NCBI GenBank assembly: GCA_003155695.1
Contig: PMDZ01000005.1
Location: forward strand, 49,913-113,912
Origin: Candidatus Nomurabacteria bacterium
Lineage (GTDB): Bacteria; Patescibacteriota; Minisyncoccia; Phycocordibacterales; UBA9973
DNA: 64,000 nucleotides
Direction of reading: 5' to 3'
Part shown: positions 1 through 64,000 of the stretch, in pieces
Layout of the letters: each line of letters opens with the position of its first letter
How positions within the stretch are numbered: the stretch's first letter is position 1
Program-made: the position numbers and the translations under genes
Notes under the pieces: model-generated
Database searches by the model: none
Told to the model about the DNA's origin: nothing
What the model saw: the letters and a program-made list of their open reading frames with translations, nothing else

Positions 1-1
1 G

Positions 2-499
2 AAGGAAATCTCATTTCGATTGGTTATCAAGAAAAGCAAGGAAACGAATAGCACTTCTCTTCGGGCCGACGCTTGGCATCATCGAAGCGACGCAATCACC
101 TCTATTGCGGCATTCGTAGGAATATCGATTGCATTGATATTAGGAAAAGGTTTTGAGCAAGCCGACGACTGGGCAGCACTCTTTGCGGCCGTGTTTATAC
201 TTTACAATTGCTATCTAATTTTTAGACCTGCACTGGGAGAAATTATGGATGAACATACTCACGATGAGATGATATGCCAAATTAGAGAAATAGCTAAAAA
301 AACCGAGGGAATCATAGATACAGAAAAATGTTTTGTTAGAAAAGCAGGTATGCAATTCCATATAGACCTACATATCATTGTGAATGGAGAAATAACAGTT
401 AGAGAAGGACATGACATTGCTCACAGGCTCAAAGGTGTACTCTTAAAAGAAATGCCCGAATTATCAAATATTTTGATACACGTTGAGCCAAATGAATAG
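2..499 (+). CDS. Cation diffusion facilitator (CDF) family metal efflux protein, C-terminal portion; the 5' end lies outside the window
   Basis: The ORF runs from the window edge. It has a TM segment followed by the cytoplasmic C-terminal CDF domain (HIDLHIIVNG...ITVREGHDIAH...ILIHVEP), typical of CzcD/FieF-like proteins. Confidence 0.65.
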   Translation, partial: KEISFRLVIKKSKETNSTSLRADAWHHRSDAITSIAAFVGISIALILGKGFEQADDWAALFAAVFILYNCYLIFRPALGEIMDEHTHDEMICQIREIAKKTEGIIDTEKCFVRKAGMQFHIDLHIIVNGEITVREGHDIAHRLKGVLLKEMPELSNILIHVEPNE

Positions 500-567
500 A
501 TTATTTTGAAGTTTTGATCCTTAATTTCATTTGCTTAACCTCGCAAAATATAGTATACTTGTAATAT

Positions 568-801
568 ATGACGATTATCGCCAAAATACTGCCTTATTTG
601 CAGATTATCCTATCAATTATCTTAATAGCCGCAATTTTACTTCAGCAATCAAGTGCCGGAGTGGGAGGGGCATTAGGGGGAGGAGATGGAGGTGGGCTTT
701 ATAATACACGCCGTGGTTTTGAAAAGTTCCTTTTTTTCTTAACGATAGTTGTTGGCATAATTCTTGTCGCGTCATCATTCGCCGCTATATTCATTAAATA
801 A
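568..801 (+). CDS. secG: Preprotein translocase subunit SecG
   Basis: A 77-aa protein with two hydrophobic helices separated by a Gly-rich loop (QQSSAGVGGALGGGDGGGLYNTRRGFEK), the typical SecG architecture. Confidence 0.7.
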   Translation: MTIIAKILPYLQIILSIILIAAILLQQSSAGVGGALGGGDGGGLYNTRRGFEKFLFFLTIVVGIILVASSFAAIFIK

Positions 802-844
802 TTTAAGATTTATATCTTTAACTCTGTAGTTTTTTCTGGCTATT

Positions 845-2653
845 ATGCATAATTTTATCCTATTTATTAAAGAATTTCATATTTATAAGAAGAAAGAACT
901 TTTGGATGCATTCGCATCTTTTTCCAGGAAACAATTTCTTATTTTTTCCACAATTGTTGCCCTCGCTCTTGTTTCTTCGATAATTTTAATTGCCAAAGTC
1001 AATTCAATGTTTTTGGTTGATGTCCCAATAAGCGGAGGAACACTGACGGAAGGCATCATCGGTATCCCGACACTGGTCAATCCCGTCATTGCGACATCGG
1101 ATGCCGACAAGGATTTAACTTCCCTTGTCTATTCGGGTTTAATGAGAAAAACTCCCGAAGGAGAATTCATTCCCGATTTGGCGGAATCATATTCCGAATC
1201 GCCCGATGGTTTGAATTATACTTTTACAATCAAGAAAAATGCAAAATTCCAAGACGGTTCGAATGTCACAGCCGATGATGTCATTTTTACTATCGAGAAA
1301 ATAAAAGACCCGATAATAAAAAGTCCGCGTAAAAATAGTTGGGATGGAGTAACTGTTACCAAAATGGATGACTATACCGTCACATTCACTCTTTCGCAGT
1401 CTTATATATCTTTTATGGATAATACAACTATCGGAATACTACCATCCGTCTTATGGAAAAGTGTTGACGTAAGTAAATTTAATTTGTCCCCCCTTAATAC
1501 CAAAGCTATCGGGTCGGGACCTTACGAAATTAAATCGGTTGTAAAAAACAGTGATGGGACTTCCGGAAAATTTGCGCTTGAACGTTTTAATGATTTTGCA
1601 CTTGGAAAACCAAGAATTAAATATTTAAATATTATTTCTTATGCTAATGGGAAAGATTTGGTGGGAGCTCTTACCGACCACTTTATCGACCAAGCCGGAG
1701 GCATAAGTCCGGAAAATACCGAGAGCGTAATTAAGGCAAATTATATAATCCGCACATCAACCTTGCCGAGAATTTTCGGAATCTTTTTTAACGCTAATAA
1801 TAATAAAATTTTTGCCGATTCGGCTGTTATCAAAGCTTTTGACCTTGCAATCGATAGACAAGATATCGTCAATCAAGTATTGGGCGGTTATGGCTCAACA
1901 GTTCATAATCCAATCCCGGGAAGAATCTTGAAGGATGATACACCGGAAGTGATATTTAGTAACGTTACAATCGATGAAGCCAATCTTATTCTTGATAATG
2001 CCGGATGGATAAAAGGAGAAGATGGAATAAGGGTAAAAGGAGGGGCAACAACAAAAACTGTGACAAAAAAAGTCAATGGAAAAACCGTTACAGGAACTGT
2101 CCCTGTGAAAAGTACCACGCCTTCTATCAGGCTCTCTTTCTCGTTGATGACTGGAGATACGCCGGAACTTAGACAGACAACGGAATTGATAAAAGAACAA
2201 CTGGCAAAACTTGGAGCCGAAGTTGATATTAGTAAAGTATATGAAACCGGTCAACTGAACCAACTTATTAGAGCTCGTGATTATGAAGCGTTGTTTTTTG
2301 GACAGATTATAAATCATGAATCCGATTTATATTCTTTCTGGCACTCTTCCCAGAGGACAGACCCGGGATTAAATATCGCCATGTATAATAACAAGAAAGT
2401 CGATACCCTTCTTGAGTCGATTCAAAAAACATTAAGCGTGACTGATCGTTTAAGTAAATACGAAGACCTTATGGATGAATTCAATAACAATATACCGGCT
2501 ATTTTAATTTATTCTCCCAAATATTTATATGCAACTTCACCTCATTTGAATAATGTTTCTCTTGATTATATAACCATTCCTTCCGACCGATTTTCATCTG
2601 TCTATACTTGGTCTATCGATACGGATAAAGTTTGGAAAATTTTTACTAAATAA
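845..2653 (+). CDS. ABC transporter substrate-binding protein, family 5 (oligopeptide/nickel type), with an N-terminal signal anchor
   Basis: A 602-aa protein with an N-terminal TM anchor and SBP_bac_5-like size and sequence character (SPDGLNYTFTIKKNAKFQDGSNVTADDV...). Confidence 0.65.
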   Translation: MHNFILFIKEFHIYKKKELLDAFASFSRKQFLIFSTIVALALVSSIILIAKVNSMFLVDVPISGGTLTEGIIGIPTLVNPVIATSDADKDLTSLVYSGLMRKTPEGEFIPDLAESYSESPDGLNYTFTIKKNAKFQDGSNVTADDVIFTIEKIKDPIIKSPRKNSWDGVTVTKMDDYTVTFTLSQSYISFMDNTTIGILPSVLWKSVDVSKFNLSPLNTKAIGSGPYEIKSVVKNSDGTSGKFALERFNDFALGKPRIKYLNIISYANGKDLVGALTDHFIDQAGGISPENTESVIKANYIIRTSTLPRIFGIFFNANNNKIFADSAVIKAFDLAIDRQDIVNQVLGGYGSTVHNPIPGRILKDDTPEVIFSNVTIDEANLILDNAGWIKGEDGIRVKGGATTKTVTKKVNGKTVTGTVPVKSTTPSIRLSFSLMTGDTPELRQTTELIKEQLAKLGAEVDISKVYETGQLNQLIRARDYEALFFGQIINHESDLYSFWHSSQRTDPGLNIAMYNNKKVDTLLESIQKTLSVTDRLSKYEDLMDEFNNNIPAILIYSPKYLYATSPHLNNVSLDYITIPSDRFSSVYTWSIDTDKVWKIFTK

Positions 2654-2668
2654 TTTAATAATATAGAA

Positions 2669-4660
2669 ATGATAAACGAAATACCTAAAAAAATACAAAA
2701 CCCTAAACAAAGAAGCGGTCAGAGATTCAGTTACCGCAAACACGGCAATATCCGCGTCCTGCACAAACCAGAGCAACCGATGACTAGAGTAATCAATCCT
2801 CCAAAGTTTAACTCATACAGTAGTGACAAGACCCAAACGCAAACGCCTAATAGAAAAATAAGTCGTGGAAGCTATCAGTACAATAATGCACGAGGTAGCC
2901 GACGCGGACGAGCCGGCACTGGTGGAGTGGACAACAAGCAAACTTATCCTAAAAATAATCCGAACCCGATACCGCCTCCCGAGAAAGGAGTCATCAGAAT
3001 AATTCCTCTCGGTGGCGTTGAGGAAATCGGGAAAAATATGACCGCTGTTGAAATCGGGAATGATATTATTGTCATTGATGCCGGAATGCAATTCAAAACC
3101 GAGGACACTCCGGGAATCGATTACATTATCCCAAATACTACTTATCTTGAAGAAAGAAAAGATAAAATCCGTGCCATGATCGTTACACACGGTCACTTGG
3201 ACCACATCGGAGGCATTCCTTTGGTTATGAGTCGGATTGGCAATCCTCCAATTTATTCCCGAAATCTTACGGTTTTGGTGATGAAAAAACGTCAGGAAGA
3301 ATTTCCCCATTTGCCTCCTCTTGATGCTCACATTGTCGAGACGGATTCCGTCATCAATGTCGGGGATTTACGTATTCGTTTCTTTGGAGTCACTCACACG
3401 ATGCCCGATTCCATGGGTATTGTCATCGAAACTCCATACGGTTCGATTGTGACTCCTGGAGACTATAAGCTCGACCAGGTAGATGGCAAAGTAAGCGAGG
3501 AAGAAGAGAAAGAATATGCTTTTTTTGATAAAGAAAAAGTTCTTTTGCTTATGACCGACTCGACCAATATCGAAAATGAAGGATTTTCAATACCTGAAGT
3601 TCGCGTTCATGAGGGCTTGAGGAAATTAATAGGTCAAGGAACAGGACGCATTATTATTTCGGCTTTTGCCTCATCTATTACTCGCTTGATGAAAATTGTT
3701 GAGATAGCCGAATCATTCGGCAAAAAAGTAATTCTTGACGGCAGATCGCTCAAGACCAACATGGAGATTTGTGAACAAGCCGGAATTTTCAAACCCAAGA
3801 AAGGCACAATCATTCCTGTTGAAGATGTCGATAAATATCCTCCAAATAAAATTCTTGTCATGATGACCGGAGCCCAGGGCGAAGAATTCGCCGCTCTTTC
3901 CCGTGCCGCAAACAAAACTCACAAAAAGTTTACTATCCGTCCGGGTGATACGATAATTCTTTCTTCTTCGATTGTTCCGGGGAACGAAATCGCCGTCCAG
4001 CATTTAAAAGATAATCTAACCCGTCATGGTGTTCGAATTATAAGTTACAGAACAAGCGAAGAGACAGTCCACGCTACCGGTCACGGTGACCAGGAGGATA
4101 TTAAGTGGCTCCATCGTAAAACTCATCCTAAATTCTTTATTCCAATTCACGGTTGGCATTCAATGCTCGTCAAACACAAAGAAGTGGCGATGTCTCTCGG
4201 CATGTCCGCCGATAATATTATAGTTCCGGACAATGGTTCAATTATCGAAATCGTCGATAATGGGAATAAAATCATTCTTCGTAAAGAAAAAGCTCCATCA
4301 GGTCCGATGCTTGTTGATGGATTTTCTGTTGGCGACGAGCAAGATGTTGTTATTCGAGACCGTGTGATGCTTGCCCAAGACGGAATGTTTGTCTTAATTG
4401 TAACCATAGATTCCGCAACCGGGAAATTACGCAAATCACCTGATATAATTTCTCGCGGTTTTATTTATTTGAAAGAAAATCAGGAATTGTTGCATCAAGT
4501 CCGCTTAATCATTAAGAAAACCGTTGAAGATGAAGTCCATGGAATGAACCTTGTTAATTTTGATACTCTGAAAACTTCACTCGGAGATAATATCTCAAAG
4601 TTCCTCTTCCAAAAAACAGCCAAAAGACCAATTGTTATTCCCGTATTACTAAGTATTTGA
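2669..4660 (+). CDS. rnj: Ribonuclease J (metallo-beta-lactamase/beta-CASP RNase) with a ~105-aa basic low-complexity N-terminal extension
   Basis: It has the IIPLGGVEEIGKNMTAVE start of RNase J, the HGHLDHIGG zinc motif, a beta-CASP region and an RNase J C-terminal domain. An R/G/N/P/Q-rich tail precedes the canonical start. Confidence 0.85.
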   Translation: MINEIPKKIQNPKQRSGQRFSYRKHGNIRVLHKPEQPMTRVINPPKFNSYSSDKTQTQTPNRKISRGSYQYNNARGSRRGRAGTGGVDNKQTYPKNNPNPIPPPEKGVIRIIPLGGVEEIGKNMTAVEIGNDIIVIDAGMQFKTEDTPGIDYIIPNTTYLEERKDKIRAMIVTHGHLDHIGGIPLVMSRIGNPPIYSRNLTVLVMKKRQEEFPHLPPLDAHIVETDSVINVGDLRIRFFGVTHTMPDSMGIVIETPYGSIVTPGDYKLDQVDGKVSEEEEKEYAFFDKEKVLLLMTDSTNIENEGFSIPEVRVHEGLRKLIGQGTGRIIISAFASSITRLMKIVEIAESFGKKVILDGRSLKTNMEICEQAGIFKPKKGTIIPVEDVDKYPPNKILVMMTGAQGEEFAALSRAANKTHKKFTIRPGDTIILSSSIVPGNEIAVQHLKDNLTRHGVRIISYRTSEETVHATGHGDQEDIKWLHRKTHPKFFIPIHGWHSMLVKHKEVAMSLGMSADNIIVPDNGSIIEIVDNGNKIILRKEKAPSGPMLVDGFSVGDEQDVVIRDRVMLAQDGMFVLIVTIDSATGKLRKSPDIISRGFIYLKENQELLHQVRLIIKKTVEDEVHGMNLVNFDTLKTSLGDNISKFLFQKTAKRPIVIPVLLSI

Positions 4661-4670
4661 TAAATCAAAA

Positions 4671-5867
4671 ATGAAATCGTCAAAAATAAAAAGAATGTAT
4701 ACGCTCGCTTTCATTTTTGCTTTGCATATTTCTATTTCGGCGTATATCAGTTCCGTCTTTTTGACCCAAATAATCAAGGAAAACTTTGTCGGAATTTTAT
4801 ATACGCTTGCTTCGCTCCTAACTCTTATTCTCCTTGCAAAAAGTTCAGGTATATTAAAAAATTTCGGTAATAAAAGATTGACTCTTATATTTCTGATAAT
4901 AAACATGATTTCACTGGTTGGATTAATAACTTCCAGTAATCCTTTTATAATCGGGGCTTCATTCATCTTATTTACAACGACTAATACATTAATTTATTTC
5001 TGTATAGATATATTTATCGAGCATTTTGGAAACCCGGAAACGATTGGCAAAACTCGTGGTTTATATTTAACAATATTAAACTTTGCCTGGATGCTGTCTC
5101 CTTTTATTTCAGTCCTCTTAATAACCCGCGAAGGCGGATACAGAGCGATATTTACACTCGCCTTCGTGATGGTATTTATAATGACTGTCGGACTGCTGTT
5201 TTCAGTCAGAACTTTTGAGGACAAAGTGTACAGTAAAACTCCTTTCCTCGAAACATATAAATTTTTGAAAACAAATCGGCACATACTTGCCATTATGATA
5301 ATAAATTTTATTCTGCAATTCTTTTATGCTTGGATGATTGTCTATACCCCGATATATCTTTTTAATCATTTAAACTTTACCTGGACTCAAATCGGAATAA
5401 TATTTACAATAATGCTTTTTCCATTCGTCATCCTTGGGTTACCGGTAGGAACACTTATCGATAAATATCATATCAGCAAGAGAACTTTATTGTATGTCGG
5501 ATTTTTTATCATTATCGGCTCAACGTTTACGATTTCTTTCATCACGACAAAAAGTTTGGCAGTCTGGGCAATAATTTTATTTATCAGTCGCGTGGGAGCA
5601 ACTATCATCGAAACAACTTCGGAAACTTATTTTTTCTACCATGTCAAAGAAGAAGAAGCGCATTTACTCAGTGTCTTCCGGGATATGGTCCCTGTCGCCT
5701 ATATTATTGCCCCGCTCATAGCCACAGGTGTTTTCTTTTTCCTACCGTTCAAATATTTATTCGTAATTTTAAGTGTCGTATTATTATCGGGATTTTATTA
5801 TATTCCTCACCTGAAACATAATCACCCATATCCAAATGAAAATATCATACCCAATCCGAATCAATAA
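4671..5867 (+). CDS. Polytopic membrane transporter, MFS-like
   Basis: A 398-aa protein with about 12 predicted TM helices and no soluble domain. The assignment rests only on topology and size. Confidence 0.4.
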   Translation: MKSSKIKRMYTLAFIFALHISISAYISSVFLTQIIKENFVGILYTLASLLTLILLAKSSGILKNFGNKRLTLIFLIINMISLVGLITSSNPFIIGASFILFTTTNTLIYFCIDIFIEHFGNPETIGKTRGLYLTILNFAWMLSPFISVLLITREGGYRAIFTLAFVMVFIMTVGLLFSVRTFEDKVYSKTPFLETYKFLKTNRHILAIMIINFILQFFYAWMIVYTPIYLFNHLNFTWTQIGIIFTIMLFPFVILGLPVGTLIDKYHISKRTLLYVGFFIIIGSTFTISFITTKSLAVWAIILFISRVGATIIETTSETYFFYHVKEEEAHLLSVFRDMVPVAYIIAPLIATGVFFFLPFKYLFVILSVVLLSGFYYIPHLKHNHPYPNENIIPNPNQ

Positions 5868-6558
5868 ATATTTAGCTCACAAGAACTTTTCAACGAGGGT
5901 TGGAGGAGATGACCTTGTAAAAAAGGGTCTTGTTTTTATCAACGGACGAAAGGCAATTTTGGGAGACAAAGTAAATGAGGGTGATGAAGTCACTGTCAAA
6001 TCAAAAGGTTCACAAAAAGAATATGTCTATTACGCATATAATAAAGATGTCGGGATTTCAACTAACCCGGACACTGGAAGCAAGGACATATTGCAAGTCA
6101 CAAGGTTTCCTGAAAAAGTTTTCCCTGTCGGCCGGCTCGACAAAGATTCACACGGATTGATAATTATGACAAATGACGGACGAATAACCGACAGACTTTT
6201 GTCACCACTCTACTCTCATGAGAAAGAATATGTCGTCAAAGTCGATAAACCGTTCTCCGATAAATTCATTGAGCTAATGTCCGATGGCGTTCATTTCGAC
6301 GGATTTATCAGCAAGAAATGCAAGGTTTGGCCCGAAAGCACCGGTAAGAGTAAATCCAAGGATACCTTCCACATCGTCCTGAGAGAGGGCAAAAAACGCC
6401 AAATAAGACGCATGTGCGAAGCATTACATCATAATGTTATCGACCTCAAGCGTATACGTATTATGAACGTCGTGCTGGACAAAATCCCGCTTGGAGAATT
6501 TAGAGAAATAAAAGGCGAAAAACTTAAAGAATTTCTTAAATTACTTCAACTCATATAA
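5836..6558 (+). CDS. RsuA/RluB-family pseudouridine synthase with an N-terminal S4 RNA-binding domain
   Basis: It has an S4-like N-terminus (IRINKYLAHKNFSTR) and the catalytic motif VGRLDKDSHGLIIMTNDG with the conserved Asp. Confidence 0.75.
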   Translation: MKISYPIRINKYLAHKNFSTRVGGDDLVKKGLVFINGRKAILGDKVNEGDEVTVKSKGSQKEYVYYAYNKDVGISTNPDTGSKDILQVTRFPEKVFPVGRLDKDSHGLIIMTNDGRITDRLLSPLYSHEKEYVVKVDKPFSDKFIELMSDGVHFDGFISKKCKVWPESTGKSKSKDTFHIVLREGKKRQIRRMCEALHHNVIDLKRIRIMNVVLDKIPLGEFREIKGEKLKEFLKLLQLI

Positions 6559-6590
6559 TTATAAATCCCTCCATATGGAGGGATTTATAA

Positions 6591-6791
6591 TTATTTGGCG
6601 ATATAGGGAAGTAACCCCATAAAACGTGCGCGCTTGATGGCCATGGCCAGCTTTCTTTGATTCTTGGCTGTGACATCGGTGCGATGTCGGGCCAGCATGC
6701 GAGCCGAAGGAGAGAGAAATCTTTTCAGAACTTCTATATCCTTGTAGTCAATATGTTTGATATTGTTCGATGAAAAATAATCTTGTTTCAT
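6591..6791 (-). CDS. rpsR: 30S ribosomal protein S18
   Basis: A 66-aa protein with RFLSPSARMLARHRTDVTAKNQRKLAMAIKRARFMGLLPY. It sits in the canonical rpsF-ssb-rpsR arrangement. Confidence 0.85.
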   Translation of the reverse strand: MKQDYFSSNNIKHIDYKDIEVLKRFLSPSARMLARHRTDVTAKNQRKLAMAIKRARFMGLLPYIAK

Positions 6792-6798
6792 TTTTTTT

Positions 6799-6830
6799 AA
6801 TTCGTAATTCGTAATTATTAATTCGTAATT
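6799..6830 (-). repeat. Heptamer-repeat leader element (CGAATTA)n on the coding strand, followed by A7 and the rpsR ATG
   Basis: The plus-strand sequence is aattcgtaattcgtaattattaattcgtaatt. About 30 nt are identical to the element at 14475-14492. It lies between the ssb stop (6833) and the rpsR start (6791), and no Shine-Dalgarno sequence is visible. Confidence 0.6.
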
Positions 6831-6832
6831 GA

Positions 6833-7297
6833 TTAGAACGGTATATCTTCGGCATTAATCTGTTCTTCCGGATATTCGATTGTATCCAGCTCTCCCTCAT
6901 CTTTATCTTCAGCGGGTGTAGTCTTTGATGCAGATGCCTGACTAGTTACTCCACTTTTAGCTCCGCCGCTATTGGAACCAAATTGAATTCTGTCGGCAAT
7001 AACTTCGGTTCGGTATTTTTTGGTATTTGTCGCTGCATCATCCCAACTTCTTGTCTGCATCCGACCTTCTACCATAACCTGACTTCCCTTTTTCATATAT
7101 TGAGCAGTCGTTTCGGCTTGCCTCCCGAAGACAACGACATTGTGGTAATCTGCGGCTTCTTGTTTGGCTCCATTTTTATCTTTCCAAACGCGATTTGTTG
7201 CAACAGAGAAACTACAAACTTTTATACCTGAAGGGATGGCCTTGAGTTCCGGGTCTCGGGTTAAGTTACCGATTATAAATACTTTGTTTAAATACAT
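6833..7297 (-). CDS. ssb: Single-stranded DNA-binding protein
   Basis: It has an OB-fold N-terminus (MYLNKVFIIGNLTRDPELK...), a Gly/Ser-rich linker and the acidic C-terminal DIPF tail. Confidence 0.9.
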   Translation of the reverse strand: MYLNKVFIIGNLTRDPELKAIPSGIKVCSFSVATNRVWKDKNGAKQEAADYHNVVVFGRQAETTAQYMKKGSQVMVEGRMQTRSWDDAATNTKKYRTEVIADRIQFGSNSGGAKSGVTSQASASKTTPAEDKDEGELDTIEYPEEQINAEDIPF

Positions 7298-7328
7298 AAA
7301 ATAAATAGTTAAATTATTAATAATAATA

Positions 7329-7841
7329 TTATACCACTAGGGCCTCAATTTCTTTGTCTATCGTTTCTTCATTTATTTTTTCTACTTCCTCAATCTTCGG
7401 AGTATAACGGCGCTTGTTACCATCTTGTCTTGAGTATGAACGTTTGACCGACATTGTATTCTCGCGAACTGTTTTAATCAAGAGGTATCGAACAAGTTTC
7501 TCATTCTTGTCCAGAATATTTTTTATAACTCTAGCCTGGTCGGTATTACATTCAAACTTCACCCAACCAAAATAGCCATAAGAGAACTTCTGGCTCTTAT
7601 TGTTAATAGAGCGGGACATGACGTAAGCCAGCTCTATCAGTTTAGGATATTCATCGGAAATAAAAACTGCTCCATTTTCCAAAAACATATCCTTAAATGC
7701 CGTGACTTCACCACCAAGGTTTTCCTCGGCAATTGTCGGCACCATAATGTAACCCACTTCATAAACACCAAGACGAACCTCCTTTTCTTCTGAGACATCT
7801 TCTTCAACGACACCTTCAATATTCTTTTTTGTTCTTGCCAT
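7329..7841 (-). CDS. rpsF: 30S ribosomal protein S6, with N- and C-terminal extensions
   Basis: It has an S6-like core (YEVGYIMVPTIAEEN...) and sits immediately upstream of ssb-rpsR in the conserved order. The first ~22 aa are an acidic extension, so the true start may lie further downstream. Confidence 0.7.
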   Translation of the reverse strand: MARTKKNIEGVVEEDVSEEKEVRLGVYEVGYIMVPTIAEENLGGEVTAFKDMFLENGAVFISDEYPKLIELAYVMSRSINNKSQKFSYGYFGWVKFECNTDQARVIKNILDKNEKLVRYLLIKTVRENTMSVKRSYSRQDGNKRRYTPKIEEVEKINEETIDKEIEALVV

Positions 7842-7962
7842 CGATAAATGCGCAAAACGCGCAATAAATTATTAATTTTAATACAATTTCGTTATGGACC
7901 AATGTGTACCGACTTCAGGGCCGGGACAAGCGAAATGTAGAGTCATACTAACAAAGATTCGG

Positions 7963-8826
7963 TTATAAGTCAAAGAGACGCTTGGCATTAGCGAAAATAG
8001 CCTCGGCTGTTTCTTCTTCGGTAAGACTTTTAATTTCGGCTATTTTTTTGATGATTTCTCTCACATAAACTGGTTCATTTCTTTTCCCCCGATAAGGCAC
8101 AGGAGCAACATATGGACTATCGGTATCAGCTAGAATCATATCAAGCGGGGTTTCTTTTATGACCGAAATATAATCACAAATTTCCGGTTTTGGTTTGTAG
8201 GTGATTGGTCCAGCAAAAGAAATATACACCCCGAGCTCAATAAATCTTTTCATATCCTCAACATTACCGGCAAAAAAATGGGATACTCCTTTGATTTCCT
8301 CTCGTTTGGAATATTTTTTAATTAATTCGTAGACATCAAAGTAGGCATTGTGAGTTTTGTCAGTCGGATTATTACGAATGTGAAGCATAAGTGGCAAATT
8401 AAGTTCGTTGGCAAGTTCAATTTGTTCAATGAAAGCTTTTTTCTGTTTTTCAATTGTTTCAGGTTCCATATGATAATAATCAAGCCCACATTCCCCTATC
8501 GCCACAACTTTGCCAAGCTTCGCCAGCTCTTTATATTTTTCTTTATCAAAAATTTCTCCACGAGAAAAAAATTCTTTGTTTTCTTCGCCAAGCTCGTTCG
8601 CATCGTGATACGATGCTCCAGTATGAATGGGATGAAGCCCGATTGTCGCATAAACTCCCTCCTTGTATTCATTTGTCATCTCCACAGCCTTTCTTGAAGT
8701 ATCGAGTTGCGTTCCGACATTTATTACCCAAGTACCATTGTCCAAAGCACGTCGAATTACCGCATCCCTATCTTCCTCGAATGCTTTGAAGTTTGTATGA
8801 GCATGTATATCTATGTATTTGGGCAT
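7963..8826 (-). CDS. tatD: TatD-family metal-dependent hydrolase/DNase
   Basis: The start is IDIHAHTNF, followed by GLHP, ECGLDYYH and LPLMLHIRN motifs. It has the TIM-barrel amidohydrolase signature of TatD. Confidence 0.8.
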   Translation of the reverse strand: MPKYIDIHAHTNFKAFEEDRDAVIRRALDNGTWVINVGTQLDTSRKAVEMTNEYKEGVYATIGLHPIHTGASYHDANELGEENKEFFSRGEIFDKEKYKELAKLGKVVAIGECGLDYYHMEPETIEKQKKAFIEQIELANELNLPLMLHIRNNPTDKTHNAYFDVYELIKKYSKREEIKGVSHFFAGNVEDMKRFIELGVYISFAGPITYKPKPEICDYISVIKETPLDMILADTDSPYVAPVPYRGKRNEPVYVREIIKKIAEIKSLTEEETAEAIFANAKRLFDL

Positions 8827-8908
8827 AAATTAAATATATCACTTATTGATAAAAAGAAAACCCACCTTGTGTAGTGGGCATTTTTTATTAAACTTATTAA
8901 AACTAAAT

Positions 8909-9160
8909 TTATTTGAACATCTCTTTTCTACTTCTTTTATTTAATATAGTAAATAAAAAGAGAAGCAGGTAAGCCGCTATGCATGTAGCAAATATCGTTA
9001 CAGCAAAGAACAGTATTGGATCAAATTTACCTATTGCTGTATTTAATAGCAGATGTGCAACTACCACATAAAGAAAGCCAAGTAAGATTCCCGCTGTTAT
9101 TGGCATTTCGCTAAAAAATAGTGTGGGAAAAATAAGCAAAAAAAGCAATTTTCTTTTCAT
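8909..9160 (-). CDS. Small hypothetical membrane protein
   Basis: An 83-aa protein with two or three hydrophobic helices. It is followed by a hairpin and U-tract at 8856-8895 on the minus strand. Confidence 0.3.
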   Translation of the reverse strand: MKRKLLFLLIFPTLFFSEMPITAGILLGFLYVVVAHLLLNTAIGKFDPILFFAVTIFATCIAAYLLLFLFTILNKRSRKEMFK

Positions 9161-9282
9161 TTTTTATTGTTATTAGGTTTTCTTAATTTCCTGGAAGAAA
9201 CTAAAAGAACCTAACAACAAATACACAAAAGAACTACGCTACAGCGTAATATATAACATCTCAAACAAATAGTCAAAGTAAG

Positions 9283-10725
9283 TTATTTTCTTAAAAACAA
9301 GGGGGCCTCTGGTTTTTTGTTTTCTTTAATTAATTCTTGGATTTTTTTAGCAGTTTCTGGAATAACAGATTCTAGAGCTAAAGCTGCACCGTATAAATGG
9401 AATAGTAAATAATATACGTCTTTTTCTGCCTCTTCTTTATTTATTTTAATTTTTTTAAATGGTTCATTCTTTTGAATGTATTCATCTAGGTTTTTTAAAT
9501 TAAACCAAATATTATTTATAAATTTATTTAGATCAAAATTTTCCAAATCCTCATTTGTATCTGTATAATATTTCATTTTTAAATCTTCATCGGATAATTT
9601 TACTCCATAATTTGTTGACATAGTCATGATTCTCGAAACCAAATTTCCTAGACCGTTGGCGAGTCCCGAGTTGTAGGCATCTTTGAATCGCTCAAGGGTG
9701 AATGGACTGTCCTCAAACGAGGAGATTTCACGGAGAAGGAAATAGCGGAGGGCGTCTGTGCCATATTCGGCGACTATATCTCTTGGGTCAACGCCATTGC
9801 CGAGCGATTTGGACATTCTGGTGCCTCCCTCAGCCGTTATAAAGCCATTCACAACGATTTGGTGTGAATTAGGCAATCCAGCCGCCATAAGCATTGCTTG
9901 CCACGTTGCCGCCTGAAAACGGGTATTATCTTTACCGCAGTATTGTGTTGGGGTTCCTCGCACCCAGTATTTTTCGAAATCATCCTGTTTATCCGGCCAA
10001 CCAAGTGTTGAGATGTAATTTGTCAGGGCATCGAACCAAACATACATCACATGCTCCTTATCATCCGGCACTTCTATTCCCCAAGGCATTTTCTCTTTTA
10101 AGCGGGAAATAGAAAAATCTTGTAAACCACCTTCAACAAAATTTTTTATTTCATGGAATCTAAACTCTGGGATGACAAAATTAGGTTTTTTTTCGTATAA
10201 ATCCAAAAGTTTTTCACCAAATGCCGAATATTTGAAAAAATAATTTTCTTCGTCAATCAGTTCAACTTGTTTTCCAGGATGGAGAAGACATTCACCTTTT
10301 TCGTTCAATTCCGAATCGGTTTTCTCGCTTTCGCAACCGACACAATATTTGGTTTGATAACTTTTTTTATAGATATATCCGTTATCTTTGACCCTTTTCC
10401 AGAATTCCTGCGCTGCCATCTCGTGATATTTGTCTGTTGTTCTGACAAAATGGATATCCGGACTTACTCCAAACATTTTCAGTTGTTCTTTAAAAGTTTC
10501 AAACCCTGCATCGACAAATTCTTTCGGGTCTTGGTCTTTCTCTATTGCCTTTTCATAATTTTTCTTTCCATGTTCGTCAGTCCCGGTATTAAAATAAACA
10601 TCGAAACCCTGAAGTTTCTTGTAACGCACAATTGTGTCGGCTCGGACAAACTCAAGAGCGTGACCCATATGAAGTGGGGCATTGACGTAAGGAAGTGTGG
10701 TTGTCAGATAAAATGTTTTTTGCAT
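9283..10725 (-). CDS. metG: Methionyl-tRNA synthetase, minimal form
   Basis: It has the class I HMGH motif (PYVNAPLHMGHALE), the MetRS zinc knuckle CVGCESEK...C and KMSKS (RMSKSLGNGVDP). The start at MQKTF follows AGGGAGA, and the alternative upstream ATG at 10767 is less likely. Confidence 0.8.
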   Translation of the reverse strand: MQKTFYLTTTLPYVNAPLHMGHALEFVRADTIVRYKKLQGFDVYFNTGTDEHGKKNYEKAIEKDQDPKEFVDAGFETFKEQLKMFGVSPDIHFVRTTDKYHEMAAQEFWKRVKDNGYIYKKSYQTKYCVGCESEKTDSELNEKGECLLHPGKQVELIDEENYFFKYSAFGEKLLDLYEKKPNFVIPEFRFHEIKNFVEGGLQDFSISRLKEKMPWGIEVPDDKEHVMYVWFDALTNYISTLGWPDKQDDFEKYWVRGTPTQYCGKDNTRFQAATWQAMLMAAGLPNSHQIVVNGFITAEGGTRMSKSLGNGVDPRDIVAEYGTDALRYFLLREISSFEDSPFTLERFKDAYNSGLANGLGNLVSRIMTMSTNYGVKLSDEDLKMKYYTDTNEDLENFDLNKFINNIWFNLKNLDEYIQKNEPFKKIKINKEEAEKDVYYLLFHLYGAALALESVIPETAKKIQELIKENKKPEAPLFLRK

Positions 10726-10726
10726 A

Positions 10727-11794
10727 CTATGTCTCCCTGGCGAGAATTTTCTTCTTTTCAAGGTCATCCAAAAATTCCAATAGACAAACTGCCGATGGTA
10801 TAGCCAGAATCACACCCAAAAATCCAGCCAGTTCTATCCCGATAATAATGGAGAGGACAACAACAAGTGGAGATATGCCTATAACTTTTTTTATTATCAA
10901 AGGATATATCAAATAATTCTCAAATTGATGAAGAATAAAATACAAACCAAAAGAAAGGAATGCCATAGTCGCTCCACCATTCAAAAATCCAAACAAAACT
11001 ACAGGAATTACCGCGACAAAGATTCCGAATGGGACAAGTTCACAGAACGCTGTCAAAATGGCAAGCACAAGTGAATATTTAACTCCCAAAATTGTCAGTC
11101 CCAAGTAAGCGAGAACTCCAATGATAAGTCCCAAAAGCATCTGCCCTTGGATCCAAAGGCCAATCTTGTGTTCTGTGCGTTGCCAAAGATCAATGATATA
11201 TTCTTCGCTGTGGCGTGGTACAACAATACGTAAGAAGTTCTCAATACCTTTTTCGGTAATTGAAAAATAAAAAGATATTATTATAATCAATATAAAATTT
11301 AAGACACCCCCGAATGCTTTATCAAAAATATCCAGGAACCCACCCGATAGATTAGAAATCAAATCTTGGACACTTTTAATAATATCACCCAAGGAAGCAT
11401 TGTGAGAAACAGTAGATACTATGTTTGTTGCACTTGAGATTGTATCAGGCTGAAAAGTATTAAAGATACTACCATGAGGAATATATTGGCTGAGAGATGC
11501 GACAAGAGCGGACATTTCATTTACAAATACAGGCATGAAAACAGATGACAATCCTACTATTATGCCAATGACTAATATATAGATTAGGAAAACTGCAATT
11601 GATCTACTTTTTATGTGGCGTCTAAGTTTTTTAACTGCCGATTCGACAAAAGAAGCGATGACTATGGCCACAAGAATAATAAGTACGACGTTAAATAATT
11701 TAATAAGAGCAAAAACCAGCACTCCTAAAAGGAGTATTTTTATCAGGGTATTTGTCGAGATACTTATATGCAGGTTTTTAACTTTTCCATCCAT
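10727..11794 (-). CDS. AI-2E family transporter (UPF0118/PerM-like)
   Basis: A 355-aa polytopic membrane protein with the family's typical N-terminal helices and a conserved C-terminal region (GISPLVVVLSIIIGIELAGFLGVILAIP). Confidence 0.7.
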   Translation of the reverse strand: MDGKVKNLHISISTNTLIKILLLGVLVFALIKLFNVVLIILVAIVIASFVESAVKKLRRHIKSRSIAVFLIYILVIGIIVGLSSVFMPVFVNEMSALVASLSQYIPHGSIFNTFQPDTISSATNIVSTVSHNASLGDIIKSVQDLISNLSGGFLDIFDKAFGGVLNFILIIIISFYFSITEKGIENFLRIVVPRHSEEYIIDLWQRTEHKIGLWIQGQMLLGLIIGVLAYLGLTILGVKYSLVLAILTAFCELVPFGIFVAVIPVVLFGFLNGGATMAFLSFGLYFILHQFENYLIYPLIIKKVIGISPLVVVLSIIIGIELAGFLGVILAIPSAVCLLEFLDDLEKKKILARET

Positions 11795-11825
11795 ATACTC
11801 CTATAATAACACATTATTACACGAA

Positions 11826-13097
11826 TTAGAATTTTAGGATTTTCTTGAACTTACCGCTATCTTTAAATGGCCCGATAATAGCAAGGTTTAAGTTTTTGAT
11901 TTTGAATATAATCTTTGCCATTTTTTGTATGTCGTTTGAGGTTACCTCCTGAATTTCTTTAATTTTCGTCTCAAGAGTTTTTATCTCTCTTTTCATAAGT
12001 TCTTGAGTACCGTAAAAACTGGCAATATCATCAGTCGCCTCAAGGGACATTTTTATATTCCCTATCAAGAATGATTTAACTTTATTTAATTCTTTCTCCT
12101 CTACTTTTCGATTCACCAAATTGTCGCACTCTTTCAATATTTCTTTTATGACTTCTTCGACTCGTTTATTATTGACTCCAGCCGATATTTCGAAACTTCC
12201 GTAGTCAAGTGATGTATTATTAAACGCTCTGACATAATAAGCCACACCCATTTCTTCGCGAAGTTTAATAAATAATCTAGAACTCATTCCGGCACCAAGA
12301 ACTCCGGAAAGCAAGGAAAGAATCATATTCCTTTTATCAAAGAGTGAAAAAGTGCGGACTCCAAGAACAAAATGTGTCTGGTCCGTTTCTTTAAATTTTA
12401 CCAATACTTTGGGATTTGTTTGAACATCTTTTGTTTTTGATTTTTTGATTTTTGTTGTAGATTTTATATTTTTAAAATATTTTTCTGCTTCTTTATAGAC
12501 TTCCTTATTTGTAATATTCCCTGAGACGATGATAACAGTACTGGCGGCAACATAATGACTGCTCTTATAATTTACAAAGTTATCCCGAACCATTTTGTGA
12601 ATATTTTCTTTTGTTCCGGCAATGCTCCACCCGGCTGGTTGATCACCGTATAAAACTTCATCGAACAAATCCTGAACGTGCGCTTGTGGAATATCTTCAT
12701 ACATATTTATTTCCTCCGTAATAACTCCTTTTTCTTTTTCTATTTCTTTTTCCGGAAAAGTCGAATTTAGATATATATCGGAAACAACATCGAAAATTTG
12801 TTTAAAATTTTTGGCATCACCTTTGGCATAATAGCCGGTCAATTCGTGGTCGGTAAAAGCATTATATTGGCAACCCAGAGAATCAAGCTCGTGCGATATG
12901 GCTTGAGCATTTTGCCGCTTTGAAGTCCCCTTGAAGCACATGTGCTCAAGAAAGTGTGAAATACCATTTATCTCTTTTGTTTCATAATTGCTCCCTGTTC
13001 CGACAAGGACAAGGACTGTCACTGTCGGATTATCCTTCATCGGCACAGTCACGACTCTAAGCCCGTTTTTATACGTCTTTTTGATGGCTTTTTGCAT
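11826..13097 (-). CDS. M16-family (insulinase/pitrilysin-like) zinc peptidase
   Basis: It has the inverted zinc motif HFLEHMCFKGT (HxxEH) and two M16 half-domains. Confidence 0.8.
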   Translation of the reverse strand: MQKAIKKTYKNGLRVVTVPMKDNPTVTVLVLVGTGSNYETKEINGISHFLEHMCFKGTSKRQNAQAISHELDSLGCQYNAFTDHELTGYYAKGDAKNFKQIFDVVSDIYLNSTFPEKEIEKEKGVITEEINMYEDIPQAHVQDLFDEVLYGDQPAGWSIAGTKENIHKMVRDNFVNYKSSHYVAASTVIIVSGNITNKEVYKEAEKYFKNIKSTTKIKKSKTKDVQTNPKVLVKFKETDQTHFVLGVRTFSLFDKRNMILSLLSGVLGAGMSSRLFIKLREEMGVAYYVRAFNNTSLDYGSFEISAGVNNKRVEEVIKEILKECDNLVNRKVEEKELNKVKSFLIGNIKMSLEATDDIASFYGTQELMKREIKTLETKIKEIQEVTSNDIQKMAKIIFKIKNLNLAIIGPFKDSGKFKKILKF

Positions 13098-13166
13098 AAG
13101 GCAATATTACCATATTTTGAGGGAGATAAAAAACAAAAAATTGCTAGGTCTTGCCTGGCAATTTTC

Positions 13167-14468
13167 TTAATTCATTTTATCTTTTATATAGTCAATTATA
13201 TCTTCTTTTTTTATTCTTTCTTGATTGCCTGTATCGCGGTCACGGATAGTCACTGAATTATCGGTAAGAGTATCAAAGTCGATGACGATGCACCACGGTG
13301 TACCGATTTCATCTTGTCTTCGGTAACGTTTTCCGATATTACCATTGTCATCCCACATAACTCGTCCGAATTCATCTTTGAGTGCGCGATAAACCAAGTG
13401 AGCATAATCACGAAGTTCCTGTTTGTTTTTAAGAAGTGGAGAAACAGCACAAATAACCGGAGCGACGGTCGGACTGAAAGCCAGATACGGTCTTACTTCT
13501 TCCCCACTCATGTCCTCTTTATAGACACTCGATAAAATGGCAAGAATAATTCTATCTACTCCAAAAGTAGGTTCTACTACATGCGGAATAATTTTTGTAC
13601 TTGTCTCCTCGTCTTGATAGAAAAGATTATGATTCTTCAAATCAAAATCGGTTCTATATGCCAATCCATAAAGTTCCTTCTGTCCGAATGGAAAATCAAA
13701 CTCAAAATCAATCGTGCGTTTGGAATAATGAGCCAAGTCTTCCTTTTCGACTTCAAGCTCATGAACTTTATTCATGTCTACACCCACCATTTCAACCCAA
13801 GCAAGTGTTTCATTTTTCCAATATTCAAAATATTTTTCCCAATCTTCTTCTTTCAAAAAAAATTCAATTTCCATTTGCTCAAATTCCCTGACGCGGAAAA
13901 CAAAGTCACGGGGAGTTATTTCATTCCTGAAAGCCTTTCCGATTTGCGCCATACCGAAAGGAAGTTTTGGATGAAATGAATCAACAATATTTTTGAAATT
14001 TACAAACATTCCCTGAGCCGTTTCCGGACGTAGATAAACTATAGCCGAAGAATCTTCAACGGCTCCAATATGAGTTTTAAACATCATATTGAAAAGACGC
14101 ACTTCCCCGGTCTTTCCCCCACAATCATCGCAAATCCCTTCAACTTTCAATTGGTCGGCGCGAAAACGCCTTTTGCATTTTGTACATTCAACCAAAGGGT
14201 CTGAAAATGTATCGACATGCCCGCTTGCTTTCCAAACCGCCGAATTCATAATAATCGCCGCATCAACACCATATATATCTTCCCGAGAATCAACAAACTT
14301 TTTCCACCAAAGATTTTTTATATTATTTTTTAGAGCCACTCCGAGTGGCCCATAGTCGTAAGTTCCGGCAAGTCCACCATATATCTCTGAGCCCTGATAA
14401 ATGAATCCTCTTCTTTTGCAAAGCGATATTATTTTTTCCATTAAATTGTTTTCGTTTTTTTCTTGCAT
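13167..14468 (-). CDS. glyQS: Glycyl-tRNA synthetase, class II alpha2-type
   Basis: It contains MEKIISLCKRRGFIYQGSEIYGGLAGTYDYGPLGV, the class II motifs and a C-terminal anticodon-binding domain. The preferred start is MQEKNENN at 14468, directly after the heptamer/A-run leader. The longer ORF to 14537 would translate the repeat itself. Confidence 0.85.
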   Translation of the reverse strand: MQEKNENNLMEKIISLCKRRGFIYQGSEIYGGLAGTYDYGPLGVALKNNIKNLWWKKFVDSREDIYGVDAAIIMNSAVWKASGHVDTFSDPLVECTKCKRRFRADQLKVEGICDDCGGKTGEVRLFNMMFKTHIGAVEDSSAIVYLRPETAQGMFVNFKNIVDSFHPKLPFGMAQIGKAFRNEITPRDFVFRVREFEQMEIEFFLKEEDWEKYFEYWKNETLAWVEMVGVDMNKVHELEVEKEDLAHYSKRTIDFEFDFPFGQKELYGLAYRTDFDLKNHNLFYQDEETSTKIIPHVVEPTFGVDRIILAILSSVYKEDMSGEEVRPYLAFSPTVAPVICAVSPLLKNKQELRDYAHLVYRALKDEFGRVMWDDNGNIGKRYRRQDEIGTPWCIVIDFDTLTDNSVTIRDRDTGNQERIKKEDIIDYIKDKMN

Positions 14469-14474
14469 TTTTTT

Positions 14475-14492
14475 AATTCGTAATTCGTAATT
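14475..14492 (-). repeat. Heptamer-repeat leader element (CGAATTA)n followed by A6 and the glyQS ATG
   Basis: The plus-strand sequence is tttttaattcgtaattcgtaattatta. It lies between the upstream stop (14494-14496) and the glyQS ATG (14466-14468). The block is identical to the element before rpsR. Confidence 0.6.
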
Positions 14493-14493
14493 A

Positions 14494-16395
14494 TTATTGT
14501 ACCACTCTTGCATTAGTTTGAATAAAGTTTGGATCATTCAATAATAAGGTAGTAATAGCCCCATAGTTATCTTTGATTACCGTATTTGTAAATGAATCCG
14601 TACCGGACAGAAAAACTTCCTTCATAAGTTGGGGAACACTATCCACCTGAGACAAAGAAGGACTAATAGAAATAATGAAGGAAATTTCACGATTTGAATT
14701 TATTCCAGTACCGGGAAGAACTGAACCCATGTTCCAAATCACTTCTCTGGTGACATCATTATAAGTTAAATTATCGTTTTGTCCCGAAGCGAGTCCTACC
14801 CATTTAATATATATCGGTAAAGCTGAACGTGCTTGCGCTTGAGTTATACTATTTGCCGAATTTGAAAGAGTCCAGGTAACTATGTATTTCGTTTCGGTTT
14901 CCGCCTTTGGAGGCATACTACCGGAAAGATAATAAGCAGATGAGGCAATTTGAAAATCAGATGATACTTTGACTATTTTTTCGGAAAAATTATTTATGTC
15001 ATCATAAGTAGAACCTAGGAGTGGTTTCCTACCTTTAATACTGACTTTAATGGAGATTTGTGGACTTTTTGCTATATATGATGAATTAATGAGAGAAAGT
15101 GGTTTCAAACTGAAAGTAACTGACCCTTTTCCGCCCGGATTTATTTCTGCCAGTTGCGGGGTTGAATTTCGGTCCCAAATAATTTGATTTTTGGCTGAAT
15201 CATAGAAACCGTTATTGGGATTGACGCTACTCTTGTCAAAGACATTTCCGGATAAACTTACAATTATTTGTCCATCAGTTATACGTGTCGGCAAATTATT
15301 CGCCCAATCTATCTCGGCATTAATAGTCTCGCCTCCTGAAACAACATATTCTGTTTTATCTTGACCATCAACCAAAATATGAGCATCAAGGAATGGTTTT
15401 GCGATAAGAATTTTCTGTAAAATGGAACTATAAACAACATTCACTGTCGATCGGTCGGTTCCGTTTGTCGTTCCCGCATAGGCATGGAATACTTGTTCGT
15501 CACCATCTTGGCCGATAAGTCTTCCCTTAATTTCAACAGTTATAGGATTGGTAAGGGAAAGAGATGAAATATCCCAAATAGAATTTCCCAAGAGTGGAGT
15601 AGGTGTAGCACTATCAAAGACAAAATTAGTGGGATATATGACTTGTAATATAGGACTTTCTCCTGTCAAAGAAGTATTGAGTGTGGCTGTGATACTAAAA
15701 GATATCGGCTGATTGGAAATGGCATCCGTAGGAGCATCTACATTAAGAGAAAGTGGCGCTAAACTTATTGTAACAGGATAATATTTGTCTTTGGAAAAAA
15801 TTGCATTTGACCCTTCCGGATGGTATTCCAAACTGATTTTTACATTTCTAACCGATTTCTCTTCTCCAAAAAGTGTAACTTTAATATTGCGGAGGACACT
15901 TTCCCCTGGCTTGATTGTTCCAATGGAATCTCGAGGTAGGCGAACAACGTCAGTCGTATTGTCATCCGCTCCTTTAGGATATTCGACAATCAAATCCGCC
16001 AATTCAAGACTTGCGGCATTGTTATTGGTAATTTCAATTTGAAGGGGTAGTTCATCTCCACCTTTGGTGAAAGAATTACCTACTACGTCTATATTTATTT
16101 TATCACTTGAAACAGAAACATCATTTTGAGAAAATTTATAATAAGCAAATCCAAGCGCTCCGACAAAAAAGATAATCGAAGCGATAAAAAACTTTTTGAA
16201 TACTGACATTGGTGGTTTTATAAATATACTATTTATACCACCTTCTTTTTTTGTTGCCTCATCACTCCATTTTCCAAGAACCTTGTGTTTTACCGGATGT
16301 AATATTCCCTCTCTCTGGTGCCCAATGGTCTTATCATTGGGGTCATAAAGGTTTCTTTTTATATCTTCGATTTTGTTTTTATTCTCTTCATGCAT
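14494..16395 (-). CDS. Large membrane-anchored surface protein with repeated beta-rich (Ig/CARDB-like) modules; function unknown
   Basis: A 633-aa protein with a ~65-aa cytoplasmic N-terminus and a single TM (FFIASIIFFVGALGFAYY). Five to six repeated segments of alternating hydrophobic/polar beta-strand pattern follow (ISFSITATLN, SVTFSLKPLS, EISFIISISPS). Confidence 0.4.
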   Translation of the reverse strand: MHEENKNKIEDIKRNLYDPNDKTIGHQREGILHPVKHKVLGKWSDEATKKEGGINSIFIKPPMSVFKKFFIASIIFFVGALGFAYYKFSQNDVSVSSDKINIDVVGNSFTKGGDELPLQIEITNNNAASLELADLIVEYPKGADDNTTDVVRLPRDSIGTIKPGESVLRNIKVTLFGEEKSVRNVKISLEYHPEGSNAIFSKDKYYPVTISLAPLSLNVDAPTDAISNQPISFSITATLNTSLTGESPILQVIYPTNFVFDSATPTPLLGNSIWDISSLSLTNPITVEIKGRLIGQDGDEQVFHAYAGTTNGTDRSTVNVVYSSILQKILIAKPFLDAHILVDGQDKTEYVVSGGETINAEIDWANNLPTRITDGQIIVSLSGNVFDKSSVNPNNGFYDSAKNQIIWDRNSTPQLAEINPGGKGSVTFSLKPLSLINSSYIAKSPQISIKVSIKGRKPLLGSTYDDINNFSEKIVKVSSDFQIASSAYYLSGSMPPKAETETKYIVTWTLSNSANSITQAQARSALPIYIKWVGLASGQNDNLTYNDVTREVIWNMGSVLPGTGINSNREISFIISISPSLSQVDSVPQLMKEVFLSGTDSFTNTVIKDNYGAITTLLLNDPNFIQTNARVVQ

Positions 16396-16421
16396 ACGTT
16401 TTATTATAGCACAAAATAGCC

Positions 16422-17006
16422 TTATAACTGACTCTCATTTAGAGCTTTATTTATATGAGCTATTATGGATTGCCTCTCTTTGAGTAACATTTCCGTCTTA
16501 TTGCAATCAAATGAGGAGCATAAATATTTCGACAACATATCGGAATCACCAATATATCCAAGGCTGTTCATAACCCGCAAAACCAGATGTAATTCAAGTG
16601 CTTCGCGAGTTGAAGACGACATATACTCATTATCGAGCAAATAAAGCGCTTGGATAAAGTCGTCGAAAATTGTTTCGCTCGGGCTTTCCCCGGTGCAAAG
16701 ACGCTCGAGTAATTTGCCGACTCTAGTCATTAAAATTAAAGAGGGTTCGTTATATCTCGCAAGCGGAAACGACGAAATATGCTTTGCCGAAGTCACTCGC
16801 CATAATTCTCTGCCACGAACCAAGTCGACATTTACATAGGAAAAGTCCTGTAAAGTGAAACGAAGTTTTGATTTGTGGAACCTCACTCCCTGAACGAAAG
16901 CACGAACAAGCCCCATCTCCCTCGTATAAATAGTCAACATCTTATTCGCCTCACCCATATTGCGAGATGAAAGTATAAATCCATGTGTGTGGTGTATGTG
17001 GTGCAT
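16422..17006 (-). CDS. recO: DNA repair protein RecO-like
   Basis: The N-terminal OB-fold region (GFILSSRNMGEANKMLTIYTREMGLVRAFVQGVR) resembles RecO. At 194 aa it is short, and the C-terminal zinc motif was not seen. Confidence 0.5.
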   Translation of the reverse strand: MHHIHHTHGFILSSRNMGEANKMLTIYTREMGLVRAFVQGVRFHKSKLRFTLQDFSYVNVDLVRGRELWRVTSAKHISSFPLARYNEPSLILMTRVGKLLERLCTGESPSETIFDDFIQALYLLDNEYMSSSTREALELHLVLRVMNSLGYIGDSDMLSKYLCSSFDCNKTEMLLKERQSIIAHINKALNESQL

Positions 17007-17011
17007 AATAT

Positions 17012-17626
17012 TTATTTTAACATATTATTTATAGTGTTTAACATGTCATTTGGGTCGTCAATTATTGTGATTGGGTTACCCTTTCCAAGAGTTTCTCTGT
17101 CATGGAAACCCCAAGTAACAGCTATCGATTTTACTTCACATTTTTGGGCTTCTCTTATATCTCCCAAAGTATCCGTAATGTAAACAGTATTTTCCGATGA
17201 AATTTCATATTTTTTAAGAATATTATTTATTTTTTCGACTTTGTTTGAAGTAAAATCATAACCTAAGACATCATCGAAATACGCCAAGAGATCTTCACGT
17301 TTTAATATTTTTTCAATAGATGAAGTTTGGGTCGAGGAAACTATAGCTAAAATATATTTCAAGGATAATTCTTGAACAATTTTTTTAAGAATATTTGGAA
17401 CTTTTATTTCGCGAGTATGTTTATCGTATTGACAAAAATAATCTGGATGAGATATTAATTTTCTGTTTTTGAGAGCTTCATGTAAATTCTCCTCATAGAG
17501 TGACTTAAATTCATCTAATTTTACATTTTCATTCACTTCTTTAAATACATCATAACTGGCAATCAGAGTGTCAACCAGTACCCCATCAAAATCAAATATA
17601 ACTATTTTTTTATTTTCCGGATTCAT
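17012..17626 (-). CDS. HAD-superfamily hydrolase
   Basis: It has motif I, IVIFDFDGVLVDT, with the DxD nucleophile, and a C-terminal DTLGD. Confidence 0.75.
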   Translation of the reverse strand: MNPENKKIVIFDFDGVLVDTLIASYDVFKEVNENVKLDEFKSLYEENLHEALKNRKLISHPDYFCQYDKHTREIKVPNILKKIVQELSLKYILAIVSSTQTSSIEKILKREDLLAYFDDVLGYDFTSNKVEKINNILKKYEISSENTVYITDTLGDIREAQKCEVKSIAVTWGFHDRETLGKGNPITIIDDPNDMLNTINNMLK

Positions 17627-18044
17627 TTTGCAAATATTTTTGCGCTTTTCTTAAAACATTTTTCGTTTCTTCAAAACTTAGAGTATCAAGAGCTTCTTGA
17701 AAAGTTGCCCATTTGTATTCACAAATTTCGGATTCCTGCATAACTACCTTATCTTCTTTTGTAAAAGCAATGAAAAGTTCAACTGTTTTATCGTATTTCT
17801 CTCCGCCCAACTCAAAAGTATATCTATCTATTATATTAGGCAGTCCTGTAAACTCAATATCACTAATTCCGGTTTCTTCTCTTAGTTCACGAATTGCGGA
17901 TTCGCGCGGGGTTTCTCTTTCCTGTGCGTGCCCTTTTGGGAAACTCCAATGTCCATCCGTCTGATTTAATATCAAAAATCTGTCTTCGTCACCGTCTCTA
18001 CGAAGTACAAGAATGACACCATAACTTTTTTCTTTTTTATTCAT
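17610..18044 (-). CDS. NUDIX hydrolase
   Basis: It has the Nudix box GHAQERETPRESAIRELREETG. Confidence 0.8.
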   Translation of the reverse strand: MNKKEKSYGVILVLRRDGDEDRFLILNQTDGHWSFPKGHAQERETPRESAIRELREETGISDIEFTGLPNIIDRYTFELGGEKYDKTVELFIAFTKEDKVVMQESEICEYKWATFQEALDTLSFEETKNVLRKAQKYLQNESGK

Positions 18045-21000
18045 TATTTTTTTATAACAATTTTAAATGCTAACTCATCAATCTTTATTTCAGTACCGTC
18101 GTTTTCTTTAATCACTATATCTTTAGCGCTGACAGCTTTCATTAATTCTTTATTGAATTTATTTATCAATTCTTGTCCATCAGTATTAGTACTAATAATT
18201 AAAGTCACCATATCATTTGGATTTAATCCATTCTTTTTCCTTATATCTTGTACTGCTCTTAAAAGTTCACGATACTGGCCTTCCTTTTTTAATTCTTCGG
18301 TAATATGAGTATCTAATTCAACCTTAAATTCTTCTCCTTTTTCAGTCTTGATTTTTTTTATGTTTAATTCATCTCTTATAATTTCCGCATATTCATTTCG
18401 TAATTCGTAATTCGTAATTCGTAATTCTCCAAGCGGTTGTCGAACCGGCAGTCCGGCTTTTTGCCTCTCTTGCAAACCAAGCGTAACAATTTCTCTCACT
18501 TCTTTCATTTCTTCAATTATCTTTTCTTCATTTTTCCCTTTTGATTTTGGCCAATTTTCAAAATGCACACTTTCTTTATCATTTTTATTCTTTAGTTTCT
18601 GCCAAATATCTTCGGAGGCAAAAGGGGTAAAAGGCGCCATCAATTTGGAAAGTGTTTTCAAGACAAAATATAAAGTTGTCTTGGCTTCCGCTTCGCCATC
18701 TTTGATTCTTTCGCGCGAACGGCGCAGATACCAAGTTGAAAGGTCATCGATAAATAGACGTATTGCGCGAACTGGTTCGAGGAGTTTGTAATCATCAAGT
18801 TGTTTTGTTGTATTTTCTATAAGTTCGTTCAGACGGACAATAATCCATTTGTCCAAAATATTTTCGGAACCTTTGTATTCGGAAACTTCCAATGCCGAGT
18901 CTCGGTAAAGTTCGTAAAAGGCCAGAACATTGTAAAGCAGATTGAAAACTTTATTATGCAATTCCGAAACCGTCTTTTCATCAAAGTTTTTCGATTCACC
19001 CGGTTGATTGACTCCATACATCCATAGTCGAATTGTATCAACTCCATATTTATCAATCATTGTCCAAGGGTCGACAACATTTCCTAGAGATTTGGACATT
19101 TTTTTTCCATTGGCATCGAGCAGATGGCCAAGACAAATAACATTCTTGTAAGCTTTGCCTTTGCCCATAATCACTCCGACGGCATGTAGTGTGTAGAACC
19201 AACCCCGAGTTTGGTCGATGGCTTCACATATAAAGTCTGCCGGGTAGTTTTTGTTCACAAAATCTTTATTTTCAAACGGATAATGGTCCTGTGAAAATGG
19301 CATTGTACCGGAATCAAGCCAGACATCCATGACTTCTTTTGCTCGCTCCAATTTTCCACCGCAATCACAGACAAGTTCAACCTCATCTATATATGGTTTG
19401 TGTAAATCGAGCTCGTAATCCTCATTATGAGGAAGAGGAATAAAATCAAATTCTTCTATCTCGGCGTTATCGAATTCTCTAATTGGACCTTTCTTTTCCA
19501 GGTCAGAAAAAGAAAAACCATTAGCTATAAACTGTAACCCCGCAGTTACACCACCATGACAAACAATTAAAATATTTTTATTTTTATATTCTGAATCAAT
19601 TTCATAAATGTAATCACCTAATCTCTTTACCAATTGAGTAAAACTTTCACCATTCATAACTTCATTATCTGGAATATGAATATAATCATGCTCATAATAT
19701 TGGGTAACTTCTGTTTTTGATTTTCCTTCAAAACCACTTCCTATCTCCCACTCTCGTATACGTTTATCGTAAATAATTTTTTCTTGAGGAAATTTAATTA
19801 TTTTACTGGCTATTTCAGCTGTTTGTTTAGCCCTTAAAAAGGGAGAAGAAATTATCACATCAATCTTTTCGTTAAAATTATTCATGGATTTTATCACTTC
19901 TTCTTTACCTAACTCTGTCAATATTGCATTATGTTGGGAATCCATATAAAAATTTTTTTCAACATTATTACTTGCCTGCCCATGCCTCATGACAAAATAC
20001 TTATTCCCAGATTTTTTGGTTTTTGATTTTAAATCTTCGATGCTTCCGATGACATCAACTTTTTTACACTTATCGCAAATCCAGACCGGAAGTGGTGTCC
20101 CCCAGTATCGCTCGCGGGATATTGCCCAGTCCTTTATTTCACGGAGCCATTCGCCGAAACGCCCTTCTTTAATGTATGACGGTTCCCAATTTATTCCTTC
20201 ATTTTCTTTGACCATCTTGTCCCGAAGTTCCGACATTCTGATATACCAGGAATCGCGGGCATAATAAATCAGCGCCGTTTTACATCGCCAACAGTGTGGG
20301 TATGAGTGCTCATATTTTTCTTTCTTGAAGAGAAGACCACGATGTGCCAAATCTTTAATGATATCAACAGCTACCGCTTCATCACGAACAAACCTTCCTT
20401 CAAGAAAATCTGTTCCACCTAAAAATTTTCCATCAAGCCCCACCAGGTGATGTTTCGGCAAACCTATTTCATTTCCCAAGACAAAGTCATCGATACCGTA
20501 CATCACTGCCGTGTGAACCACACCTGTTCCATCTTCGGTATTGACGAAACCGGCACTGTAAACTTTGTAAGCTTTGCTCAATTTTTGTTTTTCGATATCC
20601 GAGATTGTATTCGAAAGGTATGGGTAGAGAGGTTCATATTCAAGTCCGATTAAATCTTTACCTTTCATTTCACCCACCACTTCGTATTCCCCCTCGACAA
20701 CTTGCAACCTTTCTTTGGCCAGAATATAAAATTCATTTTCTTTTTTTATTTTTACGTAGTCGATTTTCTTCCCGATAGCCAGAGCCACATTTCCTGGTAG
20801 TGTCCACGGCGTCGTCGTCCAAGCTAAGATGTAAGTAGGCGTAACATTTTCTGATTTCTCCGTCGCGTCGGAGCCCTTTAGGGTAAAGCGCGAAGAAATC
20901 TGAAAATGTGAAGCCGTTGAAACTTTAAATTTCGCATACACCGACAAATCTTTGACATTCTCATATCCTTGAGCCAGCTCATGCGAAGAAAGCGCCGTTC

Positions 21001-21553
21001 CGCAACGTGGGCACCAAGGCACAACCTTGTAATCTTTATAAAGTAATTTCTTTTTGTCGGCTTCCTTGATAACATTCCAAACCGATTCAATATAATCATT
21101 ATGATATGTGACATACGGATTCTTTTGGTCCAGCCAGTAGCCGATTCGCTCGGTAAATTTCTCCCAAAGGTCGGTATATTCCCAAACGCTTTCTTTGCAT
21201 TCATGATTAAATTTTGCAATTCCGTATTCTTCAATCGCTTTCTTCGAAGAAAGTCCCAATTTCTTTTCCACTTGGAGTTCCACTGGCAATCCGTGGGTAT
21301 CCCAACCGCCTTTCCTTCTGACATGGAAACCTTGCATTGTTTTATAGCGAGGTATTATATCTTTGAAAGCCCGAGCTTCAAGATGGTGAATTCCAGGTTT
21401 GCCGTTGGCCGTTGGTGGTCCCTCATAGAAAACATACTCACCCTTTGGAGCATCCTTCTCCAGGCTTTTCTCGAAAGTGTTATTTTCCTTCCAAAATTGC
21501 AAAATCGCTTCTTCCCGAAGCGCCGAAACCGATTTTTTTGCCTCTTTGTCCAT
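18044..21553 (-). CDS. ileS: Isoleucyl-tRNA synthetase with an inserted histidine-phosphatase domain
   Basis: IleRS-specific GWDTHGLPVE, CP1 editing-domain TTTPWTLPGN, KMSKSLGN and the IleRS C-terminal VRQPL...ELNIK...LDTHITEEL block are all present. Residues ~516-705 form a PGAM-like histidine phosphatase (RHGQ, SPFLRAKQTA, EWEIGSGFEG, VCHGG). Confidence 0.85.
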   Translation of the reverse strand: MDKEAKKSVSALREEAILQFWKENNTFEKSLEKDAPKGEYVFYEGPPTANGKPGIHHLEARAFKDIIPRYKTMQGFHVRRKGGWDTHGLPVELQVEKKLGLSSKKAIEEYGIAKFNHECKESVWEYTDLWEKFTERIGYWLDQKNPYVTYHNDYIESVWNVIKEADKKKLLYKDYKVVPWCPRCGTALSSHELAQGYENVKDLSVYAKFKVSTASHFQISSRFTLKGSDATEKSENVTPTYILAWTTTPWTLPGNVALAIGKKIDYVKIKKENEFYILAKERLQVVEGEYEVVGEMKGKDLIGLEYEPLYPYLSNTISDIEKQKLSKAYKVYSAGFVNTEDGTGVVHTAVMYGIDDFVLGNEIGLPKHHLVGLDGKFLGGTDFLEGRFVRDEAVAVDIIKDLAHRGLLFKKEKYEHSYPHCWRCKTALIYYARDSWYIRMSELRDKMVKENEGINWEPSYIKEGRFGEWLREIKDWAISRERYWGTPLPVWICDKCKKVDVIGSIEDLKSKTKKSGNKYFVMRHGQASNNVEKNFYMDSQHNAILTELGKEEVIKSMNNFNEKIDVIISSPFLRAKQTAEIASKIIKFPQEKIIYDKRIREWEIGSGFEGKSKTEVTQYYEHDYIHIPDNEVMNGESFTQLVKRLGDYIYEIDSEYKNKNILIVCHGGVTAGLQFIANGFSFSDLEKKGPIREFDNAEIEEFDFIPLPHNEDYELDLHKPYIDEVELVCDCGGKLERAKEVMDVWLDSGTMPFSQDHYPFENKDFVNKNYPADFICEAIDQTRGWFYTLHAVGVIMGKGKAYKNVICLGHLLDANGKKMSKSLGNVVDPWTMIDKYGVDTIRLWMYGVNQPGESKNFDEKTVSELHNKVFNLLYNVLAFYELYRDSALEVSEYKGSENILDKWIIVRLNELIENTTKQLDDYKLLEPVRAIRLFIDDLSTWYLRRSRERIKDGEAEAKTTLYFVLKTLSKLMAPFTPFASEDIWQKLKNKNDKESVHFENWPKSKGKNEEKIIEEMKEVREIVTLGLQERQKAGLPVRQPLGELRITNYELRNEYAEIIRDELNIKKIKTEKGEEFKVELDTHITEELKKEGQYRELLRAVQDIRKKNGLNPNDMVTLIISTNTDGQELINKFNKELMKAVSAKDIVIKENDGTEIKIDELAFKIVIKK
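18397..18427 (-). repeat. Heptamer tandem repeat (CGAATTA)~4.4, in-frame within ileS; encodes ELRITNYELRN
   Basis: The plus-strand sequence is ttcgtaattcgtaattcgtaattcgtaattc. It is the same heptamer as in the rpsR and glyQS leaders, but here it is translated inside the variable linker between VRQPL and ELNIK. Confidence 0.7.
19439..20008 (-). other. Histidine phosphatase (phosphoglycerate-mutase-like) domain inserted within ileS
   Basis: All four conserved His-phosphatase blocks are present: FVMRHGQASNN, SPFLRAKQTAEI, REWEIGSGFEGKS and ILIVCHGGV. The domain is flanked by the IleRS zinc-knuckle halves CDKCKK and CDCGG. Confidence 0.75.
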
Positions 21554-21820
21554 ATAAGGATGATTTTAGCAGAATATTTGCATTTTTCCTAGATTCAGGT
21601 AGTATTGGATACGAATGAATTGCTCTTTACAAATCCAAGGATTGACGTCTTCGATTTGACTGACACACTTGTATATGAGCCACCAATACATCATAATACG
21701 TAGAATTTTCTGTTAAATTTCAATTCAAACAATTCGGCTCAAATACATTAAAATCGAGCAATTCATTTACTTTGGGTGGTATATATTTCTCAACAATCAA
21801 ACCGTCAGGACCCAAAGTTT

Positions 21821-21862
21821 TAGCCCTTCCCTCGCCGCCAGGCATCGAAGGGCTATTTTTTT
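21821..21862 (+). terminator. Stem-loop plus U-tract that acts as an intrinsic terminator in the plus orientation (tagcccttc-N17-gaagggcta-ttttttt); overlaps the argS stop
   Basis: A 9-bp GC-rich stem is followed by T7 on the plus strand. In the minus (argS) orientation the stem is followed by AAAACUUUGGG, which is a weak tract. Confidence 0.45.
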
Positions 21863-23666
21863 ACATTTTATCCGGAGTTTTAATGCCGAGCAACCAAAGA
21901 CCGTTTTTCATGGTTTGATAAAAGGCTTTCACAAGCTCGAGTTGATAGCTCATATATTTGTTTCCTGTCTCCAGTATTTTTGTATTCCCATAAAAAGTAT
22001 TGAAAGCACTAGCCAGCTCGGTCAGATAAGTCGCTAGATGATGCGGTTCGAGTGTTTCGTATGAATGCTCTATTACTTCCGGAAATTGGTAAATCAATTT
22101 TTCCAAGCCGATAATTTCTTCCGGAGCCTCGCCTTTCCCCTCAATTTTAAATTCTTTTGATTTTTCCAAAATTGAATTGGCTCGGACTGCCGTGTATTGC
22201 AGATATGGACCGGAATCTCCTTCGAAAGATATAGACTTCTCAAAATCATAAACTATATCACTACCGAGAGATGATTTAAGTATGGAATACTTGAGCGCCG
22301 ATACCCCGACAATTTCCGCAATTTTCTTTTTTTCACTCTCTTCCAAATCACGGTCCTTCAATTTCTCATACACCACATCCATGGAATCGCGAAGCAGCGA
22401 TTCGCCGGTCACAACATTGCCTTTTCGTGAGGACATCTTGCCGGAAGCGAATTTCATCATGCCGTGGGTTATGTGCTTCATTCTTTTCTCGTAATCGGGG
22501 TGAATAAGAGAAATCGCTTTCTGAACTACCTTCATATATTCGGCTTGCTCGGTAGCGGTAACAACAATAGACAAATCAGGATTTTCTTTTTCGAACTTCG
22601 TCATCGTCAATCCGATTTCTTTCGTCTCATACGTAGGCAAACCTTGAGAATTTATAAATACGCGGGTATGAAGTTTTTTGTCGTAATTCTCGCCGTGAAA
22701 AATGACAGCACCGTCGGATTCGTCGAAAACCTTACCAACACTATCTCTAACAACTTTCTCCCCCTTTACCGCCATATCGCTTTCAAAGAAATAGTAATCG
22801 AATTTCGTTCCCAAAATTTTATATATTTCTTCGAATGCTTCAAGTGTAACTTTCCTGCCCCAATCATAATATTTTTTTATTTTTTCATCACACTCACCAT
22901 TTTTATTAAAATAATTATATATTTGTTTATTAATACTTTCTATTTCTTTTTTAATATTTTCGTCAGTATCGTACGCCTCAGAACCAATATGATAACAATA
23001 ACCAATATATTGTGCATTTTCTGAAACAGATTCTTTTTCTAACGGTCTTTTAACTTCAATCGTTTTACTTGGATCATTATTAAAATATATATTTAGTTTT
23101 CCTAATTTATCAACATGATTAATTCCCCAGATAGCCTTGGCTACATGCGGGCCAATATCCCCTTGATAGTTGGCCCGAACGGTTTTGGCACCGGAGAATT
23201 CGACGATACGGGAAATTGATTCACCGATGGCATTCGTCATTAAATGCCCGATATGAAATGGTTTGAACGGGTTCGGGTCGGTATATTCCACCATTATTTT
23301 TTTACTTTTTAGCAATTTATTTTTCCCCCAATTTTCTTTTTGTTTTAAAATATTTTCAACACTATCTTCAAAAAATTCTCGTGACAAATAAAAGTTTATA
23401 AACCCAGGACCTGCAATTTCGACTTTCTCTATTTCTTTCAGTAAATCTTTTTCTAATTCTTTTTTTATTACCTCAGCTAACTCGTGAGTTGTTTTCCAAA
23501 TTCTTGCTTTTCCGCTTTGAGCAACGCTTCGGAAAGAAATTAAGGCAACGTTTGTTGAATAATCTCCATTTTTTAAATCTTCCGGATGTAGAACAGCAAA
23601 ATTTGAATCTTCTATATTAAGATTTTTCAAAATTTCTGTTATTTGATTTTTTATTTTCTCCTGCAT
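21861..23666 (-). CDS. argS: Arginyl-tRNA synthetase
   Basis: It has the N-terminal Arg tRNA-recognition domain (DYSTNVALISF), a class I core (HIGHLMTNAIGESISRI), the YLQYTAVRANSIL motif and the DALR anticodon-binding domain. Confidence 0.85.
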   Translation of the reverse strand: MQEKIKNQITEILKNLNIEDSNFAVLHPEDLKNGDYSTNVALISFRSVAQSGKARIWKTTHELAEVIKKELEKDLLKEIEKVEIAGPGFINFYLSREFFEDSVENILKQKENWGKNKLLKSKKIMVEYTDPNPFKPFHIGHLMTNAIGESISRIVEFSGAKTVRANYQGDIGPHVAKAIWGINHVDKLGKLNIYFNNDPSKTIEVKRPLEKESVSENAQYIGYCYHIGSEAYDTDENIKKEIESINKQIYNYFNKNGECDEKIKKYYDWGRKVTLEAFEEIYKILGTKFDYYFFESDMAVKGEKVVRDSVGKVFDESDGAVIFHGENYDKKLHTRVFINSQGLPTYETKEIGLTMTKFEKENPDLSIVVTATEQAEYMKVVQKAISLIHPDYEKRMKHITHGMMKFASGKMSSRKGNVVTGESLLRDSMDVVYEKLKDRDLEESEKKKIAEIVGVSALKYSILKSSLGSDIVYDFEKSISFEGDSGPYLQYTAVRANSILEKSKEFKIEGKGEAPEEIIGLEKLIYQFPEVIEHSYETLEPHHLATYLTELASAFNTFYGNTKILETGNKYMSYQLELVKAFYQTMKNGLWLLGIKTPDKM

Positions 23667-23667
23667 T

Positions 23668-24090
23668 TTATTTTTTGCCGGTCGAACCGAACATTCCTTC
23701 CCCTCGAGCCGAATCGCTTAATGTGTCCGTTTCTTCGAGTTCGGCAATCGCAACCGGGTAAATAATCAGTTGAGCAACCTTATCTCCAACTTCTACAGTA
23801 TATGGCTCAGAGCTCAGATTTACAAGGAGGGTATTGTATTCACCGCGGTATCCGGCATCAAATACTCCACCAATCTGGTGAAGCCCAGCTTTTGATATAC
23901 TACTTTTATCTTTAACGACAGCGGCATATCCTTCGGGAAATTCCATTGCAAATCCATGCCAAAAACGCTGGTGCCCCATCGGCGGAATCGTCACCGTCTC
24001 CATCGCGTACAAATCCATCCCGACGTCCCCCGGATGATGATATTTCGGCAATTTTGCATTTTCTTTCAATTTTTTAACTTTGATTTTCAT
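23668..24090 (-). CDS. dut: dUTP diphosphatase (dUTPase)
   Basis: A 140-aa protein with the motifs AGLHQIGGVFDAGYRGE and GDKVAQLIIYPV, typical of trimeric dUTPase. Confidence 0.85.
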   Translation of the reverse strand: MKIKVKKLKENAKLPKYHHPGDVGMDLYAMETVTIPPMGHQRFWHGFAMEFPEGYAAVVKDKSSISKAGLHQIGGVFDAGYRGEYNTLLVNLSSEPYTVEVGDKVAQLIIYPVAIAELEETDTLSDSARGEGMFGSTGKK

Positions 24091-24565
24091 GATTTTTTAG
24101 TAACTGCATATATTTTTTAAAATCGTTCAAAAACATTTCCGGTTTTTCCTTCAATAATTCATTTAACTCGTTTACTGAAAACCACTTCAGCTGTTCAACT
24201 TCTTCGTCTTGTTTTTTAAATTTGTAATCGTGGTCAACAATTACGCTAAAAAAATATGAGAAACAATCATCTAGCCGAATCTTGGGACCTGGTTTGAAAG
24301 TTAATCCTTTTAACCCGATTTCTTCTTCTGCTTCTCTTATCATACACGATTCATATGTTTCCCTTTCTTCAACAACACCCCCGGCTGCAGGCCCCCATAA
24401 TCCTGGCGCGTGTCTTCGATTAAGAGCTCTCTGTGCCAAAAGAACATTCCCATCCTTATCCGTAATCCAAAGCCCTGTTGCCCGAACTAGCTCTTCAATA
24501 GTTCTATCTTTTCTTTCTTTGTAACCTATTATTTCATCTTTTTCATTTACAATTGGAATGTTCAT
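24074..24565 (-). CDS. NUDIX hydrolase
   Basis: It has the Nudix box GGVVEERETYESCMIREAEEEIG. Confidence 0.75.
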   Translation of the reverse strand: MNIPIVNEKDEIIGYKERKDRTIEELVRATGLWITDKDGNVLLAQRALNRRHAPGLWGPAAGGVVEERETYESCMIREAEEEIGLKGLTFKPGPKIRLDDCFSYFFSVIVDHDYKFKKQDEEVEQLKWFSVNELNELLKEKPEMFLNDFKKYMQLLKNHENQS

Positions 24566-24568
24566 AAA

Positions 24569-25276
24569 CTATTTTATTATTTTTTTAACTTCTTTATAAA
24601 CCAAATCATGAACTTGTTCGCGGGACAGTATCTTACCTTTCTCAGAACATTCGATTCTGATAAAATTGGGAATTTCTTTTTCTAATTTAAGCGCGCTTTT
24701 TCGAGAATTGATTAAGAAATTAACATCACTTTCATGAACATCCTTTTTCTTCTTTAAATATTCCCTTTTCATTTTACTTTCATCGCGGTCTTTTAAAAGC
24801 TGAAGGACAATATTTATCGGCAAGCTCAAATATAGTGTCAAATCCGGTCGCGGAATTTTGAAAACTTTGTATTCCATTTCATCGAGCCACTTCATAAAGT
24901 CGGCGCGCTTTTTAGCGCTTTTTATCTTGCCTCCTTGATGAATCTGATTGGCCGAGACATATCTGTTGGCAATGACTATATAACCGCTCTTGAGCCATCC
25001 ACGCATTTCATCGCTTGATTCCCATCTGTCGGCGGCAAATAAAACCGATGCGATTTTCTGGTGAACATTGAGAAAATTATAGTATTGCTCGGACAAACAA
25101 TGCCCAATAAATTTGCCGAAGAAGTTTTTATAGTAAACGGGAAAGTCGACAATTTTTACTTTATATTTGTCTTTTTTCAAGTGTTCGGCAAGATACGTCA
25201 CCTGCGTCGTTTTACCGCTCCCGTCCGTTCCGTCTATTACAATCAATTTCCCTTTATCTTTTTTATTCTTTGTCAT
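24569..25276 (-). CDS. tmk: Thymidylate kinase (dTMP kinase)
   Basis: It has the P-loop LIVIDGTDGSGKTTQVTYL plus DRY-like and lid regions. The chosen start is MTKNKKDK at 25276, preceded by AGGAACGAATTATT. The longer ORF to 25423 adds an implausible N-terminus. Confidence 0.8.
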   Translation of the reverse strand: MTKNKKDKGKLIVIDGTDGSGKTTQVTYLAEHLKKDKYKVKIVDFPVYYKNFFGKFIGHCLSEQYYNFLNVHQKIASVLFAADRWESSDEMRGWLKSGYIVIANRYVSANQIHQGGKIKSAKKRADFMKWLDEMEYKVFKIPRPDLTLYLSLPINIVLQLLKDRDESKMKREYLKKKKDVHESDVNFLINSRKSALKLEKEIPNFIRIECSEKGKILSREQVHDLVYKEVKKIIK

Positions 25277-25688
25277 AATAATTCGTTCCTGATTTATATG
25301 CTTCAAGCATAACGTTGGCTGGTAAAAAAATTGGTTGCGGCAAATTATCCAGGCTGTACCATTCCCAACTCTCGCGTTTATTTGGTTCCATAACTTTCGG
25401 TTCTCCGCTTTCCCAATCGGCAATTAATCCTATCAGTATTGCGTGTCGAGGCGGATAAGTTGTTTCGTTCGAGAGACACAAAAATTTTATGTTTTTTATT
25501 TTTATTCCCGCCTCCTCGAGTGTTTCCCTTTCCGCACATTTGTTGAACGATTCCATGTATTCCAAGTGCCCCCCGGTAAAAGCATATTCACCGGCTCCGT
25601 GGGCGTTTTTTCTTTTGCCCATTAAAATCTTTCCATCTTTGAAAATCATTACTCCGACACCAACCTTTATGTTTTTATCTGTTTCCAT
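25263..25688 (-). CDS. NUDIX hydrolase
   Basis: It has the Nudix box GGHLEYMESFNKCAERETLEEAG. The start chosen is METDKNIK at 25688, preceded by AAGGA, so the upstream part of the long ORF is treated as leader. Confidence 0.65.
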   Translation of the reverse strand: METDKNIKVGVGVMIFKDGKILMGKRKNAHGAGEYAFTGGHLEYMESFNKCAERETLEEAGIKIKNIKFLCLSNETTYPPRHAILIGLIADWESGEPKVMEPNKRESWEWYSLDNLPQPIFLPANVMLEAYKSGTNYYDKE

Positions 25689-25720
25689 TATGTCCTTCAG
25701 TATAACATCAAATTTAGATA

Positions 25721-25760
25721 TAAAAAAAGTCCCCTGGTCATGTGTTAGACGAGGGGAAAG
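25721..25760 (-). terminator. Intrinsic terminator on the minus strand (CCCCUCGUC-loop-GACCAGGGG followed by ACUUUUUUUU), 35 nt upstream of the nudix ATG
   Basis: On the plus strand this reads aaaaaaaagtcccctggtcatgtgttagacgaggggaaag. The stem is GC-rich, and a U8 tract follows on the minus strand. Confidence 0.55.
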
Positions 25761-25948
25761 CTTTTTGCTTGGGTGCGCACCCTGTGTAGGAATAGCCATT
25801 TGGCTGTTGATACCGTTTTAAAAACGGCTGCTCAAAAAATTGAATTTAATAACTTCTGCTTTAAAGAGTAGTAACTTTGGCCAGAGCCAATTTTGGCAGT
25901 CTTGCTTTCTAATAAGCAGGAAAAAACACATAAGCTATTTCGTGTTAT

Positions 25949-25977
25949 ATCCTAGCAAGTTTATAATTTTGTGTCAA
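25949..25977 (-). promoter_or_regulatory. Sigma70-like promoter (TTGACA, 17-nt spacer, TAGGAT) on the minus strand, immediately after the glyA stop
   Basis: It is the reverse complement of plus 25949-25977 and has -35/-10 spacing of 17 nt. It would drive the leader and the nudix-tmk-nudix-dut operon. Confidence 0.35.
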
Positions 25978-25979
25978 TC

Positions 25980-27275
25980 CTAAACAAATTTTTTGGGAAT
26001 TGGGAATTTCTTGGCAAGTGATTTTATTTCTTTGTGAACTTTTTCTTTTATCTTTTTATCGTCTTTATTTTTGAGTGTCATTATCATAAGCTCGGCAACA
26101 CGTTTGCATTCTTTTTCTTTAAATCCACGGGTTGTAATAGCTGGAGTTCCAAATCTTATTCCTGACGGGTCCATTGGCTTTCTGGTATCACTGGCAATCG
26201 AATTCATATTGAGAGTGATTCCGACTTCATCAAGAACTGTTTGAGCTTCCTTGCCGGTGACACCCAATGAACCGAAAACGTCAGCTAGAATCAGGTGATT
26301 GTCCGTTCCTCCGCCGATCATTCGAATTTTATTCTTATGAAAGACTTTTTCCATTGCTTTGGCGTTTTTCAGAATCTGTTGGGCGTATACTTTGAATTTC
26401 GGCGTCATTGCTTCACCGAAAGCCACAGCCTTGGCGGCAATTGTGTGCATATGTGGACCGCCTTGAATTCCCGGGAAAATGGATTTGTCGATTTTCTTGG
26501 CAATTTCTTCATTGTCACGGGTAAGAATGATTCCACCACGTGGACCGCGAAGTGTCTTGTGAGTTGTCGAGGTAATAATATCGAAACCATCATCAAATGG
26601 ATTACGTAATACTCCGGCAGCAATCAATCCGGCAATGTGAGCCATATCAGCCATCGTTATTGCTCCAACTTCATGGGCAATATCCACAAACTTTTTATAA
26701 TCAAGCGAACGAGGGTAAGCCGAGAATCCGGCAATGATTAATTTTGGTTTTTCTTTTTGGGCTACACGTCGCATATCTTCATAGTCAATTTCTCCTGTAT
26801 CAGGATTTTTCATTTTATAAGTGACAAATTTATAAATCTTTGCAGGTAGAGTCATCGGATGCCCGTGAGTCAAATGCCCACCATGAGACAAATCCATCCC
26901 CATAACTGTGTCTCCTGGGGAAAGCAGAGCAGCATAAACAGCCAGATTGGCCGGAGCGCCGGAGTGAGGCTGAACGTTGGCGAATTTGCATTTAAATAGT
27001 TTGCAAACACGCTCGATAGCCAAAGTTTCCACTTGGTCTGTCCATTCCTGCCCACCATAGTACCGTTTGCCCGGATAACCTTCGGAATATTTATTGGTAA
27101 AAATCGAACCGTTGGCTGTCAAAACGTCTTCCGATACGTAGTTCTCGGAAGGAATGAGCTCCAACCCTTCAGCCTGTCTTTTTTCCTCCCCTTTTATAAG
27201 CTTTTCTATTTGTTTATCTTTCATTATTTTTGAAAAATTAGATTTGTAATATTTTGATTTTAGCATATTTGGCAA
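25980..27275 (-). CDS. glyA: Serine hydroxymethyltransferase
   Basis: It has [38 protein letters not shown] and the PLP-lysine region ([12 protein letters not shown]). Confidence 0.9.
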
Positions 27276-27302
27276 AAAAGAAGAAAAGATTATAATAGGA
27301 GT

Positions 27303-28268
27303 ATGAAAAGTTATGAATATTATGAAAATCCAGATGAAGAATATCTTTCGCTCATGAAATATATTCTAAGCAATGGAATAAATAGAGATGATCGCACTGG
27401 AATAGGCACAAAAAGTGTTTTCGGACACCAGATGCGTTTTGATTTATCAAAAGGATTTCCTCTTTTAACTACAAAAAAAGTTTTTATTCGTGGTATTATC
27501 CATGAATTATTGTGGTTTTTAACTGGAGATACAAATATAAAATATTTAGTGCGTAATGATGTAAAAATATGGAATGAATGGGCTTTTCAAGTATATTTAG
27601 AAAAAAACAATTTAACAAAATCACTTGCTCGATATTCTCCAGAGTGGACTGAAAAACTGAATTGGTTTATAGAACAAATAAAAACAAGTGATGAGTTTGC
27701 AAAAGAATGGGGAGAACTTGGCCCTATTTATGGAAAGCAGTGGAGAAAATGGGAGACACCTAAAGGTCAAGCCATAGACCAGATTCAGAACGTCATTGAT
27801 ATGCTAAAAAATGATCCTTCATCTAGAAGGATAATTGTTAGCGGTTGGAATGTAGGAGAAATTTATGACTTGATACATGACCATAATCATGCTCCGCCAC
27901 CTTGTCATTCTCTTTTTCAGTTTCATGTATTAGACGGAAAACTTTCATGTCAATTATATCAACGTAGCGCCGATTTTTTCCTTGGTGTGCCATTTAATAT
28001 CGCTTCTTACGCACTTCTAACAATGATGGTCGCTCAAGTCACAGGATATAAATTGGGAGAATTTGTCTGGACTGGAGCAGATATACACTTATATTTGAAT
28101 CATCTTGAACAAGCCAAATTACAAATTTCAAGAGAGAACGATATCCGACCGTCGCCAAAAATGAAAATAAATCCTGAGGTAAAAAATATATTTAATTTCA
28201 AATATTCGGATTTTGAAGTCGTAGATTATAATCCTCTCGATGCAATCAAAGCGACTATCGCCGTATAA
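27303..28268 (+). CDS. thyA: Thymidylate synthase (ThyA, folate-dependent)
   Basis: It has [18 protein letters not shown] and PPCHSLFQF with the catalytic Cys, at the ThyA length. An AGGAG Shine-Dalgarno sequence lies 7 nt upstream. Confidence 0.9.
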
Positions 28269-28272
28269 ACAT

Positions 28273-28773
28273 ATGATATTATCAATCATTTCAGCCATCG
28301 GAAAAAACAACGAAATCGGCAGGAAAAATGCCCTTCTTTGGGATTTGCCTCGCGACATGAAGCATTTCAGGGAAACAACCCGTGACCACACGGTAATAAT
28401 GGGACAGAAAACTTTTGAGTCTATCGGCCGACCTCTTCCAAATCGACGAAACATCGTAATCACCCTAAATAAAGATTTCCGAGCTGAGGGAATTGAAATC
28501 GTCTATTCACCGGAAGAACTTAATGAATTATTAAAAAAATCTGAAAACCAAAACGAAGAGGCATTCATTATAGGCGGAGGACAAATATATAAATTGTTTA
28601 TTGATAAAGCCGATAAACTTTATATTACTCACGTTGACGTGGAATTCCCCGATGCAGATACATTTTTCCCCATTATAGATATGACTAAATGGAAAAAAAC
28701 TAAAAGCGAAAAATATCTTACTGATCCATTCAATAAATACAATCTTGAATTTGCGGTATATGAAAAAAAATAA
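28273..28773 (+). CDS. folA: Dihydrofolate reductase
   Basis: It has ISAIGKNNEIGRKNALLWDLPRDMKHFRETT and VIMGQKTFESIG, and sits immediately downstream of thyA. The start is taken at MILSII. Confidence 0.8.
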   Translation: MILSIISAIGKNNEIGRKNALLWDLPRDMKHFRETTRDHTVIMGQKTFESIGRPLPNRRNIVITLNKDFRAEGIEIVYSPEELNELLKKSENQNEEAFIIGGGQIYKLFIDKADKLYITHVDVEFPDADTFFPIIDMTKWKKTKSEKYLTDPFNKYNLEFAVYEKK

Positions 28774-28787
28774 ACCCTGATCGGGGT

Positions 28788-29345
28788 TTATTTTTTATTT
28801 AATTTTTCGATTATCTTATCGATTTTTTTGTACATTTCTTCTTTCTCCCCTTCATTGACTATCGTCCAGTCAGCGCGAGCAATCGGTCCGGCTTGATGAA
28901 GATTCTCTATTTGGGCATAATCTCTCGATACAACATCCTCCTTCGATAGCGGACGAATGGGACGATTGCTCATTCTCTTTATCCGTATTTCCGGCGAAGC
29001 ATAGACGGCAAGAGTTTTAAATGAGTCCCCATACTCTTTTTTCATTTCCAAATATTCTTCCCAACTATATAAACTTTCAATTATGACACTGGAATTTTTA
29101 TATAATTCTTTTATTTTTGGCAAACTTAAAATTGCATAAGAGCCCATCCCTAATTCTTTTCGAATTCTTTCTCTTGTCATTCTTTCATTGGCTTCATTTA
29201 TTTGAAGGTTTACTCTTTTCATCTCATCGAAAGTGACATCACCAAAATAAACTCTTGGCCAATTTGTTTTTTTAAGTAAATATTCAATTACTTCCGTCTT
29301 CCCAGCTCCCGGCAAACCAACAACCGCTAAAATTATTTTAGACAT
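28788..29345 (-). CDS. P-loop nucleotide/nucleoside-monophosphate kinase-like protein; specificity unknown
   Basis: It has the Walker A motif VVGLPGAGKTEV and an NMP-kinase-like size and lid arginines. It is embedded between folA and dCMP deaminase. Confidence 0.45.
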   Translation of the reverse strand: MSKIILAVVGLPGAGKTEVIEYLLKKTNWPRVYFGDVTFDEMKRVNLQINEANERMTRERIRKELGMGSYAILSLPKIKELYKNSSVIIESLYSWEEYLEMKKEYGDSFKTLAVYASPEIRIKRMSNRPIRPLSKEDVVSRDYAQIENLHQAGPIARADWTIVNEGEKEEMYKKIDKIIEKLNKK

Positions 29346-29346
29346 A

Positions 29347-29886
29347 TTATTTTTGATCTCCGTAAGTCATCATATCATTATTTAGTAATTCGTATTTGAC
29401 TCCAGCCTCCATAAATATTTCCTTACTACGAGTTCCGGCATGATAATCTTTCTCTGCTACCACCCTCTTGATTCCGGCATTTATCAACAGTTTTGCACAG
29501 GTGTAACACGGGGTCATCATGCAATACAGGGTAGCTCCTTCAGTGCTGATACCCATCCTCGCCGCTTGAGCAATGGCATTCTCTTCATTGTGACTTGTTC
29601 TAATGCAATGTCTCGATTGTGTCCCATCTTCATAAGTAACAGTGTTCATTTCGTGCCCTATATCATCACAGCTCCTGCATCCAGCAGGAGCACCAACATA
29701 GCCGGTTGAAATTATATGTTTATCCTTAACAAGAACACATCCTGTTCGTCCCCTATCACAAGTTGCTCGAGCTCCTACGGCATGCATTATTCCAATAAAG
29801 TATTCATCCCAAGATGGACGCACATAAGATACCTCACTTGGTTTTGCAATTGGGGTAATTTTTTTTGTTTGTTTTTTCATAACCAT
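29347..29886 (-). CDS. dCMP deaminase (deoxycytidylate deaminase)
   Basis: It has the zinc motifs HNEENA and PCYTCAKLLINAGIKRV of the CMP/dCMP deaminase family, and a dCMP-deaminase-type N-terminus. Confidence 0.8.
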   Translation of the reverse strand: MVMKKQTKKITPIAKPSEVSYVRPSWDEYFIGIMHAVGARATCDRGRTGCVLVKDKHIISTGYVGAPAGCRSCDDIGHEMNTVTYEDGTQSRHCIRTSHNEENAIAQAARMGISTEGATLYCMMTPCYTCAKLLINAGIKRVVAEKDYHAGTRSKEIFMEAGVKYELLNNDMMTYGDQK

Positions 29887-29984
29887 TATTATAACTTGTT
29901 ATAAAAAAATTACCTAATAATTATAAACCCTTATAATTAAGTGTATATTTGTATTTTTCACTTTGCCATTATACTAAATTTTTA

Positions 29985-30455
29985 TTATTTAATAGGATTA
30001 TTATTTACCGGGACAGATCGTATCTGAATCGAAGTTGCATTGACACTACCATCGGAATTGGCTGTACCAACTACTATAACTTGATTACCGGTAGAAACAT
30101 CGGTTGCTGTACCACTGACAGTTTTTTCAACTGTGGTCGTCGGAGAATAGAATACAATTTTTGACCCGCTTTGTGTTTGCATCGCTCCACCATTGTTACC
30201 GCCAAGCTGGACGGTTAAACTTTTATCATCTTTAGAAATAACTTGTCCAGAGACAAAACCTCCACTGTTTGCTACTCCACGCATCATTCCATTGCCAGTT
30301 CTTGAAGTTCCATTTTGATTGAAACCATTTGGAATGTTAGCAGCAAAACTACTAGAAGAACTTTTCGAATTAGCATATTTCATTCCCCCCAAAAAACTAA
30401 GACCTGCGATAACTAAAACGATAACTATAGCTCCAATAATTTTTTGATTTTTCAT
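29985..30455 (-). CDS. Small secreted Gly/Ser/Thr-rich protein; function unknown
   Basis: It has a signal peptide or TM (IIGAIVIVLVIAGLSFLGG) followed by low-complexity, beta-rich sequence. It is adjacent to the ABC exporter. Confidence 0.3.
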   Translation of the reverse strand: MKNQKIIGAIVIVLVIAGLSFLGGMKYANSKSSSSSFAANIPNGFNQNGTSRTGNGMMRGVANSGGFVSGQVISKDDKSLTVQLGGNNGGAMQTQSGSKIVFYSPTTTVEKTVSGTATDVSTGNQVIVVGTANSDGSVNATSIQIRSVPVNNNPIK

Positions 30456-30488
30456 ATAATTTTAAATACTTTTATTAACTAATAATTT

Positions 30489-31706
30489 TTACTCATACCT
30501 TAACGCCTCGATCGGGTTAAGTTTTGATGCACGCTGGGCAGGATAATATCCAAAAACAATTCCAATGAGAGCTGACACTCCAAATGCCAAAAATACGGAT
30601 GACAAAGACACCTGTGCTTGTAATATTCCTAGAACCGTCACTCCTAAGGATATTCCCCATCCCAGCAGTACACCAATTACTCCACCAATGAAAGTTAACA
30701 CAACAGCTTCAATCAAAAACTGACGATTGATATCTCTGCGTTTAGCACCGATTGCTTTACGTAAACCAATTTCACGAGTTCGCTCTGTAACAGTGGTCAA
30801 CATCATATTCATAATCCCTATACCTCCAACAACAAGTGAAATCCCAGCCACTGCAGCAAGCAGTGTTGTAAAAGTTCCCGTTACCGAAGAAGCAGTAGAA
30901 ATAATATCCGCTTGGTTCATTGTAGAAAAATCTGCTGATGCTCCGTCTAAATTGTGTCTAGTTAAAAGGGTAGAAGTTATATCGGCTTGAACCGTAGCTG
31001 TAGCCTCCGCACTTACTGCTGATACACTAATTGAAGTCACATATTGATCACCTGAGAAGTAACGCTGTGCAGTCGTCAATGGGATATAAATCATATCATC
31101 AGGATTTTGAAAACCTGAACCGCCCTTAGTTTTTGTTAAACCGATTATTTTAAATTGTATCCCTTTTATTCTGATTATCTGCCCGATTACATCGGCTCCT
31201 TCTCCAAAAAGGTCAGCCTGAACTGTCGGACCGATGACAGCAACTTTTGCTCCACTTGAATTCTGTTGATCTGAAATAAAATCCCCTTGGTCTATTTGCA
31301 AATTTCGAACCGTTGGATAACTTGAAGTAACTCCATCAATTGTTGTGTTTGTATTTGTTCCTTTTGCAGTTACTTGATAACGGCCAGATACTTCTGGAGC
31401 AACAGCTTCAACAGAATTAAGCGAGGTAAGAGCATTGGCGTCTTCTATCGTTAGAGTTTTTGCTGAACCACGTCCTTGGTTTACTTGCTGTCCTACGCCT
31501 CGTGGAGCTCCCGGCGAAACAACTATCAAATTTGCTCCAATTGATTGAATTGAAGAGGAAATAGAATTTTGAGCACCAGTCCCAATAGCAGTCATAGCGA
31601 TGACAGATGCAATACCGATAACAATTCCGAGCATAGTTAAACCAGAGCGAACTTTATTCCCTCTCAATGCCATAAATGTTTCTTGTAATATATCTTTTGT
31701 TTTCAT
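30489..31706 (-). CDS. ABC transporter permease, FtsX/MacB-like
   Basis: It has an N-terminal TM, a large extracytoplasmic domain and three C-terminal TMs with a FtsX-like core. The start is taken at MKTKDIL. Confidence 0.75.
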   Translation of the reverse strand: MKTKDILQETFMALRGNKVRSGLTMLGIVIGIASVIAMTAIGTGAQNSISSSIQSIGANLIVVSPGAPRGVGQQVNQGRGSAKTLTIEDANALTSLNSVEAVAPEVSGRYQVTAKGTNTNTTIDGVTSSYPTVRNLQIDQGDFISDQQNSSGAKVAVIGPTVQADLFGEGADVIGQIIRIKGIQFKIIGLTKTKGGSGFQNPDDMIYIPLTTAQRYFSGDQYVTSISVSAVSAEATATVQADITSTLLTRHNLDGASADFSTMNQADIISTASSVTGTFTTLLAAVAGISLVVGGIGIMNMMLTTVTERTREIGLRKAIGAKRRDINRQFLIEAVVLTFIGGVIGVLLGWGISLGVTVLGILQAQVSLSSVFLAFGVSALIGIVFGYYPAQRASKLNPIEALRYE

Positions 31707-31707
31707 T

Positions 31708-32415
31708 TTAAATATTTTTAATGACCTTTTTAGCGTGCAAATTATTGTCACTAATTATAAGACCATCTCGGATAGTAATAATTCTGTCAGCATGCTCGGC
31801 AACATCTGGCTCGTGAGTAATTAAAATAATTGTTCTCCCCTGCTCTTTGTTTAATTTTTGAAACGTACCAAGCACAATTTCTCCTGTCTTTGTATCAAGG
31901 TTCCCAGTCGGCTCATCAGCAAGGATTAGTGTTGGGTTATTAACCAGAGCGCGAGCAATCGCTACGCGCTGAATTTGTCCGCCGGAGAGTTGATTGGAAA
32001 GATGCGCAAAGTGAGCTTCATCCAGTCCACTCGCAAATAAAGATGCTCTGGCACGTTTCTCTCTTTCTTCTTCTCTCACTCCATCGTAAATCAGAGGCAA
32101 CATTACATTACGAAGAACTGTTGTACGCGGAAGTAAATTGAAGGATTGGAAAACGAAACCAACTTTATCCTTACGAATATCGGCAAGTTCGTCGTCGGAA
32201 AGAGTTGAAACATCTTTACCATCAAGATAATAAGTTCCGGAAGTTGGATTGTCCAATGCTCCTAATATATGCATCAGAGTTGATTTACCTGAACCGGATG
32301 GACCCATAATCGCCACAAATTCTCCATCATTTATTTTGAAACTAACGCCATTAAGAGCATTAAACGGCTCATCACCTGTCTGGTATGTTTTTATAATATT
32401 TTTTATTTCTATCAT
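31708..32415 (-). CDS. ABC transporter ATP-binding protein, MacB/LolD type
   Basis: It has Walker [11 protein letters not shown], the signature [15 protein letters not shown] and Walker [12 protein letters not shown]. Confidence 0.85.
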
Positions 32416-32418
32416 AAA

Positions 32419-34062
32419 TTAATCTATAGGTCTAAATGCCGCTCCACCACCGCCGCCTCTATTTCCACCACCACTGACAGCACCTAGAATACTAGGGGCT
32501 GAGGATTTCTTAGTCGTCGTTGTTGTTGCATTAGTAATAGTTTTAGTAACAATAATATCTCCTTCTTTTAACCCTGAAGTAATTTCGGTATCAGTATCTC
32601 CGACTAACCCAGTTGTAACTTCTGTTTGTGTTGGGGGTATAACCGAAGGAGAACCCTGTGCCCCAATAAGAGTTGGTGCAAGTGGAGTACTGAATGTCTC
32701 TACATAACTTGTCCCATTTTGAGTTTTAACCGCACTACTTGGTATAACAATGACATCTTGAGCACTATCTGTGATAACTGTCACCGAAACACTCATTCCT
32801 GGTTTAACCCTGTCATCTCCCACATCTAAACTAATTTTGACATTGTATGACACTACTCCTTGAGATACCGTTCCAACAGAATCAATTTCTGAGACAACAC
32901 CAGTGACAGAAAGACTATCTATAGCATCAAAGGTAAGAGTTGCTTTTTGTCCAAGTTTAATCTTAGCTATATCAACTTCATTAAGCGATATAGTAGCTAG
33001 TTGTTGTTTTGTGATAATAGTTCCAATACTTGACCCCGATGATTGACCAACTTGAGCAGTTAAGGTCGCAATCACACCATCAAATGGAGCATAAACAAAA
33101 CAACCATCGTAAGCGTCCTGTTTTGACTGTTCAGATAGTTGTGCAGCTTGAATATCTTGTGAAGTAACACTTGTCGCTGTATCTTCTAGAGACTGAGTAT
33201 CTTCTTTTATGTTATTTATTGCTGACGATAAACTATTTACATAACTGTTCGCACTGGAGAGCCATGAAGAAATATTTGTTCTGGTTGTAGAAGTGTTTGT
33301 ATCACTTGTCGCTATATCTAAATCAGCAACCACAGTATTAAAAGCAGTTTGAGTATCCTTTATTGCAGCCGATATTAGTAAAGAAGACTGATAACTTTGA
33401 TTCATTAAATTACTAATATCATTTTGGGAACTTGATCTGGATAAAGTTTTAAATAACTTAGTTAAATTATCTATACTGTCTTTTGCTTTATAATAACTAT
33501 CCTCTCCAGTAGAAACTTTTTCTCTACTAGAATTTGATGTTTTGGCAATATTTTGATAGCCAAGATATCCACTACCATTGTAAAGGCTCTCTAGGTTATT
33601 ATCCATAACTATCATGTCAGAGAGAAATGTTGAGACAGTATTCCATCCACTATCATAGGCATCCGCTAACCCGTTTTGTTTTTGAAGTAAAGTCAAAGTA
33701 TCTGGACCTTTGGTTAAATTATCAAGACTAATTTGAGCATTAATAAGTGCCATTTTAGCATCACTAGAATCAACACTGGCGATAAGTTTTCCCTTTTTTA
33801 CACTATCTCCAACGGAAACTCCAACATAATTTATAACCCCAGAAGTTTTAGGACTAAGAGTTATTGTATTAGATGCTTCTATTTGACCGGTCCCAGTGAC
33901 ATTGGTTGTAATACTGCCTTTCTGTACAGTTTCTGTAACATATTGGGTTTCTCCGCTAGTTTTACCTTTAAAAAAGACAAAATAGACACCTAGTACAATA
34001 ATAATTAAGGTAATTCCCGAAATGATTTTGTGCGACGATATAAATGTTTTTGTTTTTTGCAT
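32419..34062 (-). CDS. Membrane-fusion/HlyD-family periplasmic adaptor with a long coiled-coil and a Gly-rich C-terminal tail
   Basis: It has an N-terminal TM, biotinyl/lipoyl-like hairpin segments, a long Ser/Thr/Asn/Gln-rich coiled-coil region and a beta-barrel region. It ends in a GGGNRGGGGGAAF tail and lies in an operon with the ABC ATPase and permease. Confidence 0.6.
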   Translation of the reverse strand: MQKTKTFISSHKIISGITLIIIVLGVYFVFFKGKTSGETQYVTETVQKGSITTNVTGTGQIEASNTITLSPKTSGVINYVGVSVGDSVKKGKLIASVDSSDAKMALINAQISLDNLTKGPDTLTLLQKQNGLADAYDSGWNTVSTFLSDMIVMDNNLESLYNGSGYLGYQNIAKTSNSSREKVSTGEDSYYKAKDSIDNLTKLFKTLSRSSSQNDISNLMNQSYQSSLLISAAIKDTQTAFNTVVADLDIATSDTNTSTTRTNISSWLSSANSYVNSLSSAINNIKEDTQSLEDTATSVTSQDIQAAQLSEQSKQDAYDGCFVYAPFDGVIATLTAQVGQSSGSSIGTIITKQQLATISLNEVDIAKIKLGQKATLTFDAIDSLSVTGVVSEIDSVGTVSQGVVSYNVKISLDVGDDRVKPGMSVSVTVITDSAQDVIVIPSSAVKTQNGTSYVETFSTPLAPTLIGAQGSPSVIPPTQTEVTTGLVGDTDTEITSGLKEGDIIVTKTITNATTTTTKKSSAPSILGAVSGGGNRGGGGGAAFRPID

Positions 34063-34077
34063 GATAATTTTAATTAA

Positions 34078-34575
34078 TTAATTTGTTTTAATTGGTTCCG
34101 GAAGTGGAGCCGGTAATAATCTTATCAACATAGCTTCAATTTGACCGGAGGAATCAGGAGACCCGATAACGACTATATGGTCATCTAATTTTAATTCATT
34201 CGTAGTTACGACATCTCTTGCCATACGGATTTCAGTCTTGTCGTTTATTATAATAACTTTTTCAGTTTTGTCTTTTTCGTCCGAAACTATAATTGTTGGC
34301 AATTCTATCTTAATAATTTTACCAATGGCTCCATGAGCATTCGGTAAATTACTAAAATCGCCACCCATCATCTGCGGACCCCTATTCGGCAAACCGAAAT
34401 TCATGGCATAATTATCTCCCCAGTCACGGCCAAACGTCGCTTTTCTGAACCCGGCAAACATCCCCATTTGAAAAATAAGAAAAGCAACTGCCAAACCCCC
34501 AAATATATAAATAATTACTCGGAAACTTTTGGATTCCAAAACTTTTTTAATATCATTTTTTAATTCATCTTTCAT
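34078..34575 (-). CDS. Hypothetical membrane-anchored protein
   Basis: A 165-aa protein with an N-terminal TM and no recognisable motifs. Confidence 0.3.
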   Translation of the reverse strand: MKDELKNDIKKVLESKSFRVIIYIFGGLAVAFLIFQMGMFAGFRKATFGRDWGDNYAMNFGLPNRGPQMMGGDFSNLPNAHGAIGKIIKIELPTIIVSDEKDKTEKVIIINDKTEIRMARDVVTTNELKLDDHIVVIGSPDSSGQIEAMLIRLLPAPLPEPIKTN

Positions 34576-34682
34576 ATATTTAGGTTCAAAGCAAATCTTT
34601 TCAAGAAAAAATGTCTGGCTCCTCGTCCTCCCTCATCCGAGGACTTTTTTATTGATAAGATTTGCGTAGAACTATTATAACT

Positions 34683-35081
34683 TTATATTATTGATAATTT
34701 ACTTTTAAATTGACGGGATGCTCGCCTGATTGAAATAAACAGGATAAATAACAAAAAGAGCGAGACAACCAGACTGGCAATCGGTAATGAATCGGCAAGC
34801 GAAAGAACGTATTCTTTCCAGTATAAAGCGATGACACCACTATCCGAAAACGCCAATGATAGATACTTAAAGAATCCTAGCCTGGTGGCTTGTTCGATAA
34901 GAATCTTGATAGATAAAACACTTCCAGATAGTGACAACACGCTTAGGCTCAGATAGCCAAATCTTTTCCATTTGGTTATGTGAGAACTTTTATATTCAAT
35001 TAGGCTAAAGACATCCCCGGAAAGTCGACCTCCCGGAAGGTACATTGCGTTTTTGAATACTTTTTGCAAATTCTGTTCCAC
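34683..35081 (-). CDS. Small membrane protein, candidate anti-sigma factor
   Basis: It sits immediately downstream of an ECF sigma gene and has two hydrophobic segments. The assignment is positional only. Confidence 0.3.
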   Translation of the reverse strand: MEQNLQKVFKNAMYLPGGRLSGDVFSLIEYKSSHITKWKRFGYLSLSVLSLSGSVLSIKILIEQATRLGFFKYLSLAFSDSGVIALYWKEYVLSLADSLPIASLVVSLFLLFILFISIRRASRQFKSKLSII

Positions 35082-35100
35082 GATTATATATACGAATCAA

Positions 35101-35658
35101 TTACAGTTTTGGTGCAATCATTTCTTTCAGTTTTTTCAGCGCTCGATGATGGTAGCTTTTGACTGTATTTAGAGGCTTGTTAAGCAGTTGCCCTATTTCA
35201 TTGAAAGTCATATCTTCCTGATAATAAAGAACAAGAACTTCCTTATAATGAGCAGGCAGTTTATTAAGAAGATTATTCAATAATTCTTTGTCCTCAAGTT
35301 TTATCAAAGCCTCATCGGGCAAAATAACATCATCTTCAATACTATCGGTGAAAGGTTCTTCATCACTATCAAGCGAAGAGAAAGTTACACTTTTTTTCTT
35401 TCTTAAATAATCGATAACGGTATTGCGAGTAATTGTCAAAATCCAGGTTTTAAAGCTGGCACGATTAATATCAAACTTCTTTATATTTTTCCAAACTTTT
35501 ACAAAGACATCTTGAACGATATCCTTACCATAATCAAGACCGACGAATCGCACCGAGAAATTATATACGGAGGGAGCATATCTGTCTATCAACAACCTAA
35601 AAGCATCTTGATTTCCACCAAGATGTTCTTTTATCAGATACTCGTCGTTATTTTCCAT
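35101..35658 (-). CDS. ECF-type RNA polymerase sigma factor (sigma-70 regions 2 and 4)
   Basis: It has region 2 (DIVQDVFVKVWKNIKKFD...FKTWILTITRNTVIDYLRK) and region 4 (EVLVLYYQEDMTFNEIGQLLNKPLNTVKSYHHRALKKLK). Confidence 0.8.
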   Translation of the reverse strand: MENNDEYLIKEHLGGNQDAFRLLIDRYAPSVYNFSVRFVGLDYGKDIVQDVFVKVWKNIKKFDINRASFKTWILTITRNTVIDYLRKKKSVTFSSLDSDEEPFTDSIEDDVILPDEALIKLEDKELLNNLLNKLPAHYKEVLVLYYQEDMTFNEIGQLLNKPLNTVKSYHHRALKKLKEMIAPKL

Positions 35659-35697
35659 CCCTCTAATATACTACTAATTTAGATTTTAGAGAATAAA

Positions 35698-36309
35698 CTA
35701 TTTTTTATTGTATTTCGGATGACTTTCGGGAATAGAATGAATATAATTTGCATACCGTGACATAGCAAAAAGAACACTTGAAAGTCTGTTGAGGTACGAA
35801 ATGGTAGCTCCGCTTATAATTCTACTTCCCTCGTCGCTGGCCGATATCACGCGTCGTTCGGTTTTACGAGCGAGCGTTCGAGCAAAATCAAGCCCAGAGC
35901 TTAGAATACTTCCACCGGAAATAGTGAAAGATGTAATCGGTGGCAAGATTTTTCCTATTTGATTTATAATATTTTCTATCTTTATTAATTCTTTTTTACT
36001 TACATATATTACCGAACCACCGAGTTCTGCTTGAATAATAAAAAGATTTTGCTGGATTTCCTCGATAATATCTCCATATAAAATTTTCTTGTTTCCAGTT
36101 TTTAGTATTATTTTATCAATACCGGAATAAACCTTTATTATACCGAGATATGCATTAAGTTCATCTACCGACCCAAGAGCTTCGACAAGGATGGAACTCT
36201 TGGAAATCCGCCCTTGTTTGCAATCGAACAAAGTCGTCGTCCCATTGTCTCCAAAACCGGTATATAGGATATTTTTCTTCTTTTTTGTATTTTTTTTGGC
36301 TCTCTTCAT
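35698..36309 (-). CDS. PduO-type ATP:cob(I)alamin adenosyltransferase family protein
   Basis: It has the N-terminal YTGFGDNGTTTL motif (family signature TRxGDxGxT) and the helical-bundle size. Confidence 0.65.
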   Translation of the reverse strand: MKRAKKNTKKKKNILYTGFGDNGTTTLFDCKQGRISKSSILVEALGSVDELNAYLGIIKVYSGIDKIILKTGNKKILYGDIIEEIQQNLFIIQAELGGSVIYVSKKELIKIENIINQIGKILPPITSFTISGGSILSSGLDFARTLARKTERRVISASDEGSRIISGATISYLNRLSSVLFAMSRYANYIHSIPESHPKYNKK

Positions 36310-36353
36310 AATTCAAAGTATAACACTATTTTATTTGAGATATAAAATTACAA

Positions 36354-37292
36354 CTAAAAGAATATATATTTATTTATCGCGCTTCGGTAAACTCGGTAAG
36401 GTTTCGGACCGACAAAAGCTTTGCCGTTTATAAATATTGTCGGCGTGCCATAAAGGCCGGTTTTATCAAGTTCTTTTACTTGGTTATCAAATGCATTTTT
36501 TGTCTCGGGACTATTTGCACATTCATCAACTATCTTAACATCAAAATTAAAACTGGAAAGAATACTATCTAAATTTGTTTTATCTAAAATGTAATTCTTG
36601 TCAGCTTCAAATAGATAAGTGTTGAAATCCCAATACTTATCGGGATACATTTTATTTACACAGTATCCTGCTTCTCCTAAAAATGTTGTATCACCTTTTG
36701 CCGGATAATGGGCAAAAGTAAGTGTTGCATTTTTATTTTTAACTAGTTTTAAGATATCCGGATAGGCTTTCCTACTATAATCACAAGCATAGCATCCAAT
36801 GAAAACTACCTTATCTTTGCCGGTTACATTTTCGGTTGGAAAACCGGAAAGATCCACTCCTTTAAGGGTTACTGTTGCTTCTGTTTTTGGAGTAATACCA
36901 CAAGCCGTACTGTCACCAACTGCAGTTACTTTATTATTTGAACCACTTGGATCAAATGCACAAAATCCGCTTTGATTTAAACCATTACAACTTCCGTAAA
37001 CATAAAAATTAAATCCTCCGCGAATGACCCAAATAGTACTCCCCACCATTAAAATAAAAAATATCCAAGAAAATACTTCGTAATATTTATTGAGAACTTT
37101 GGCCAAAAATGTCGAGCGTTTCAAAACTTTTGCCAGAAGTTTTCCTTTAACTTTCTCGGCAAAGCTGGTATTGCATGGTCGGAATGTAATACGCCTAAAA
37201 ACACAACCAAAAGCCTCTTTGGCCAGTGCTCTCTGTGTTGCGCTGAATATTCCCATTATTCCAAATACAATTAAGGCAACTAGGCAAGGCAT
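36354..37292 (-). CDS. DsbA-like thioredoxin-fold protein with an N-terminal membrane/Cys-containing region
   Basis: The C-terminal domain has a CxxC motif (GCYACDYS) in a DsbA/thioredoxin context. The N-terminus has a signal anchor, a second TM and extra Cys pairs. Confidence 0.5.
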   Translation of the reverse strand: MPCLVALIVFGIMGIFSATQRALAKEAFGCVFRRITFRPCNTSFAEKVKGKLLAKVLKRSTFLAKVLNKYYEVFSWIFFILMVGSTIWVIRGGFNFYVYGSCNGLNQSGFCAFDPSGSNNKVTAVGDSTACGITPKTEATVTLKGVDLSGFPTENVTGKDKVVFIGCYACDYSRKAYPDILKLVKNKNATLTFAHYPAKGDTTFLGEAGYCVNKMYPDKYWDFNTYLFEADKNYILDKTNLDSILSSFNFDVKIVDECANSPETKNAFDNQVKELDKTGLYGTPTIFINGKAFVGPKPYRVYRSAINKYIFF

Positions 37293-37296
37293 AAAT

Positions 37297-38505
37297 TTAT
37301 AGTATTTTTACAATCTGATTTAAGTTTTTAATAAATATTTCCGCTTCTTCCATCGTGTTATATAAATATAAAGAGACTCGCGCAGAATTGTAAATCTTTT
37401 TATTTTCAAACCAAGAATGCACACAATGTCTTCCGGAACGTATTGCGATATTTGCCATTTCATCCAGCATTATTGCAATTTTATGCATATCTGTTCCTTC
37501 AATGTAAAAATTCACAATACCAGATTTAAGTTTTTGATCTTCTGGGCCAATAATTTTTATCTGCGGAATTTTCTTTAATTCTTCCGTGATATAAGTATTT
37601 AATCTTAATTCATGTTCAGCGATGTCTTTAAAATCAAACTGGCTTAAATATTTTACCGCTCTCCCTAGCCCGATAATTCCAGCATAATTCTGGAGCCCAG
37701 CTTCAAATTTCTCAGGAATTGGGAGCATTTTATAGCTATCATAGGTGGTAAATTCAACTGTATCTCCACCAACCATGAAGGGCTGCAATTTCTCCAGCAA
37801 CTCGCGCTTGCCATAAAAAACTCCAGTGCCGGTCGGGCCCAACATTTTGTGTCCCGAGAAGGCCAAGAAATCAACATTCAAATCTTGCACGTCTATTTTT
37901 CTATGAGCAATACTTTGGGCGGCATCGACAAAGACAAGAGCATTATTTTTGTGAGCAATTTCTGTAATTTCTTTTATCGGATTTGTCACCCCGTCCAGAT
38001 TTGAAGTGTGAACAATAGAAACAATTTTTGCACCGGCAATTATTTTGGAAAAATTATCCAAATTAAAACTCCCATTTTCGTTTCCGGGAATTATTTTTAC
38101 AACTATACCAATCTTGTCCCGCAGGACTAGCCACGGAACCAAATTCGAATTGTGCTCTTTATCAGAAATTAAAACGATATCATCTTTCTTCAAGCCAATA
38201 GAATTTGCGAATAAATTTATTCCCTCGGTCGTATTCCGGGTAAAAATTATTTCATCGTCGCTATTTGCATTTATGAATTTTGCGATAATTTGTCTCGCCT
38301 CCTTCACTTTCTCTGTAGCTTTATTGCTCAGTTTATGAAAACTCCTAAGCGCGCATGCCGGATAGTTGAAATAATATTCATTCATGGCCTCTACCACTTG
38401 ATTTGGCTTTAGACTCATACAGGCACTATCAAAATATATAGGAGCAGGCCCATTTTTACCATTTAAAATATTAAAATCCGCCCTTATTTTTTTAGTATTT
38501 AACAT
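37297..38505 (-). CDS. Cysteine desulfurase (class V aminotransferase, SufS/CsdA-like)
   Basis: It has the PLP-lysine region (SGHKMLGPTGTGVFYGK) and a C-terminal RSGRHC motif with the catalytic Cys. Confidence 0.75.
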   Translation of the reverse strand: MLNTKKIRADFNILNGKNGPAPIYFDSACMSLKPNQVVEAMNEYYFNYPACALRSFHKLSNKATEKVKEARQIIAKFINANSDDEIIFTRNTTEGINLFANSIGLKKDDIVLISDKEHNSNLVPWLVLRDKIGIVVKIIPGNENGSFNLDNFSKIIAGAKIVSIVHTSNLDGVTNPIKEITEIAHKNNALVFVDAAQSIAHRKIDVQDLNVDFLAFSGHKMLGPTGTGVFYGKRELLEKLQPFMVGGDTVEFTTYDSYKMLPIPEKFEAGLQNYAGIIGLGRAVKYLSQFDFKDIAEHELRLNTYITEELKKIPQIKIIGPEDQKLKSGIVNFYIEGTDMHKIAIMLDEMANIAIRSGRHCVHSWFENKKIYNSARVSLYLYNTMEEAEIFIKNLNQIVKIL

Positions 38506-38531
38506 AACAATTACCGATTATAGCACATATT

Positions 38532-38930
38532 TTACTGTTCGGTCGTCACTCCATCAAATTCCGGTCCATCTTTTTCAGCCTCACTCTTGGTTGCACGAAC
38601 TATGCCATCTTTATGATGAGCAGGAGAATAAATTGTGTAAAGCTTAAGACCATCACTGCCTGCCGTGACGTTGTGATTTGCCCCGGAAGGGACGATAACC
38701 GCATCGCCATCTTTAACTTCATAAATCATGTCATTAATTATGACTTGACCACTGCCCTTTTCGAAACGGAAAAATTGGTCATTGTCGGTGTGCACTTCCA
38801 TACCAATTTCTTCGTTTGGCAATAAACTCATAAGAACAAGCTGACAATGCTCGCCCGTATATAAAACCTTGCGAAAATTATTATTCTCCGTTGTTAATTT
38901 TTCTATATTATCTTTGTATCCTTTTTTCAT
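38532..38930 (-). CDS. Cupin-domain protein
   Basis: A 132-aa protein with cupin motifs (HTDNDQFFRFEKGSG...VPSGANHNV). Confidence 0.55.
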   Translation of the reverse strand: MKKGYKDNIEKLTTENNNFRKVLYTGEHCQLVLMSLLPNEEIGMEVHTDNDQFFRFEKGSGQVIINDMIYEVKDGDAVIVPSGANHNVTAGSDGLKLYTIYSPAHHKDGIVRATKSEAEKDGPEFDGVTTEQ

Positions 38931-38977
38931 ATATTTGTATTAATATTAATTTTTCTAATATGCCAATTATACCATCT

Positions 38978-39580
38978 TTATTCTAATTTACGCATTATAA
39001 ACTTTTTACCGAAAGAAATAATGAGTAAAACCAGAACCAGCCCTATAATTAAAGAAATTTTTCCAACTGTTGTATTTATCGACTGCCAGCTGTCGGCAAA
39101 AAAATAACCTATCAAAGAATAAAAACAAACCTGAGTAATACTTCCCAAAAACTCATGGACAAAATATTTCCTATAATTTGTTTTGCTTATTCCGGAAAGA
39201 AGATTAACCGACAATGTCGACAAAACTTCAAAACGACTGATAAAAACAATTAAACCCGGACGTTTATTAAACTTATTTTCTAAACTTTTATAACCATCCG
39301 ACTCTAAAACTCTTCGGAAACCAACACGAGAAAGAACTTCCCTACCGTATTTTCTCGCTATCCAGTATCCCAGATTATCTCCTAAAATATTTCCGGTAAT
39401 CGAAAGAATAATTACCCAATAAATATTAAAGTATCCGATGCGCGCATAGGCCGATGCTGCTGTCAGTATACTTCCGGAGGGAATTGGAATAATGAACGCT
39501 GCCACAAAAGCAATGGCAAAGATTGTTGCATATCTATAAAGTAACAAATATGAGATTAGGGCCTGCAATATAATATTCAT
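38978..39580 (-). CDS. DedA/SNARE-associated family membrane protein
   Basis: It has the DedA core (FIIPIPSGSILTAASAYARIGYFNIYWVIILSITGNILGDNLGYWIARKYG). The start is taken at MNIILQ. Confidence 0.65.
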   Translation of the reverse strand: MNIILQALISYLLLYRYATIFAIAFVAAFIIPIPSGSILTAASAYARIGYFNIYWVIILSITGNILGDNLGYWIARKYGREVLSRVGFRRVLESDGYKSLENKFNKRPGLIVFISRFEVLSTLSVNLLSGISKTNYRKYFVHEFLGSITQVCFYSLIGYFFADSWQSINTTVGKISLIIGLVLVLLIISFGKKFIMRKLE

Positions 39581-39748
39581 AACAAAAAGAATAAAACCTC
39601 CAACCCTTAAAATATACCACAATAAACGCGAAACTTATACAGAATAATGTAATTCCAAACGAAAAACCGACTCGTAACGTATCAAATATGTTTACGAACC
39701 AGTTTTTTATCTTTGTTTAATATAAAGATTATGTTAAAAAAAATTATG

Positions 39749-40078
39749 CTAAACAGTTGGGTGCTCCAATTCTCTTCTAATTGAATTCGCCTCTTTAATC
39801 TTCCCTTCATTTGCCAATTTCCAAGCTTCGACAAACTTATCAAAATTATCTTGCGTAATAACATCACTTACACTACCATCTCCTACTTTATTTTCTATGA
39901 GATCCTTCCAACCATTATAGTCTTTATTAGTCAAGACTTCAGTAATCTCTGCTTGAAAGTCCGGAGTATAATTTGGGCCATTTTTTGAAAAATCTCCTTG
40001 ATATGCAAAAGCGCTTCCCGAAACACCTAAACCTAACACTAGAGCCATCAAACCACTCATCATCAATTTATTTCTCAT
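39749..40078 (-). CDS. Small secreted hypothetical protein
   Basis: It has a signal peptide (MSGLMALVLGLGVSGSAFA) and a ~85-aa mature protein. Confidence 0.3.
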   Translation of the reverse strand: MRNKLMMSGLMALVLGLGVSGSAFAYQGDFSKNGPNYTPDFQAEITEVLTNKDYNGWKDLIENKVGDGSVSDVITQDNFDKFVEAWKLANEGKIKEANSIRRELEHPTV

Positions 40079-40184
40079 TTTTTTGTTGTTTACTTTGTTT
40101 ACATCTCACAAAGTATTTAGTTAATGTTTATAAGTGTAAATGATTGTCGTCATCTACACCCATAATACGCGAGAGATTTGAGTT

Positions 40185-40904
40185 TTATCTCACTGTGCAA
40201 CAATCCTGATTTATGCCGTTCCCAGCTGGGTATATCTCTTCCGCATTGAAGATGATTGTATTGTCTTTTTTGTCTCCGATGATTTTTATTATTTTCCCTA
40301 CACCAATTTTAGCCTGTTTATCTATAGAGGCACTTCCAATATTTATATCCCAAATGACACTATCGGCGTCGACTATCTTAATTAAACTTCCATCAACTAT
40401 TATTATTTTCCCCAAAAGAAGTCCTTCTTCCGGTTGAGACCAAAATCCGTTCCTGTCGAATATTACGGCGTTATAAACCGGGACATTCGCGGATATGGAT
40501 TGTTCTATAATTTCTCCCAACCCAAATAAATAAAGAATGGACCCGATAATGACTGTTAAAATAATATATGCACCGATAATTGTCATCAAGCGATGACGGT
40601 GGCCTAATAGTGTCTTTCGGTAATAAAATTCACCCAAAATAGTAAACAACAAAAGACAAATTACCCAGAAGTATGGTAACGATTTTAAAATAAAACCGAA
40701 TCCAAATTTATTATACAAATACCAATCATTATTAAATAAAATGGAAAGAGTTACAGAAAATGATACCGCTCCGACAAGAACAGCGAATCCGACAAGGGAC
40801 CAAAAAAGAACTCTCTTTAGGTTAAAGACATTTTTGGAAATTGGCTTGATACCACTTTCTTTAATCTTTTCAAATGCTATTTGACTTATATCTTTGTTTT
40901 CCAT
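40185..40904 (-). CDS. Membrane protein downstream of an ECF sigma gene, candidate anti-sigma factor
   Basis: A 239-aa protein with four TM segments and a C-terminal soluble domain. Its start is directly adjacent to the stop of the sigma factor. Confidence 0.3.
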   Translation of the reverse strand: MENKDISQIAFEKIKESGIKPISKNVFNLKRVLFWSLVGFAVLVGAVSFSVTLSILFNNDWYLYNKFGFGFILKSLPYFWVICLLLFTILGEFYYRKTLLGHRHRLMTIIGAYIILTVIIGSILYLFGLGEIIEQSISANVPVYNAVIFDRNGFWSQPEEGLLLGKIIIVDGSLIKIVDADSVIWDINIGSASIDKQAKIGVGKIIKIIGDKKDNTIIFNAEEIYPAGNGINQDCCTVR

Positions 40905-40905
40905 A

Positions 40906-41565
40906 CTATTTTAATTTTTCGTACTCTTTCTTGAAAAGTATTTTTCCTCTAGCTATTAAATTCCCGACCGTACTTGTTGGTTTTTTCAAGATATCGGCTA
41001 TTTCCACATAATCCTTTTCATCAAGAAACCTAAGGATAAGAACTTCACGATATTTTTCATCCAGCATTGAAAGTGCTTCGTCTATCTTTTGTCGGTCTAT
41101 TGAATTATCTATATCTTTAACTATATCAAAAGCATCTTCAAATCTGTCTATGTCTTCCTTCTCGAGCGATATCGTTGGTCTGATGGATTTCTTTCTGATT
41201 TCACTGATAGTTTGATTGTGGGCAATGCGATATATCCAGGAAGAAAATTTCAAATCGGGGTTAAACTCATTTAAGTTATAATATGTTTTTATGAAAACAT
41301 CCTGTAATATATCTTCGGCATCTTCTCTGTCCAGTCTTGAGATTCTCATGATATAGCGAAGGAGTTTGTCTTCATATCTCCTCGTTAGACACAAAAAATG
41401 ATCAGAGTTGTCGAGCGACAATTTGACCAGTTCACTATCCGACTTTTCGTTACAGTCTTCATGATTTGTCATTACACATACATTATACGCATATTGGGGC
41501 AATTTTGTCGCGTTCTGGAGAAAAAAGACTGATAATATCTTAATTATCAGTCTTTTTAGAAACAC
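40906..41565 (-). CDS. ECF-type RNA polymerase sigma factor
   Basis: It has region 2 (DILQDVFIKTYYNLNEF...SSWIYRIAHNQTISEIRKK) and region 4 (REVLILRFLDEKDYVEIADILKKPTSTVGNLIARGK). The N-terminal ~30 aa of the ORF may be leader. Confidence 0.75.
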   Translation of the reverse strand: MFLKRLIIKILSVFFLQNATKLPQYAYNVCVMTNHEDCNEKSDSELVKLSLDNSDHFLCLTRRYEDKLLRYIMRISRLDREDAEDILQDVFIKTYYNLNEFNPDLKFSSWIYRIAHNQTISEIRKKSIRPTISLEKEDIDRFEDAFDIVKDIDNSIDRQKIDEALSMLDEKYREVLILRFLDEKDYVEIADILKKPTSTVGNLIARGKILFKKEYEKLK

Positions 41566-41600
41566 ATTATTTTATTATATGTATGTGCTTTTCTTTTTTC

Positions 41601-42233
41601 TTATTTCATATCTACAGCTGGGACAGGATTTGTTGGAGTTTCTGATTTCATTTTTGAAAATTCACGATACATCATTATCATAATAATAAAACCAATCGGG
41701 TAAGTCACAAACCCTCCGACAAAGAAAACAATGAAACCAACCGCCATAAATAATCCAATAAGAAAGCTTTTCCAAAATAATTGCCAACCGTAACCTTTTG
41801 TCATATTCCAAGCTTCTTCTATTGTTATTCTTGCTCCCTGATTTTTTTCTACCGAAAGATATATTGCAAATATCAAACGCCCGCAAACATACAATCCCGG
41901 AATTACAAGTAATATGATTCCGCCAAGAATCGACAACATGTATAAAATTATTGTTTTGAACAAGTTCCAAAATTGTGGAAGTGAAGGTAAAGCTTCTTTG
42001 GAAAAAGGATTGAAATCTTTTTTATCGACTAAACTAAAACCAAAACGTATCCAAATATATGCGAGTATCAAACTAACGACATAAGAAAGTGTCGCCAATA
42101 TCAAATTATGACCGGAACCGACAGCCTTGACCACCAGAGTTATAACAAGTAATAATATGAACGTCCCAAAATGTAGCTTGTAAATTGGCCACACTTCTTT
42201 GATTTTAGCCCAAATTTTAAATGTAAATTGCAT
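41601..42233 (-). CDS. Hypothetical polytopic membrane protein
   Basis: A 210-aa protein with about five TM helices. Confidence 0.3.
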   Translation of the reverse strand: MQFTFKIWAKIKEVWPIYKLHFGTFILLLVITLVVKAVGSGHNLILATLSYVVSLILAYIWIRFGFSLVDKKDFNPFSKEALPSLPQFWNLFKTIILYMLSILGGIILLVIPGLYVCGRLIFAIYLSVEKNQGARITIEEAWNMTKGYGWQLFWKSFLIGLFMAVGFIVFFVGGFVTYPIGFIIMIMMYREFSKMKSETPTNPVPAVDMK

Positions 42234-42291
42234 AAAAATTATAATTAGAAATTAATAATAAGTTTTTATATTATACCATATAAGATTAAAT

Positions 42292-42552
42292 TTATGCATT
42301 TATTAATTTGAGTTTTTCGCTCCTTTTCATCTTCTTGACAATAATTTCTCTCTTCAGCGATTTACTCTTGGTTCTATATTTTTCGAAATAAACCAACTTA
42401 ACAGGGCGACGAGCTTTGGTATACCGCGCTCCGGATTTTAATTTATTGTGAGCAAGAACCCTTTTGGCAAGGTTATTAGTATATCCAGTGTAGAGAGTTT
42501 TGTCTTTACATTTTAAAATATAAACATAGTGTTCCACCAGTTTATTATACAA
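42292..42552 (-). CDS. GIY-YIG nuclease-superfamily small protein (UPF0213-like)
   Basis: It has a YVYILKCKDKTLYTGYTNNLAKRVLAHN GIY-YIG core. At 86 aa it has the single-domain size. Confidence 0.7.
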   Translation of the reverse strand: MYNKLVEHYVYILKCKDKTLYTGYTNNLAKRVLAHNKLKSGARYTKARRPVKLVYFEKYRTKSKSLKREIIVKKMKRSEKLKLINA

Positions 42553-42558
42553 CTAATT

Positions 42559-42585
42559 CTCCGCTAGGACTTTCCTAGCGGAGAG
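42559..42585 (-). other. Perfect 10-bp inverted repeat (ctccgctagg-actttc-cctagcggag) overlapping the stop of the DUF45 gene
   Basis: The hairpin was read directly from the sequence and has no adjacent U-tract. Confidence 0.4.
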
Positions 42586-42919
42586 TCAGTTGGTTCTTCC
42601 TTAGATTTTTCCTAATTTCTTTATAGCCTGGAACAGTTTTCGCCACCAAATCCCAAAATTTACGTGAGTGATTAAATTCTCCGAGGTGACACAATTCATG
42701 GACGATAATATAATCGGATGATTTTTGAGGAAGCAGGGCAATTTTATAATTGAAATTCAAGTTCCCTTTTTTGGAACAGCTTCCCCAGCGGGTTTTTTGG
42801 TTGCGGATAACGATTCGATTCCATTTATAATTATAAAACATATTAAAATATTCAATTCTATCTTTGACAATTTGAAGTGCCTTATCTTTATTTTCCAGAT
42901 AATTTTTATTTCTCTTCAT
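42575..42919 (-). CDS. DUF45/YgjP-like (SprT/WLM-type) metal-dependent hydrolase, short form
   Basis: It has the family core TRWGSCSKKGNLNFNYKIALLPQKSSDYIIVHELCHLGEFNHSRKFW with an HExxH motif. Confidence 0.6.
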   Translation of the reverse strand: MKRNKNYLENKDKALQIVKDRIEYFNMFYNYKWNRIVIRNQKTRWGSCSKKGNLNFNYKIALLPQKSSDYIIVHELCHLGEFNHSRKFWDLVAKTVPGYKEIRKNLRKNQLTLR

Positions 42920-42925
42920 AAAAAA

Positions 42926-43441
42926 TTATTTCTTTTTCTTTGCTACTATTTTTTTTGCTGAAACTTTTGCAACCGGTACTTTCTTAACTTCCTGTTTAAC
43001 AACAATAGGGGCAGTATTTATGACAGGTTTTGTTTCTTTTGGCTGAGGAAGTTTCTCTATCGCCGCCATGATGCGGTCAAGTCTGGCATTTATTTCTCCA
43101 AATTGCTTGGTCATATCATTCTGAGTTCCCATGGGCTTTGAAAAAGGTGGCGGTGGCAAAGGTCTATCATTAAATTCTCTTTTTGGTCCATGATCTCCGA
43201 AATCTCTACGAGGTCCGCGATCATCATTACCTCTTTTTTTACTAAAACATTCATTGCAATACACAGGCTTATCGCCCGATGGACGAAAAGGAACTTCACA
43301 ACTTTTGTGACATTCATCGCAAATTGCTTTATACATTGTAACTTCACCTCTATCACTTCGATAATTTGACCTTCCTCCGCTATTTCCACCTCTGAAACCT
43401 CCTCCTCTATTTCCACCACCATTACCTTGAAAATTTGCCAT
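42926..43441 (-). CDS. RGG/Gly-Arg-rich protein with a CxxC-N17-CxxC zinc ribbon and a Lys-rich C-terminus; possible nucleic-acid-binding protein
   Basis: It has GNGGGNRGGGFRGGNSGGR repeats, then CDECHKSCEVPFRPSGDKPVYCNEC, then a basic tail (KKVPVAKVSAKKIVAKKKK). The start is taken at MANFQG (43441). Confidence 0.4.
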   Translation of the reverse strand: MANFQGNGGGNRGGGFRGGNSGGRSNYRSDRGEVTMYKAICDECHKSCEVPFRPSGDKPVYCNECFSKKRGNDDRGPRRDFGDHGPKREFNDRPLPPPPFSKPMGTQNDMTKQFGEINARLDRIMAAIEKLPQPKETKPVINTAPIVVKQEVKKVPVAKVSAKKIVAKKKK

Positions 43442-43574
43442 AAAATTATGTATATTTTTACCTGCCACGCTGGACAAGTTATTATGATTATGAATAGATA
43501 ATATGCTTTTAGACCTCAAAAAGCAAGAAGAGTGTAATTATTTTGAATTTCTGATATAATTACTGAACATTTAT

Positions 43575-44171
43575 ATGGAAATTTTCCTTCAGCATATTGC
43601 TACTTGGCTTGATTCCTCAAAATATATTCTGCTTTTTTTAGGTTGTATTATTGAAGGTCCGGTCGTCATGATGATTAGTGGCTTTCTTTTCAGTCTCGGT
43701 CAATTTCATTTACTCCCTATGTATGTGGCTCTAGTCTCTGGCGATTTTACTGCAGATATCGGCTGGTATATTTTGGGTAGATTTGGAACCCGCAATGCCA
43801 TTTTCAAATACGGGCATTTTATTGGCTTAACTCCGGAGATTCTCGAGAAAGTGGAAGACCGCTTTAGACATTATCATCAGAAAATTTTAATCATTTCAAA
43901 ACTAACGATGGGTTTCGGGTTTGCCGTGGTAGTCTTGATGGTTGCCGGTATGTTTAAAGTTCCTTTCAAAAATTATGTTGTTTTGAATCTTGTCGGTGGT
44001 TTTATTTGGACAGCATTCCTCCTGGTTGTAGGTTACTTTTTTGGCAATGTATTTGCTATAATTCCAAAGTCGTTTAAGATTGTTTTTATTGTATTTGTAA
44101 TAACAATATTTATCGTCGGTATAAAATATGCCAACAAATATATTATGAAAAAAGAAATATGGACCCGATAA
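43575..44171 (+). CDS. DedA/SNARE-associated family membrane protein
   Basis: It has the DedA core (LLFLGCIIEGPVVMMISGFLFSLGQF...GDFTADIGWYILGRFG). Confidence 0.7.
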   Translation: MEIFLQHIATWLDSSKYILLFLGCIIEGPVVMMISGFLFSLGQFHLLPMYVALVSGDFTADIGWYILGRFGTRNAIFKYGHFIGLTPEILEKVEDRFRHYHQKILIISKLTMGFGFAVVVLMVAGMFKVPFKNYVVLNLVGGFIWTAFLLVVGYFFGNVFAIIPKSFKIVFIVFVITIFIVGIKYANKYIMKKEIWTR

Positions 44172-44887
44172 TATCAATTATTATTCCCACATTAAACGAA
44201 GAAAAAATTCTTGAGAAGACATTAAAGTCTTTGAGGGAGTTTAGGGGTAGCTACGAAATAATAGTTTCCGATGGAAAAAGCACAGATAAAACACTAAGTA
44301 TTGCCAGACAATACGCCGACCAAATTGTCGAATATAAGGATGAACCTAGACAAACAATTGCGATGGGGAGAAATCTCGGAGCCAAAGTCGCCAAGAGCAA
44401 ATATCTTGTTTTTGTCGATGCCGATGTGACAATTCCCGATATAAATAATTTTTTTGCCAAAGCTGTCGATTTATTCGAAAAAAACAATAAGTTGGTTGGA
44501 CTGACAGCTTTCGTCAAAGTTTTTCCGGAAATGTGCACATTCGGCGATAGATTATTTTTTGGGGTTGTTAATATGGGCAGTTATTTTTTTAATAATATTT
44601 TAAATAGTGGTAGCGCTCTGGGCGAATTTCAGATGATTCGATCCGATACTTTCAGAAAGTTAGGTGGATATAACGAGAAAATAGTCGTCGGTGAAGACAT
44701 TGAAATGTTTTCGAGATTATCACGTATCGGAAAAGTCCATACAGAGCCATCCATATACATACTCCATACATCAAGACGTGCACACAATATCGGTTGGTCA
44801 TCGTTGTTCTTTTTTAGTATAAAAAATGCTATTCATCTTCGTCTTTATAAACGTTCTTCCGTTTTGGAATGGGAACCTATTCGTTAG
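44159..44887 (+). CDS. Family 2 glycosyltransferase
   Basis: It has ISIIIPTLNEEKIL, the DxD motif (VFVDADV) and the GT-A fold size. Confidence 0.75.
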   Translation: MDPIISIIIPTLNEEKILEKTLKSLREFRGSYEIIVSDGKSTDKTLSIARQYADQIVEYKDEPRQTIAMGRNLGAKVAKSKYLVFVDADVTIPDINNFFAKAVDLFEKNNKLVGLTAFVKVFPEMCTFGDRLFFGVVNMGSYFFNNILNSGSALGEFQMIRSDTFRKLGGYNEKIVVGEDIEMFSRLSRIGKVHTEPSIYILHTSRRAHNIGWSSLFFFSIKNAIHLRLYKRSSVLEWEPIR

Positions 44888-46205
44888 AGAGAACCTCGTC
44901 TATCGTGCTTCCTTTTTTGTAAATAATCAGACCCTCTTCTGATTTCTCCCATACTTTTTGTAAAGCATCCAATATTCGCCAAGCCTCGAGAATTTCATCA
45001 CTGGTAGTGAACAAACTGTGGTCGGAATTCATAGCGTTGAACAATACCTGCTCATAAGCTTCCGGCAAGATATCATAGTGTTCTCTGAATTTGAAACTGA
45101 GCTTATGTTGATTCACCTTGCGTTCATAGCCCGGTTGCTTGGCCCACATGTTGAACTGAATTCCCTCTTCCGGCTGAAGTCGTAATAGCAGTTCGTTCGA
45201 TTCGCGGTCCTTGTCTTTTTTATACAAAATTCTGATTTCGGTAAACTTGTTCTTGAGTGCTTTACCTGTTGTCAGAGTTATTGGCACACCGCGCCATCTT
45301 TCGTCGTTCGACTCGAGTGTTATCGAGACAAAAGTTTCCACCCGACTATTCGGGTTATTAACCTCCGAAGTATATCCTTCGTACTGTCCACGTTTGGCAT
45401 TTCTGTCCATATCGAAAAGAACTATATGTTTAAGCGCTTCCAAACGCAAAAGAGGAACCTCGTCCAATTTATCGTCATCGGGCAATTTCATCAATGTCAG
45501 GGCCAGTAATTGCAAAAGGTGACTTTGAACATAGTCACGAAGTGCTCCCACTTGTTCATAAAAGTTTGCTCTTCCCTCTATTCCTATTTCTTCCGAGGCA
45601 ATAATTTCAATCTTTTCTATGAAATCTTTATTCCAGGTCTTTTTGAAAAGCGAATTACCGGCACGAAAGACAATAATATTCTGAGCTGTTTCTTTGGCCA
45701 TATAATGGTCCACTCGGTAAACTTGTTTCGGCAAAAAATATTTGTCGGTGTGTTTGGCTAAACTTGTCGCATTTTCCAAGTTAACTCCAAATGGTTTTTC
45801 AAGTAATAATTTTGTCTCCCCGATTACAGACAACCCCGATATTCCCAGAAATTCTATAATTGACTTTGAGACTTGTGGTGGAACCGATAGATAAAATATA
45901 TATTGGCAAGGTACGTCAAACTTTTCGGATATCTTTTTTAGGTGTTCACCTAATTTTTTATAGTCATCAATATTTGTGACATCGATTTGTTTCAAGCTCA
46001 TGTGATTGCGCAAATATTCTGCATTAGAGGTTTTCTTCAAAAGATTTTCTATTTTTATATCTGGTTGCCGAGTAAGACCGATAATGTGAAATTGCTCAGG
46101 CATCATCCCGGCATTTGCGATAGCGCCAATGGCCGGCAACAAATACCGCCTGGCTAAATCGCCGGAGATTCCAAAGATTATAAGAATTGTCGGTTTATTA
46201 TTCAT
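44877..46205 (-). CDS. zwf: Glucose-6-phosphate 1-dehydrogenase
   Basis: It has the N-terminal Rossmann motif ILIIFGISGDLARRYLLPAI, EKPFG and DHYMAKE. Confidence 0.85.
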   Translation of the reverse strand: MNNKPTILIIFGISGDLARRYLLPAIGAIANAGMMPEQFHIIGLTRQPDIKIENLLKKTSNAEYLRNHMSLKQIDVTNIDDYKKLGEHLKKISEKFDVPCQYIFYLSVPPQVSKSIIEFLGISGLSVIGETKLLLEKPFGVNLENATSLAKHTDKYFLPKQVYRVDHYMAKETAQNIIVFRAGNSLFKKTWNKDFIEKIEIIASEEIGIEGRANFYEQVGALRDYVQSHLLQLLALTLMKLPDDDKLDEVPLLRLEALKHIVLFDMDRNAKRGQYEGYTSEVNNPNSRVETFVSITLESNDERWRGVPITLTTGKALKNKFTEIRILYKKDKDRESNELLLRLQPEEGIQFNMWAKQPGYERKVNQHKLSFKFREHYDILPEAYEQVLFNAMNSDHSLFTTSDEILEAWRILDALQKVWEKSEEGLIIYKKGSTIDEVLSNE

Positions 46206-47117
46206 TTATTTTTCTTGATTATTTATTTTATGTCCACCAAAAGCGTTTCTCATTGAAGCCAATAATTTTGTGGCAAAATTAACTTTGCCTTTTTGTGAAT
46301 CAAGTCGAACGTCAAATGAAGTTTGGATGGCTTTCATCTCGATATTAAAATCTTTCGCCACTTCAAGCGCCCACTTCGCTTCGCCACTCTCGGCGACACT
46401 TCCTTCCACATTATTTTGTCCGGGATTTTCTTTCATAATGTCTTTTGTAAGTTCATTCAGCCATGAAGTGATAACACTGTGATGTTGCCAAACCTCTCCG
46501 ACTTTGTATAAATCCAAATTTTTGTATGGACCTTCTTTGAGCAATCTGTATCCTTCAGCCAGGCTTTCCATCATACCATACTCGATAGCATTGTGAACCA
46601 TTTTGACGTAGTGTCCAGAACCGCTTTCTCCGAAATGTGCGTACATTCCTTCCGGATTCTTAAGAGTCTCAAGCACCGTCTTGATAATTTCAACTGCTTG
46701 GCTATCACCTCCCACCATCATCGAAAATCCGTTTTGATAACCCCAAATACCTCCACTCGTGCCAATATCAATGAGGACCGAACCGCTATTTTTCACAATC
46801 TCTGCTCTTCTTTTCGTATCGCTCCATTTGGAATTCCCGCCATCAATAAGAACACTGCCCTTCGGTACAAGTTTAAGCCAAGTTTCAAGTTCACTGTCAA
46901 CAATATCTGCTGGCACCATGAGCCAAATAATTACTTTGTCAGTTCCAAAAGCCGAAATGACTTCTTTTTTCGTATAAGCACCAATCATTCCAAACTTTTT
47001 CATTTCATCTATAGGGGCAGGACTTCTGTTTGAAGCAATAACAATATGCCCCCCTTCGTGGAGTTTACGGACAATCTGCGAACCCATTCTTCCTAGACCA
47101 TAAATTGCTATTTTCAT
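46206..47117 (-). CDS. gnd: 6-phosphogluconate dehydrogenase, decarboxylating (short ~300-aa form)
   Basis: It has the NAD(P)-binding N-terminus MKIAIYGLGRMGSQIV and a 6PGDH C-terminal helical domain. It is adjacent to zwf and pgl. Confidence 0.75.
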   Translation of the reverse strand: MKIAIYGLGRMGSQIVRKLHEGGHIVIASNRSPAPIDEMKKFGMIGAYTKKEVISAFGTDKVIIWLMVPADIVDSELETWLKLVPKGSVLIDGGNSKWSDTKRRAEIVKNSGSVLIDIGTSGGIWGYQNGFSMMVGGDSQAVEIIKTVLETLKNPEGMYAHFGESGSGHYVKMVHNAIEYGMMESLAEGYRLLKEGPYKNLDLYKVGEVWQHHSVITSWLNELTKDIMKENPGQNNVEGSVAESGEAKWALEVAKDFNIEMKAIQTSFDVRLDSQKGKVNFATKLLASMRNAFGGHKINNQEK

Positions 47118-47209
47118 ATATTTTTTAAGCGAAACAAATTATATCATGAAAAAATGTCTGACATTACACTCATCCAGTTTTTTCAGGATATAATTTGTGT
47201 AGCTTAGTT

Positions 47210-47887
47210 TCAGTTATAATCGGTAAAAATTGTTAGTAATGGAACTTTTTTTAATATCTGGGCCGGTTGTTTTATTATCTCAATATCATTCTCTACTAAA
47301 TCTTTCACCACTCCCCATTTCTCCTCACCTTGCATCCAAACTACTGCTTCATCAAGTTTTTCTATCGTCCTTGGAGTTATAGTGATGCGAACAAATATTG
47401 GTGTATCATAACTAGCAGCTAAATCTTGGCTCTCTACTGCAACACTTCCTGGTAATATTCCGGCAGTGTGCCCATCTTTGCCAATTCCGAACAAACCAAT
47501 TTTATAATCAGCAATTTTAAATTGTTGGTCAAGAACAATATTAAACTTTTGAGTTGTCGAAATTATACCTTCCCCTATCAAAATGGGAACAAATATCGCT
47601 CCCGGTACGTTGAAACCATTTTTAACTAGTCTGTACCAATTTGAATTTTCATGTTTAAGTGGACCATATCTCTCATCTGTCAGCATTACAGTCAAATTAC
47701 TAAGAGATTTATCTGCAAGCAACTCCGCAACTTTTGATGCGACAGCAATAGATGAACCACCAGTCGCAAAAAATAAAACCTTTTTCCCTTCCGAAAGCCC
47801 TTTGATAATAGAATCAGCAATAAAGTTTGCCGGGTCTTCTACTTTTGTTGTTGTTTTGATATTTAAATCCATGAACATATTATACAA
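47210..47887 (-). CDS. pgl: 6-phosphogluconolactonase (NagB/RpiA/DevB family)
   Basis: It has KVLFFATGGSS and MLTDERYGPLKHENSNW motifs and lies in an operon with zwf and gnd. Confidence 0.7.
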   Translation of the reverse strand: MYNMFMDLNIKTTTKVEDPANFIADSIIKGLSEGKKVLFFATGGSSIAVASKVAELLADKSLSNLTVMLTDERYGPLKHENSNWYRLVKNGFNVPGAIFVPILIGEGIISTTQKFNIVLDQQFKIADYKIGLFGIGKDGHTAGILPGSVAVESQDLAASYDTPIFVRITITPRTIEKLDEAVVWMQGEEKWGVVKDLVENDIEIIKQPAQILKKVPLLTIFTDYN

Positions 47888-47965
47888 AATACTGTGGGAA
47901 TATCATAGCCACAAAAATCAGGCAAAATTAAAACAGCAAGTTTTTATCTTGCTATTTTAATAAAT

Positions 47966-48283
47966 TTAGTTTAAATTTGTTGCTGACATTTCTTTCAAAG
48001 TTTCTAGATCTGGTTTCTTTTCCATTGGGATATTGTTCTTGATGTAAAAATCCTTTTCCCCTGAGCCTGCCACATTTAAAGCTCTTTTACGATCTTCATA
48101 CCATTTCATTACTGTAACTCCAGGATTCATCTTTTGATATTCTTTGTATAATTCTTTTTCTTCTTGACTCAAATTAATAATTTCTTGTTGTGTAGTTGTA
48201 TCTTGTGTTGATAAATTTTCCATATTATATTTTTCTGTTATTAATAATGAGCCTATTGTACAAAAAATAGGGGAAATAATCAA
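47966..48283 (-). CDS. Hypothetical protein
   Basis: An ORF with no recognisable motifs. Its likely start is at the internal MENLSTQ. Confidence 0.25.
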   Translation of the reverse strand: MIISPIFCTIGSLLITEKYNMENLSTQDTTTQQEIINLSQEEKELYKEYQKMNPGVTVMKWYEDRKRALNVAGSGEKDFYIKNNIPMEKKPDLETLKEMSATNLN

Positions 48284-48465
48284 TGTTTTAAAAATGATAA
48301 TTTTTATCTCCCATGCTTGTTCTTTGACCTCTGGATTGGTGGGTTTTTCATAACCAACTCCTTTTTCGCATCGGTTTTAATTTTGACCGGAAGCGGAATC
48401 ATTGCTTTCACATTTCTTTCTCTTATATTTTTTTTCATATATTTATAATACCATTTTTATAATAA

Positions 48466-48705
48466 TTAATCTTCAATTCTTTTTCCCCATTGCCACTTCG
48501 GTTTCTCACCTTTTTTATAACAAATATATATTAATACACCCGTAAATATGAATATGAAAAACAAATTTTTTAACCCTTCATGATCCATCTTCACCATTCC
48601 AAAAGCAAATAGCACCACCCAAACAAGTATAACTACCCAACCTTCCCAGGATGCAGGGTACCACCCGAAACCGTATAATTTTCTTCTAAACCATTTCTTT
48701 TCCAT
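48466..48705 (-). CDS. Small membrane protein
   Basis: A 79-aa protein with two TM helices. Confidence 0.25.
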   Translation of the reverse strand: MEKKWFRRKLYGFGWYPASWEGWVVILVWVVLFAFGMVKMDHEGLKNLFFIFIFTGVLIYICYKKGEKPKWQWGKRIED

Positions 48706-48733
48706 ACTTTATATCATATCAAATTCGGTGAAA

Positions 48734-49762
48734 TTAATCATTCCACTTCCCTTTGAATTTTCCGCCGAATTTTAATCCGGTTTGGAGAAATATTCCGGCT
48801 TCTTTCACCGAGCTCTCGGAATCAAGCAGTGTCGAATAAGCACCAGCTTGGTCGCCTTTATTCTCATGTTCATTTGCGTCATATAAAAACTGTTTGGCTC
48901 TATTTAGGGTTTGGTTCGTGCTTTCAATAATTTCTTGGCTCGATGCTGATGGCTTAGCTGAAGCACGATCGAGCTCGGTCGTTGTTTTATCAATCAAAGA
49001 TTGAATAGCTTCTTTCCTTCTTTTATAATTATCTAATTTGTTTTGTATTTTATTTTCGGTTTTTATTTCATCATTTTTGGAGATGTTTGTAATTAAATCG
49101 GCATTATCTCTAGCTGTCTTTGAAATCTGAATATCATTATATTGTCCGTTTTGGTCATATTCTTTTTTCCCACTTAGGATGTCCAGCACTTGGGCATGAG
49201 CGTTCATATTCGCATGAAAATTGGTGATGAGATCTTCGCTCTGTCCAATTGACCCTGTTGTTGATTCTATTTTATCAACCTTGTTAAGGGCGTTGTTTAA
49301 AGATGCCGTGTGTCTTTCCAGGAGGTTGTTAAGGCGGTTTTCGATTGGCTGGTTAAGTTTACCTTCGCCTGCAAGGGTCTCAGCCTCAACCATACGCTTT
49401 GTAGCAAGGTTACTTTCATATACGGCTTTAGCTTTAGGTGAAAATGTCAAAGCTCCGCGAATCGGTTCAACAATACTGACTTTGATTGGGTATAAAATGC
49501 TGTTTGGTAAACTGTCCTCGGAGGCAAAAGCAATACCTCCACTTGCAAGTATTATAATTAAAGGTACGACAACATAATATGCCAAACGGGTTTTCTTAAT
49601 TCTCGCTATGAATGAGTAATTAAACCATGGACTTCGTATAGATTCTTGAGATGAAGAAATTTTAGAATTTACTACATATTCAAACACCCGCTTCTTTTCT
49701 AAGGCGGTCATTTTAATTTTTTTGATTTCTTCAATTGAATTTTGTAAATTATTGTCTTTCAT
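48734..49762 (-). CDS. Single-pass membrane protein downstream of an ECF sigma gene, candidate anti-sigma factor with an extracytoplasmic helical domain
   Basis: A 342-aa protein with a short cytoplasmic N-terminus, one TM (LAYYVVVPLIIILASGGIAFA) and a long alpha-helical, coiled-coil-rich external domain. Confidence 0.35.
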   Translation of the reverse strand: MKDNNLQNSIEEIKKIKMTALEKKRVFEYVVNSKISSSQESIRSPWFNYSFIARIKKTRLAYYVVVPLIIILASGGIAFASEDSLPNSILYPIKVSIVEPIRGALTFSPKAKAVYESNLATKRMVEAETLAGEGKLNQPIENRLNNLLERHTASLNNALNKVDKIESTTGSIGQSEDLITNFHANMNAHAQVLDILSGKKEYDQNGQYNDIQISKTARDNADLITNISKNDEIKTENKIQNKLDNYKRRKEAIQSLIDKTTTELDRASAKPSASSQEIIESTNQTLNRAKQFLYDANEHENKGDQAGAYSTLLDSESSVKEAGIFLQTGLKFGGKFKGKWND

Positions 49763-49817
49763 CCCATTAGAAAATTTAAATGATAATATTTTTCTTTTCT
49801 TCCCGTAAGTCGATTTT

Positions 49818-50321
49818 CTAACGGGACAAGTATTTTTTTCTTAATTCTTCGAGCCCACGATTAATTCGAACCGAGGCGGCATTCGTTGATATTCCCAAAA
49901 TTTCCCCTATCTCCGGTGGCGATAAATCTTCACCATAGCGGAGATAAACCGGATCACGATAGGATGGAGAAAGTTCATTTATTTTATCCATCAGATATCT
50001 GCCCTCGGCCGAAGTGGAAAGATTAATTTCTGTTGTCTTCTCATCAACGACATCGATTTCCTTATCATCTTTGGAGAAAATTTTATCCCAGGACAAACTT
50101 TTCTTTTTCCGATACCAATCAATGACAAGTCGGTGAGCTATTGTGAAGAGGAATGCCCGACTATTTTGGATATCTTCACCTTTCTTTAAACTTTGCCATA
50201 ATCGTAGGAATGTCTCTTGGGTTATGTCCAAAGATTGCTCTCGGCTAGACACCCGAACCAAACAAAACCGAAATATAGCATCCGATTCCTTCTCATATAT
50301 TGTTTCAAATGTATGATTCAT
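49818..50321 (-). CDS. ECF-type RNA polymerase sigma factor
   Basis: It has region 2 (ETFLRLWQSLKKGEDIQNSRAFLFTIAHRLVIDWYRKKK) and region 4 (DPVYLRYGEDLSPPEIGEILGISTNAASVRINRGLEELRKKY). Confidence 0.75.
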   Translation of the reverse strand: MNHTFETIYEKESDAIFRFCLVRVSSREQSLDITQETFLRLWQSLKKGEDIQNSRAFLFTIAHRLVIDWYRKKKSLSWDKIFSKDDKEIDVVDEKTTEINLSTSAEGRYLMDKINELSPSYRDPVYLRYGEDLSPPEIGEILGISTNAASVRINRGLEELRKKYLSR

Positions 50322-50481
50322 GTCTACTTCCATATATTAAGACGCACAAGCGCCTGATTTCTTACTTTACGCATATATTTAAACTACAACAAATACATAT
50401 TAATGTCTATGTAAGAAAACCTCTACATCCTGCGTCTACTTAAATGTAAGGTCGCAATTTAAAAAATAATTATAAAATATA

Positions 50482-51528
50482 ATGAAAATATTAAAATCAA
50501 TCGGTCTAATGTCGCTTATCTTCACAACTGTTCTAATTGGGTTTGGGAGCTCTATCGCTCAAGCCGCAACTTATACAGTTGCCGATGTCGCGGCACACAA
50601 CACATCCACGGATTGTTGGGTTATAATAAATAATAATGTTTACGATTTAACGGATTTCATCACATCTCATTCAGGCGGAGCTTCAGTTATTGATGCTCAA
50701 TGCGGGAAAAATGGTACGGCATCATTCAATAGCGGGCCACACTCGGCAAGTGCATTGAGTGCTTTAAGTTCTTACTTATTGGGACCGTTGACAGTAGTGT
50801 CCCCAATACTTACAAGTTTGACAGTCATTCCGACTGCTCCAACGGTAATAATTGGTGGAACAATTCACTTAAATGCTACTCCTAAAAATCAAAATGGGGG
50901 GGCATTTATAGGAGCAACAACTACGTTCTCCTCCAGTAACACCGCTATTGCCACGGTTGGTAATACAAGTGGAATAGTTACAGGGGTCGCAATTGGAACT
51001 GCAACAATTACAGTATCCTCGACTAGTGGAAATATAACTGTCACCAAGACATCAATCGTAACAGTTACAGATGTAGCGCCGACATTGGTGCTTGATAGTG
51101 TTAAAATCACACCGGCTTCCCCTTCGGTTCAAATCGGTAAAACGGTTCAATTAACCGCCAAGGATAAGAATCAAAATGGCGGAAATTTTACCGGAGCAGA
51201 TACAACGTTCCACTCAAGTGATACAGGAATTGCCACAGTTGATAGTTCAACCGGCAAAGTCACAGGAGTCGCCGTCGGAAATGCCACGATTACCGCAACT
51301 TCAACTTATGGAAGTAAAGAAGTTAAAGGAACTGTGATTGTTAAAGTAGTTGATACAACTATTAAAACAATCAATACCGATAACAATGGGAAACATTTGG
51401 GTCAATTCAAAAATTGGTTCAGGAATTGGTTTAAGAACCATCACTTTGGCAAAAGAATTGGTTTCGGTTTTGGAGAGAAGAATAACCATCAAAATAACAA
51501 CAACGACAACGAAGGAAATGACAATTAA
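50482..51528 (+). CDS. Secreted protein with a cytochrome b5-like heme-binding domain, two Big_2 (bacterial Ig-like) domains and an aromatic/His/Asn-rich tail
   Basis: It has a signal peptide and a cyt-b5-like block (HNTSTDCWVIINNNVYDLTDFITSHSGG...SGPHSAS). Two tandem Big_2 repeats follow (ATVGNTSGIVTGVAIGTATITVSS and ATVDSSTGKVTGVAVGNATITATS). The tail is NWFRNWFKNHHFGKRIGFGFGEKNNHQNNNNDNEGNDN. Confidence 0.6.
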   Translation: MKILKSIGLMSLIFTTVLIGFGSSIAQAATYTVADVAAHNTSTDCWVIINNNVYDLTDFITSHSGGASVIDAQCGKNGTASFNSGPHSASALSALSSYLLGPLTVVSPILTSLTVIPTAPTVIIGGTIHLNATPKNQNGGAFIGATTTFSSSNTAIATVGNTSGIVTGVAIGTATITVSSTSGNITVTKTSIVTVTDVAPTLVLDSVKITPASPSVQIGKTVQLTAKDKNQNGGNFTGADTTFHSSDTGIATVDSSTGKVTGVAVGNATITATSTYGSKEVKGTVIVKVVDTTIKTINTDNNGKHLGQFKNWFRNWFKNHHFGKRIGFGFGEKNNHQNNNNDNEGNDN

Positions 51529-51567
51529 TAATAACAAACAACTAAACTAAAATAATCGACAAAATAA

Positions 51568-51608
51568 AAATCATCTCTCTGCTTTAAACGGGAGATGATT
51601 TTTATTTG
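51568..51608 (+). terminator. Intrinsic terminator (tcatctc-loop-gagatga followed by tttttatttg)
   Basis: It sits directly after the stop of the Big_2 protein gene, with a 7-9 bp stem and a T-rich tract. Confidence 0.55.
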
Positions 51609-51691
51609 TTCATCTTCAATTAATGCTAATATAATATAATTCCAAAGCATATGGTGATGCAATCGATAATTATTCATTTTTAATCCAATAT

Positions 51692-52144
51692 ATGCTTAAT
51701 ATAAAAACAATTGCTCCAAACTTTAAACTTCTAGACCAAAGCGGTGTAGAGCGTTCGCTTAGCGACCACCGAGGTTCTTATGTACTTGTTTATTTTTACC
51801 CCAAGGACGATACGGCAGGCTGTACCAAAGAAGCCTGTAGCATTCGTGATGTATACGGTGATTTCCAAAGCAATGGCGTTGTCGTTTTCGGCATTAGTTC
51901 CGACTCGATTGAAAGCCACAAAAAGTTCGCCGAAAAATATAAGTTGCCGTTTACTTTATTGTCCGACTCTAAAAAAGAAGTAATCAAAATCTATGGCGCG
52001 AATAGCACTCTAGGAACCAAACGGATTTCTTATTTGGTTGGCCCAAGTGGGTTGATAGAAAAAGTTTACCCTAACGTCAACCCGGCCCATCACGGGGCCG
52101 AAATACTGAAGGATATTTATGCGCTCAAAGATAATATAAAATGA
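51692..52144 (+). CDS. bcp: Peroxiredoxin, Bcp/PrxQ type
   Basis: It has FYPKDDTAGCTKEACSIRD with the peroxidatic Cys in a thioredoxin fold. Confidence 0.85.
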   Translation: MLNIKTIAPNFKLLDQSGVERSLSDHRGSYVLVYFYPKDDTAGCTKEACSIRDVYGDFQSNGVVVFGISSDSIESHKKFAEKYKLPFTLLSDSKKEVIKIYGANSTLGTKRISYLVGPSGLIEKVYPNVNPAHHGAEILKDIYALKDNIK

Positions 52145-52151
52145 GAAAAAT

Positions 52152-52673
52152 CTAGACAATACTTGTCGTATCATACCCCAATTCTTTGGCTCGGGAAATG
52201 GCTTTTTTAAAAAAATAAAACCAATGGTCATAATCTTTATTTTGATTTATCACTTTCCATCCGGAAAAAATTTCCTCGCTTGTCGCCCAGGCTAATTCAA
52301 ACTTTTCGTGTTCTTCCAATTTAGTCGGTTGTAAATTTGCGCTTTTTAGTATTACCAAAAAACAAGTAGCAAGAGCCACTCTGTTTATTTCCTTATTCCT
52401 ATTAAAATAATGCGTTAAAACTTTATCTACTTTTTCAATATGTAAAAAATCGTTTAAGCCACTCTCTTCAATTAATTCTCTCAATACTCCCTCTTCCTCA
52501 CTCTCTCCTTCATTAAAACCGCCACCATACAGACCCAATATTCCATTTTTTAAATTTTTGTATACGGCATATTTTTGTGTTTCCGGATTAAAGACAACAG
52601 AGCATCCGCCGTCGCGCCGCTCTTCATTCTCTCTTTTTATCCCGAATTCTAGTATCCCTTCTGTAACATCCAT
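52152..52673 (-). CDS. NUDIX-like hydrolase
   Basis: It has a Nudix-box-like GGGFNEGESEEEGVLRELIEESG. Confidence 0.5.
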   Translation of the reverse strand: MDVTEGILEFGIKRENEERRDGGCSVVFNPETQKYAVYKNLKNGILGLYGGGFNEGESEEEGVLRELIEESGLNDFLHIEKVDKVLTHYFNRNKEINRVALATCFLVILKSANLQPTKLEEHEKFELAWATSEEIFSGWKVINQNKDYDHWFYFFKKAISRAKELGYDTTSIV

Positions 52674-52715
52674 GCCATTTATATTATCACGAATATTTTT
52701 AATTAAAAATACAAA

Positions 52716-53879
52716 CTAATCATTTTTTGATTTAGTTAAAGAAAGAACAACCAAACCAATGATGATGAAAATTATGCTGATAAAGAAAGCTGTTCCCGAG
52801 CCAAATCTTTGCCAGATAAATCCTCCACCGATGCCGGCGATAAGCGCTCCGAAACCGGAAACGGCATTGACGAGCCCATAGGCTCCTCCACGATTCTCTT
52901 CTTCGGTCAGCATGGCAGCATATGAACGCTGGACTCCGTCGGTTAGTGCCGGGAAAATTCCAAGGACAAGAAAGCCGACGACGAGGAGCAGAAGTGATTT
53001 ATCAAATAGAAGAATTATATAACTCGCAATAAGAAACAGATAACCGGTAAAAATTATTTTCTTCGGTCCTAATTTATCACTCAACTTTCCACCGCTAATA
53101 GAAAATCCGGAATATGAGATATTATAAAGCACATAAAAAAGAGGTATAGAAGCCAGAGTCAACCCGATACTTTGAGTTTTAAGGAGCATAACAGCCACAG
53201 GCAAACTTCCAACAGAAAGAATAAATAGAGCAAGAAGATAAATTTTGAATCCCTTCGGGAAAAGAGCCAGCGAGGCCAAAGTCATTTTTTTCTTTTTATA
53301 GTTGCCAATGACATCGGTGATAAACAATGTCGCTCCGACAGCCAGTATACCGGCAATAAAAGCCGTAATAAATACTTTATTAAAACCCGTTGGAAATCGT
53401 CTTAAAATGAGATAGGCAATCAAAGGCCCTACAATCGCCCCAGCTGTATCCATAGCCCGATGATAGCCAAATGATTTACCCAGCTCTTCTTGGGGCGAAG
53501 AGAGAGAAATAATGGCATCTCTGGGTCCTTCACGTAATCCTTTGCCGACTCTATCGGCCAGACGGATGCCAACAACTCCAGCGACCGACGAAACGAGAAG
53601 GTATATCGGGCGGGTGATGACGGAAAGTAGATAGCCCGAAACGATAAATGGTTTACGTTTCTGTATTTTATCTGAAAGGCTCCCGGCGTATATTTTTATA
53701 AAATTTGCTCCGGCTTCGGCCACCCCTTCAACCAGGCCAAGTGATGCTGCTCCGGCTTTTAACACCGAAGTGAAAAATGCCGGTAGAACGGAAAGAATCA
53801 TCTCGGAAGAAAGGTCATTCAAAAAACTGACAACACCGAGTAGAAATATATTTTTCTGCAAGCCAAATATCTTTTTCAT
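52716..53879 (-). CDS. MFS transporter
   Basis: A 387-aa protein with 12 TMs, an MFS-like loop motif (DRVGKGLREGPRDAI) and a D-R/K-x-G-R-like motif. Confidence 0.6.
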   Translation of the reverse strand: MKKIFGLQKNIFLLGVVSFLNDLSSEMILSVLPAFFTSVLKAGAASLGLVEGVAEAGANFIKIYAGSLSDKIQKRKPFIVSGYLLSVITRPIYLLVSSVAGVVGIRLADRVGKGLREGPRDAIISLSSPQEELGKSFGYHRAMDTAGAIVGPLIAYLILRRFPTGFNKVFITAFIAGILAVGATLFITDVIGNYKKKKMTLASLALFPKGFKIYLLALFILSVGSLPVAVMLLKTQSIGLTLASIPLFYVLYNISYSGFSISGGKLSDKLGPKKIIFTGYLFLIASYIILLFDKSLLLLVVGFLVLGIFPALTDGVQRSYAAMLTEEENRGGAYGLVNAVSGFGALIAGIGGGFIWQRFGSGTAFFISIIFIIIGLVVLSLTKSKND

Positions 53880-53913
53880 GATATGAACTCAATAACAAAC
53901 GGAAATTTTAAAT

Positions 53914-54531
53914 TTAAAATCCTAAATCTTCATCGACTAAAATCATTCTCACCTTCCTTCCCAACATCGGATTTTCTCCATTGAACGTCACAATTTTGTT
54001 TGGTGTTGTTCCAACGCCGTATTTTTCTTTCATATGTTTATCCTCGAGAGGTACGACATATTCCATCAAGCGATTCATTGCATCGGCAAGTGTCGGAACA
54101 ATTTTCTTTGTGCTAACAACAAAAATGAGATTCGGCGAGGTGAAAACTATATGCGGCAGTTGGCTTCCGGTATTGGAAGCAATAACAAACTCGCCAGTCT
54201 CCACAAGAGCGTGGACACTTCCCAGATAGTAATCGGAGAGTACAGCTTGTTTGCGTAATTGTGATTGCTTAGATGGGTCCTTTTCGGCGATTATCGCCTC
54301 ATGTAGATTATTCCAGCCGTGTTCTCCCAGTTTTAGATAATCGACAAAGCCAATTTGTTCGAGTGTGACCGATGAACCATTCATAACCGACGCGCCCTTC
54401 GGGATAAGCTCTTTTATTTTTGCAAGCGCCAGAGAACCATTTTCCACTATCAACGCTTCGACATTTCTTTTGCCGAGTGCCTCTACAACTTTTTCCACAA
54501 TCTCTTTACTTGCCAATGTATTATATTGCAT
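53914..54531 (-). CDS. LUD-domain protein (LutC/YkgG-like)
   Basis: A 205-aa protein with the LUD/DUF162 pattern (VVEALGKRNVEALIVENGSLA...). Confidence 0.45.
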   Translation of the reverse strand: MQYNTLASKEIVEKVVEALGKRNVEALIVENGSLALAKIKELIPKGASVMNGSSVTLEQIGFVDYLKLGEHGWNNLHEAIIAEKDPSKQSQLRKQAVLSDYYLGSVHALVETGEFVIASNTGSQLPHIVFTSPNLIFVVSTKKIVPTLADAMNRLMEYVVPLEDKHMKEKYGVGTTPNKIVTFNGENPMLGRKVRMILVDEDLGF

Positions 54532-54588
54532 AAATAAAAAAACTTATTATAATTAAATCGACATTACTATTATTTTATTATATCAAAT

Positions 54589-55641
54589 TTAAAGAATAGC
54601 TGTGCATTTGATTCCGGTTGTAGTGCTAAATGCCGTGGATGGAGTGCACCCGGCTGGAAGTGTTCCATTCACACTTGCCAAGGCCGCATATGACATAGAG
54701 CCAAACACTCCGTCGGGAGTTAAGCCTTTACTGGTTTGGAAAGCTATTACTGCCGCTTTGGTTTTCGGACCAAAGTTACCATCGGCAGATATTCCCAGAG
54801 TTGTCTGAAGTAGCTTGACATCGTCCCCTGTTGAACCGATTCGTAGCGTCCTTGTAATGGATATTAATATTTTATTTGCCAAGGCTTTGATAATGGAATC
54901 CGGAAGCTCAATATTAAGTGTCTGAGCTGAAACTAATTCTTTACGATACATTATTACCATATTTTCCGCCAACTTCGTCTTATTATCGGCATTATCAAGA
55001 ATATTCTTTAGATATTTTATTTTATCTGCAAGAGGAAAAATTCTTGTCAACCTAGGGAAAGGGTCGGTCGCTACATCATTATCACGAACTTCAAAATGCA
55101 AATGTGTTGCTCCACCCGCAGCATTACCGGTGTTGCCAACGTAACCAATTAATTCTCCTTTCGAAAGTTCATCACCTTCAGTGATATCGGCAATTTCGTT
55201 AAGATGCATGTAGGCAAAAGTTTCTCCGCCGGGATTCGCTGTGTAAACATAATTACCGGCAGTATCGCCGACGCCAATGCGTATAACTACCGCATCCGTT
55301 GGTGAGACAACTGGCGCGCCTCTTGGAGCCATAATATCAAGACCTTCGTGAGTACGACCACCAGACCTCGGGTCGCCAAAACTACTATAAAGATTATCGG
55401 GTGTCACACCAAAGAGGATAGGGATAGGAAGGTCTACTACTTTGTCACTATCCAAATTATTTATCTTATTGTTAAGCGAACTTGAGCCCCTGCTCCACCC
55501 ACTTACTTGTCCCCAATCCACTCCTTCCCAAGGTCGGAGAGCAGCAAACGTCGTTAATGGTAAAATTGTGATTAAAACGAATAAAAAAAGGCTAATTATG
55601 CCAATAATTCGATAAATATGCTGTTTTTTCCTCATATGCAA
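54589..55641 (-). CDS. M23-family peptidase with a C-terminal peptidoglycan-binding (PG_binding_1) domain
   Basis: It has an N-terminal TM, LytM motifs (HEGLDIMAPRGAPV...GYVGNTGNAAGGATHLHFEV) and a C-terminal LRIGSTGDDVKLLQTTLG...DGNFGPKT domain. Confidence 0.8.
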   Translation of the reverse strand: MHMRKKQHIYRIIGIISLFLFVLITILPLTTFAALRPWEGVDWGQVSGWSRGSSSLNNKINNLDSDKVVDLPIPILFGVTPDNLYSSFGDPRSGGRTHEGLDIMAPRGAPVVSPTDAVVIRIGVGDTAGNYVYTANPGGETFAYMHLNEIADITEGDELSKGELIGYVGNTGNAAGGATHLHFEVRDNDVATDPFPRLTRIFPLADKIKYLKNILDNADNKTKLAENMVIMYRKELVSAQTLNIELPDSIIKALANKILISITRTLRIGSTGDDVKLLQTTLGISADGNFGPKTKAAVIAFQTSKGLTPDGVFGSMSYAALASVNGTLPAGCTPSTAFSTTTGIKCTAIL

Positions 55642-55671
55642 TTATAGCACTTTTTTGGGGATTAATTGAAT

Positions 55672-57621
55672 CTACAAGAAAATCCTAAAACTAAATTTAG
55701 ATGTTGAGTTAATTAATCTAGAAAACATATTTTTAAACCGGAATGGTGACACGATAGACTCTTTTTCTATAAAATCAACCAAAAACATCTCCGGCACAAC
55801 TTTATGAAACAAAAAGAGCGTCAATTGCTTTTCGGCTTGGATTGAGAGATCATCAATAACAATATCTATTTTGTATGTATTTCCGGTTAATCTAACGCAA
55901 CCGAGAACTTTCGCGGGTAAAATAATATTTTGGGGTTCTCCCTGTATAATAAATTCAATTTCTTCTTTTGGGATGGCGACATCACAAAATATATGAGCTC
56001 CAGCAAGACTAATTGACTCAATAACACCGCTCACCCTGGTAATTACATCGGCTGATTTGTATGATATTAGACTATGCACAGATGAGGGCTTAAAAACGTG
56101 GGTCCGACTTTTTTGATTATTGTAATTTCTTAAAAAATTAATAAGTGAGCCGACAAATATAAGATTAAAACTGTTCCAAAATAAAGCAGTTGCGACAAGA
56201 CTATGCAAGAAGTCTTTAATGTTGCGATTGGAATAAATAAACCAATAATAGATACAAAATATGTTGGCAGCAAACATCGTGACCCAGATTATGAAAAGTA
56301 GATAATAAATAAACGTATTTTGTTTTTCAACCTTTACCTTTTGGGAAACTCTGAATTTCTTTTGTACTCTAATAAGAGCTTTTAACGCTATGACACTGGA
56401 AAAAATACTGGCTATACCAAAATGTTCAGTATAAACAGGATGAAATGTACGACGAGAATAGATATAAGTGACAAAGTAAGAGAAGCCTAAAAATGACATA
56501 AAAACAATTAGATATCGAAGATTGGGAACGTGCGCCATAGGATTAACCAGCAACAAACTAAATAAAATGATTACTGGCAATAACAAATAAAATAATTTTT
56601 GAATACCATTTAAAAAGAAACTTGCTGAATTGAAATAACAAATTCTTTGCATAAGAGTTAGCCCTTTAGCCCATAAAGGAGAATCCGATGATCTAAAAAG
56701 AAGACCGAGCGAACCTGCTCCCCATCGAGTTCTTTGTTTGTGATATTCTGCCAAATCCTCCGGGGCCAAACCATGCGCAAGTTGTTCACTGAGAAATAAG
56801 GACCTCCAGCCTTTAGCATGAAGCTTGAGTGAAGTATGTAAATCCTCGGTCGCAGTTTCTGTAGCAAAACCGCCAACAGAATCAATAGCCGAACGACGAA
56901 GTATCGCTCCGCTACCGCAAAAGAAAGCGGCATTGAACGCATTTTTTGCCGGTTGAATCGATTCATAAAACATACTTTCCTCATTCCAGTAATTTCGATG
57001 AGAAAGTTTGCGAAATTGTATGCTTTCCGTATTATAAAATGTTTGAGGTGTCTGAACAAAAGCCAGATTTTCATCGGTAAAATAACCCAGCGTTCTTTCA
57101 ATAAAATTTTTCTGAGGAACATGGTCGCAATCCAGGCAAACTATAAATTCCGCATCAGAATTTTCCAAGCCAAAATTCATGTTACCTGCTTTTGCATGAA
57201 AATTATCCGGTCGCGCTAAATATTTAGCGCCTATTTTTTGTGTCATTTCTTTGATATTTTCTCGTTTGCCATCATCCAAAACATACACATTACGGACACC
57301 ACAAATATTGAGTGCACCTATAACAGTCATTTTAATAATATGTTCCGGTTCGTTTAATGTAGGGATGAAAACATCTACAGTTCTATCCTGCAAAGGAGGT
57401 ACCCAAATCGGGTGCATTATGCGCCGTGCCGTTATCAGATATAACACGGATATTATGGCGCTATAGGCTTCAGACAAGACTAACGGCCACGCATACCAAG
57501 TATGCCAAGTTGATGCTATTTCAAAACGCCAGAGAAGATAAAAAATACAAACAAGGATATATGCCGGTAGTAAGTAATTAAATATTAATGATGTTTTTTC
57601 CTCGTTAAACTTATTGGGCAT
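55672..57621 (-). CDS. Processive family-2 beta-glycosyltransferase (cellulose-synthase-like) with a possible PilZ-like C-terminal domain
   Basis: Motifs DDG (VYVLDDG), DCD (CLDCDH), TED (ATEDLHT) and QxxRW (QRTRWGAG) are all present. It has N- and C-terminal TM bundles and a ~150-aa C-terminal soluble domain. Confidence 0.75.
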   Translation of the reverse strand: MPNKFNEEKTSLIFNYLLPAYILVCIFYLLWRFEIASTWHTWYAWPLVLSEAYSAIISVLYLITARRIMHPIWVPPLQDRTVDVFIPTLNEPEHIIKMTVIGALNICGVRNVYVLDDGKRENIKEMTQKIGAKYLARPDNFHAKAGNMNFGLENSDAEFIVCLDCDHVPQKNFIERTLGYFTDENLAFVQTPQTFYNTESIQFRKLSHRNYWNEESMFYESIQPAKNAFNAAFFCGSGAILRRSAIDSVGGFATETATEDLHTSLKLHAKGWRSLFLSEQLAHGLAPEDLAEYHKQRTRWGAGSLGLLFRSSDSPLWAKGLTLMQRICYFNSASFFLNGIQKLFYLLLPVIILFSLLLVNPMAHVPNLRYLIVFMSFLGFSYFVTYIYSRRTFHPVYTEHFGIASIFSSVIALKALIRVQKKFRVSQKVKVEKQNTFIYYLLFIIWVTMFAANIFCIYYWFIYSNRNIKDFLHSLVATALFWNSFNLIFVGSLINFLRNYNNQKSRTHVFKPSSVHSLISYKSADVITRVSGVIESISLAGAHIFCDVAIPKEEIEFIIQGEPQNIILPAKVLGCVRLTGNTYKIDIVIDDLSIQAEKQLTLFLFHKVVPEMFLVDFIEKESIVSPFRFKNMFSRLINSTSKFSFRIFL

Positions 57622-57749
57622 GTTTTTATGGTTAAATTCTCTAATAAAAAACCCTAGATAATCATTCTAGAGTCTGATTACTAGTCCATATTATATTACA
57701 AAAGACGTAAAAAGTCAAGTGTTGGGATCTTTTTATCAGAAAATAAATA

Positions 57750-58040
57750 TTAAACAATCAAAAGTAAAATCAGAAAAAGAATCGCAAAACAAGCGAAAAT
57801 TCCGACTGTTTTGATAAAGAACGCTACGGCTTCTTTCTTTTGGTTGTCCAAGTAAAGTTGCAACGGCTCGGACAAAAATAAATATCCCATAACTGCCGCC
57901 GACAGGACAAACAGGCTCAACAAGCTCATGGGAATAAGTATGGTTTCCTTCGGTAAAATCAAGGTTACAATGTTTATGATAAGAACAATGACAACGATAT
58001 ATAATGCTGCCGTTAAGGCATGTAAAAATGGTTTTTTCAT
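57750..58040 (-). CDS. Small membrane protein
   Basis: A 96-aa protein with three hydrophobic helices. Confidence 0.25.
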   Translation of the reverse strand: MKKPFLHALTAALYIVVIVLIINIVTLILPKETILIPMSLLSLFVLSAAVMGYLFLSEPLQLYLDNQKKEAVAFFIKTVGIFACFAILFLILLLIV

Positions 58041-58071
58041 ATTGAGCTATTGTAACATAATTTAAATATTT

Positions 58072-58617
58072 TTATTTTTTGGCGCGTACCAGACTAAATG
58101 TGCCACTGAAGTTTTCGGTAATTTTTTCATTGGAGCCGATTCTCGTAAAAGTTCCGGTTATAGCATTGTTGGTGAAACTTGCCTCATAGTTCAGATTGAC
58201 GCCGAGAACTGTTTGACTTTCGAAAGTCATTTTATTCCCGTTAATTTGCGATTGTATTGTCTTACTGATACTCTCTACACATTTGGGTGGATCACCGGCG
58301 GCAGATCTGCTAGAAGTGTAACAAAGATTATTAAACGTGACCGTCCCATAAGCAACATTGTTTTCGACTTTGTCGATTGTTAAACTTATATCACCACTAA
58401 CATCGATTTTGGCAGTCGTGTTGAAAATAGCTATATTGCCCGAACCTTGCATGCCCTTACCTTCAACAGCTGAAATCCAATTCCCGACCAAATTTTCCTG
58501 TCCATTTTTAACTCCACCCATTTTTGATTTTCCCATTGCTAACACTATTGCCACAATAACCACGACTATAACTATTGCACCGATTAAATAATATTTTGAC
58601 GTTGGTTTATTTTCCAT
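58072..58617 (-). CDS. Secreted/membrane-anchored hypothetical protein, paralogous to 58705-59247
   Basis: It has an N-terminal TM and a shared CYT motif plus a C-terminal ...NNAITGTF... block with its neighbour. Confidence 0.3.
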   Translation of the reverse strand: MENKPTSKYYLIGAIVIVVVIVAIVLAMGKSKMGGVKNGQENLVGNWISAVEGKGMQGSGNIAIFNTTAKIDVSGDISLTIDKVENNVAYGTVTFNNLCYTSSRSAAGDPPKCVESISKTIQSQINGNKMTFESQTVLGVNLNYEASFTNNAITGTFTRIGSNEKITENFSGTFSLVRAKK

Positions 58618-58704
58618 ATTTTTATAAAAATTTTTAATAAAACTAACAGACTCGTCGCACTTTCGACTTTTTATATTATACTATTTATTCATTTTTGAGT
58701 AAAT

Positions 58705-59247
58705 CTAATTGGAAGCCGTACAACCAACCTGGGCGTATAACATGGTTGTATATTCTTTGGTCAAATCAGGTATAAGCATTTTCCCACTCGGAACGAGCGG
58801 ATAACGTAACTTCTCGATTCCCGTCAGCCCGGCTTTGTATATTTCTTTCTCTTTATTGGGCGAGCCTTCAATAACATATGAAAAGACATCGGTAATTGTA
58901 TTATTGGCCAAAGTTCCGGTAATCGTTCCGCTATAGCCATTGGTCATGTCCGGACCCTTCTGTGTCCCCGTCTTTGTCCCGGTAACAGTTGAGCCTTTGA
59001 TATTTATATCAATAAATTCATTGACGGTGTACGGTTCGGTCGCAGTTGCCTCATGATTGTATGTGTAGCATTGTCGGCCATCCTTTAAAACTATTTTGGG
59101 CTGGCTCGCCGGCAGAGTGACGATATCCGGTACTCCATCGGATATAATGATTCGGCCGACTAATTGAGGTACCCAAATCTTTTGGGTTGCCAACAATCCT
59201 ATCCCGATGACGATAAGTATAAAAAGAAATATTCTGATTGCTTTCAT
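58705..59247 (-). CDS. Secreted/membrane-anchored hypothetical protein, paralogous to 58072-58617
   Basis: It has an N-terminal TM, a CYTYNHE motif and an ...ANNTITDVF... block. Confidence 0.3.
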   Translation of the reverse strand: MKAIRIFLFILIVIGIGLLATQKIWVPQLVGRIIISDGVPDIVTLPASQPKIVLKDGRQCYTYNHEATATEPYTVNEFIDINIKGSTVTGTKTGTQKGPDMTNGYSGTITGTLANNTITDVFSYVIEGSPNKEKEIYKAGLTGIEKLRYPLVPSGKMLIPDLTKEYTTMLYAQVGCTASN

Positions 59248-59276
59248 AAAATTAATTATTGTAAAAAATATTTTAA

Positions 59277-59633
59277 TTAAAGCCCATATTGGCCCAAATC
59301 GGAATTAATATTATCAACCGACGTTTTAATTACCCTTTGCGTAACTACAACGGCAAACCAGATTGTAATAATAGTGGAAAGAACTAGTATTATCCATGCG
59401 ATTTGACCAATTTTTCTGGCTTTTGGGTCGTTTGATTTGAAATATTTTATTCCGGGCCATTTTTTCGCAAAAATAAAACAAAGCATGGGAAGAATAATAC
59501 TGAATGCATATATCCACACTTGAGTTGCAACAGTTGTGGAAAGCGGAGCTGAATTCAATTTAACGCCGCAATTGGGACAAAAATAATATTGGGGTAATAT
59601 CGGCTGATGACAGACAGGGCAAATATTTTCCAT
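59277..59633 (-). CDS. Zinc-ribbon membrane protein
   Basis: It has an N-terminal CPVCHQP...CPNCG ribbon followed by two TM helices. Confidence 0.4.
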   Translation of the reverse strand: MENICPVCHQPILPQYYFCPNCGVKLNSAPLSTTVATQVWIYAFSIILPMLCFIFAKKWPGIKYFKSNDPKARKIGQIAWIILVLSTIITIWFAVVVTQRVIKTSVDNINSDLGQYGL

Positions 59634-59679
59634 GTTTTTAGTATATCAAACTCACAATTAAAATCCTAGCTGGCTACAG

Positions 59680-59711
59680 TAGCAAGGAAATCCTTGCTAG
59701 TTTTATTTTTG
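59680..59711 (+). terminator. Strong stem-loop plus U-tract (tagcaagg-aaat-ccttgcta followed by gttttatttttg) inside a divergent promoter region
   Basis: An 8-bp perfect stem is followed by T4AT5 on the plus strand, 70 nt upstream of the 59784 gene. There is no upstream plus-strand gene. Confidence 0.4.
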
Positions 59712-59783
59712 AAGTTAAAACCGCTTGCATAAAACACCCCACATGCGATAATATAAGTGTATTCATCCAAATAATTTATTGAT

Positions 59784-60542
59784 ATGATGTTTATATCTAA
59801 ACACAAAAAAATAATTTTATTTGTACTCTTAATTTCGATTATGACCGTTATTTTTGTGGTATATTATCAAAATAAATTTTTGATACCACGACAGTCATTG
59901 TCTTTTAAGATAAATAAAACAAAAGAAAATTATACAAACCAAGCCGCTGTTGTTTTGCTAACTTTGCCCACAAAAAGCAGTTTTAACGTGGGAGATGAAA
60001 TTGATGTTTTTTTGCAAGTAAACAGCCTCGATCAGGCTATCAACGCTGTAGCAGGCTCTATTACTTTTCCAAATGATAAGTTGAAAATAATTAGTTCATC
60101 TAAAGACAATTCAATAGTTAACTTTTGGATAAATGAACCTTCTTTAAATGATAGTGGAGATGCGATTGATTTTTCTGGTGTAATGACTTCACATAGTTTT
60201 GCAGGGCAAGCAGGCCAAATCCTAACTGTATCATTTAGGGTAATAGCTGGAGGTGCCGCAATGATTGATATAAAAAACACTCAAGTGCTTGCAGATGATG
60301 GACTAGGCACCAACATTTTAGCAACCATAGTCCCAGCAAGCTTAACGCTTGTTTCTCCTACTTCTAAAAAAAATAAATACGATCTTAATGGGGATAGCAA
60401 AGTCGATTTGTCTGACATCAGTATTCTAATATCTCATCTTGGTGTTTTGAATGATTCTCGGTTTGATTTTAATGGAGATGGCAAGGTTGATATAAAAGAC
60501 CTAAGTATATTCATATCAGTCTTGCTACAAAATAAAAGATAA
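59784..60542 (+). CDS. Membrane-anchored protein with a cohesin-like domain and a C-terminal type-I dockerin
   Basis: It has two Ca-binding dockerin repeats (DLNGDSKVDLSDISILISHL and DFNGDGKVDIKDLSIFISVL) and an upstream beta-sandwich, cohesin-like region. Confidence 0.55.
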   Translation: MMFISKHKKIILFVLLISIMTVIFVVYYQNKFLIPRQSLSFKINKTKENYTNQAAVVLLTLPTKSSFNVGDEIDVFLQVNSLDQAINAVAGSITFPNDKLKIISSSKDNSIVNFWINEPSLNDSGDAIDFSGVMTSHSFAGQAGQILTVSFRVIAGGAAMIDIKNTQVLADDGLGTNILATIVPASLTLVSPTSKKNKYDLNGDSKVDLSDISILISHLGVLNDSRFDFNGDGKVDIKDLSIFISVLLQNKR

Positions 60543-60738
60543 TTTAACTCTTATAAGATACCGAGCATAACTAGCAAAAACGGTTCTTGCTTAACTACTT
60601 GTTATTAAACTAATTTAAATCAACCCAAAGATCTCCTTCTTTAGGATTGTTAGGTGGTACCTTTGCTGCAGTTATCTTTGAAGTTCCAATTCCTTGTCTT
60701 TCGCAAGTCTTTCGCAAGGACTGTCCTTGCGAATTCTA

Positions 60739-61131
60739 CTATTGCGGTCTTTTGTATTGTGAAAGCCCGAGAATGTTCCCCTCAGAATCTTTAAACCAGG
60801 CAAGGTTTCCCATCTCTCCATTTTTACCGAGCGGCGTTTTGCCGCGAACGACCGAGCCACCATTTTCGACAATTTTAGCGATTGCCGCGTCGATATCATC
60901 GACATCGACATAAAACATCGGGTACGGCATGTTGGGGTCGCGCTTGCTGGAACCACCATTTATAAAACCCGGCTCAATTGGCTGCATTTTTTCGTTTATC
61001 TCTCCCGTTTGCCAACTGGTGTATCCCATTTGCTCCCACTCGAAAGGCTTCCAACCAAAAACTTTTTGATAAAACGACTTCGCTCTCTCCTTGTCATCCC
61101 AAGGAAACTCAAAATGTGTAACTTTGTTCAT
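60739..61131 (-). CDS. VOC-family (glyoxalase/bleomycin-resistance-like) protein
   Basis: A 130-aa protein with a glyoxalase-fold sequence pattern (HFEFPWDDKERAKSFYQKVFGW...). Confidence 0.65.
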   Translation of the reverse strand: MNKVTHFEFPWDDKERAKSFYQKVFGWKPFEWEQMGYTSWQTGEINEKMQPIEPGFINGGSSKRDPNMPYPMFYVDVDDIDAAIAKIVENGGSVVRGKTPLGKNGEMGNLAWFKDSEGNILGLSQYKRPQ

Positions 61132-61224
61132 AATTCAATTGTACCAAAAAATAATTAATTTTATATTAAAAAGCGATTATCTTCGCAATATTACGAGATG
61201 GGAAGGTCGATGCTGGAACCTTTT

Positions 61225-61785
61225 TCACAAAGAAAACGTCTCTTTGATTTTCTGAGCAACAATCACCGGATCTAGGTGTGTATTATTTATTCTCAAATAA
61301 TTTTTCTCCATTATTTCTCCTTCTAATGAATTCGGTCTATGATTTAAAATACTTTCCCTTAATTTATCATCTGAGCCAGCCTCGCCTCTTTTTGATGGTT
61401 TATGGTTTAATCGATTTTCTGTCTTATTCCGCTTTATCCGCTCTTCTATATCAGATTCAAGCTCTACGTAATATATTTCCGCTCCTTTATCCCTAAATAT
61501 TTTTGTAAGATTTTCAATATAATCCCAGTCGTGTTTATCGTCAAAATACCAAACGTATGTAAAAATTAATCCTTCCAAATCACTCGAAGCAACCTCTTTA
61601 AAGATTTCTTCACGAAAAAGATTCGAGAGTCTCTTGAAGGAAGAAGTTCCGTAGTCAAAAAAATTCAAAACTAATTCAATACTCATATGATTATGAAACA
61701 ACTTTAGATTAGTTATTTTTTCTAGTTCTTGCCCTACTGTCATCTTACCAACAGCTTGTGGCCCTATTATAAGAATAAATTTCAT
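61225..61785 (-). CDS. P-loop kinase-like protein with an atypical Walker A; function unknown
   Basis: It has N-terminal ILIIGPQAVGKMTVG, in which K is followed by M rather than S/T, and a small NMP-kinase-like size. Confidence 0.35.
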   Translation of the reverse strand: MKFILIIGPQAVGKMTVGQELEKITNLKLFHNHMSIELVLNFFDYGTSSFKRLSNLFREEIFKEVASSDLEGLIFTYVWYFDDKHDWDYIENLTKIFRDKGAEIYYVELESDIEERIKRNKTENRLNHKPSKRGEAGSDDKLRESILNHRPNSLEGEIMEKNYLRINNTHLDPVIVAQKIKETFSL

Positions 61786-61823
61786 AATTTCAAGTATACC
61801 AAAATTCTAGTTAAAAGTGATAG

Positions 61824-61894
61824 CTGCCGAACAGGGATTCGAACCCCAATTTTCTCCTCCAGAGGGAGACGTGCTACCTTTACACCATTCGGCA
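61824..61894 (-). tRNA. tRNA-Gln (anticodon CUG)
   Basis: A manual fold of the reverse complement gives a 7-bp acceptor stem with U1-A72 and G73 discriminator, which are Gln identity elements, plus U8. The D-arm is GUGU/GCAC with GG in the loop. The anticodon stem is UCUCC/GGAGA with loop CUCUGGA, and the T-arm carries UUCGAAU. CCA is not encoded. Confidence 0.75.
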
Positions 61895-61972
61895 ATGTGA
61901 TTTCATCATATTACCATAAAATGACGGAAAAACAACCGAAAAAGGTTGAAAAATAATAAGGATTAGGATATA

Positions 61973-62656
61973 ATGGCTCCCATGACAAATCAAAACGATA
62001 ATGGGGCAAATGTTATAGATATAAAATTAAAAGAGATTCAGGATGAATTCCATCAGGGTTTGGAGACGGTGAGCAAATTCAGTCCGGCAGTCACTTTCTA
62101 TGGGTCAACGCGAATGACGGAGGACAGTCCATACTATAAAAAGGTTAGGGATTTGACTTATCGGATTTCCACCGAGCTGGGTTATGCCATTCTCTCCGGT
62201 GGCGGTCCCGGGATTATGGAAGCGGCTAACCGTGGAGCATTTGAGGCCGGAGGAAAATCGGTAGGATTGACGATAAAACTTCCGAATAAACAAATAACTA
62301 ACCCATATCTGACCGACGAAATAATGTTCCATTTCTTTTTCACCAGAAAATCAACTCTTTTTTTCTCGACTGAAGTGTGCATCTTCTGCCCGGGTGGATT
62401 CGGAACATTCGACGAGCTTTTCGAAATTCTTAATCTTCAGCAAACAAAAAAGATGGGCAAAATTCCGGTAATTCTTTACGGTTCCGATTTCTGGAATTCA
62501 ATTGATAAAACAATAAAAGAAGTCCTGCTTGAAAAGTATCATACCGTCAGCAAGGAAGATTTGGACCTATATACCATAACCGATGATGAGGATGAAATAT
62601 TGGAGATAATCAAAACCAGTAAAATTCGTAATGGTGAAGATTCACTCCTTGAATAA
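61973..62656 (+). CDS. LOG-family protein (TIGR00730; cytokinin riboside 5'-monophosphate phosphoribohydrolase-like)
   Basis: It has ILSGGGPGIMEAANRGA and the PGGFGTFDELFE motif. Confidence 0.8.
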   Translation: MAPMTNQNDNGANVIDIKLKEIQDEFHQGLETVSKFSPAVTFYGSTRMTEDSPYYKKVRDLTYRISTELGYAILSGGGPGIMEAANRGAFEAGGKSVGLTIKLPNKQITNPYLTDEIMFHFFFTRKSTLFFSTEVCIFCPGGFGTFDELFEILNLQQTKKMGKIPVILYGSDFWNSIDKTIKEVLLEKYHTVSKEDLDLYTITDDEDEILEIIKTSKIRNGEDSLLE

Positions 62657-62660
62657 AAGA

Positions 62661-62712
62661 AACCCCCGCCAACATCTGTGAAGTTGCGGCGGGGGTTATT
62701 TATTTTGATTTT
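62661..62712. terminator. GC-rich hairpin (cccccgcc...ggcggggg) with T-tracts on both sides, a probable bidirectional terminator for the LOG gene (+) and pyrG (-)
   Basis: An 8-bp G/C stem lies between convergent genes. It is followed by ttatttattttgatttt on the plus strand and by tttctttt on the minus strand. Confidence 0.55.
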
Positions 62713-62727
62713 CTATTTTATTTTTAT

Positions 62728-64000
62728 CTATTTTTTCTTATTTTTGATACAAGCTTTAATGAAAGCCGTGAAGAGTGGCTGCGGAGAAAGTGGGCGTCCA
62801 CTGAATTCCGGATGGAATTGTGTTCCCAGATAAAATGGATGGACATTCGTAGGCAATTCGGCGATTTCGCAAAGCATGCCGTCGGGCGACATCCCGGAGA
62901 AAACAAGCCCGGCTTTTTCTAGCGCATCTTTATAACTGTTGTTCACTTCATAACGATGTCTGTGACGCTCCGATATCGTATCTAAGCCATAAGCATCACC
63001 GGCGACACTCCCCTTTTTTAACTTGGCGGGATAAGCGCCCAAACGCATGGTACCACCCATCTTTTTCTTTTCTATTTTTTCTTTTTGATCTTCCATCACA
63101 TCAATCACTAAATTCTTCGAATCGGGATTGACTTCCCGGGTATTGGCGTCTTTCAATTTCAAAACATTGCGGGCATATTCAATGACCATCATCTGCATGC
63201 CATAACACAAACCAAAATAAGGAATTTTATTAATTCTTGCATATTCGACAGCCATCAATATCCCTTCGATTCCACGCGAACCGAAACCTCCGGGAACAAT
63301 TATGCCGTCGAATTGCGAAAGTTTTTTGACCGATTTCGGATCTTTCTCAAAATCAAGCGACGATATCCAAGTAAGTGACGGTTTGACGTGGCAAGTGTAG
63401 GCCGAATATTTGATAGCTTCGATCACACTCAAATATGAATCGGAAAAAGTAAAATCACCGTTATTGAAATATTTACCAACGACGGCAATTTTTAATTCCT
63501 TTTTTGGGGTATGGGCCGATTTGGCAAATTTAGCCCATTTTTTGGAATTTTCATTTGGAACAATACTACAAGTCATCCCCATAACTTCACAAATAATATC
63601 GCCCAATCCTTCCTTTTCAAAATTTATCGGAATATCGTAAATACTTTCCACGTCTGGGGCAGAAATAACACGATCTTGCGCAATATTGCAGAACATTGAA
63701 ATTTTTTCCTTTCTTTTTTCATCGAGAGGCATCTTGCTTCGTGCGACGATAATATCCGGCTGAATCCCTGATGAATTCAGGGTTCTGGCTGCATGCTGGG
63801 TTGGCTTTGTCTTCATCTCCCCGACATTGCTTGGTATCGGTAAATAAGAGACCATAACAAAAAAGACACTGCTTGGATTCTTGAGCTTCATCATACGAGC
63901 GGCTTCCAAGAATAAGATATTCTCGTATTCACCAATGGTTCCACCGATTTCAATAATGACAACATTGGCTTTAGTTTTGATTCTCGCTTCCTCTATCCGA
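62728..64000 (-). CDS. pyrG: CTP synthase, C-terminal ~420 aa; the N-terminus lies beyond the window end
   Basis: It has GEMKTKPTQH, GIIVPGGFGSRGIEG and LCYGMQMMVIEYARN with the glutamine amidotransferase catalytic Cys. The ORF is open to the window edge. Confidence 0.85.
   Translation of the reverse strand, partial: RIEEARIKTKANVVIIEIGGTIGEYENILFLEAARMMKLKNPSSVFFVMVSYLPIPSNVGEMKTKPTQHAARTLNSSGIQPDIIVARSKMPLDEKRKEKISMFCNIAQDRVISAPDVESIYDIPINFEKEGLGDIICEVMGMTCSIVPNENSKKWAKFAKSAHTPKKELKIAVVGKYFNNGDFTFSDSYLSVIEAIKYSAYTCHVKPSLTWISSLDFEKDPKSVKKLSQFDGIIVPGGFGSRGIEGILMAVEYARINKIPYFGLCYGMQMMVIEYARNVLKLKDANTREVNPDSKNLVIDVMEDQKEKIEKKKMGGTMRLGAYPAKLKKGSVAGDAYGLDTISERHRHRYEVNNSYKDALEKAGLVFSGMSPDGMLCEIAELPTNVHPFYLGTQFHPEFSGRPLSPQPLFTAFIKACIKNKKK

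Follow-up and report, generated by a model that had tools for sequence, protein, structure and literature searches.

AATTANN tandem arrays at the rpsR leader and other gene junctions of a Candidatus Nomurabacteria genome

In the Candidatus Nomurabacteria genome studied here, the spacer between the stop codon of ssb and the start codon of rpsR is filled by a tandemly repeated heptamer. An array in this position raises the question of whether it serves to initiate translation of rpsR, is a regulatory site for a ribosomal protein or is one member of a dispersed repeat family. An earlier note on this DNA had described it as a conserved leader element that recurs before glyS and inside ileS, and had raised each of these possibilities. 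The host is a 0.77-Mb CPR genome of the Paceibacteria type with 37% G+C, labelled G000 among the genomes of its genus. We analyzed a window of 64,000 nt from one of its contigs, the whole genome and its relatives. We judge the chance to be about 0.55, somewhat better than even, that the rpsR repeat belongs to a genus-restricted, fast-turnover family of AATTANN tandem arrays and has no dedicated role in initiation or autoregulation.

The arrays in the window

The three arrays were located with Tandem Repeats Finder, and all of them are (AATTACG)n with a period of 7 nt (Table 1). In the rpsR leader, AATTA occurs five times in phase, with the unit order ACG, AAT, ACG, ACG, and is followed by an A-run and then the ATG. 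Shuffled sequence was used to ask how often such matches arise by chance. With up to one mismatch, CGAATTACGAATTA had five matches in the window against 0.08 expected, and AATTANNAATTA had 10 against 1.63 expected; neither count was reached in any of 100 shuffles. The three arrays account for nine of the 10 AATTANNAATTA matches, and these are all on the minus strand. The arrays reported at rpsR, glyS and ileS are thus real and above chance. The identity of about 30 nt claimed for the rpsR and glyS leaders also holds, although the block is 29 nt long and does not keep the two ATG codons in register, since there is one extra A at rpsR.

Table 1. Genes, spacers and arrays in the window
Feature	Position	Strand	Details
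rpsR, ribosomal protein S18	6591-6791	-	66 aa; Pfam PF01084, E 1.1e-21
Shared block	6792-6820	-	29 nt; identical to 14468-14496; longest common substring
Spacer, ssb stop to rpsR ATG	6792-6832	-	41 nt; filled by rpsR array
Heptamer array, rpsR leader	6798-6830	-	Tandem Repeats Finder: period 7, 4.7 copies, 84% matches
ssb, single-strand DNA-binding protein	6833-7297	-	154 aa; cistron upstream of rpsR; Pfam PF00436, E 1.7e-40
rpsF, ribosomal protein S6	7329-7841	-	170 aa; leads the rpsF-ssb-rpsR row; Pfam PF01250, E 5.2e-9
glyS, glycyl-tRNA synthetase, class II	13167-14468	-	433 aa; Pfam PF00587, PF03129
Spacer before glyS	14469-14493		25 nt; filled by glyS array
Heptamer array, glyS leader	14474-14492	-	AATTACG; Tandem Repeats Finder: 2.7 copies, 100%
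Protein upstream of glyS	14494-16395	-	633 aa; no Pfam match
ileS, isoleucyl-tRNA synthetase	18044-21553	-	1169 aa; nested histidine-phosphatase domain; Pfam PF00133, PF08264, PF00300, PF19302
Heptamer array inside ileS	18397-18427	-	AATTACG; Tandem Repeats Finder: 4.4 copies, 100%

The glyS array starts from the stop context of the preceding gene, TAA-TAATTA, and the true start of GlyRS, judged from ortholog N-termini (M(Q/E)EK..LMEKIIS), is the ATG at 14466-14468 directly after the array. Inside ileS, the array is translated in frame as ELRITNYELR and is no insertion relative to orthologs. The remark that slippage of a 7-nt unit changes the reading frame is correct and relevant to this copy. 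A search of sequencing runs, peat and permafrost runs among them, found the window stretch in 20 runs, all as contigs, with one RNA run at a share of 0.15.

The rpsR spacer (6792-6832) contains no ATG, GTG or TTG, no Shine-Dalgarno (SD) sequence and no TGnTATAAT promoter, and the glyS leader is likewise without a TGnTATAAT element. Both leaders are unstructured and free of start codons. The rpsR leader has a predicted fold of -1.6 kcal/mol, which 180 of 200 shuffles equal or surpass in stability; the glyS leader folds at -1.4 kcal/mol, which is indistinguishable from shuffles. A palindromic insertion element was rejected on these grounds. Rickettsia palindromic elements are also small non-autonomous repeats of a reduced genome that sit in operon spacers before starts and in frame in housekeeping genes; the heptamer arrays differ in being tandem and not palindromic. 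A role as a three-frame stop signal was rejected too, because the stops in the rpsR and glyS spacers all fall in one frame.

Translation initiation without a Shine-Dalgarno sequence

The lack of an SD sequence before rpsR and glyS had been set against AGGAG-type sites at other genes. The genome does not bear this out: ahead of 761 ORF starts, none of GGAG, AGGA and GAGG peaks at any position, and the 16S rRNA tail has no CCUCC, the Rfam alignment setting GGAAUAAUUCAAUU against GGAUCACCUCCUU. The two genes have no SD sequence because the tail has no CCUCC and the SD signal is absent genome-wide. Other signals are present. TATAAT peaks 6-9 nt ahead of starts (68 sites), the -10 element is of the extended TGn type (consensus TGnTATAAT, drawn from 73 sites) and for 232 of the 761 starts an upstream stop is no more than 15 nt away. 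In G000, a gene either has a leaderless start, with TGnTATAAT 6-9 nt ahead of the ATG, or follows the upstream stop in tight coupling. The 3' tail of the 16S rRNA (GGAAUAAUUCAAUUUGAA) is unchanged in 19 of 20 other 16S hits from the genus, and for this reason the relatives also have no SD leaders. A search for relatives with ordinary SD leaders in place of the repeat, which the earlier note had proposed, gives a divided answer, as the repeat is indeed not conserved but the relatives offer no SD leaders, their tail being without an anti-SD. The missing SD characterizes the lineage as a whole, with no CCUCC in the 16S tail and with leaderless or coupled genes. Loss of the anti-SD in a subgroup of Parcubacteria is described in PMC9297842.

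An altered and strictly conserved tail could instead mean that the SD was re-coded, with GAAUUA of the repeat pairing with UAAUUC of the tail at normal SD spacing. The rpsR leader and the tail are predicted to form a duplex of -6.2 kcal/mol, which only 23 of the 761 upstream regions match. However, upstream regions as a whole pair with the tail no better than shuffled sequence (mean -2.6 versus -2.68; 23 versus 30 regions at -6 or below), and the frequency of GAATTA, GAATT and TGAAT does not peak at any position. For the "far" control of this duplex-energy test, the counts are usable and the mean is not. Arrays in antisense orientation are unable to pair with the tail, and relatives with the same tail carry other leaders or none, with no co-variation of leader and tail. 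Since the genome shows neither a positional signal nor stronger pairing than shuffles, a re-coded SD is largely refuted and we hold it to be highly improbable.

The array family in the genome and across the genus

A chain of at least three in-phase AATTA was taken as a family member in the genome-wide census of G000. About 35 AATTANN arrays were found at 24 loci, with exact runs of at least 14 nt at nine loci, and AATTACGAATTA, with 31 occurrences, ranks second among the 12-mers of the genome. The distance from one AATTA to another was 7 nt in 132 cases, 14 nt in 110 and 21 nt in 83, whereas other offsets from 4 to 29 nt occurred 11-39 times, with about 15 expected. Period 7 accounts for 21 of the 46 strong tandem arrays. 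The small dispersed repeat family suggested as one possibility is therefore what the genome contains. Other intergenic repeat families of G000 are unrelated to the heptamer arrays in sequence.

With a crude ORF caller, 29 of the 35 chains are intergenic. By our own reading of the array listing, 12 arrays have an end no more than 10 nt from a start, seven in sense and five in antisense orientation, and the start-proximal arrays stop 5-8 nt short of the ATG. Inverted array pairs flank terminators at three convergent gene ends, past the stops. Five further copies lie in ORFs (IleRS, a NifS-like protein, TrmD, a SAM-methyltransferase and a 375-aa protein), all in sense orientation and in frame. 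In the 16S rRNA, the helix 40 loop is 109 nt long versus 4 in the model, and heptamer arrays build the insert, a hairpin of -41.7 kcal/mol (z -6.84). Such a distribution, with antisense arrays at five loci against seven sense and with copies at convergent ends, in ORFs and in 16S rRNA, does not favor a dedicated initiation or coupling element or an autoregulatory site for S18 or S6.

The same positions bear on a looser translational role, in which the A/U-rich array is a pad for S1 or another single-strand RNA-binding protein and replaces the SD at loosely coupled internal cistrons. The distance of 5-8 nt to the ATG and the unstructured leaders fit this role, as does an S1-like gene, although its score of 169.5 bits is below the family cut-off. 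Ribosomal-protein junctions make up six of the 15 array junctions versus 23 of 557 others (p = 3.6e-5, for a category picked post hoc). There is also a parallel in the TAACTGA direct repeats of marine Beggiatoaceae, some Cyanobacteria and Bacteroidetes, which lie upstream of starts and in ribosomal-protein operons where SD sequences are rare, and for which a protein-landing role replacing the SD was proposed in Beggiatoaceae (MacGregor 2015, PMC4679880). However, five of the 12 start-proximal arrays are antisense, the same arrays occur past stops, in ORFs and in rRNA, and orthologous junctions do not conserve them. We think such a pad improbable.

Conservation was assessed by comparing the rpsR and glyS spacers over 30 same-genus loci each. 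At least three in-phase AATTA were found in three of the 30 rpsR leaders, whose spacers range from 5 to 120 nt, and in five of the 30 glyS leaders, where the spacer is at most 6 nt in 12 of 30. These low counts are a further point against a dedicated site. The glyS array begins at the stop-codon TAATTA in nine of the 30 loci, a stop context common to many relatives, and its unit and copy number vary by species, as with AATTAAG in eight copies in G024 versus AATTACG in 2.7 copies in G000. The rplD-rplW, rplN-rplX, rpsN-rpsH and rplF-rplR junctions likewise have sporadic arrays, and the usual junction in the genus is a 1-6-nt spacer without one. Array content at orthologous spacers differs even between the closest species. 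The element had been called conserved, and it is absent or different in most congeners. The rpsR and glyS spacers are hypervariable over these loci, with many of just 2-6 nt and with arrays that come and go. A 19-mer with CG-containing units that recurs identically at nine loci of G000 was present, with up to one mismatch, in seven of 24 other genus genomes and in none of 16 genomes from 16 other families of the order.

The units of the ileS copy are ACG in four copies in three species, ACC in three copies in G004 and ACA in three copies in G053, while the length stays constant. In orthologs that lack an array, the codons themselves have an AATTA periodicity, as in G049 (AATTAaagattaagAATTAc). 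Units are homogenized within an array, at ileS by concerted evolution. This makes for unusually clear comparative material, since arrays appear and vanish at orthologous junctions, and units are homogenized even inside an essential coding sequence with no change in length.

Variation in copy number between species could also be read as control at the DNA level, with the array as a regulator operator, an internal promoter or a phase-variable contingency repeat that tunes expression by its copy number. Heptamer repeats in promoters are known switches in some pathogens. The arrays of G000, however, are without TGnTATAAT, the mark of its promoters, and lie in ribosomal-protein operons and before essential housekeeping genes, not surface genes. 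We give control at the DNA level hardly any credence. Arrays as promoters of leaderless transcripts were rejected because they lack the TGnTATAAT promoter of this genome.

Another possible explanation is that the arrays are pure microsatellites, each having arisen on its own through polymerase slippage at a TAATTA-type seed in a stop context, with 7 nt favored. Inverted arrays around cassette genes would then arise from the same mutational bias and have no link to intervening sequences (IVS). That glyS arrays start exactly at a shared TAATTA stop context fits growth in place without any element, and their species-variable unit and copy number and the ileS array on AATTA-periodic codons of unchanged length are in line with it. 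Heptamers are also the commonest unit of long simple-sequence repeats in prokaryotes, for which slippage has been proposed (Mrazek 2007, as given in PMC4679880). Against this explanation are the CG-containing units in a genome of 37% G+C, the identical 19-mer at nine loci and the 29-nt block at two genes. In addition, the arrays in NifS, the 375-aa protein and the secY-adk spacer share the 3' ending ACGAATGAAAAA, and 11 of 35 arrays have AAT as their second unit versus a share of 18% overall (p = 0.04, weak). The recurring 19-mer, block, ending and unit order suggest that sequence was copied from locus to locus and did not arise separately at each. We consider pure microsatellites rather unlikely, at a level that still deserves weight.

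IVS-type cassettes and published repeats

The same arrays also form the paired arms of a cassette. The sole PF05635 (23S-rRNA-intervening-sequence-protein) gene of G000 (C5:26334-26648) is enclosed by inverted AATTAAG arms, which are paired in both the MFE and centroid folds (z -3.46; none of 100 shuffles folds as well). This cassette sits between protein genes, outside 23S rRNA. Inverted-arm pairs are present at seven loci of the genome: the cassette, the 16S helix 40 insert and five others. The same arrays double as arms of an IVS-type cassette and as a 16S expansion hairpin.

Flanks of PF05635 genes were examined in 17 of 24 genus rows. The lag with the best self-identity was 7 in every one of the 17 upstream flanks and in 14 of the 17 downstream ones. 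All 17 genes have period-7 arms, whose sequence varies. Arm complementarity was above all 200 shuffles in 11 of 17, by an ungapped score that undervalues arms with indels. In G016, G020 and G048, PF05635 cassettes are located in the ssb-rpsR spacer itself. A PF05635 gene was found in five of seven genomes with the AATTACG 19-mer versus five of 17 without it, a difference that is not significant (p = 0.075) among incomplete MAGs, and G024 has arrays with no PF05635 hit.

Within the family reading, two origins may have contributed to the rpsR and glyS arrays, alone or together. They may be one-armed (solo) relatives of IVS-like elements with heptamer arms, or may have grown in situ from TAATTA stop contexts through 7-nt slippage and conversion. 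None of the rpsR, glyS and ileS arrays has an inverted partner in the window, where all copies are on the minus strand, or encloses a PF05635 ORF or a short loop; because there is no such partner, we can only infer that they are solo arms. Being unstructured, A/U-rich and free of start codons, the arrays could persist as harmless spacers. rpsR and glyS would be translated without SD pairing, like every gene of this organism, and presumably ribosomes that finish the upstream cistron start again after a further 25-41 nt. The enrichment at ribosomal-protein junctions and the identical 29-nt block before two genes would agree better with a function. If the family reading is correct, a tempting misreading of the rpsR leader is removed, and there would be no S18 regulatory site.

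Similar repeats are already in print, namely TAACTGA and the Coxiella IVS. Like our arrays, TAACTGA repeats have a 7-nt unit, with 2-6 copies per set and many sets per genome; they are mostly intergenic, end a few nucleotides ahead of starts and overlap upstream stops (PMC4679880). They also occur within ribosomal-protein operons before genes without an SD, with few in-frame copies in ORFs, and have a patchy taxonomic range and a mechanism described as not established (PMC4679880). In contrast, the unit here is AATTANN with the last two bases variable, and CTAGNNN and AGTAGNN take its place in sister species. The host here has no anti-SD at all, arrays precede starts in both orientations, and they also form inverted PF05635 arms and the 16S hairpin insert, a link that does not appear in the available text of PMC4679880.

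The 23S IVS of Coxiella burnetii has a stem of terminal inverted repeats around an ORF for a four-helix bundle, with GACAGAT heptamers in two to three strain-variable copies directly upstream of the ORF's ATG (PMC4990558). The G000 cassette and the helix 40 hairpin share this build, whereas the rpsR, glyS and ileS arrays have no partner arm or ORF. A further difference is that the G000 cassette lies between protein genes and not in 23S rRNA. Long simple-sequence repeats of prokaryotes, with units of 5-11 nt (Mrazek, Guo and Shah 2007, as given in PMC4679880), are comparable in that heptanucleotide units are most abundant, slippage is the proposed origin and the distribution among lineages is sporadic. 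The arrays here differ from them in having unit order and flanks common to several loci, inverted-arm pairing at seven loci and a tie to gene boundaries. A literature search on intergenic tandem repeats in Patescibacteria yielded no relevant paper, and the terms "inverted repeat" and "tandem repeat" are both absent from the main text of PMC11270868. With these arrays, a CPR genus joins the few lineages with start-adjacent heptamer arrays (Beggiatoaceae, cyanobacteria, Bacteroidetes and the Coxiella IVS).

The cassettes also allow a bolder proposal, which we put forward as doubtful. Solo arrays, gene-less hairpins and PF05635 cassettes could be three states of one class of mobile element, with the four-helix-bundle protein recognizing period-7 arms. 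In bacteria without an anti-SD, such elements would invade and reshape the spacers between stop and start codons, and would do so even to coding sequence and rRNA. Some arms might have been co-opted as RNase III or other processing sites, or might have become spacers for re-initiation that control how strongly internal cistrons, ribosomal-protein genes among them, are expressed. A true link between solo arrays and IVS cassettes would bear on why 7-nt repeats dominate the long repeats of bacteria and on the role of the 23S-rRNA-IVS protein family.

Two narrower candidates were rejected. In one, the leader would pair with the arm complementary to it in the 16S helix 40 insert; this is at odds with G024, which has AATTAAG arrays and a helix 40 insert of unrelated sequence. 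A 7-bp target-site duplication left by a CCTGCC...GGCAGG hairpin was considered as the origin of the heptamer and rejected because, in NifS of G004, G005 and G019, the hairpin is cleanly inserted at the AA|TT center of a unit and adds zero units.

Heptamer arrays in the window and the host genome

On the minus strand, the ssb stop (TAA-tc) is followed by the units AATTACG, AATTAAT, AATTACG, AATTACG and AATTA, then by an A-run and the rpsR ATG. Tandem Repeats Finder detected this array and two more, before glyS and inside ileS, as the earlier note had described. The 14-mer CGAATTACGAATTA, with at most 1 mismatch, was found 5 times in the window (0.08 expected), and AATTANNAATTA was found 10 times (1.63 expected). 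None of 100 shuffles reached at least 5 or at least 10 matches, respectively. The three arrays account for nine of the 10 AATTANNAATTA matches, all minus-strand. The window arrays are above chance.

The rpsR and glyS leaders have a 29-nt block in common (6792-6820 and 14468-14496). The 30-mer previously placed at both leaders is therefore correct for 29 nt; the ATG is not included, and rpsR has one extra A before its ATG. Pfam confirmed S18, SSB, S6, class II GlyRS and IleRS. Ortholog N-termini put the GlyRS start at the ATG that directly follows the array, rather than at the ATG farther upstream with which the longest ORF begins. The protein upstream of glyS had no match in the Pfam search, and its C-terminus (..ERV[VI]Q) is conserved in the genus. 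IleRS contains a nested domain, and a TTTTGAT repeat in the window lies outside the AATTANN family.

Arrays and other features (window positions, or contig [C] and fetched-locus [L] positions of the host genome)
Feature	Location	Strand or orientation	Details
rpsR leader array	6798-6830	minus; sense	period 7, 4.7 copies, 84% matches
glyS leader array	14474-14492	minus; sense	2.7 copies, 100% matches
ileS internal array	18397-18427	minus; sense	4.4 copies, 100% matches; in frame
Array before rplW		sense	
Array before rplX		sense	
Array before a start	C6:51479	sense	
Array before a start	C11:1956	sense	
Array before PF05635 gene		sense	
Array before fpg	C7	antisense	
Array before a start	C12:54957	antisense	
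Array before a start	C4:33976	antisense	
Array before a start	C5:25744	antisense	
Array before a start	C8:43546	antisense	
TTTTGAT repeat	12429-12473		period 7/21, 6.6 copies, 75% matches; in 423-aa ORF 11826-13097
633-aa protein gene	14494-16395		
PF00300 domain of IleRS	19439-20008		histidine phosphatase, residues 520-687 (Pfam)
PF05635 cassette	C5:26265-26705 (L126:1262-1712)		
S1-like gene	C11:62791-64038		169.5 bits to rpsA
Partial 16S	L043:2364-3080	minus, contig 11	at contig end
Helix 40 insert	L043:2715-2850		
RNase P RNA	L043:1542-1850	same as 16S	class A, 123.8 bits

The window repeat is a genome-wide family. The host genome (772,949 bp, 12 contigs, 37% G+C) has exact (AATTACG)n runs of at least 14 nt at 9 loci, and AATTACGAATTA, with 31 copies, is its second most frequent 12-mer, closely followed by AATTAATAATTA (24 copies) and AATTAAGAATTA (23 copies). 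Offsets from one AATTA to another number 132 at 7 nt, 110 at 14, 83 at 21 and 46 at 28, compared to 11-39 at the other offsets between 4 and 29 (about 15 expected). There are 35 chains of at least three in-phase AATTA at 24 loci, a total in which a small number of palindromic TAATTA-type arrays appear once for each strand. This agrees with the small dispersed repeat family that the earlier note had offered as one possibility. Among 105 units, CG (31), AG (21) and AT (19) are the most common endings, and all others are rarer. Of the 46 strong tandem arrays (Tandem Repeats Finder score of at least 40 and at least 2.8 copies), 21 have period 7. The same period is seen in 42 of 70 such arrays from 747 kb of relatives' loci, a biased sample in which 12 loci were fetched by repeat and some overlap. 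The relatives' heptamers include AATTANN, CTAGNNN and AGTAGNN.

By our own reading of placement, 12 arrays end no more than 10 nt from a start codon, 7 in sense and 5 in antisense orientation. At three convergent gene ends, both stops are followed by an array, with the terminator hairpin between the two. An S1-like gene with about four S1 domains, below the cut-off for rpsA, is directly followed by a heptamer array and then a terminator flanked by an inverted array. Five arrays lie in frame inside ORFs (IleRS, a NifS-like desulfurase, TrmD, a SAM-methyltransferase and a 375-aa protein). All five are in sense orientation, the one that is free of stop codons. Most junctions in the ribosomal-protein cluster of contig 9 measure 1-10 nt (TAAATATATG-like), and the longer spacers are filled by arrays (rplD-rplW, rplN-rplX, rpsN-rpsH, rplF-rplR and secY-adk). 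Of 15 array-bearing same-strand junctions, 6 lie in ribosomal-protein rows, versus 23 of 557 others (p = 3.6e-5, counted post hoc); this enrichment may stem from function or just from the large number of highly transcribed junctions there.

Gene starts without a Shine-Dalgarno system

The 16S 3' end, GGAAUAAUUCAAUU, was aligned by Rfam to the model's GGAUCACCUCCUU and does not contain CCUCC. The tail is identical in 19 of the 20 other genus genomes with a 16S hit; the twentieth is a different 16S, 74% identical. At the 761 crude ORF starts surveyed, GGAG, AGGA and GAGG showed no positional peak. The AGGAG-type sites previously reported at other genes are thus not borne out, and the absence of a Shine-Dalgarno sequence before rpsR is a trait of the whole organism. 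The available text of Tsurumaki et al. (2022; PMC9297842) reports that the anti-SD motif is detected less often in a Parcubacteria subgroup. TATAAT does peak before the start codon, with 36 sites at 6 nt and 32 at 7-9 nt, and is an extended -10 (T 0.70 and G 0.67 at the TG positions of 73 sites). Of the 761 starts, 232 lie at most 15 nt from the preceding same-strand stop. Therefore, genes are leaderless or tightly coupled.

About 70 genes have a TGnTATAAT that ends 6-9 nt before the start, a sign of leaderless mRNAs, and the base at -1 is T in 59% of the 761 starts. The partial 16S has the 3' tail GGAAUAAUUCAAUUUGAA, without a CCUCC anti-SD. Though not used for SD pairing, this tail is unchanged at every base in 19 of 20 other genus hits. 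An RNase P RNA gene follows the 16S after about 500 nt, and no 23S gene was found downstream within the 2.3 kb of the locus.

The rpsR and glyS leaders contain no promoter of the TGnTATAAT type and no ATG, GTG or TTG from stop to start. Their folds (-1.6 and -1.4 kcal/mol, respectively) are no better than those of shuffled sequences, which shows that both are unstructured. Pairing of the array with the altered 16S tail is very unlikely: upstream regions pair no better than shuffled ones (mean -2.6 vs -2.68 kcal/mol), GAATTA has no positional peak, and the leaders vary whereas the tail does not.

Turnover among relatives

A 19-mer search (at most 1 mismatch) gave matches in 7 of 24 other genus genomes and in none of 16 genomes that represent 16 other families of its order; with the reversed pattern as a control, there were no matches anywhere. 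Across 30 genus loci, the ssb-rpsR spacer is 5-120 nt long (29 measured), with at least three in-phase AATTA in 3 loci and two in 7. The remainder have CTAG-heptamer hairpins, GC-rich hairpins or plain A/T, and the closest relative sampled (G024, 95% S18 identity) has an rpsR spacer without an array. The glyS spacer ranges from 2 to 127 nt and is at most 6 nt in 12 of 30 loci. Arrays, present in 5 of 30, begin at a TAATTA stop context, and their units and copy numbers differ (AATTACG x2.7 in the host, AATTAAG x8 in G024 and x3 in G050, ACC units in G053). With so few array-bearing loci, the conserved leader element proposed earlier does not hold for either gene. Arrays are equally sporadic at four ribosomal-protein junctions in 13-21 genomes. 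The ancestral state of these junctions was a short spacer, judging from the sequences compared.

The ileS array is not an insertion, since ELRITNYELR aligns residue for residue with array-less orthologs such as KLKIKNYTLK. AATTA arrays occur at this site in 8 of 30 species and are homogenised per species (ACG x4 in the host, G041 and G024; ACC x3 in G004; ACA x3 in G053). In the NifS-like gene, 10 of 30 species have arrays, which lengthen the loop by 7-9 residues. The comparison of spacers, ileS and NifS-like loci therefore shows fast gain, loss and homogenisation.

Four of the 10 array-bearing NifS-like genes carry a clean insertion of a GC-rich hairpin, CCTGCC...GGCAGG, at the AA|TT center of a unit, suggesting that AATT within arrays is a target of a second mini-element. 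At these loci (L132, L133, L135 and L157, from G004, G005, G019 and G047), the hairpin is 20-36 nt and in frame. It is also present in the host's 375-aa ORF on contig 5 and in two rpsR leaders (L023 and L039).

PF05635 cassettes and a proposed origin of the arrays

The contig 5 gene that abuts an AATTAAG x4 array encodes 116 aa and is the host's sole gene for a 23S-rRNA-intervening-sequence protein (PF05635, S23p; E 1.7e-28). A second, inverted array follows its stop, and in the MFE and centroid folds alike these arms form a stem of roughly 30 bp (z -3.46; 0 of 100 shuffles equal). This cassette lies between the 375-aa protein and a small membrane-type gene, a junction where G041, G054, G056, G019, G049 and G004 also have one, with different heptamers.

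PF05635 matches were found in 19 of 41 genus genomes. For the flanks, we used the best 17 of 24 matches, with 7 weak or partial ones dropped. The best self-identity lag (4-11 tested) was 7 in all 17 upstream flanks and in 14 of the 17 downstream ones, and ungapped arm complementarity exceeded all 200 shuffles in 11 of 17 cassettes. The heptamer varies by species and copy (AATTANN, CTAGNNN, AGTAGNN, GCTTTTA and others), but the arms remain complementary. G016, G020 and G048 have their cassette in the ssb-rpsR spacer; therefore, the genus presents a series at one junction, from full cassette to gene-less heptamer hairpin to solo array.

In the host 16S, the helix 40 loop is 109 nt, compared to 4 in the model. 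The insert is a hairpin of AATTAAG-type arrays and their complement (-41.7 kcal/mol, z -6.84). Such inserts, 40-126 nt long at 12 loci of the genus, are specific to each species, and that of G020 has AAAGTT-type 8-9-nt repeats, found also in other species' rpsR leaders. As described in the available text of PMC4990558, the Coxiella burnetii intervening sequence (IVS) carries 2-3 tandem GACAGAT heptamers, variable between strains, just before the S23p ATG; these heptamers are part of a 28-bp terminal stem, and RNase III cleaves the IVS. PF05635 ORFs in rRNA insertions of CPR bacteria appear in the available text of PMC11270868.

Our main reading, with a probability of roughly 55%, is that the arrays represent solo arms of IVS-like elements with heptamer arms and/or arose on the spot from TAATTA seeds, and are tolerated as open spacers. 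They would expand, contract and homogenise through 7-nt slippage or conversion. They may persist because a terminating ribosome could still reach the next ATG over 25-41 nt of open, A/U-rich RNA. A microsatellite with no relation to IVS elements is a somewhat unlikely explanation, and a switch at the DNA level is extremely unlikely.

The arrays belong to an already-described kind, heptamer repeat families, of which the TAACTGA family is the closest (MacGregor 2015; PMC4679880). Going by the available text of that paper, the two have in common unit length, copy numbers, a site just before starts, ribosomal-protein operons, no SD and rare in-frame copies. A real landing pad for an S1-type or other protein, as proposed for TAACTGA repeats, is improbable here. 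By the same text, AATTANN differs in its unit sequence, in occurring before starts in both orientations, in a host without an anti-SD, and in that the same arrays demonstrably form the arms of both a PF05635 cassette and a 16S hairpin.

Follow-up and report, generated by a model that had tools for sequence, protein, structure and literature searches.

A histidine phosphatase nested in the zinc knuckle of type-2 isoleucyl-tRNA synthetase across a large clade of Patescibacteria

The ileS gene found in a 64-kb window (the whole stretch of DNA analysed here) encodes an isoleucyl-tRNA synthetase (IleRS) whose second zinc knuckle bears, at its tip, a complete nested histidine phosphatase domain. IleRS is normally built in this way throughout a large clade of Patescibacteria, and we conclude that it represents a real, lineage-wide and undescribed IleRS variant. 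Here we demonstrate the architecture, its breadth across species and the retention of the catalytic residues. As regards function, we favour, with moderate confidence, a bifunctional protein in which a normal type-2 IleRS carries a whole PhoE/CobC-like phosphatase of ~190 aa as an autonomous second active site. As proposed in an original prediction made from this DNA, the reading frame is single and uninterrupted, and the phosphatase spans exactly the predicted segment (Table 1).

Table 1. Features of the ileS region, with positions numbered along the window
Feature	Position	Strand	Basis or remark
ileS ORF, 1169 aa, type-2 IleRS with nested His_Phos_1	18044..21553	-	Pfam, NCBIfam, structure alignment
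IleRS N-terminal part, residues 1-515	20009..21553	-	First Rossmann half, CP1 editing domain, CP2, first half of zinc knuckle
Class I signature, non-canonical G-I-H-H, residues 54-57	21383..21394	-	Sequence motif
Zinc knuckle, first cysteine pair CDKC (C493, C496)	20066..20077	-	Nearly invariant in IleRS alignment
Host loop and N-linker KSKTKKS, residues 509-515	20009..20029	-	Lysine-rich, invariant in close subfamily
Nested histidine phosphatase, residues 516-705 (GNKYF...EFDFI), PhoE/CobC-like	19439..20008	-	Pfam PF00300, AF2 model, Foldseek, PhoE profile search
RHG motif, residues 523-525; R523 predicted phosphate-binding, H524 predicted nucleophile	19979..19987	-	R and H kept in 265/265 embedded copies
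SPFLRAKQTA block, residues 570-579 (S570, R574, T578)	19817..19846	-	R574 in 264/265, S570 in 265/265
EWEIGSGFEG block, residues 601-610; E601 presumed general acid	19724..19753	-	E in 261/265, D in 2
CHGG block, residues 665-668; second catalytic histidine H666	19550..19561	-	H in 265/265
Host loop resumes PLPH...LHKPYID, then second cysteine pair CDCGG	19355..19438	-	8c8w 480 onward aligns to query 709 onward
IleRS C-terminal part	18047..19354	-	Second Rossmann half, anticodon-binding domain, type-2 C-terminal domain
argS, upstream synteny anchor	21861..23666	-	Pfam; free His_Phos lies between argS and ileS in sister lineages
recO, downstream synteny anchor	16422..17006	-	Pfam RecO_N

The host enzyme belongs to the type-2, eukaryote-like bacterial IleRS (IleRS2). 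Pfam recognises tRNA-synt_1 in two pieces, His_Phos_1, Anticodon_1 and DUF5915 along the ORF, the last of which (PF19302/DUF5915, residues 1050-1169) marks type 2, where it takes the place of the C-terminal zinc-binding domain of IleRS1. With 865.7 bits, the match to the NCBIfam equivalog TIGR00392 (ileS) exceeds the cut-off of 621.4 and falls into two stretches that flank the insert. For the CP1 editing domain, matches were obtained to 1wk8, 1wny and 1ue0 (E 2e-26 to 4e-21), and the N-terminal part also contains the motifs WTTTPWT (245-251) and GTGVVH (342-347). The C-terminal part, with DVWLDSG at 743-749 and KMSKS at 818-822, aligns to residues 480-1018 of 8c8w. The best PDB matches are the IleRS2 of Priestia megaterium (8c8w/8c8v, E 6.7e-244) and Thermus thermophilus (1ile, E 3.3e-228), with which the host domains align throughout, sharing PF19302, the CxxC...CxC knuckle at the aligned position and the GXHH signature found in a subset of IleRS2. 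IleRS1 structures (8c9f, 1ffy) are far weaker matches, that of the type-1 Staphylococcus aureus enzyme 1ffy having an E value of 1.8e-88. The loop had been described as of Thermus/Staphylococcus type, which is correct for Thermus, that is, for type 2, and incorrect for Staphylococcus. G/AXHH has been described as the mupirocin hyper-resistance motif of IleRS2, and GXHH is common in IleRS2 with or without an insert (PMC10485003). The models of the resistant enzymes MupA/MupB (NF000257/8) give 784/778 bits against 1900.

In the window IleRS, ~191-199 residues form the tip of the knuckle loop where 8c8w has 4 (476-479), given that residues 10-509 align to 10-475 of the P. megaterium chain and residues 709-1080 to 480-859. 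This alignment bears out the claim that the domain separates the two halves of the knuckle, with CDKC (493-496) on one flank and CDCGG (729-733) on the other, so that the cysteines are arranged as C493/C496 ... C729/C731. H718, P720 and D723 are invariant in the IleRS alignment, and C729/C731 are nearly so. The phosphatase is bounded by K514/S515 and P706, its linkers are short and confidently modelled (pLDDT 89-91), and the N-linker KKSGNK is invariant across the close-subfamily alignment. The spacing between CxxC and H[KR]P is cleanly bimodal, with 19-31 aa in the absence of an insert and 200-230 aa in its presence. Of the two 4-Cys clusters in the synthetase, the second alone was aligned to a known knuckle. 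The host knuckle is the last one of the connective polypeptide, presumably that of CP3. Since the Rossmann (HUP) core restarts at 513 and the insertion point is at 476-479 (P. megaterium IleRS2 numbering), the insert is outside this core, in the connective-polypeptide region, and not in the active-site lobe proper, to which it had been assigned. Class Ia synthetases also offer a well-established case of a hydrolytic domain nested in a Rossmann-fold connective polypeptide, namely the CP1 editing domain. Whereas CP1 occurs universally in IleRS, ValRS and LeuRS, with mischarged tRNA or adenylate as its substrate, the window insert is restricted to a lineage, occupies another CP element and has an unrelated fold.

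A search with the His_Phos_1 model (PF00300), which had been suggested as a check, gives a significant match over residues 520-687 (E 6.3e-27), whose 94.9 bits exceed the gathering threshold of 21.7; the excised insert alone reaches 99.1 bits. The four predicted motifs, RHG, SPFLRAKQTA, EWEIGSGFEG and CHGG, were all found and supply the PF00300 catalytic core, namely the Arg and His of RHG, the second Arg, the acidic residue and the second His. The AF2 model (pLDDT 89.5, pTM 0.88) presents the complete alpha/beta fold, and Foldseek relates it, with probability 1.00, to histidine phosphatases of known structure and ~200 aa. The TM values are 0.70-0.76, those for HFP 9mmh, Rv2419c, iPSP1 and CobC being 0.72-0.76. 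The nearest sequence family is PhoE (1ebb/1h2e; profile search against 1ebb, E 1.3e-29). The domain is mildly acidic, with a pI of 5.6 and a net charge of -5 (family median pI 6.35). No second His_Phos gene was found within the 64-kb window.

The catalytic set R523, H524, R574, E601 and H666 is kept in 261-265 of the 265 embedded copies, at identities down to ~30%. Such invariance of the full set is the pattern of an active enzyme and not that of a pseudo-enzyme, and the nested phosphatase is apparently active. According to the canonical mechanism of the superfamily, H524 would attack a phosphomonoester to give a phospho-histidine intermediate, R523, R574 and H666 would hold the phosphate, and E601 would be the acid/base. 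It might be argued instead that the domain has lost catalysis and serves IleRS in structure or regulation, e.g. as a sensor of phosphate or of a metabolite that modulates IleRS, given that the short, confident linkers suggest rigid packing and that KKSGNK does not vary in the close subfamily. However, this is very unlikely in view of the nearly invariant catalytic set, which the free-standing orthologues retain as well.

Within the superfamily, the domain is PhoE/CobC-like and not a phosphoglycerate mutase. Membership of the PGAM superfamily and weak matches to models of the cofactor-dependent mutase (dPGM) could be taken to mean that the domain performs this glycolytic step for the organism, an assignment that we regard as extremely improbable. 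Scores are far under the family cut-offs (dPGM_arch 54.7-59.9 against 225, pgm_1 27.6 against 81.7, PRK01295 27-31 against 316), the domain of ~190 aa lacks the dPGM C-terminal tail, and PDB dPGMs align only to profile positions ~10-120, in the N-terminal half, whereas the alignments of PhoE, PSP and CobC extend over 10-170/180. Around E601 the sequence is EWEIGSGFEGK, without the E-R-H-Y-G block of dPGM. Other assignments were also rejected: alpha-ribazole phosphatase CobC (TIGR03162) gives 61.5-65.4 bits against an equivalog cut-off of 162.9, phosphoserine phosphatase PspA 35-40 against 350, and phosphohistidine phosphatase SixA 29-32 against 74.5, with a match restricted to the N-terminal 70 residues. 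The proteins PhoE/YhfR (1ebb, 1h2e), CobC, iPSP1, Rv2419c and HFP share with the insert the fold, a length near 200 aa, the set R-H...R...E...H and a GES...R block; unlike them, the window domain is nested in another enzyme and reaches no equivalog cut-off. Its best NCBIfam match is NF005567, the Rv2228c-type RNase H/acid phosphatase (E 5e-19; 65-69 bits against 326). There too, a CobC/PhoE-like histidine phosphatase is joined to a nucleic-acid enzyme, although the fusion is end-to-end and with another partner, and the window domain scores under the cut-off.

The order IleRS_N-HisPhos-IleRS_C was found in 80/80 related GTDB loci examined (Paceibacterota, Nomurabacteria, Zambryskibacteria and others), as one ORF in 77 and as split ORFs in 3. 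PF00300 is present in 120/120 of the best full-length homologues (protein clusters), on contigs of up to 598 kb, and the window protein itself occurs in identical form on 5 contigs. The architecture has been in public databases since 2015, e.g. in Nomurabacteria GW2011 records; what had been presented as non-standard is the rule in this clade. The location of the domain had been taken to argue against a gene fusion artefact, and the architecture is indeed an artefact neither of fusion nor of assembly. One might suspect an assembly chimera, or a frameshift by which an independent phosphatase gene was linked to two pieces of ileS, from the 3 split loci and from the composition of the insert. Its GC is 30%, compared with 43% and 36% in the N- and C-terminal parts, respectively, and its GC3 is 0.21, compared with 0.42 and 0.32. 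Nevertheless, the same continuous architecture at the same site recurs in 77 of the 80 species-level genomes and in all 120 protein clusters, and low-GC patches are frequent in less conserved stretches of the window. A chimera is almost certainly not the explanation, and we consider this reading effectively refuted. A foreign origin of the domain is not compelling on the basis of the GC dip, because similar low-GC patches are present in other poorly conserved segments, e.g. the HAD gene, an internal ArgRS segment and the IleRS C-terminus.

The search of related genomes that had been recommended also revealed sister lineages with an insert-less ileS. These encode the same phosphatase in a gene of its own just ahead of ileS, with the order argS-hisPhos-ileS-recO, an arrangement that escaped the original prediction and is new here. 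The free phosphatase is immediately upstream of insert-less ileS in 70/80 metagenome loci, and 9 of the other 10 have <=1.7 kb of sequence downstream. In 61 of the 70 the gap between the two genes is <=121 nt, with a median of ~4 nt, and some ORFs overlap. The closest free-standing relatives have ~190 aa and share 36-41% identity with the insert along the entire domain; the nested segment covers the entire free ORF, from N-K-Y-F to the GE-x-R/K-x-L strand. Those located directly upstream of insert-less ileS include P0258, P0281 and P0278. The free PhoE-like proteins of Patescibacteria (P0258, P0281, P0278 and P0267; Staskawiczbacteria and others), annotated as histidine phosphatase family protein or PhoE, belong to the same argS-...-ileS-recO block, but as a separate ORF that abuts the ileS start, whereas the window copy is inside ileS. 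They keep the same catalytic residues. Conservation profiles of embedded and free-standing copies are indistinguishable, and no pocket residue is conserved specifically in embedded copies, which means that there is no positive support for an IleRS-specific substrate.

The nested and separate states are mutually exclusive, both being present together in 0/80 nested-state loci and 0/70 separate-gene loci, which demonstrates the complementarity of neighbour and nested forms. On the IleRS tree the two states interleave, with 4-6 inferred state changes in 100/100 bootstraps. A single capture event is not supported by these neighbour-joining (NJ) distance trees, whose basal branches are very short. 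The domain would have originated as a neighbouring operon gene, the same ORF being now inside ileS in the clade of the window. In a single case (L084) the phosphatase persists without ileS, which fits autonomy. The whole dUTPase-argS-ileS-recO-X633 block is syntenic. A search for RNA elements in and around the 307-nt argS-ileS spacer gave no Rfam match at E <= 0.1.

Other domains have accumulated around this site. Some relatives have 2-4 tandem phosphatase copies, which are 25-36% identical to one another and keep the catalytic histidines in all complete copies counted. In a sub-lineage an HD domain is fused to the C-terminus of IleRS, and elsewhere HD is the gene directly downstream of ileS; this partner gave no informative match in NCBIfam or PDB. 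The variable slot by ileS often contains Nudix, HAD, MBL-fold or AAA_33 kinase-like genes. A conserved link to the Nudix/HAD genes downstream in the window was rejected, as these lie between ileS and recO in only 2-4 of 80 related loci. In some relatives a GNAT domain is located beside His_Phos in the same loop, and NCBIfam has a model of IleRS with such an extra enzymatic domain (NF040702, ileS_w_GNAT; isoleucine--tRNA ligase, N-acetyltransferase domain-containing). The window protein shares with it the presence of an additional enzyme, although it scores 314 bits against 1999 and no GNAT is detected by Pfam.

The GNAT copies raise the question of whether the His_Phos, GNAT and HD inserts are resistance or detoxification modules that modify IleRS inhibitors, such as aminoacyl-adenylate mimics or phosphorylated pro-toxins, where they bind. 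MccE/RimL GNATs acetylate, and thereby detoxify, aminoacyl-nucleotide antibiotics, and the GXHH signature of the host is tied to mupirocin hyper-resistance. Nevertheless, this signature is widespread in IleRS2 irrespective of inserts, the conservation profile is that of free PhoE-like copies, and we know of no IleRS inhibitor that is a phosphomonoester. The case is entirely circumstantial, and such a role is decidedly unlikely.

In the bifunctional protein that we favour, the nested phosphatase would act through an autonomous second active site. Its substrate is probably a small phosphomonoester, as presumably for the free relatives, and IleRS may be needed only as a carrier or partner and not in the phosphatase chemistry. 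Nesting would make co-expression with IleRS, at 1:1, and co-localisation obligatory. Autonomy is indicated by the divergent tandem copies, the acidic domain, the HD neighbour that is also fused, and the synteny of the whole block. The start/stop abutment in the free state, the strict complementarity, the linkage kept through 4-6 inferred switches and the confident short linkers could equally point to a mechanistic partnership with IleRS rather than to mere carriage.

In such a partnership, which is possible but clearly less probable, the phosphatase would be mechanistically coupled to aminoacylation, perhaps with the HD phosphohydrolase in sub-lineages, to form a charging-plus-healing or housecleaning machine. 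It may act on the 3' end of tRNA(Ile), removing a 2'/3'-phosphate after a 2',3'-cyclic phosphate has been opened, or on a nucleotide made at, or inhibiting, the IleRS active site. The association occurs in two topologies, the separate genes being almost contiguous; the two states are complementary, and the linkage is retained through each of the 4-6 state changes on the host tree. A second phosphohydrolase, HD, is both downstream neighbour of ileS and C-terminal fusion, and the genes frequent in the ileS-adjacent slot (Nudix, HAD, MBL-fold, AAA_33 kinase-like) point in the same direction. A precedent is offered by the E. coli CCA-adding enzyme, whose HD domain has 2',3'-cyclic phosphodiesterase and phosphatase activities on tRNA ends. 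Against this, the domain is mildly acidic, its pocket has no residue conserved only in embedded copies, and a geometry-dependent role fits poorly with divergent tandem copies. Moreover, the unrelated neighbours recO and dUTPase are equally syntenic, the Nudix/HAD neighbours are not conserved, and to our knowledge no histidine phosphatase acts on an RNA 3' end. Tentatively, and at some distance behind the preferred explanation, the phosphatase may be an obligate IleRS partner in Parcubacteria-type CPR bacteria, joined by HD in some lineages and needed for, or proofreading, the charging of tRNA(Ile). As the translationally coupled product of the upstream gene it would bind IleRS non-covalently, and in the other state it would be part of the CP3 knuckle; it might, for example, take the terminal phosphate off damaged tRNA 3' ends or hydrolyse an inhibitory nucleotide.

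We found no published description of a phosphatase in IleRS in the full-text literature searched, and the domain inventory of the AARS Online paper has no phosphatase among the appended or inserted synthetase domains. Synthetases are among the best-catalogued proteins, and here, in no fewer than 80 of the species-level genomes examined, an essential enzyme has an apparently active phosphatase among the insertions of its catalytic domain. PGAP names the full proteins 'class I tRNA ligase family protein' and the fragments 'histidine phosphatase family protein'. In the reconstruction of CPR glycolysis, pathway pipelines could miscount the domain as phosphoglycerate mutase. The findings also bear on domain accretion in reduced genomes: one site takes 1-4 phosphatases or GNAT, HD is captured from the downstream gene, and the pattern shows an essential enzyme taking up neighbouring genes. 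The phosphatase, found inside ileS or as the ORF next to its start but never in both places, constitutes a Rosetta-stone pair, which predicts a physical or functional partnership. If the phosphatase were indeed an obligate partner of IleRS, it would add a new catalytic activity to those associated with aminoacyl-tRNA synthetases.

The ileS frame of the window (18044-21553, reverse strand) is open without a break over 1169 aa, as the original prediction had it, and its product is identified as IleRS by TIGR00392 (NCBIfam; 865.7 bits against a cut-off of 621.4). A Pfam search, the check proposed with that prediction, gave a significant His_Phos_1 match at residues 520-687 (E 6.3e-27), dividing tRNA-synt_1 in two, and also matched Anticodon_1 and DUF5915; the four motifs quoted for the domain were all found, and its nucleotide and residue limits agree (see table). 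The PGIHH form of the class I signature also stands in the consensus of a 63-sequence IleRS alignment, and a non-canonical G/AXHH motif gives IleRS2 mupirocin hyper-resistance (PMC10485003). The 23-aa extra segment, modelled with pLDDT <50, is a small lineage-specific insertion where the CP1 region begins.

Coordinates of features in and around ileS in the window
Feature	Position	Strand	Remark
Nested phosphatase domain	19439-20008	(-)	residues 516-705
G-I-H-H class I signature	21383-21394	(-)	residues 54-57; replaces H-x-G-H
23-aa extra segment ASHFQISSRFTLKGSDATEKSEN	20846-20914	(-)	residues 214-236; missing from P. megaterium IleRS2
Nudix hydrolase gene	17610-18044	(-)	start codon overlaps ileS stop
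HAD phosphatase gene	17012-17626	(-)	overlaps Nudix gene
633-aa protein gene (X633)	14494-16395	(-)	conserved downstream of recO
argS-ileS spacer, 307 nt	21554-21860		site of free phosphatase gene in sister lineages

When the window IleRS is aligned to the structure of P. megaterium IleRS2 (8c8w), query residues 10-509 correspond to chain residues 10-475 and 709-1080 to 480-859, so that about 199 residues stand in place of four. The insert is flanked by the cysteine pairs CDKC (493-496) and CDCGG (729-733), which bears out the claim that it separates the two halves of the zinc knuckle. That loop had been described as of Thermus/Staphylococcus type; the first half of the label stands, the knuckle being a Thermus/type-2 feature, and the second falls, the type-1 IleRS of S. 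aureus being only a distant match. Related proteins that were sampled form two groups with no intermediates: CxxC and H[KR]P are 19-31 aa apart where the domain is lacking and 200-230 aa apart where it is present. Since the Rossmann (HUP) core of the P. megaterium enzyme comprises residues 40-168 and 513-632 (PMC10485003), the insertion belongs to the connective-polypeptide region, some 35 residues ahead of the chain's re-entry into the core. The connective peptides of IleRS are named CP core, CP1/editing, CP2 and CP3 (PMC11685878), and the knuckle bearing the insert would correspond to CP3.

Modelled alone with AF2, the insert (pLDDT 89.5, pTM 0.88) resembles histidine phosphatases of about 200 aa with solved structures (HFP 9mmh, Rv2419c, iPSP1, CobC and YhfR/PhoE; TM 0.70-0.76). 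Confidence is high for the insert and both linkers in a model of the whole protein, too (pLDDT 89-96 at residues 491-600, 90-91 at 691-710). The best match of a profile built from 30 diverse inserts is PhoE (1ebb/1h2e, E 1e-29), and dPGMs align to its N-terminal half only. Identities as dPGM, CobC, PspA or SixA were rejected, all NCBIfam family-model scores being far under their cut-offs. Among 265 embedded copies, whose identity to the query falls to about 30%, R523, H524 and H666 are present in all, R574 in 264 and E601 in 261, with D in 2 more. This near-invariant catalytic set, despite such divergence, is the signature of an enzyme selected for catalysis; judged from sequence, the nested phosphatase is probably active on a phosphomonoester, through the canonical phospho-histidine mechanism.

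The original prediction argued against a fusion artefact, and rightly: the identical protein was found on 5 contigs, and among the best 80 of 501 candidate stretches confirmed by tblastn in a scan of GTDB species representatives, all have the order IleRS_N-HisPhos-IleRS_C, in a single ORF in 77. PF00300 is present in 120/120 of the best full-length homologues (65-80% identity, 1138-1327 aa, contigs up to 598 kb), and of 141 further 50%-identity cluster representatives nearest the insert, 74 have IleRS flanks. Record titles name Paceibacterota, Nomurabacteria, Minisyncoccia, Zambryskibacteria, Campbellbacteria and Parcubacteria, with more divergent fragments from Niyogibacteria, Uhrbacteria and Nealsonbacteria, and the architecture is already present in 2015 records (Nomurabacteria GW2011). 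The bifunctional IleRS/histidine-phosphatase architecture is thus standard for a large CPR clade. It had been called non-standard: it appears to be new to the literature, no phosphatase tied to IleRS or any aaRS having been found in full-text searches, the IleRS2 papers or the domain inventory of the AARS Online paper, but it is not rare. The nested sequences are already public, auto-annotated by the NCBI pipeline mostly as 'class I tRNA ligase family protein', some fragments as 'histidine phosphatase family protein, partial'; an automated reconstruction of CPR metabolism can therefore seem to lack IleRS and to contain a PGAM-family gene. Nested IleRS also occur in records labelled Nitrospira sp. 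(L043, which shows CPR-type recO-X633 synteny), Nanoarchaeota (P0020) and Sedimentisphaerales (P0041), labels that are probably binning contamination.

The nearest free-standing relatives (186-200 aa, 36-41% identical, E ~1e-23) are mixed among embedded copies in the search ranking. They come from Patescibacteria and Staskawiczbacteria, where the annotation names them PhoE or 'histidine phosphatase family protein'. Three of them (P0258, P0281, P0278) are each encoded immediately 5' of an ileS that lacks the insert, within a window-like argS-...-ileS-recO-X block. A metagenome scan seeded with three free-standing proteins returned 80 loci, none in the nested state. In 70 of them ileS follows on the same strand, at a gap of <=121 nt in 61 (median ~4 nt, several overlaps) and after an extra 1-2.8 kb in 9; of the 10 without ileS, 9 have only <=1.7 kb of downstream sequence. 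In the insert-less IleRS of L087 the zinc knuckle is retained and its loop is short (...CENCKEIKVIESRKELGVDDKFDLHKPFIDEIKFKCKCGG). No separate His_Phos ORF was found in the best 80 nested GTDB loci. The nested segment equals the entire free ORF and both share one conservation profile; the nested domain is derived from, or interchangeable with, the abutting upstream gene. At the thresholds used, neither an Rfam element nor a remnant of His_Phos was recognised in the argS-ileS spacer of the window. NJ trees built from the host part of IleRS, without the insert, intermingle the nested and separate states, and Fitch parsimony gives 4-6 state changes in 100/100 bootstrap trees. Basal branches of these distance-method trees are very short; several interconversions or transfers are likely. 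The start/stop abutment of the free gene, the strict complementarity of the two states, the linkage retained across repeated rearrangement and the rigid linkers argue that IleRS is a mechanistic partner of the phosphatase, a coupling we consider rather doubtful.

GC differs sharply inside ileS (insert, 19430-20026: 0.30, GC3 0.21; N-terminal part of IleRS: 0.43, GC3 0.42), and comparable AT-rich patches lie within argS (22800-23100) and the HAD gene (17100-17700); the low-GC insert looks like relaxed AT-biased drift of less conserved segments rather than foreign DNA.

Other IleRS carry in the same loop two divergent His_Phos copies (25-35% identical within a protein), four copies, or GNAT together with His_Phos (P0250, P0282, P0290, P0309, P0320, P0378, P0379, P0334), and NCBIfam contains a curated 'ileS_w_GNAT' model. 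The ~145-aa segment between two copies (P0250 739-884; P0320 708-850) has no Pfam match at E ≤1e-5. P0334 contains, in addition, an IS200-like Y1 transposase domain within the CP1 region (340-461). In a sub-lineage, the gene that directly follows ileS encodes an uncharacterised 213-aa HD/HDIG protein (L003 4263-4898, L009 8011-8649), and IleRS forms of 1328-1386 aa end in 210 residues that match this protein at 51-65% identity (HD C-termini in L008, L015, L018, L060, L063, L065 and L072); here the downstream neighbour, too, has therefore become fused to IleRS, making a second neighbour-to-fusion pair at ileS. The HD protein had no informative match in NCBIfam or PDB. The ileS-recO slot is variable (L001-L166), holding HAD, Nudix, MBL-fold hydrolase, Ser hydrolase, AAA_33/Zeta-toxin-like kinase or PaaX-like genes and several unassigned ORFs of 270-420 aa. 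In the window the Nudix and HAD genes look operonic with ileS, an arrangement of the slot seen in just 2-4 of the best 80 related loci. X633, with no Pfam match, follows recO in nearly all related loci, nested and separate alike; for one homologue a 'faint' CLIPPER hit is recorded.

The HD phosphohydrolase, showing the same neighbour-or-fusion pattern, can be counted for coupling and also, as another fused neighbour, for autonomy. In a Paceibacterota contig (L084, 1641-7946) a defence-type island (AbiEii, NERD, MazG-like, SLFN-like helicase, DUF3800) lies between argS and the free-standing phosphatase, and ileS is absent from its usual place. That the phosphatase is kept there without ileS favours autonomy, as do pocket conservation equal to that of free copies, the divergence of tandem copies, the acidic surface of the domain and the equal synteny of unrelated genes of the block. 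We lean slightly towards the view that IleRS is a mere carrier of an autonomous phosphatase.
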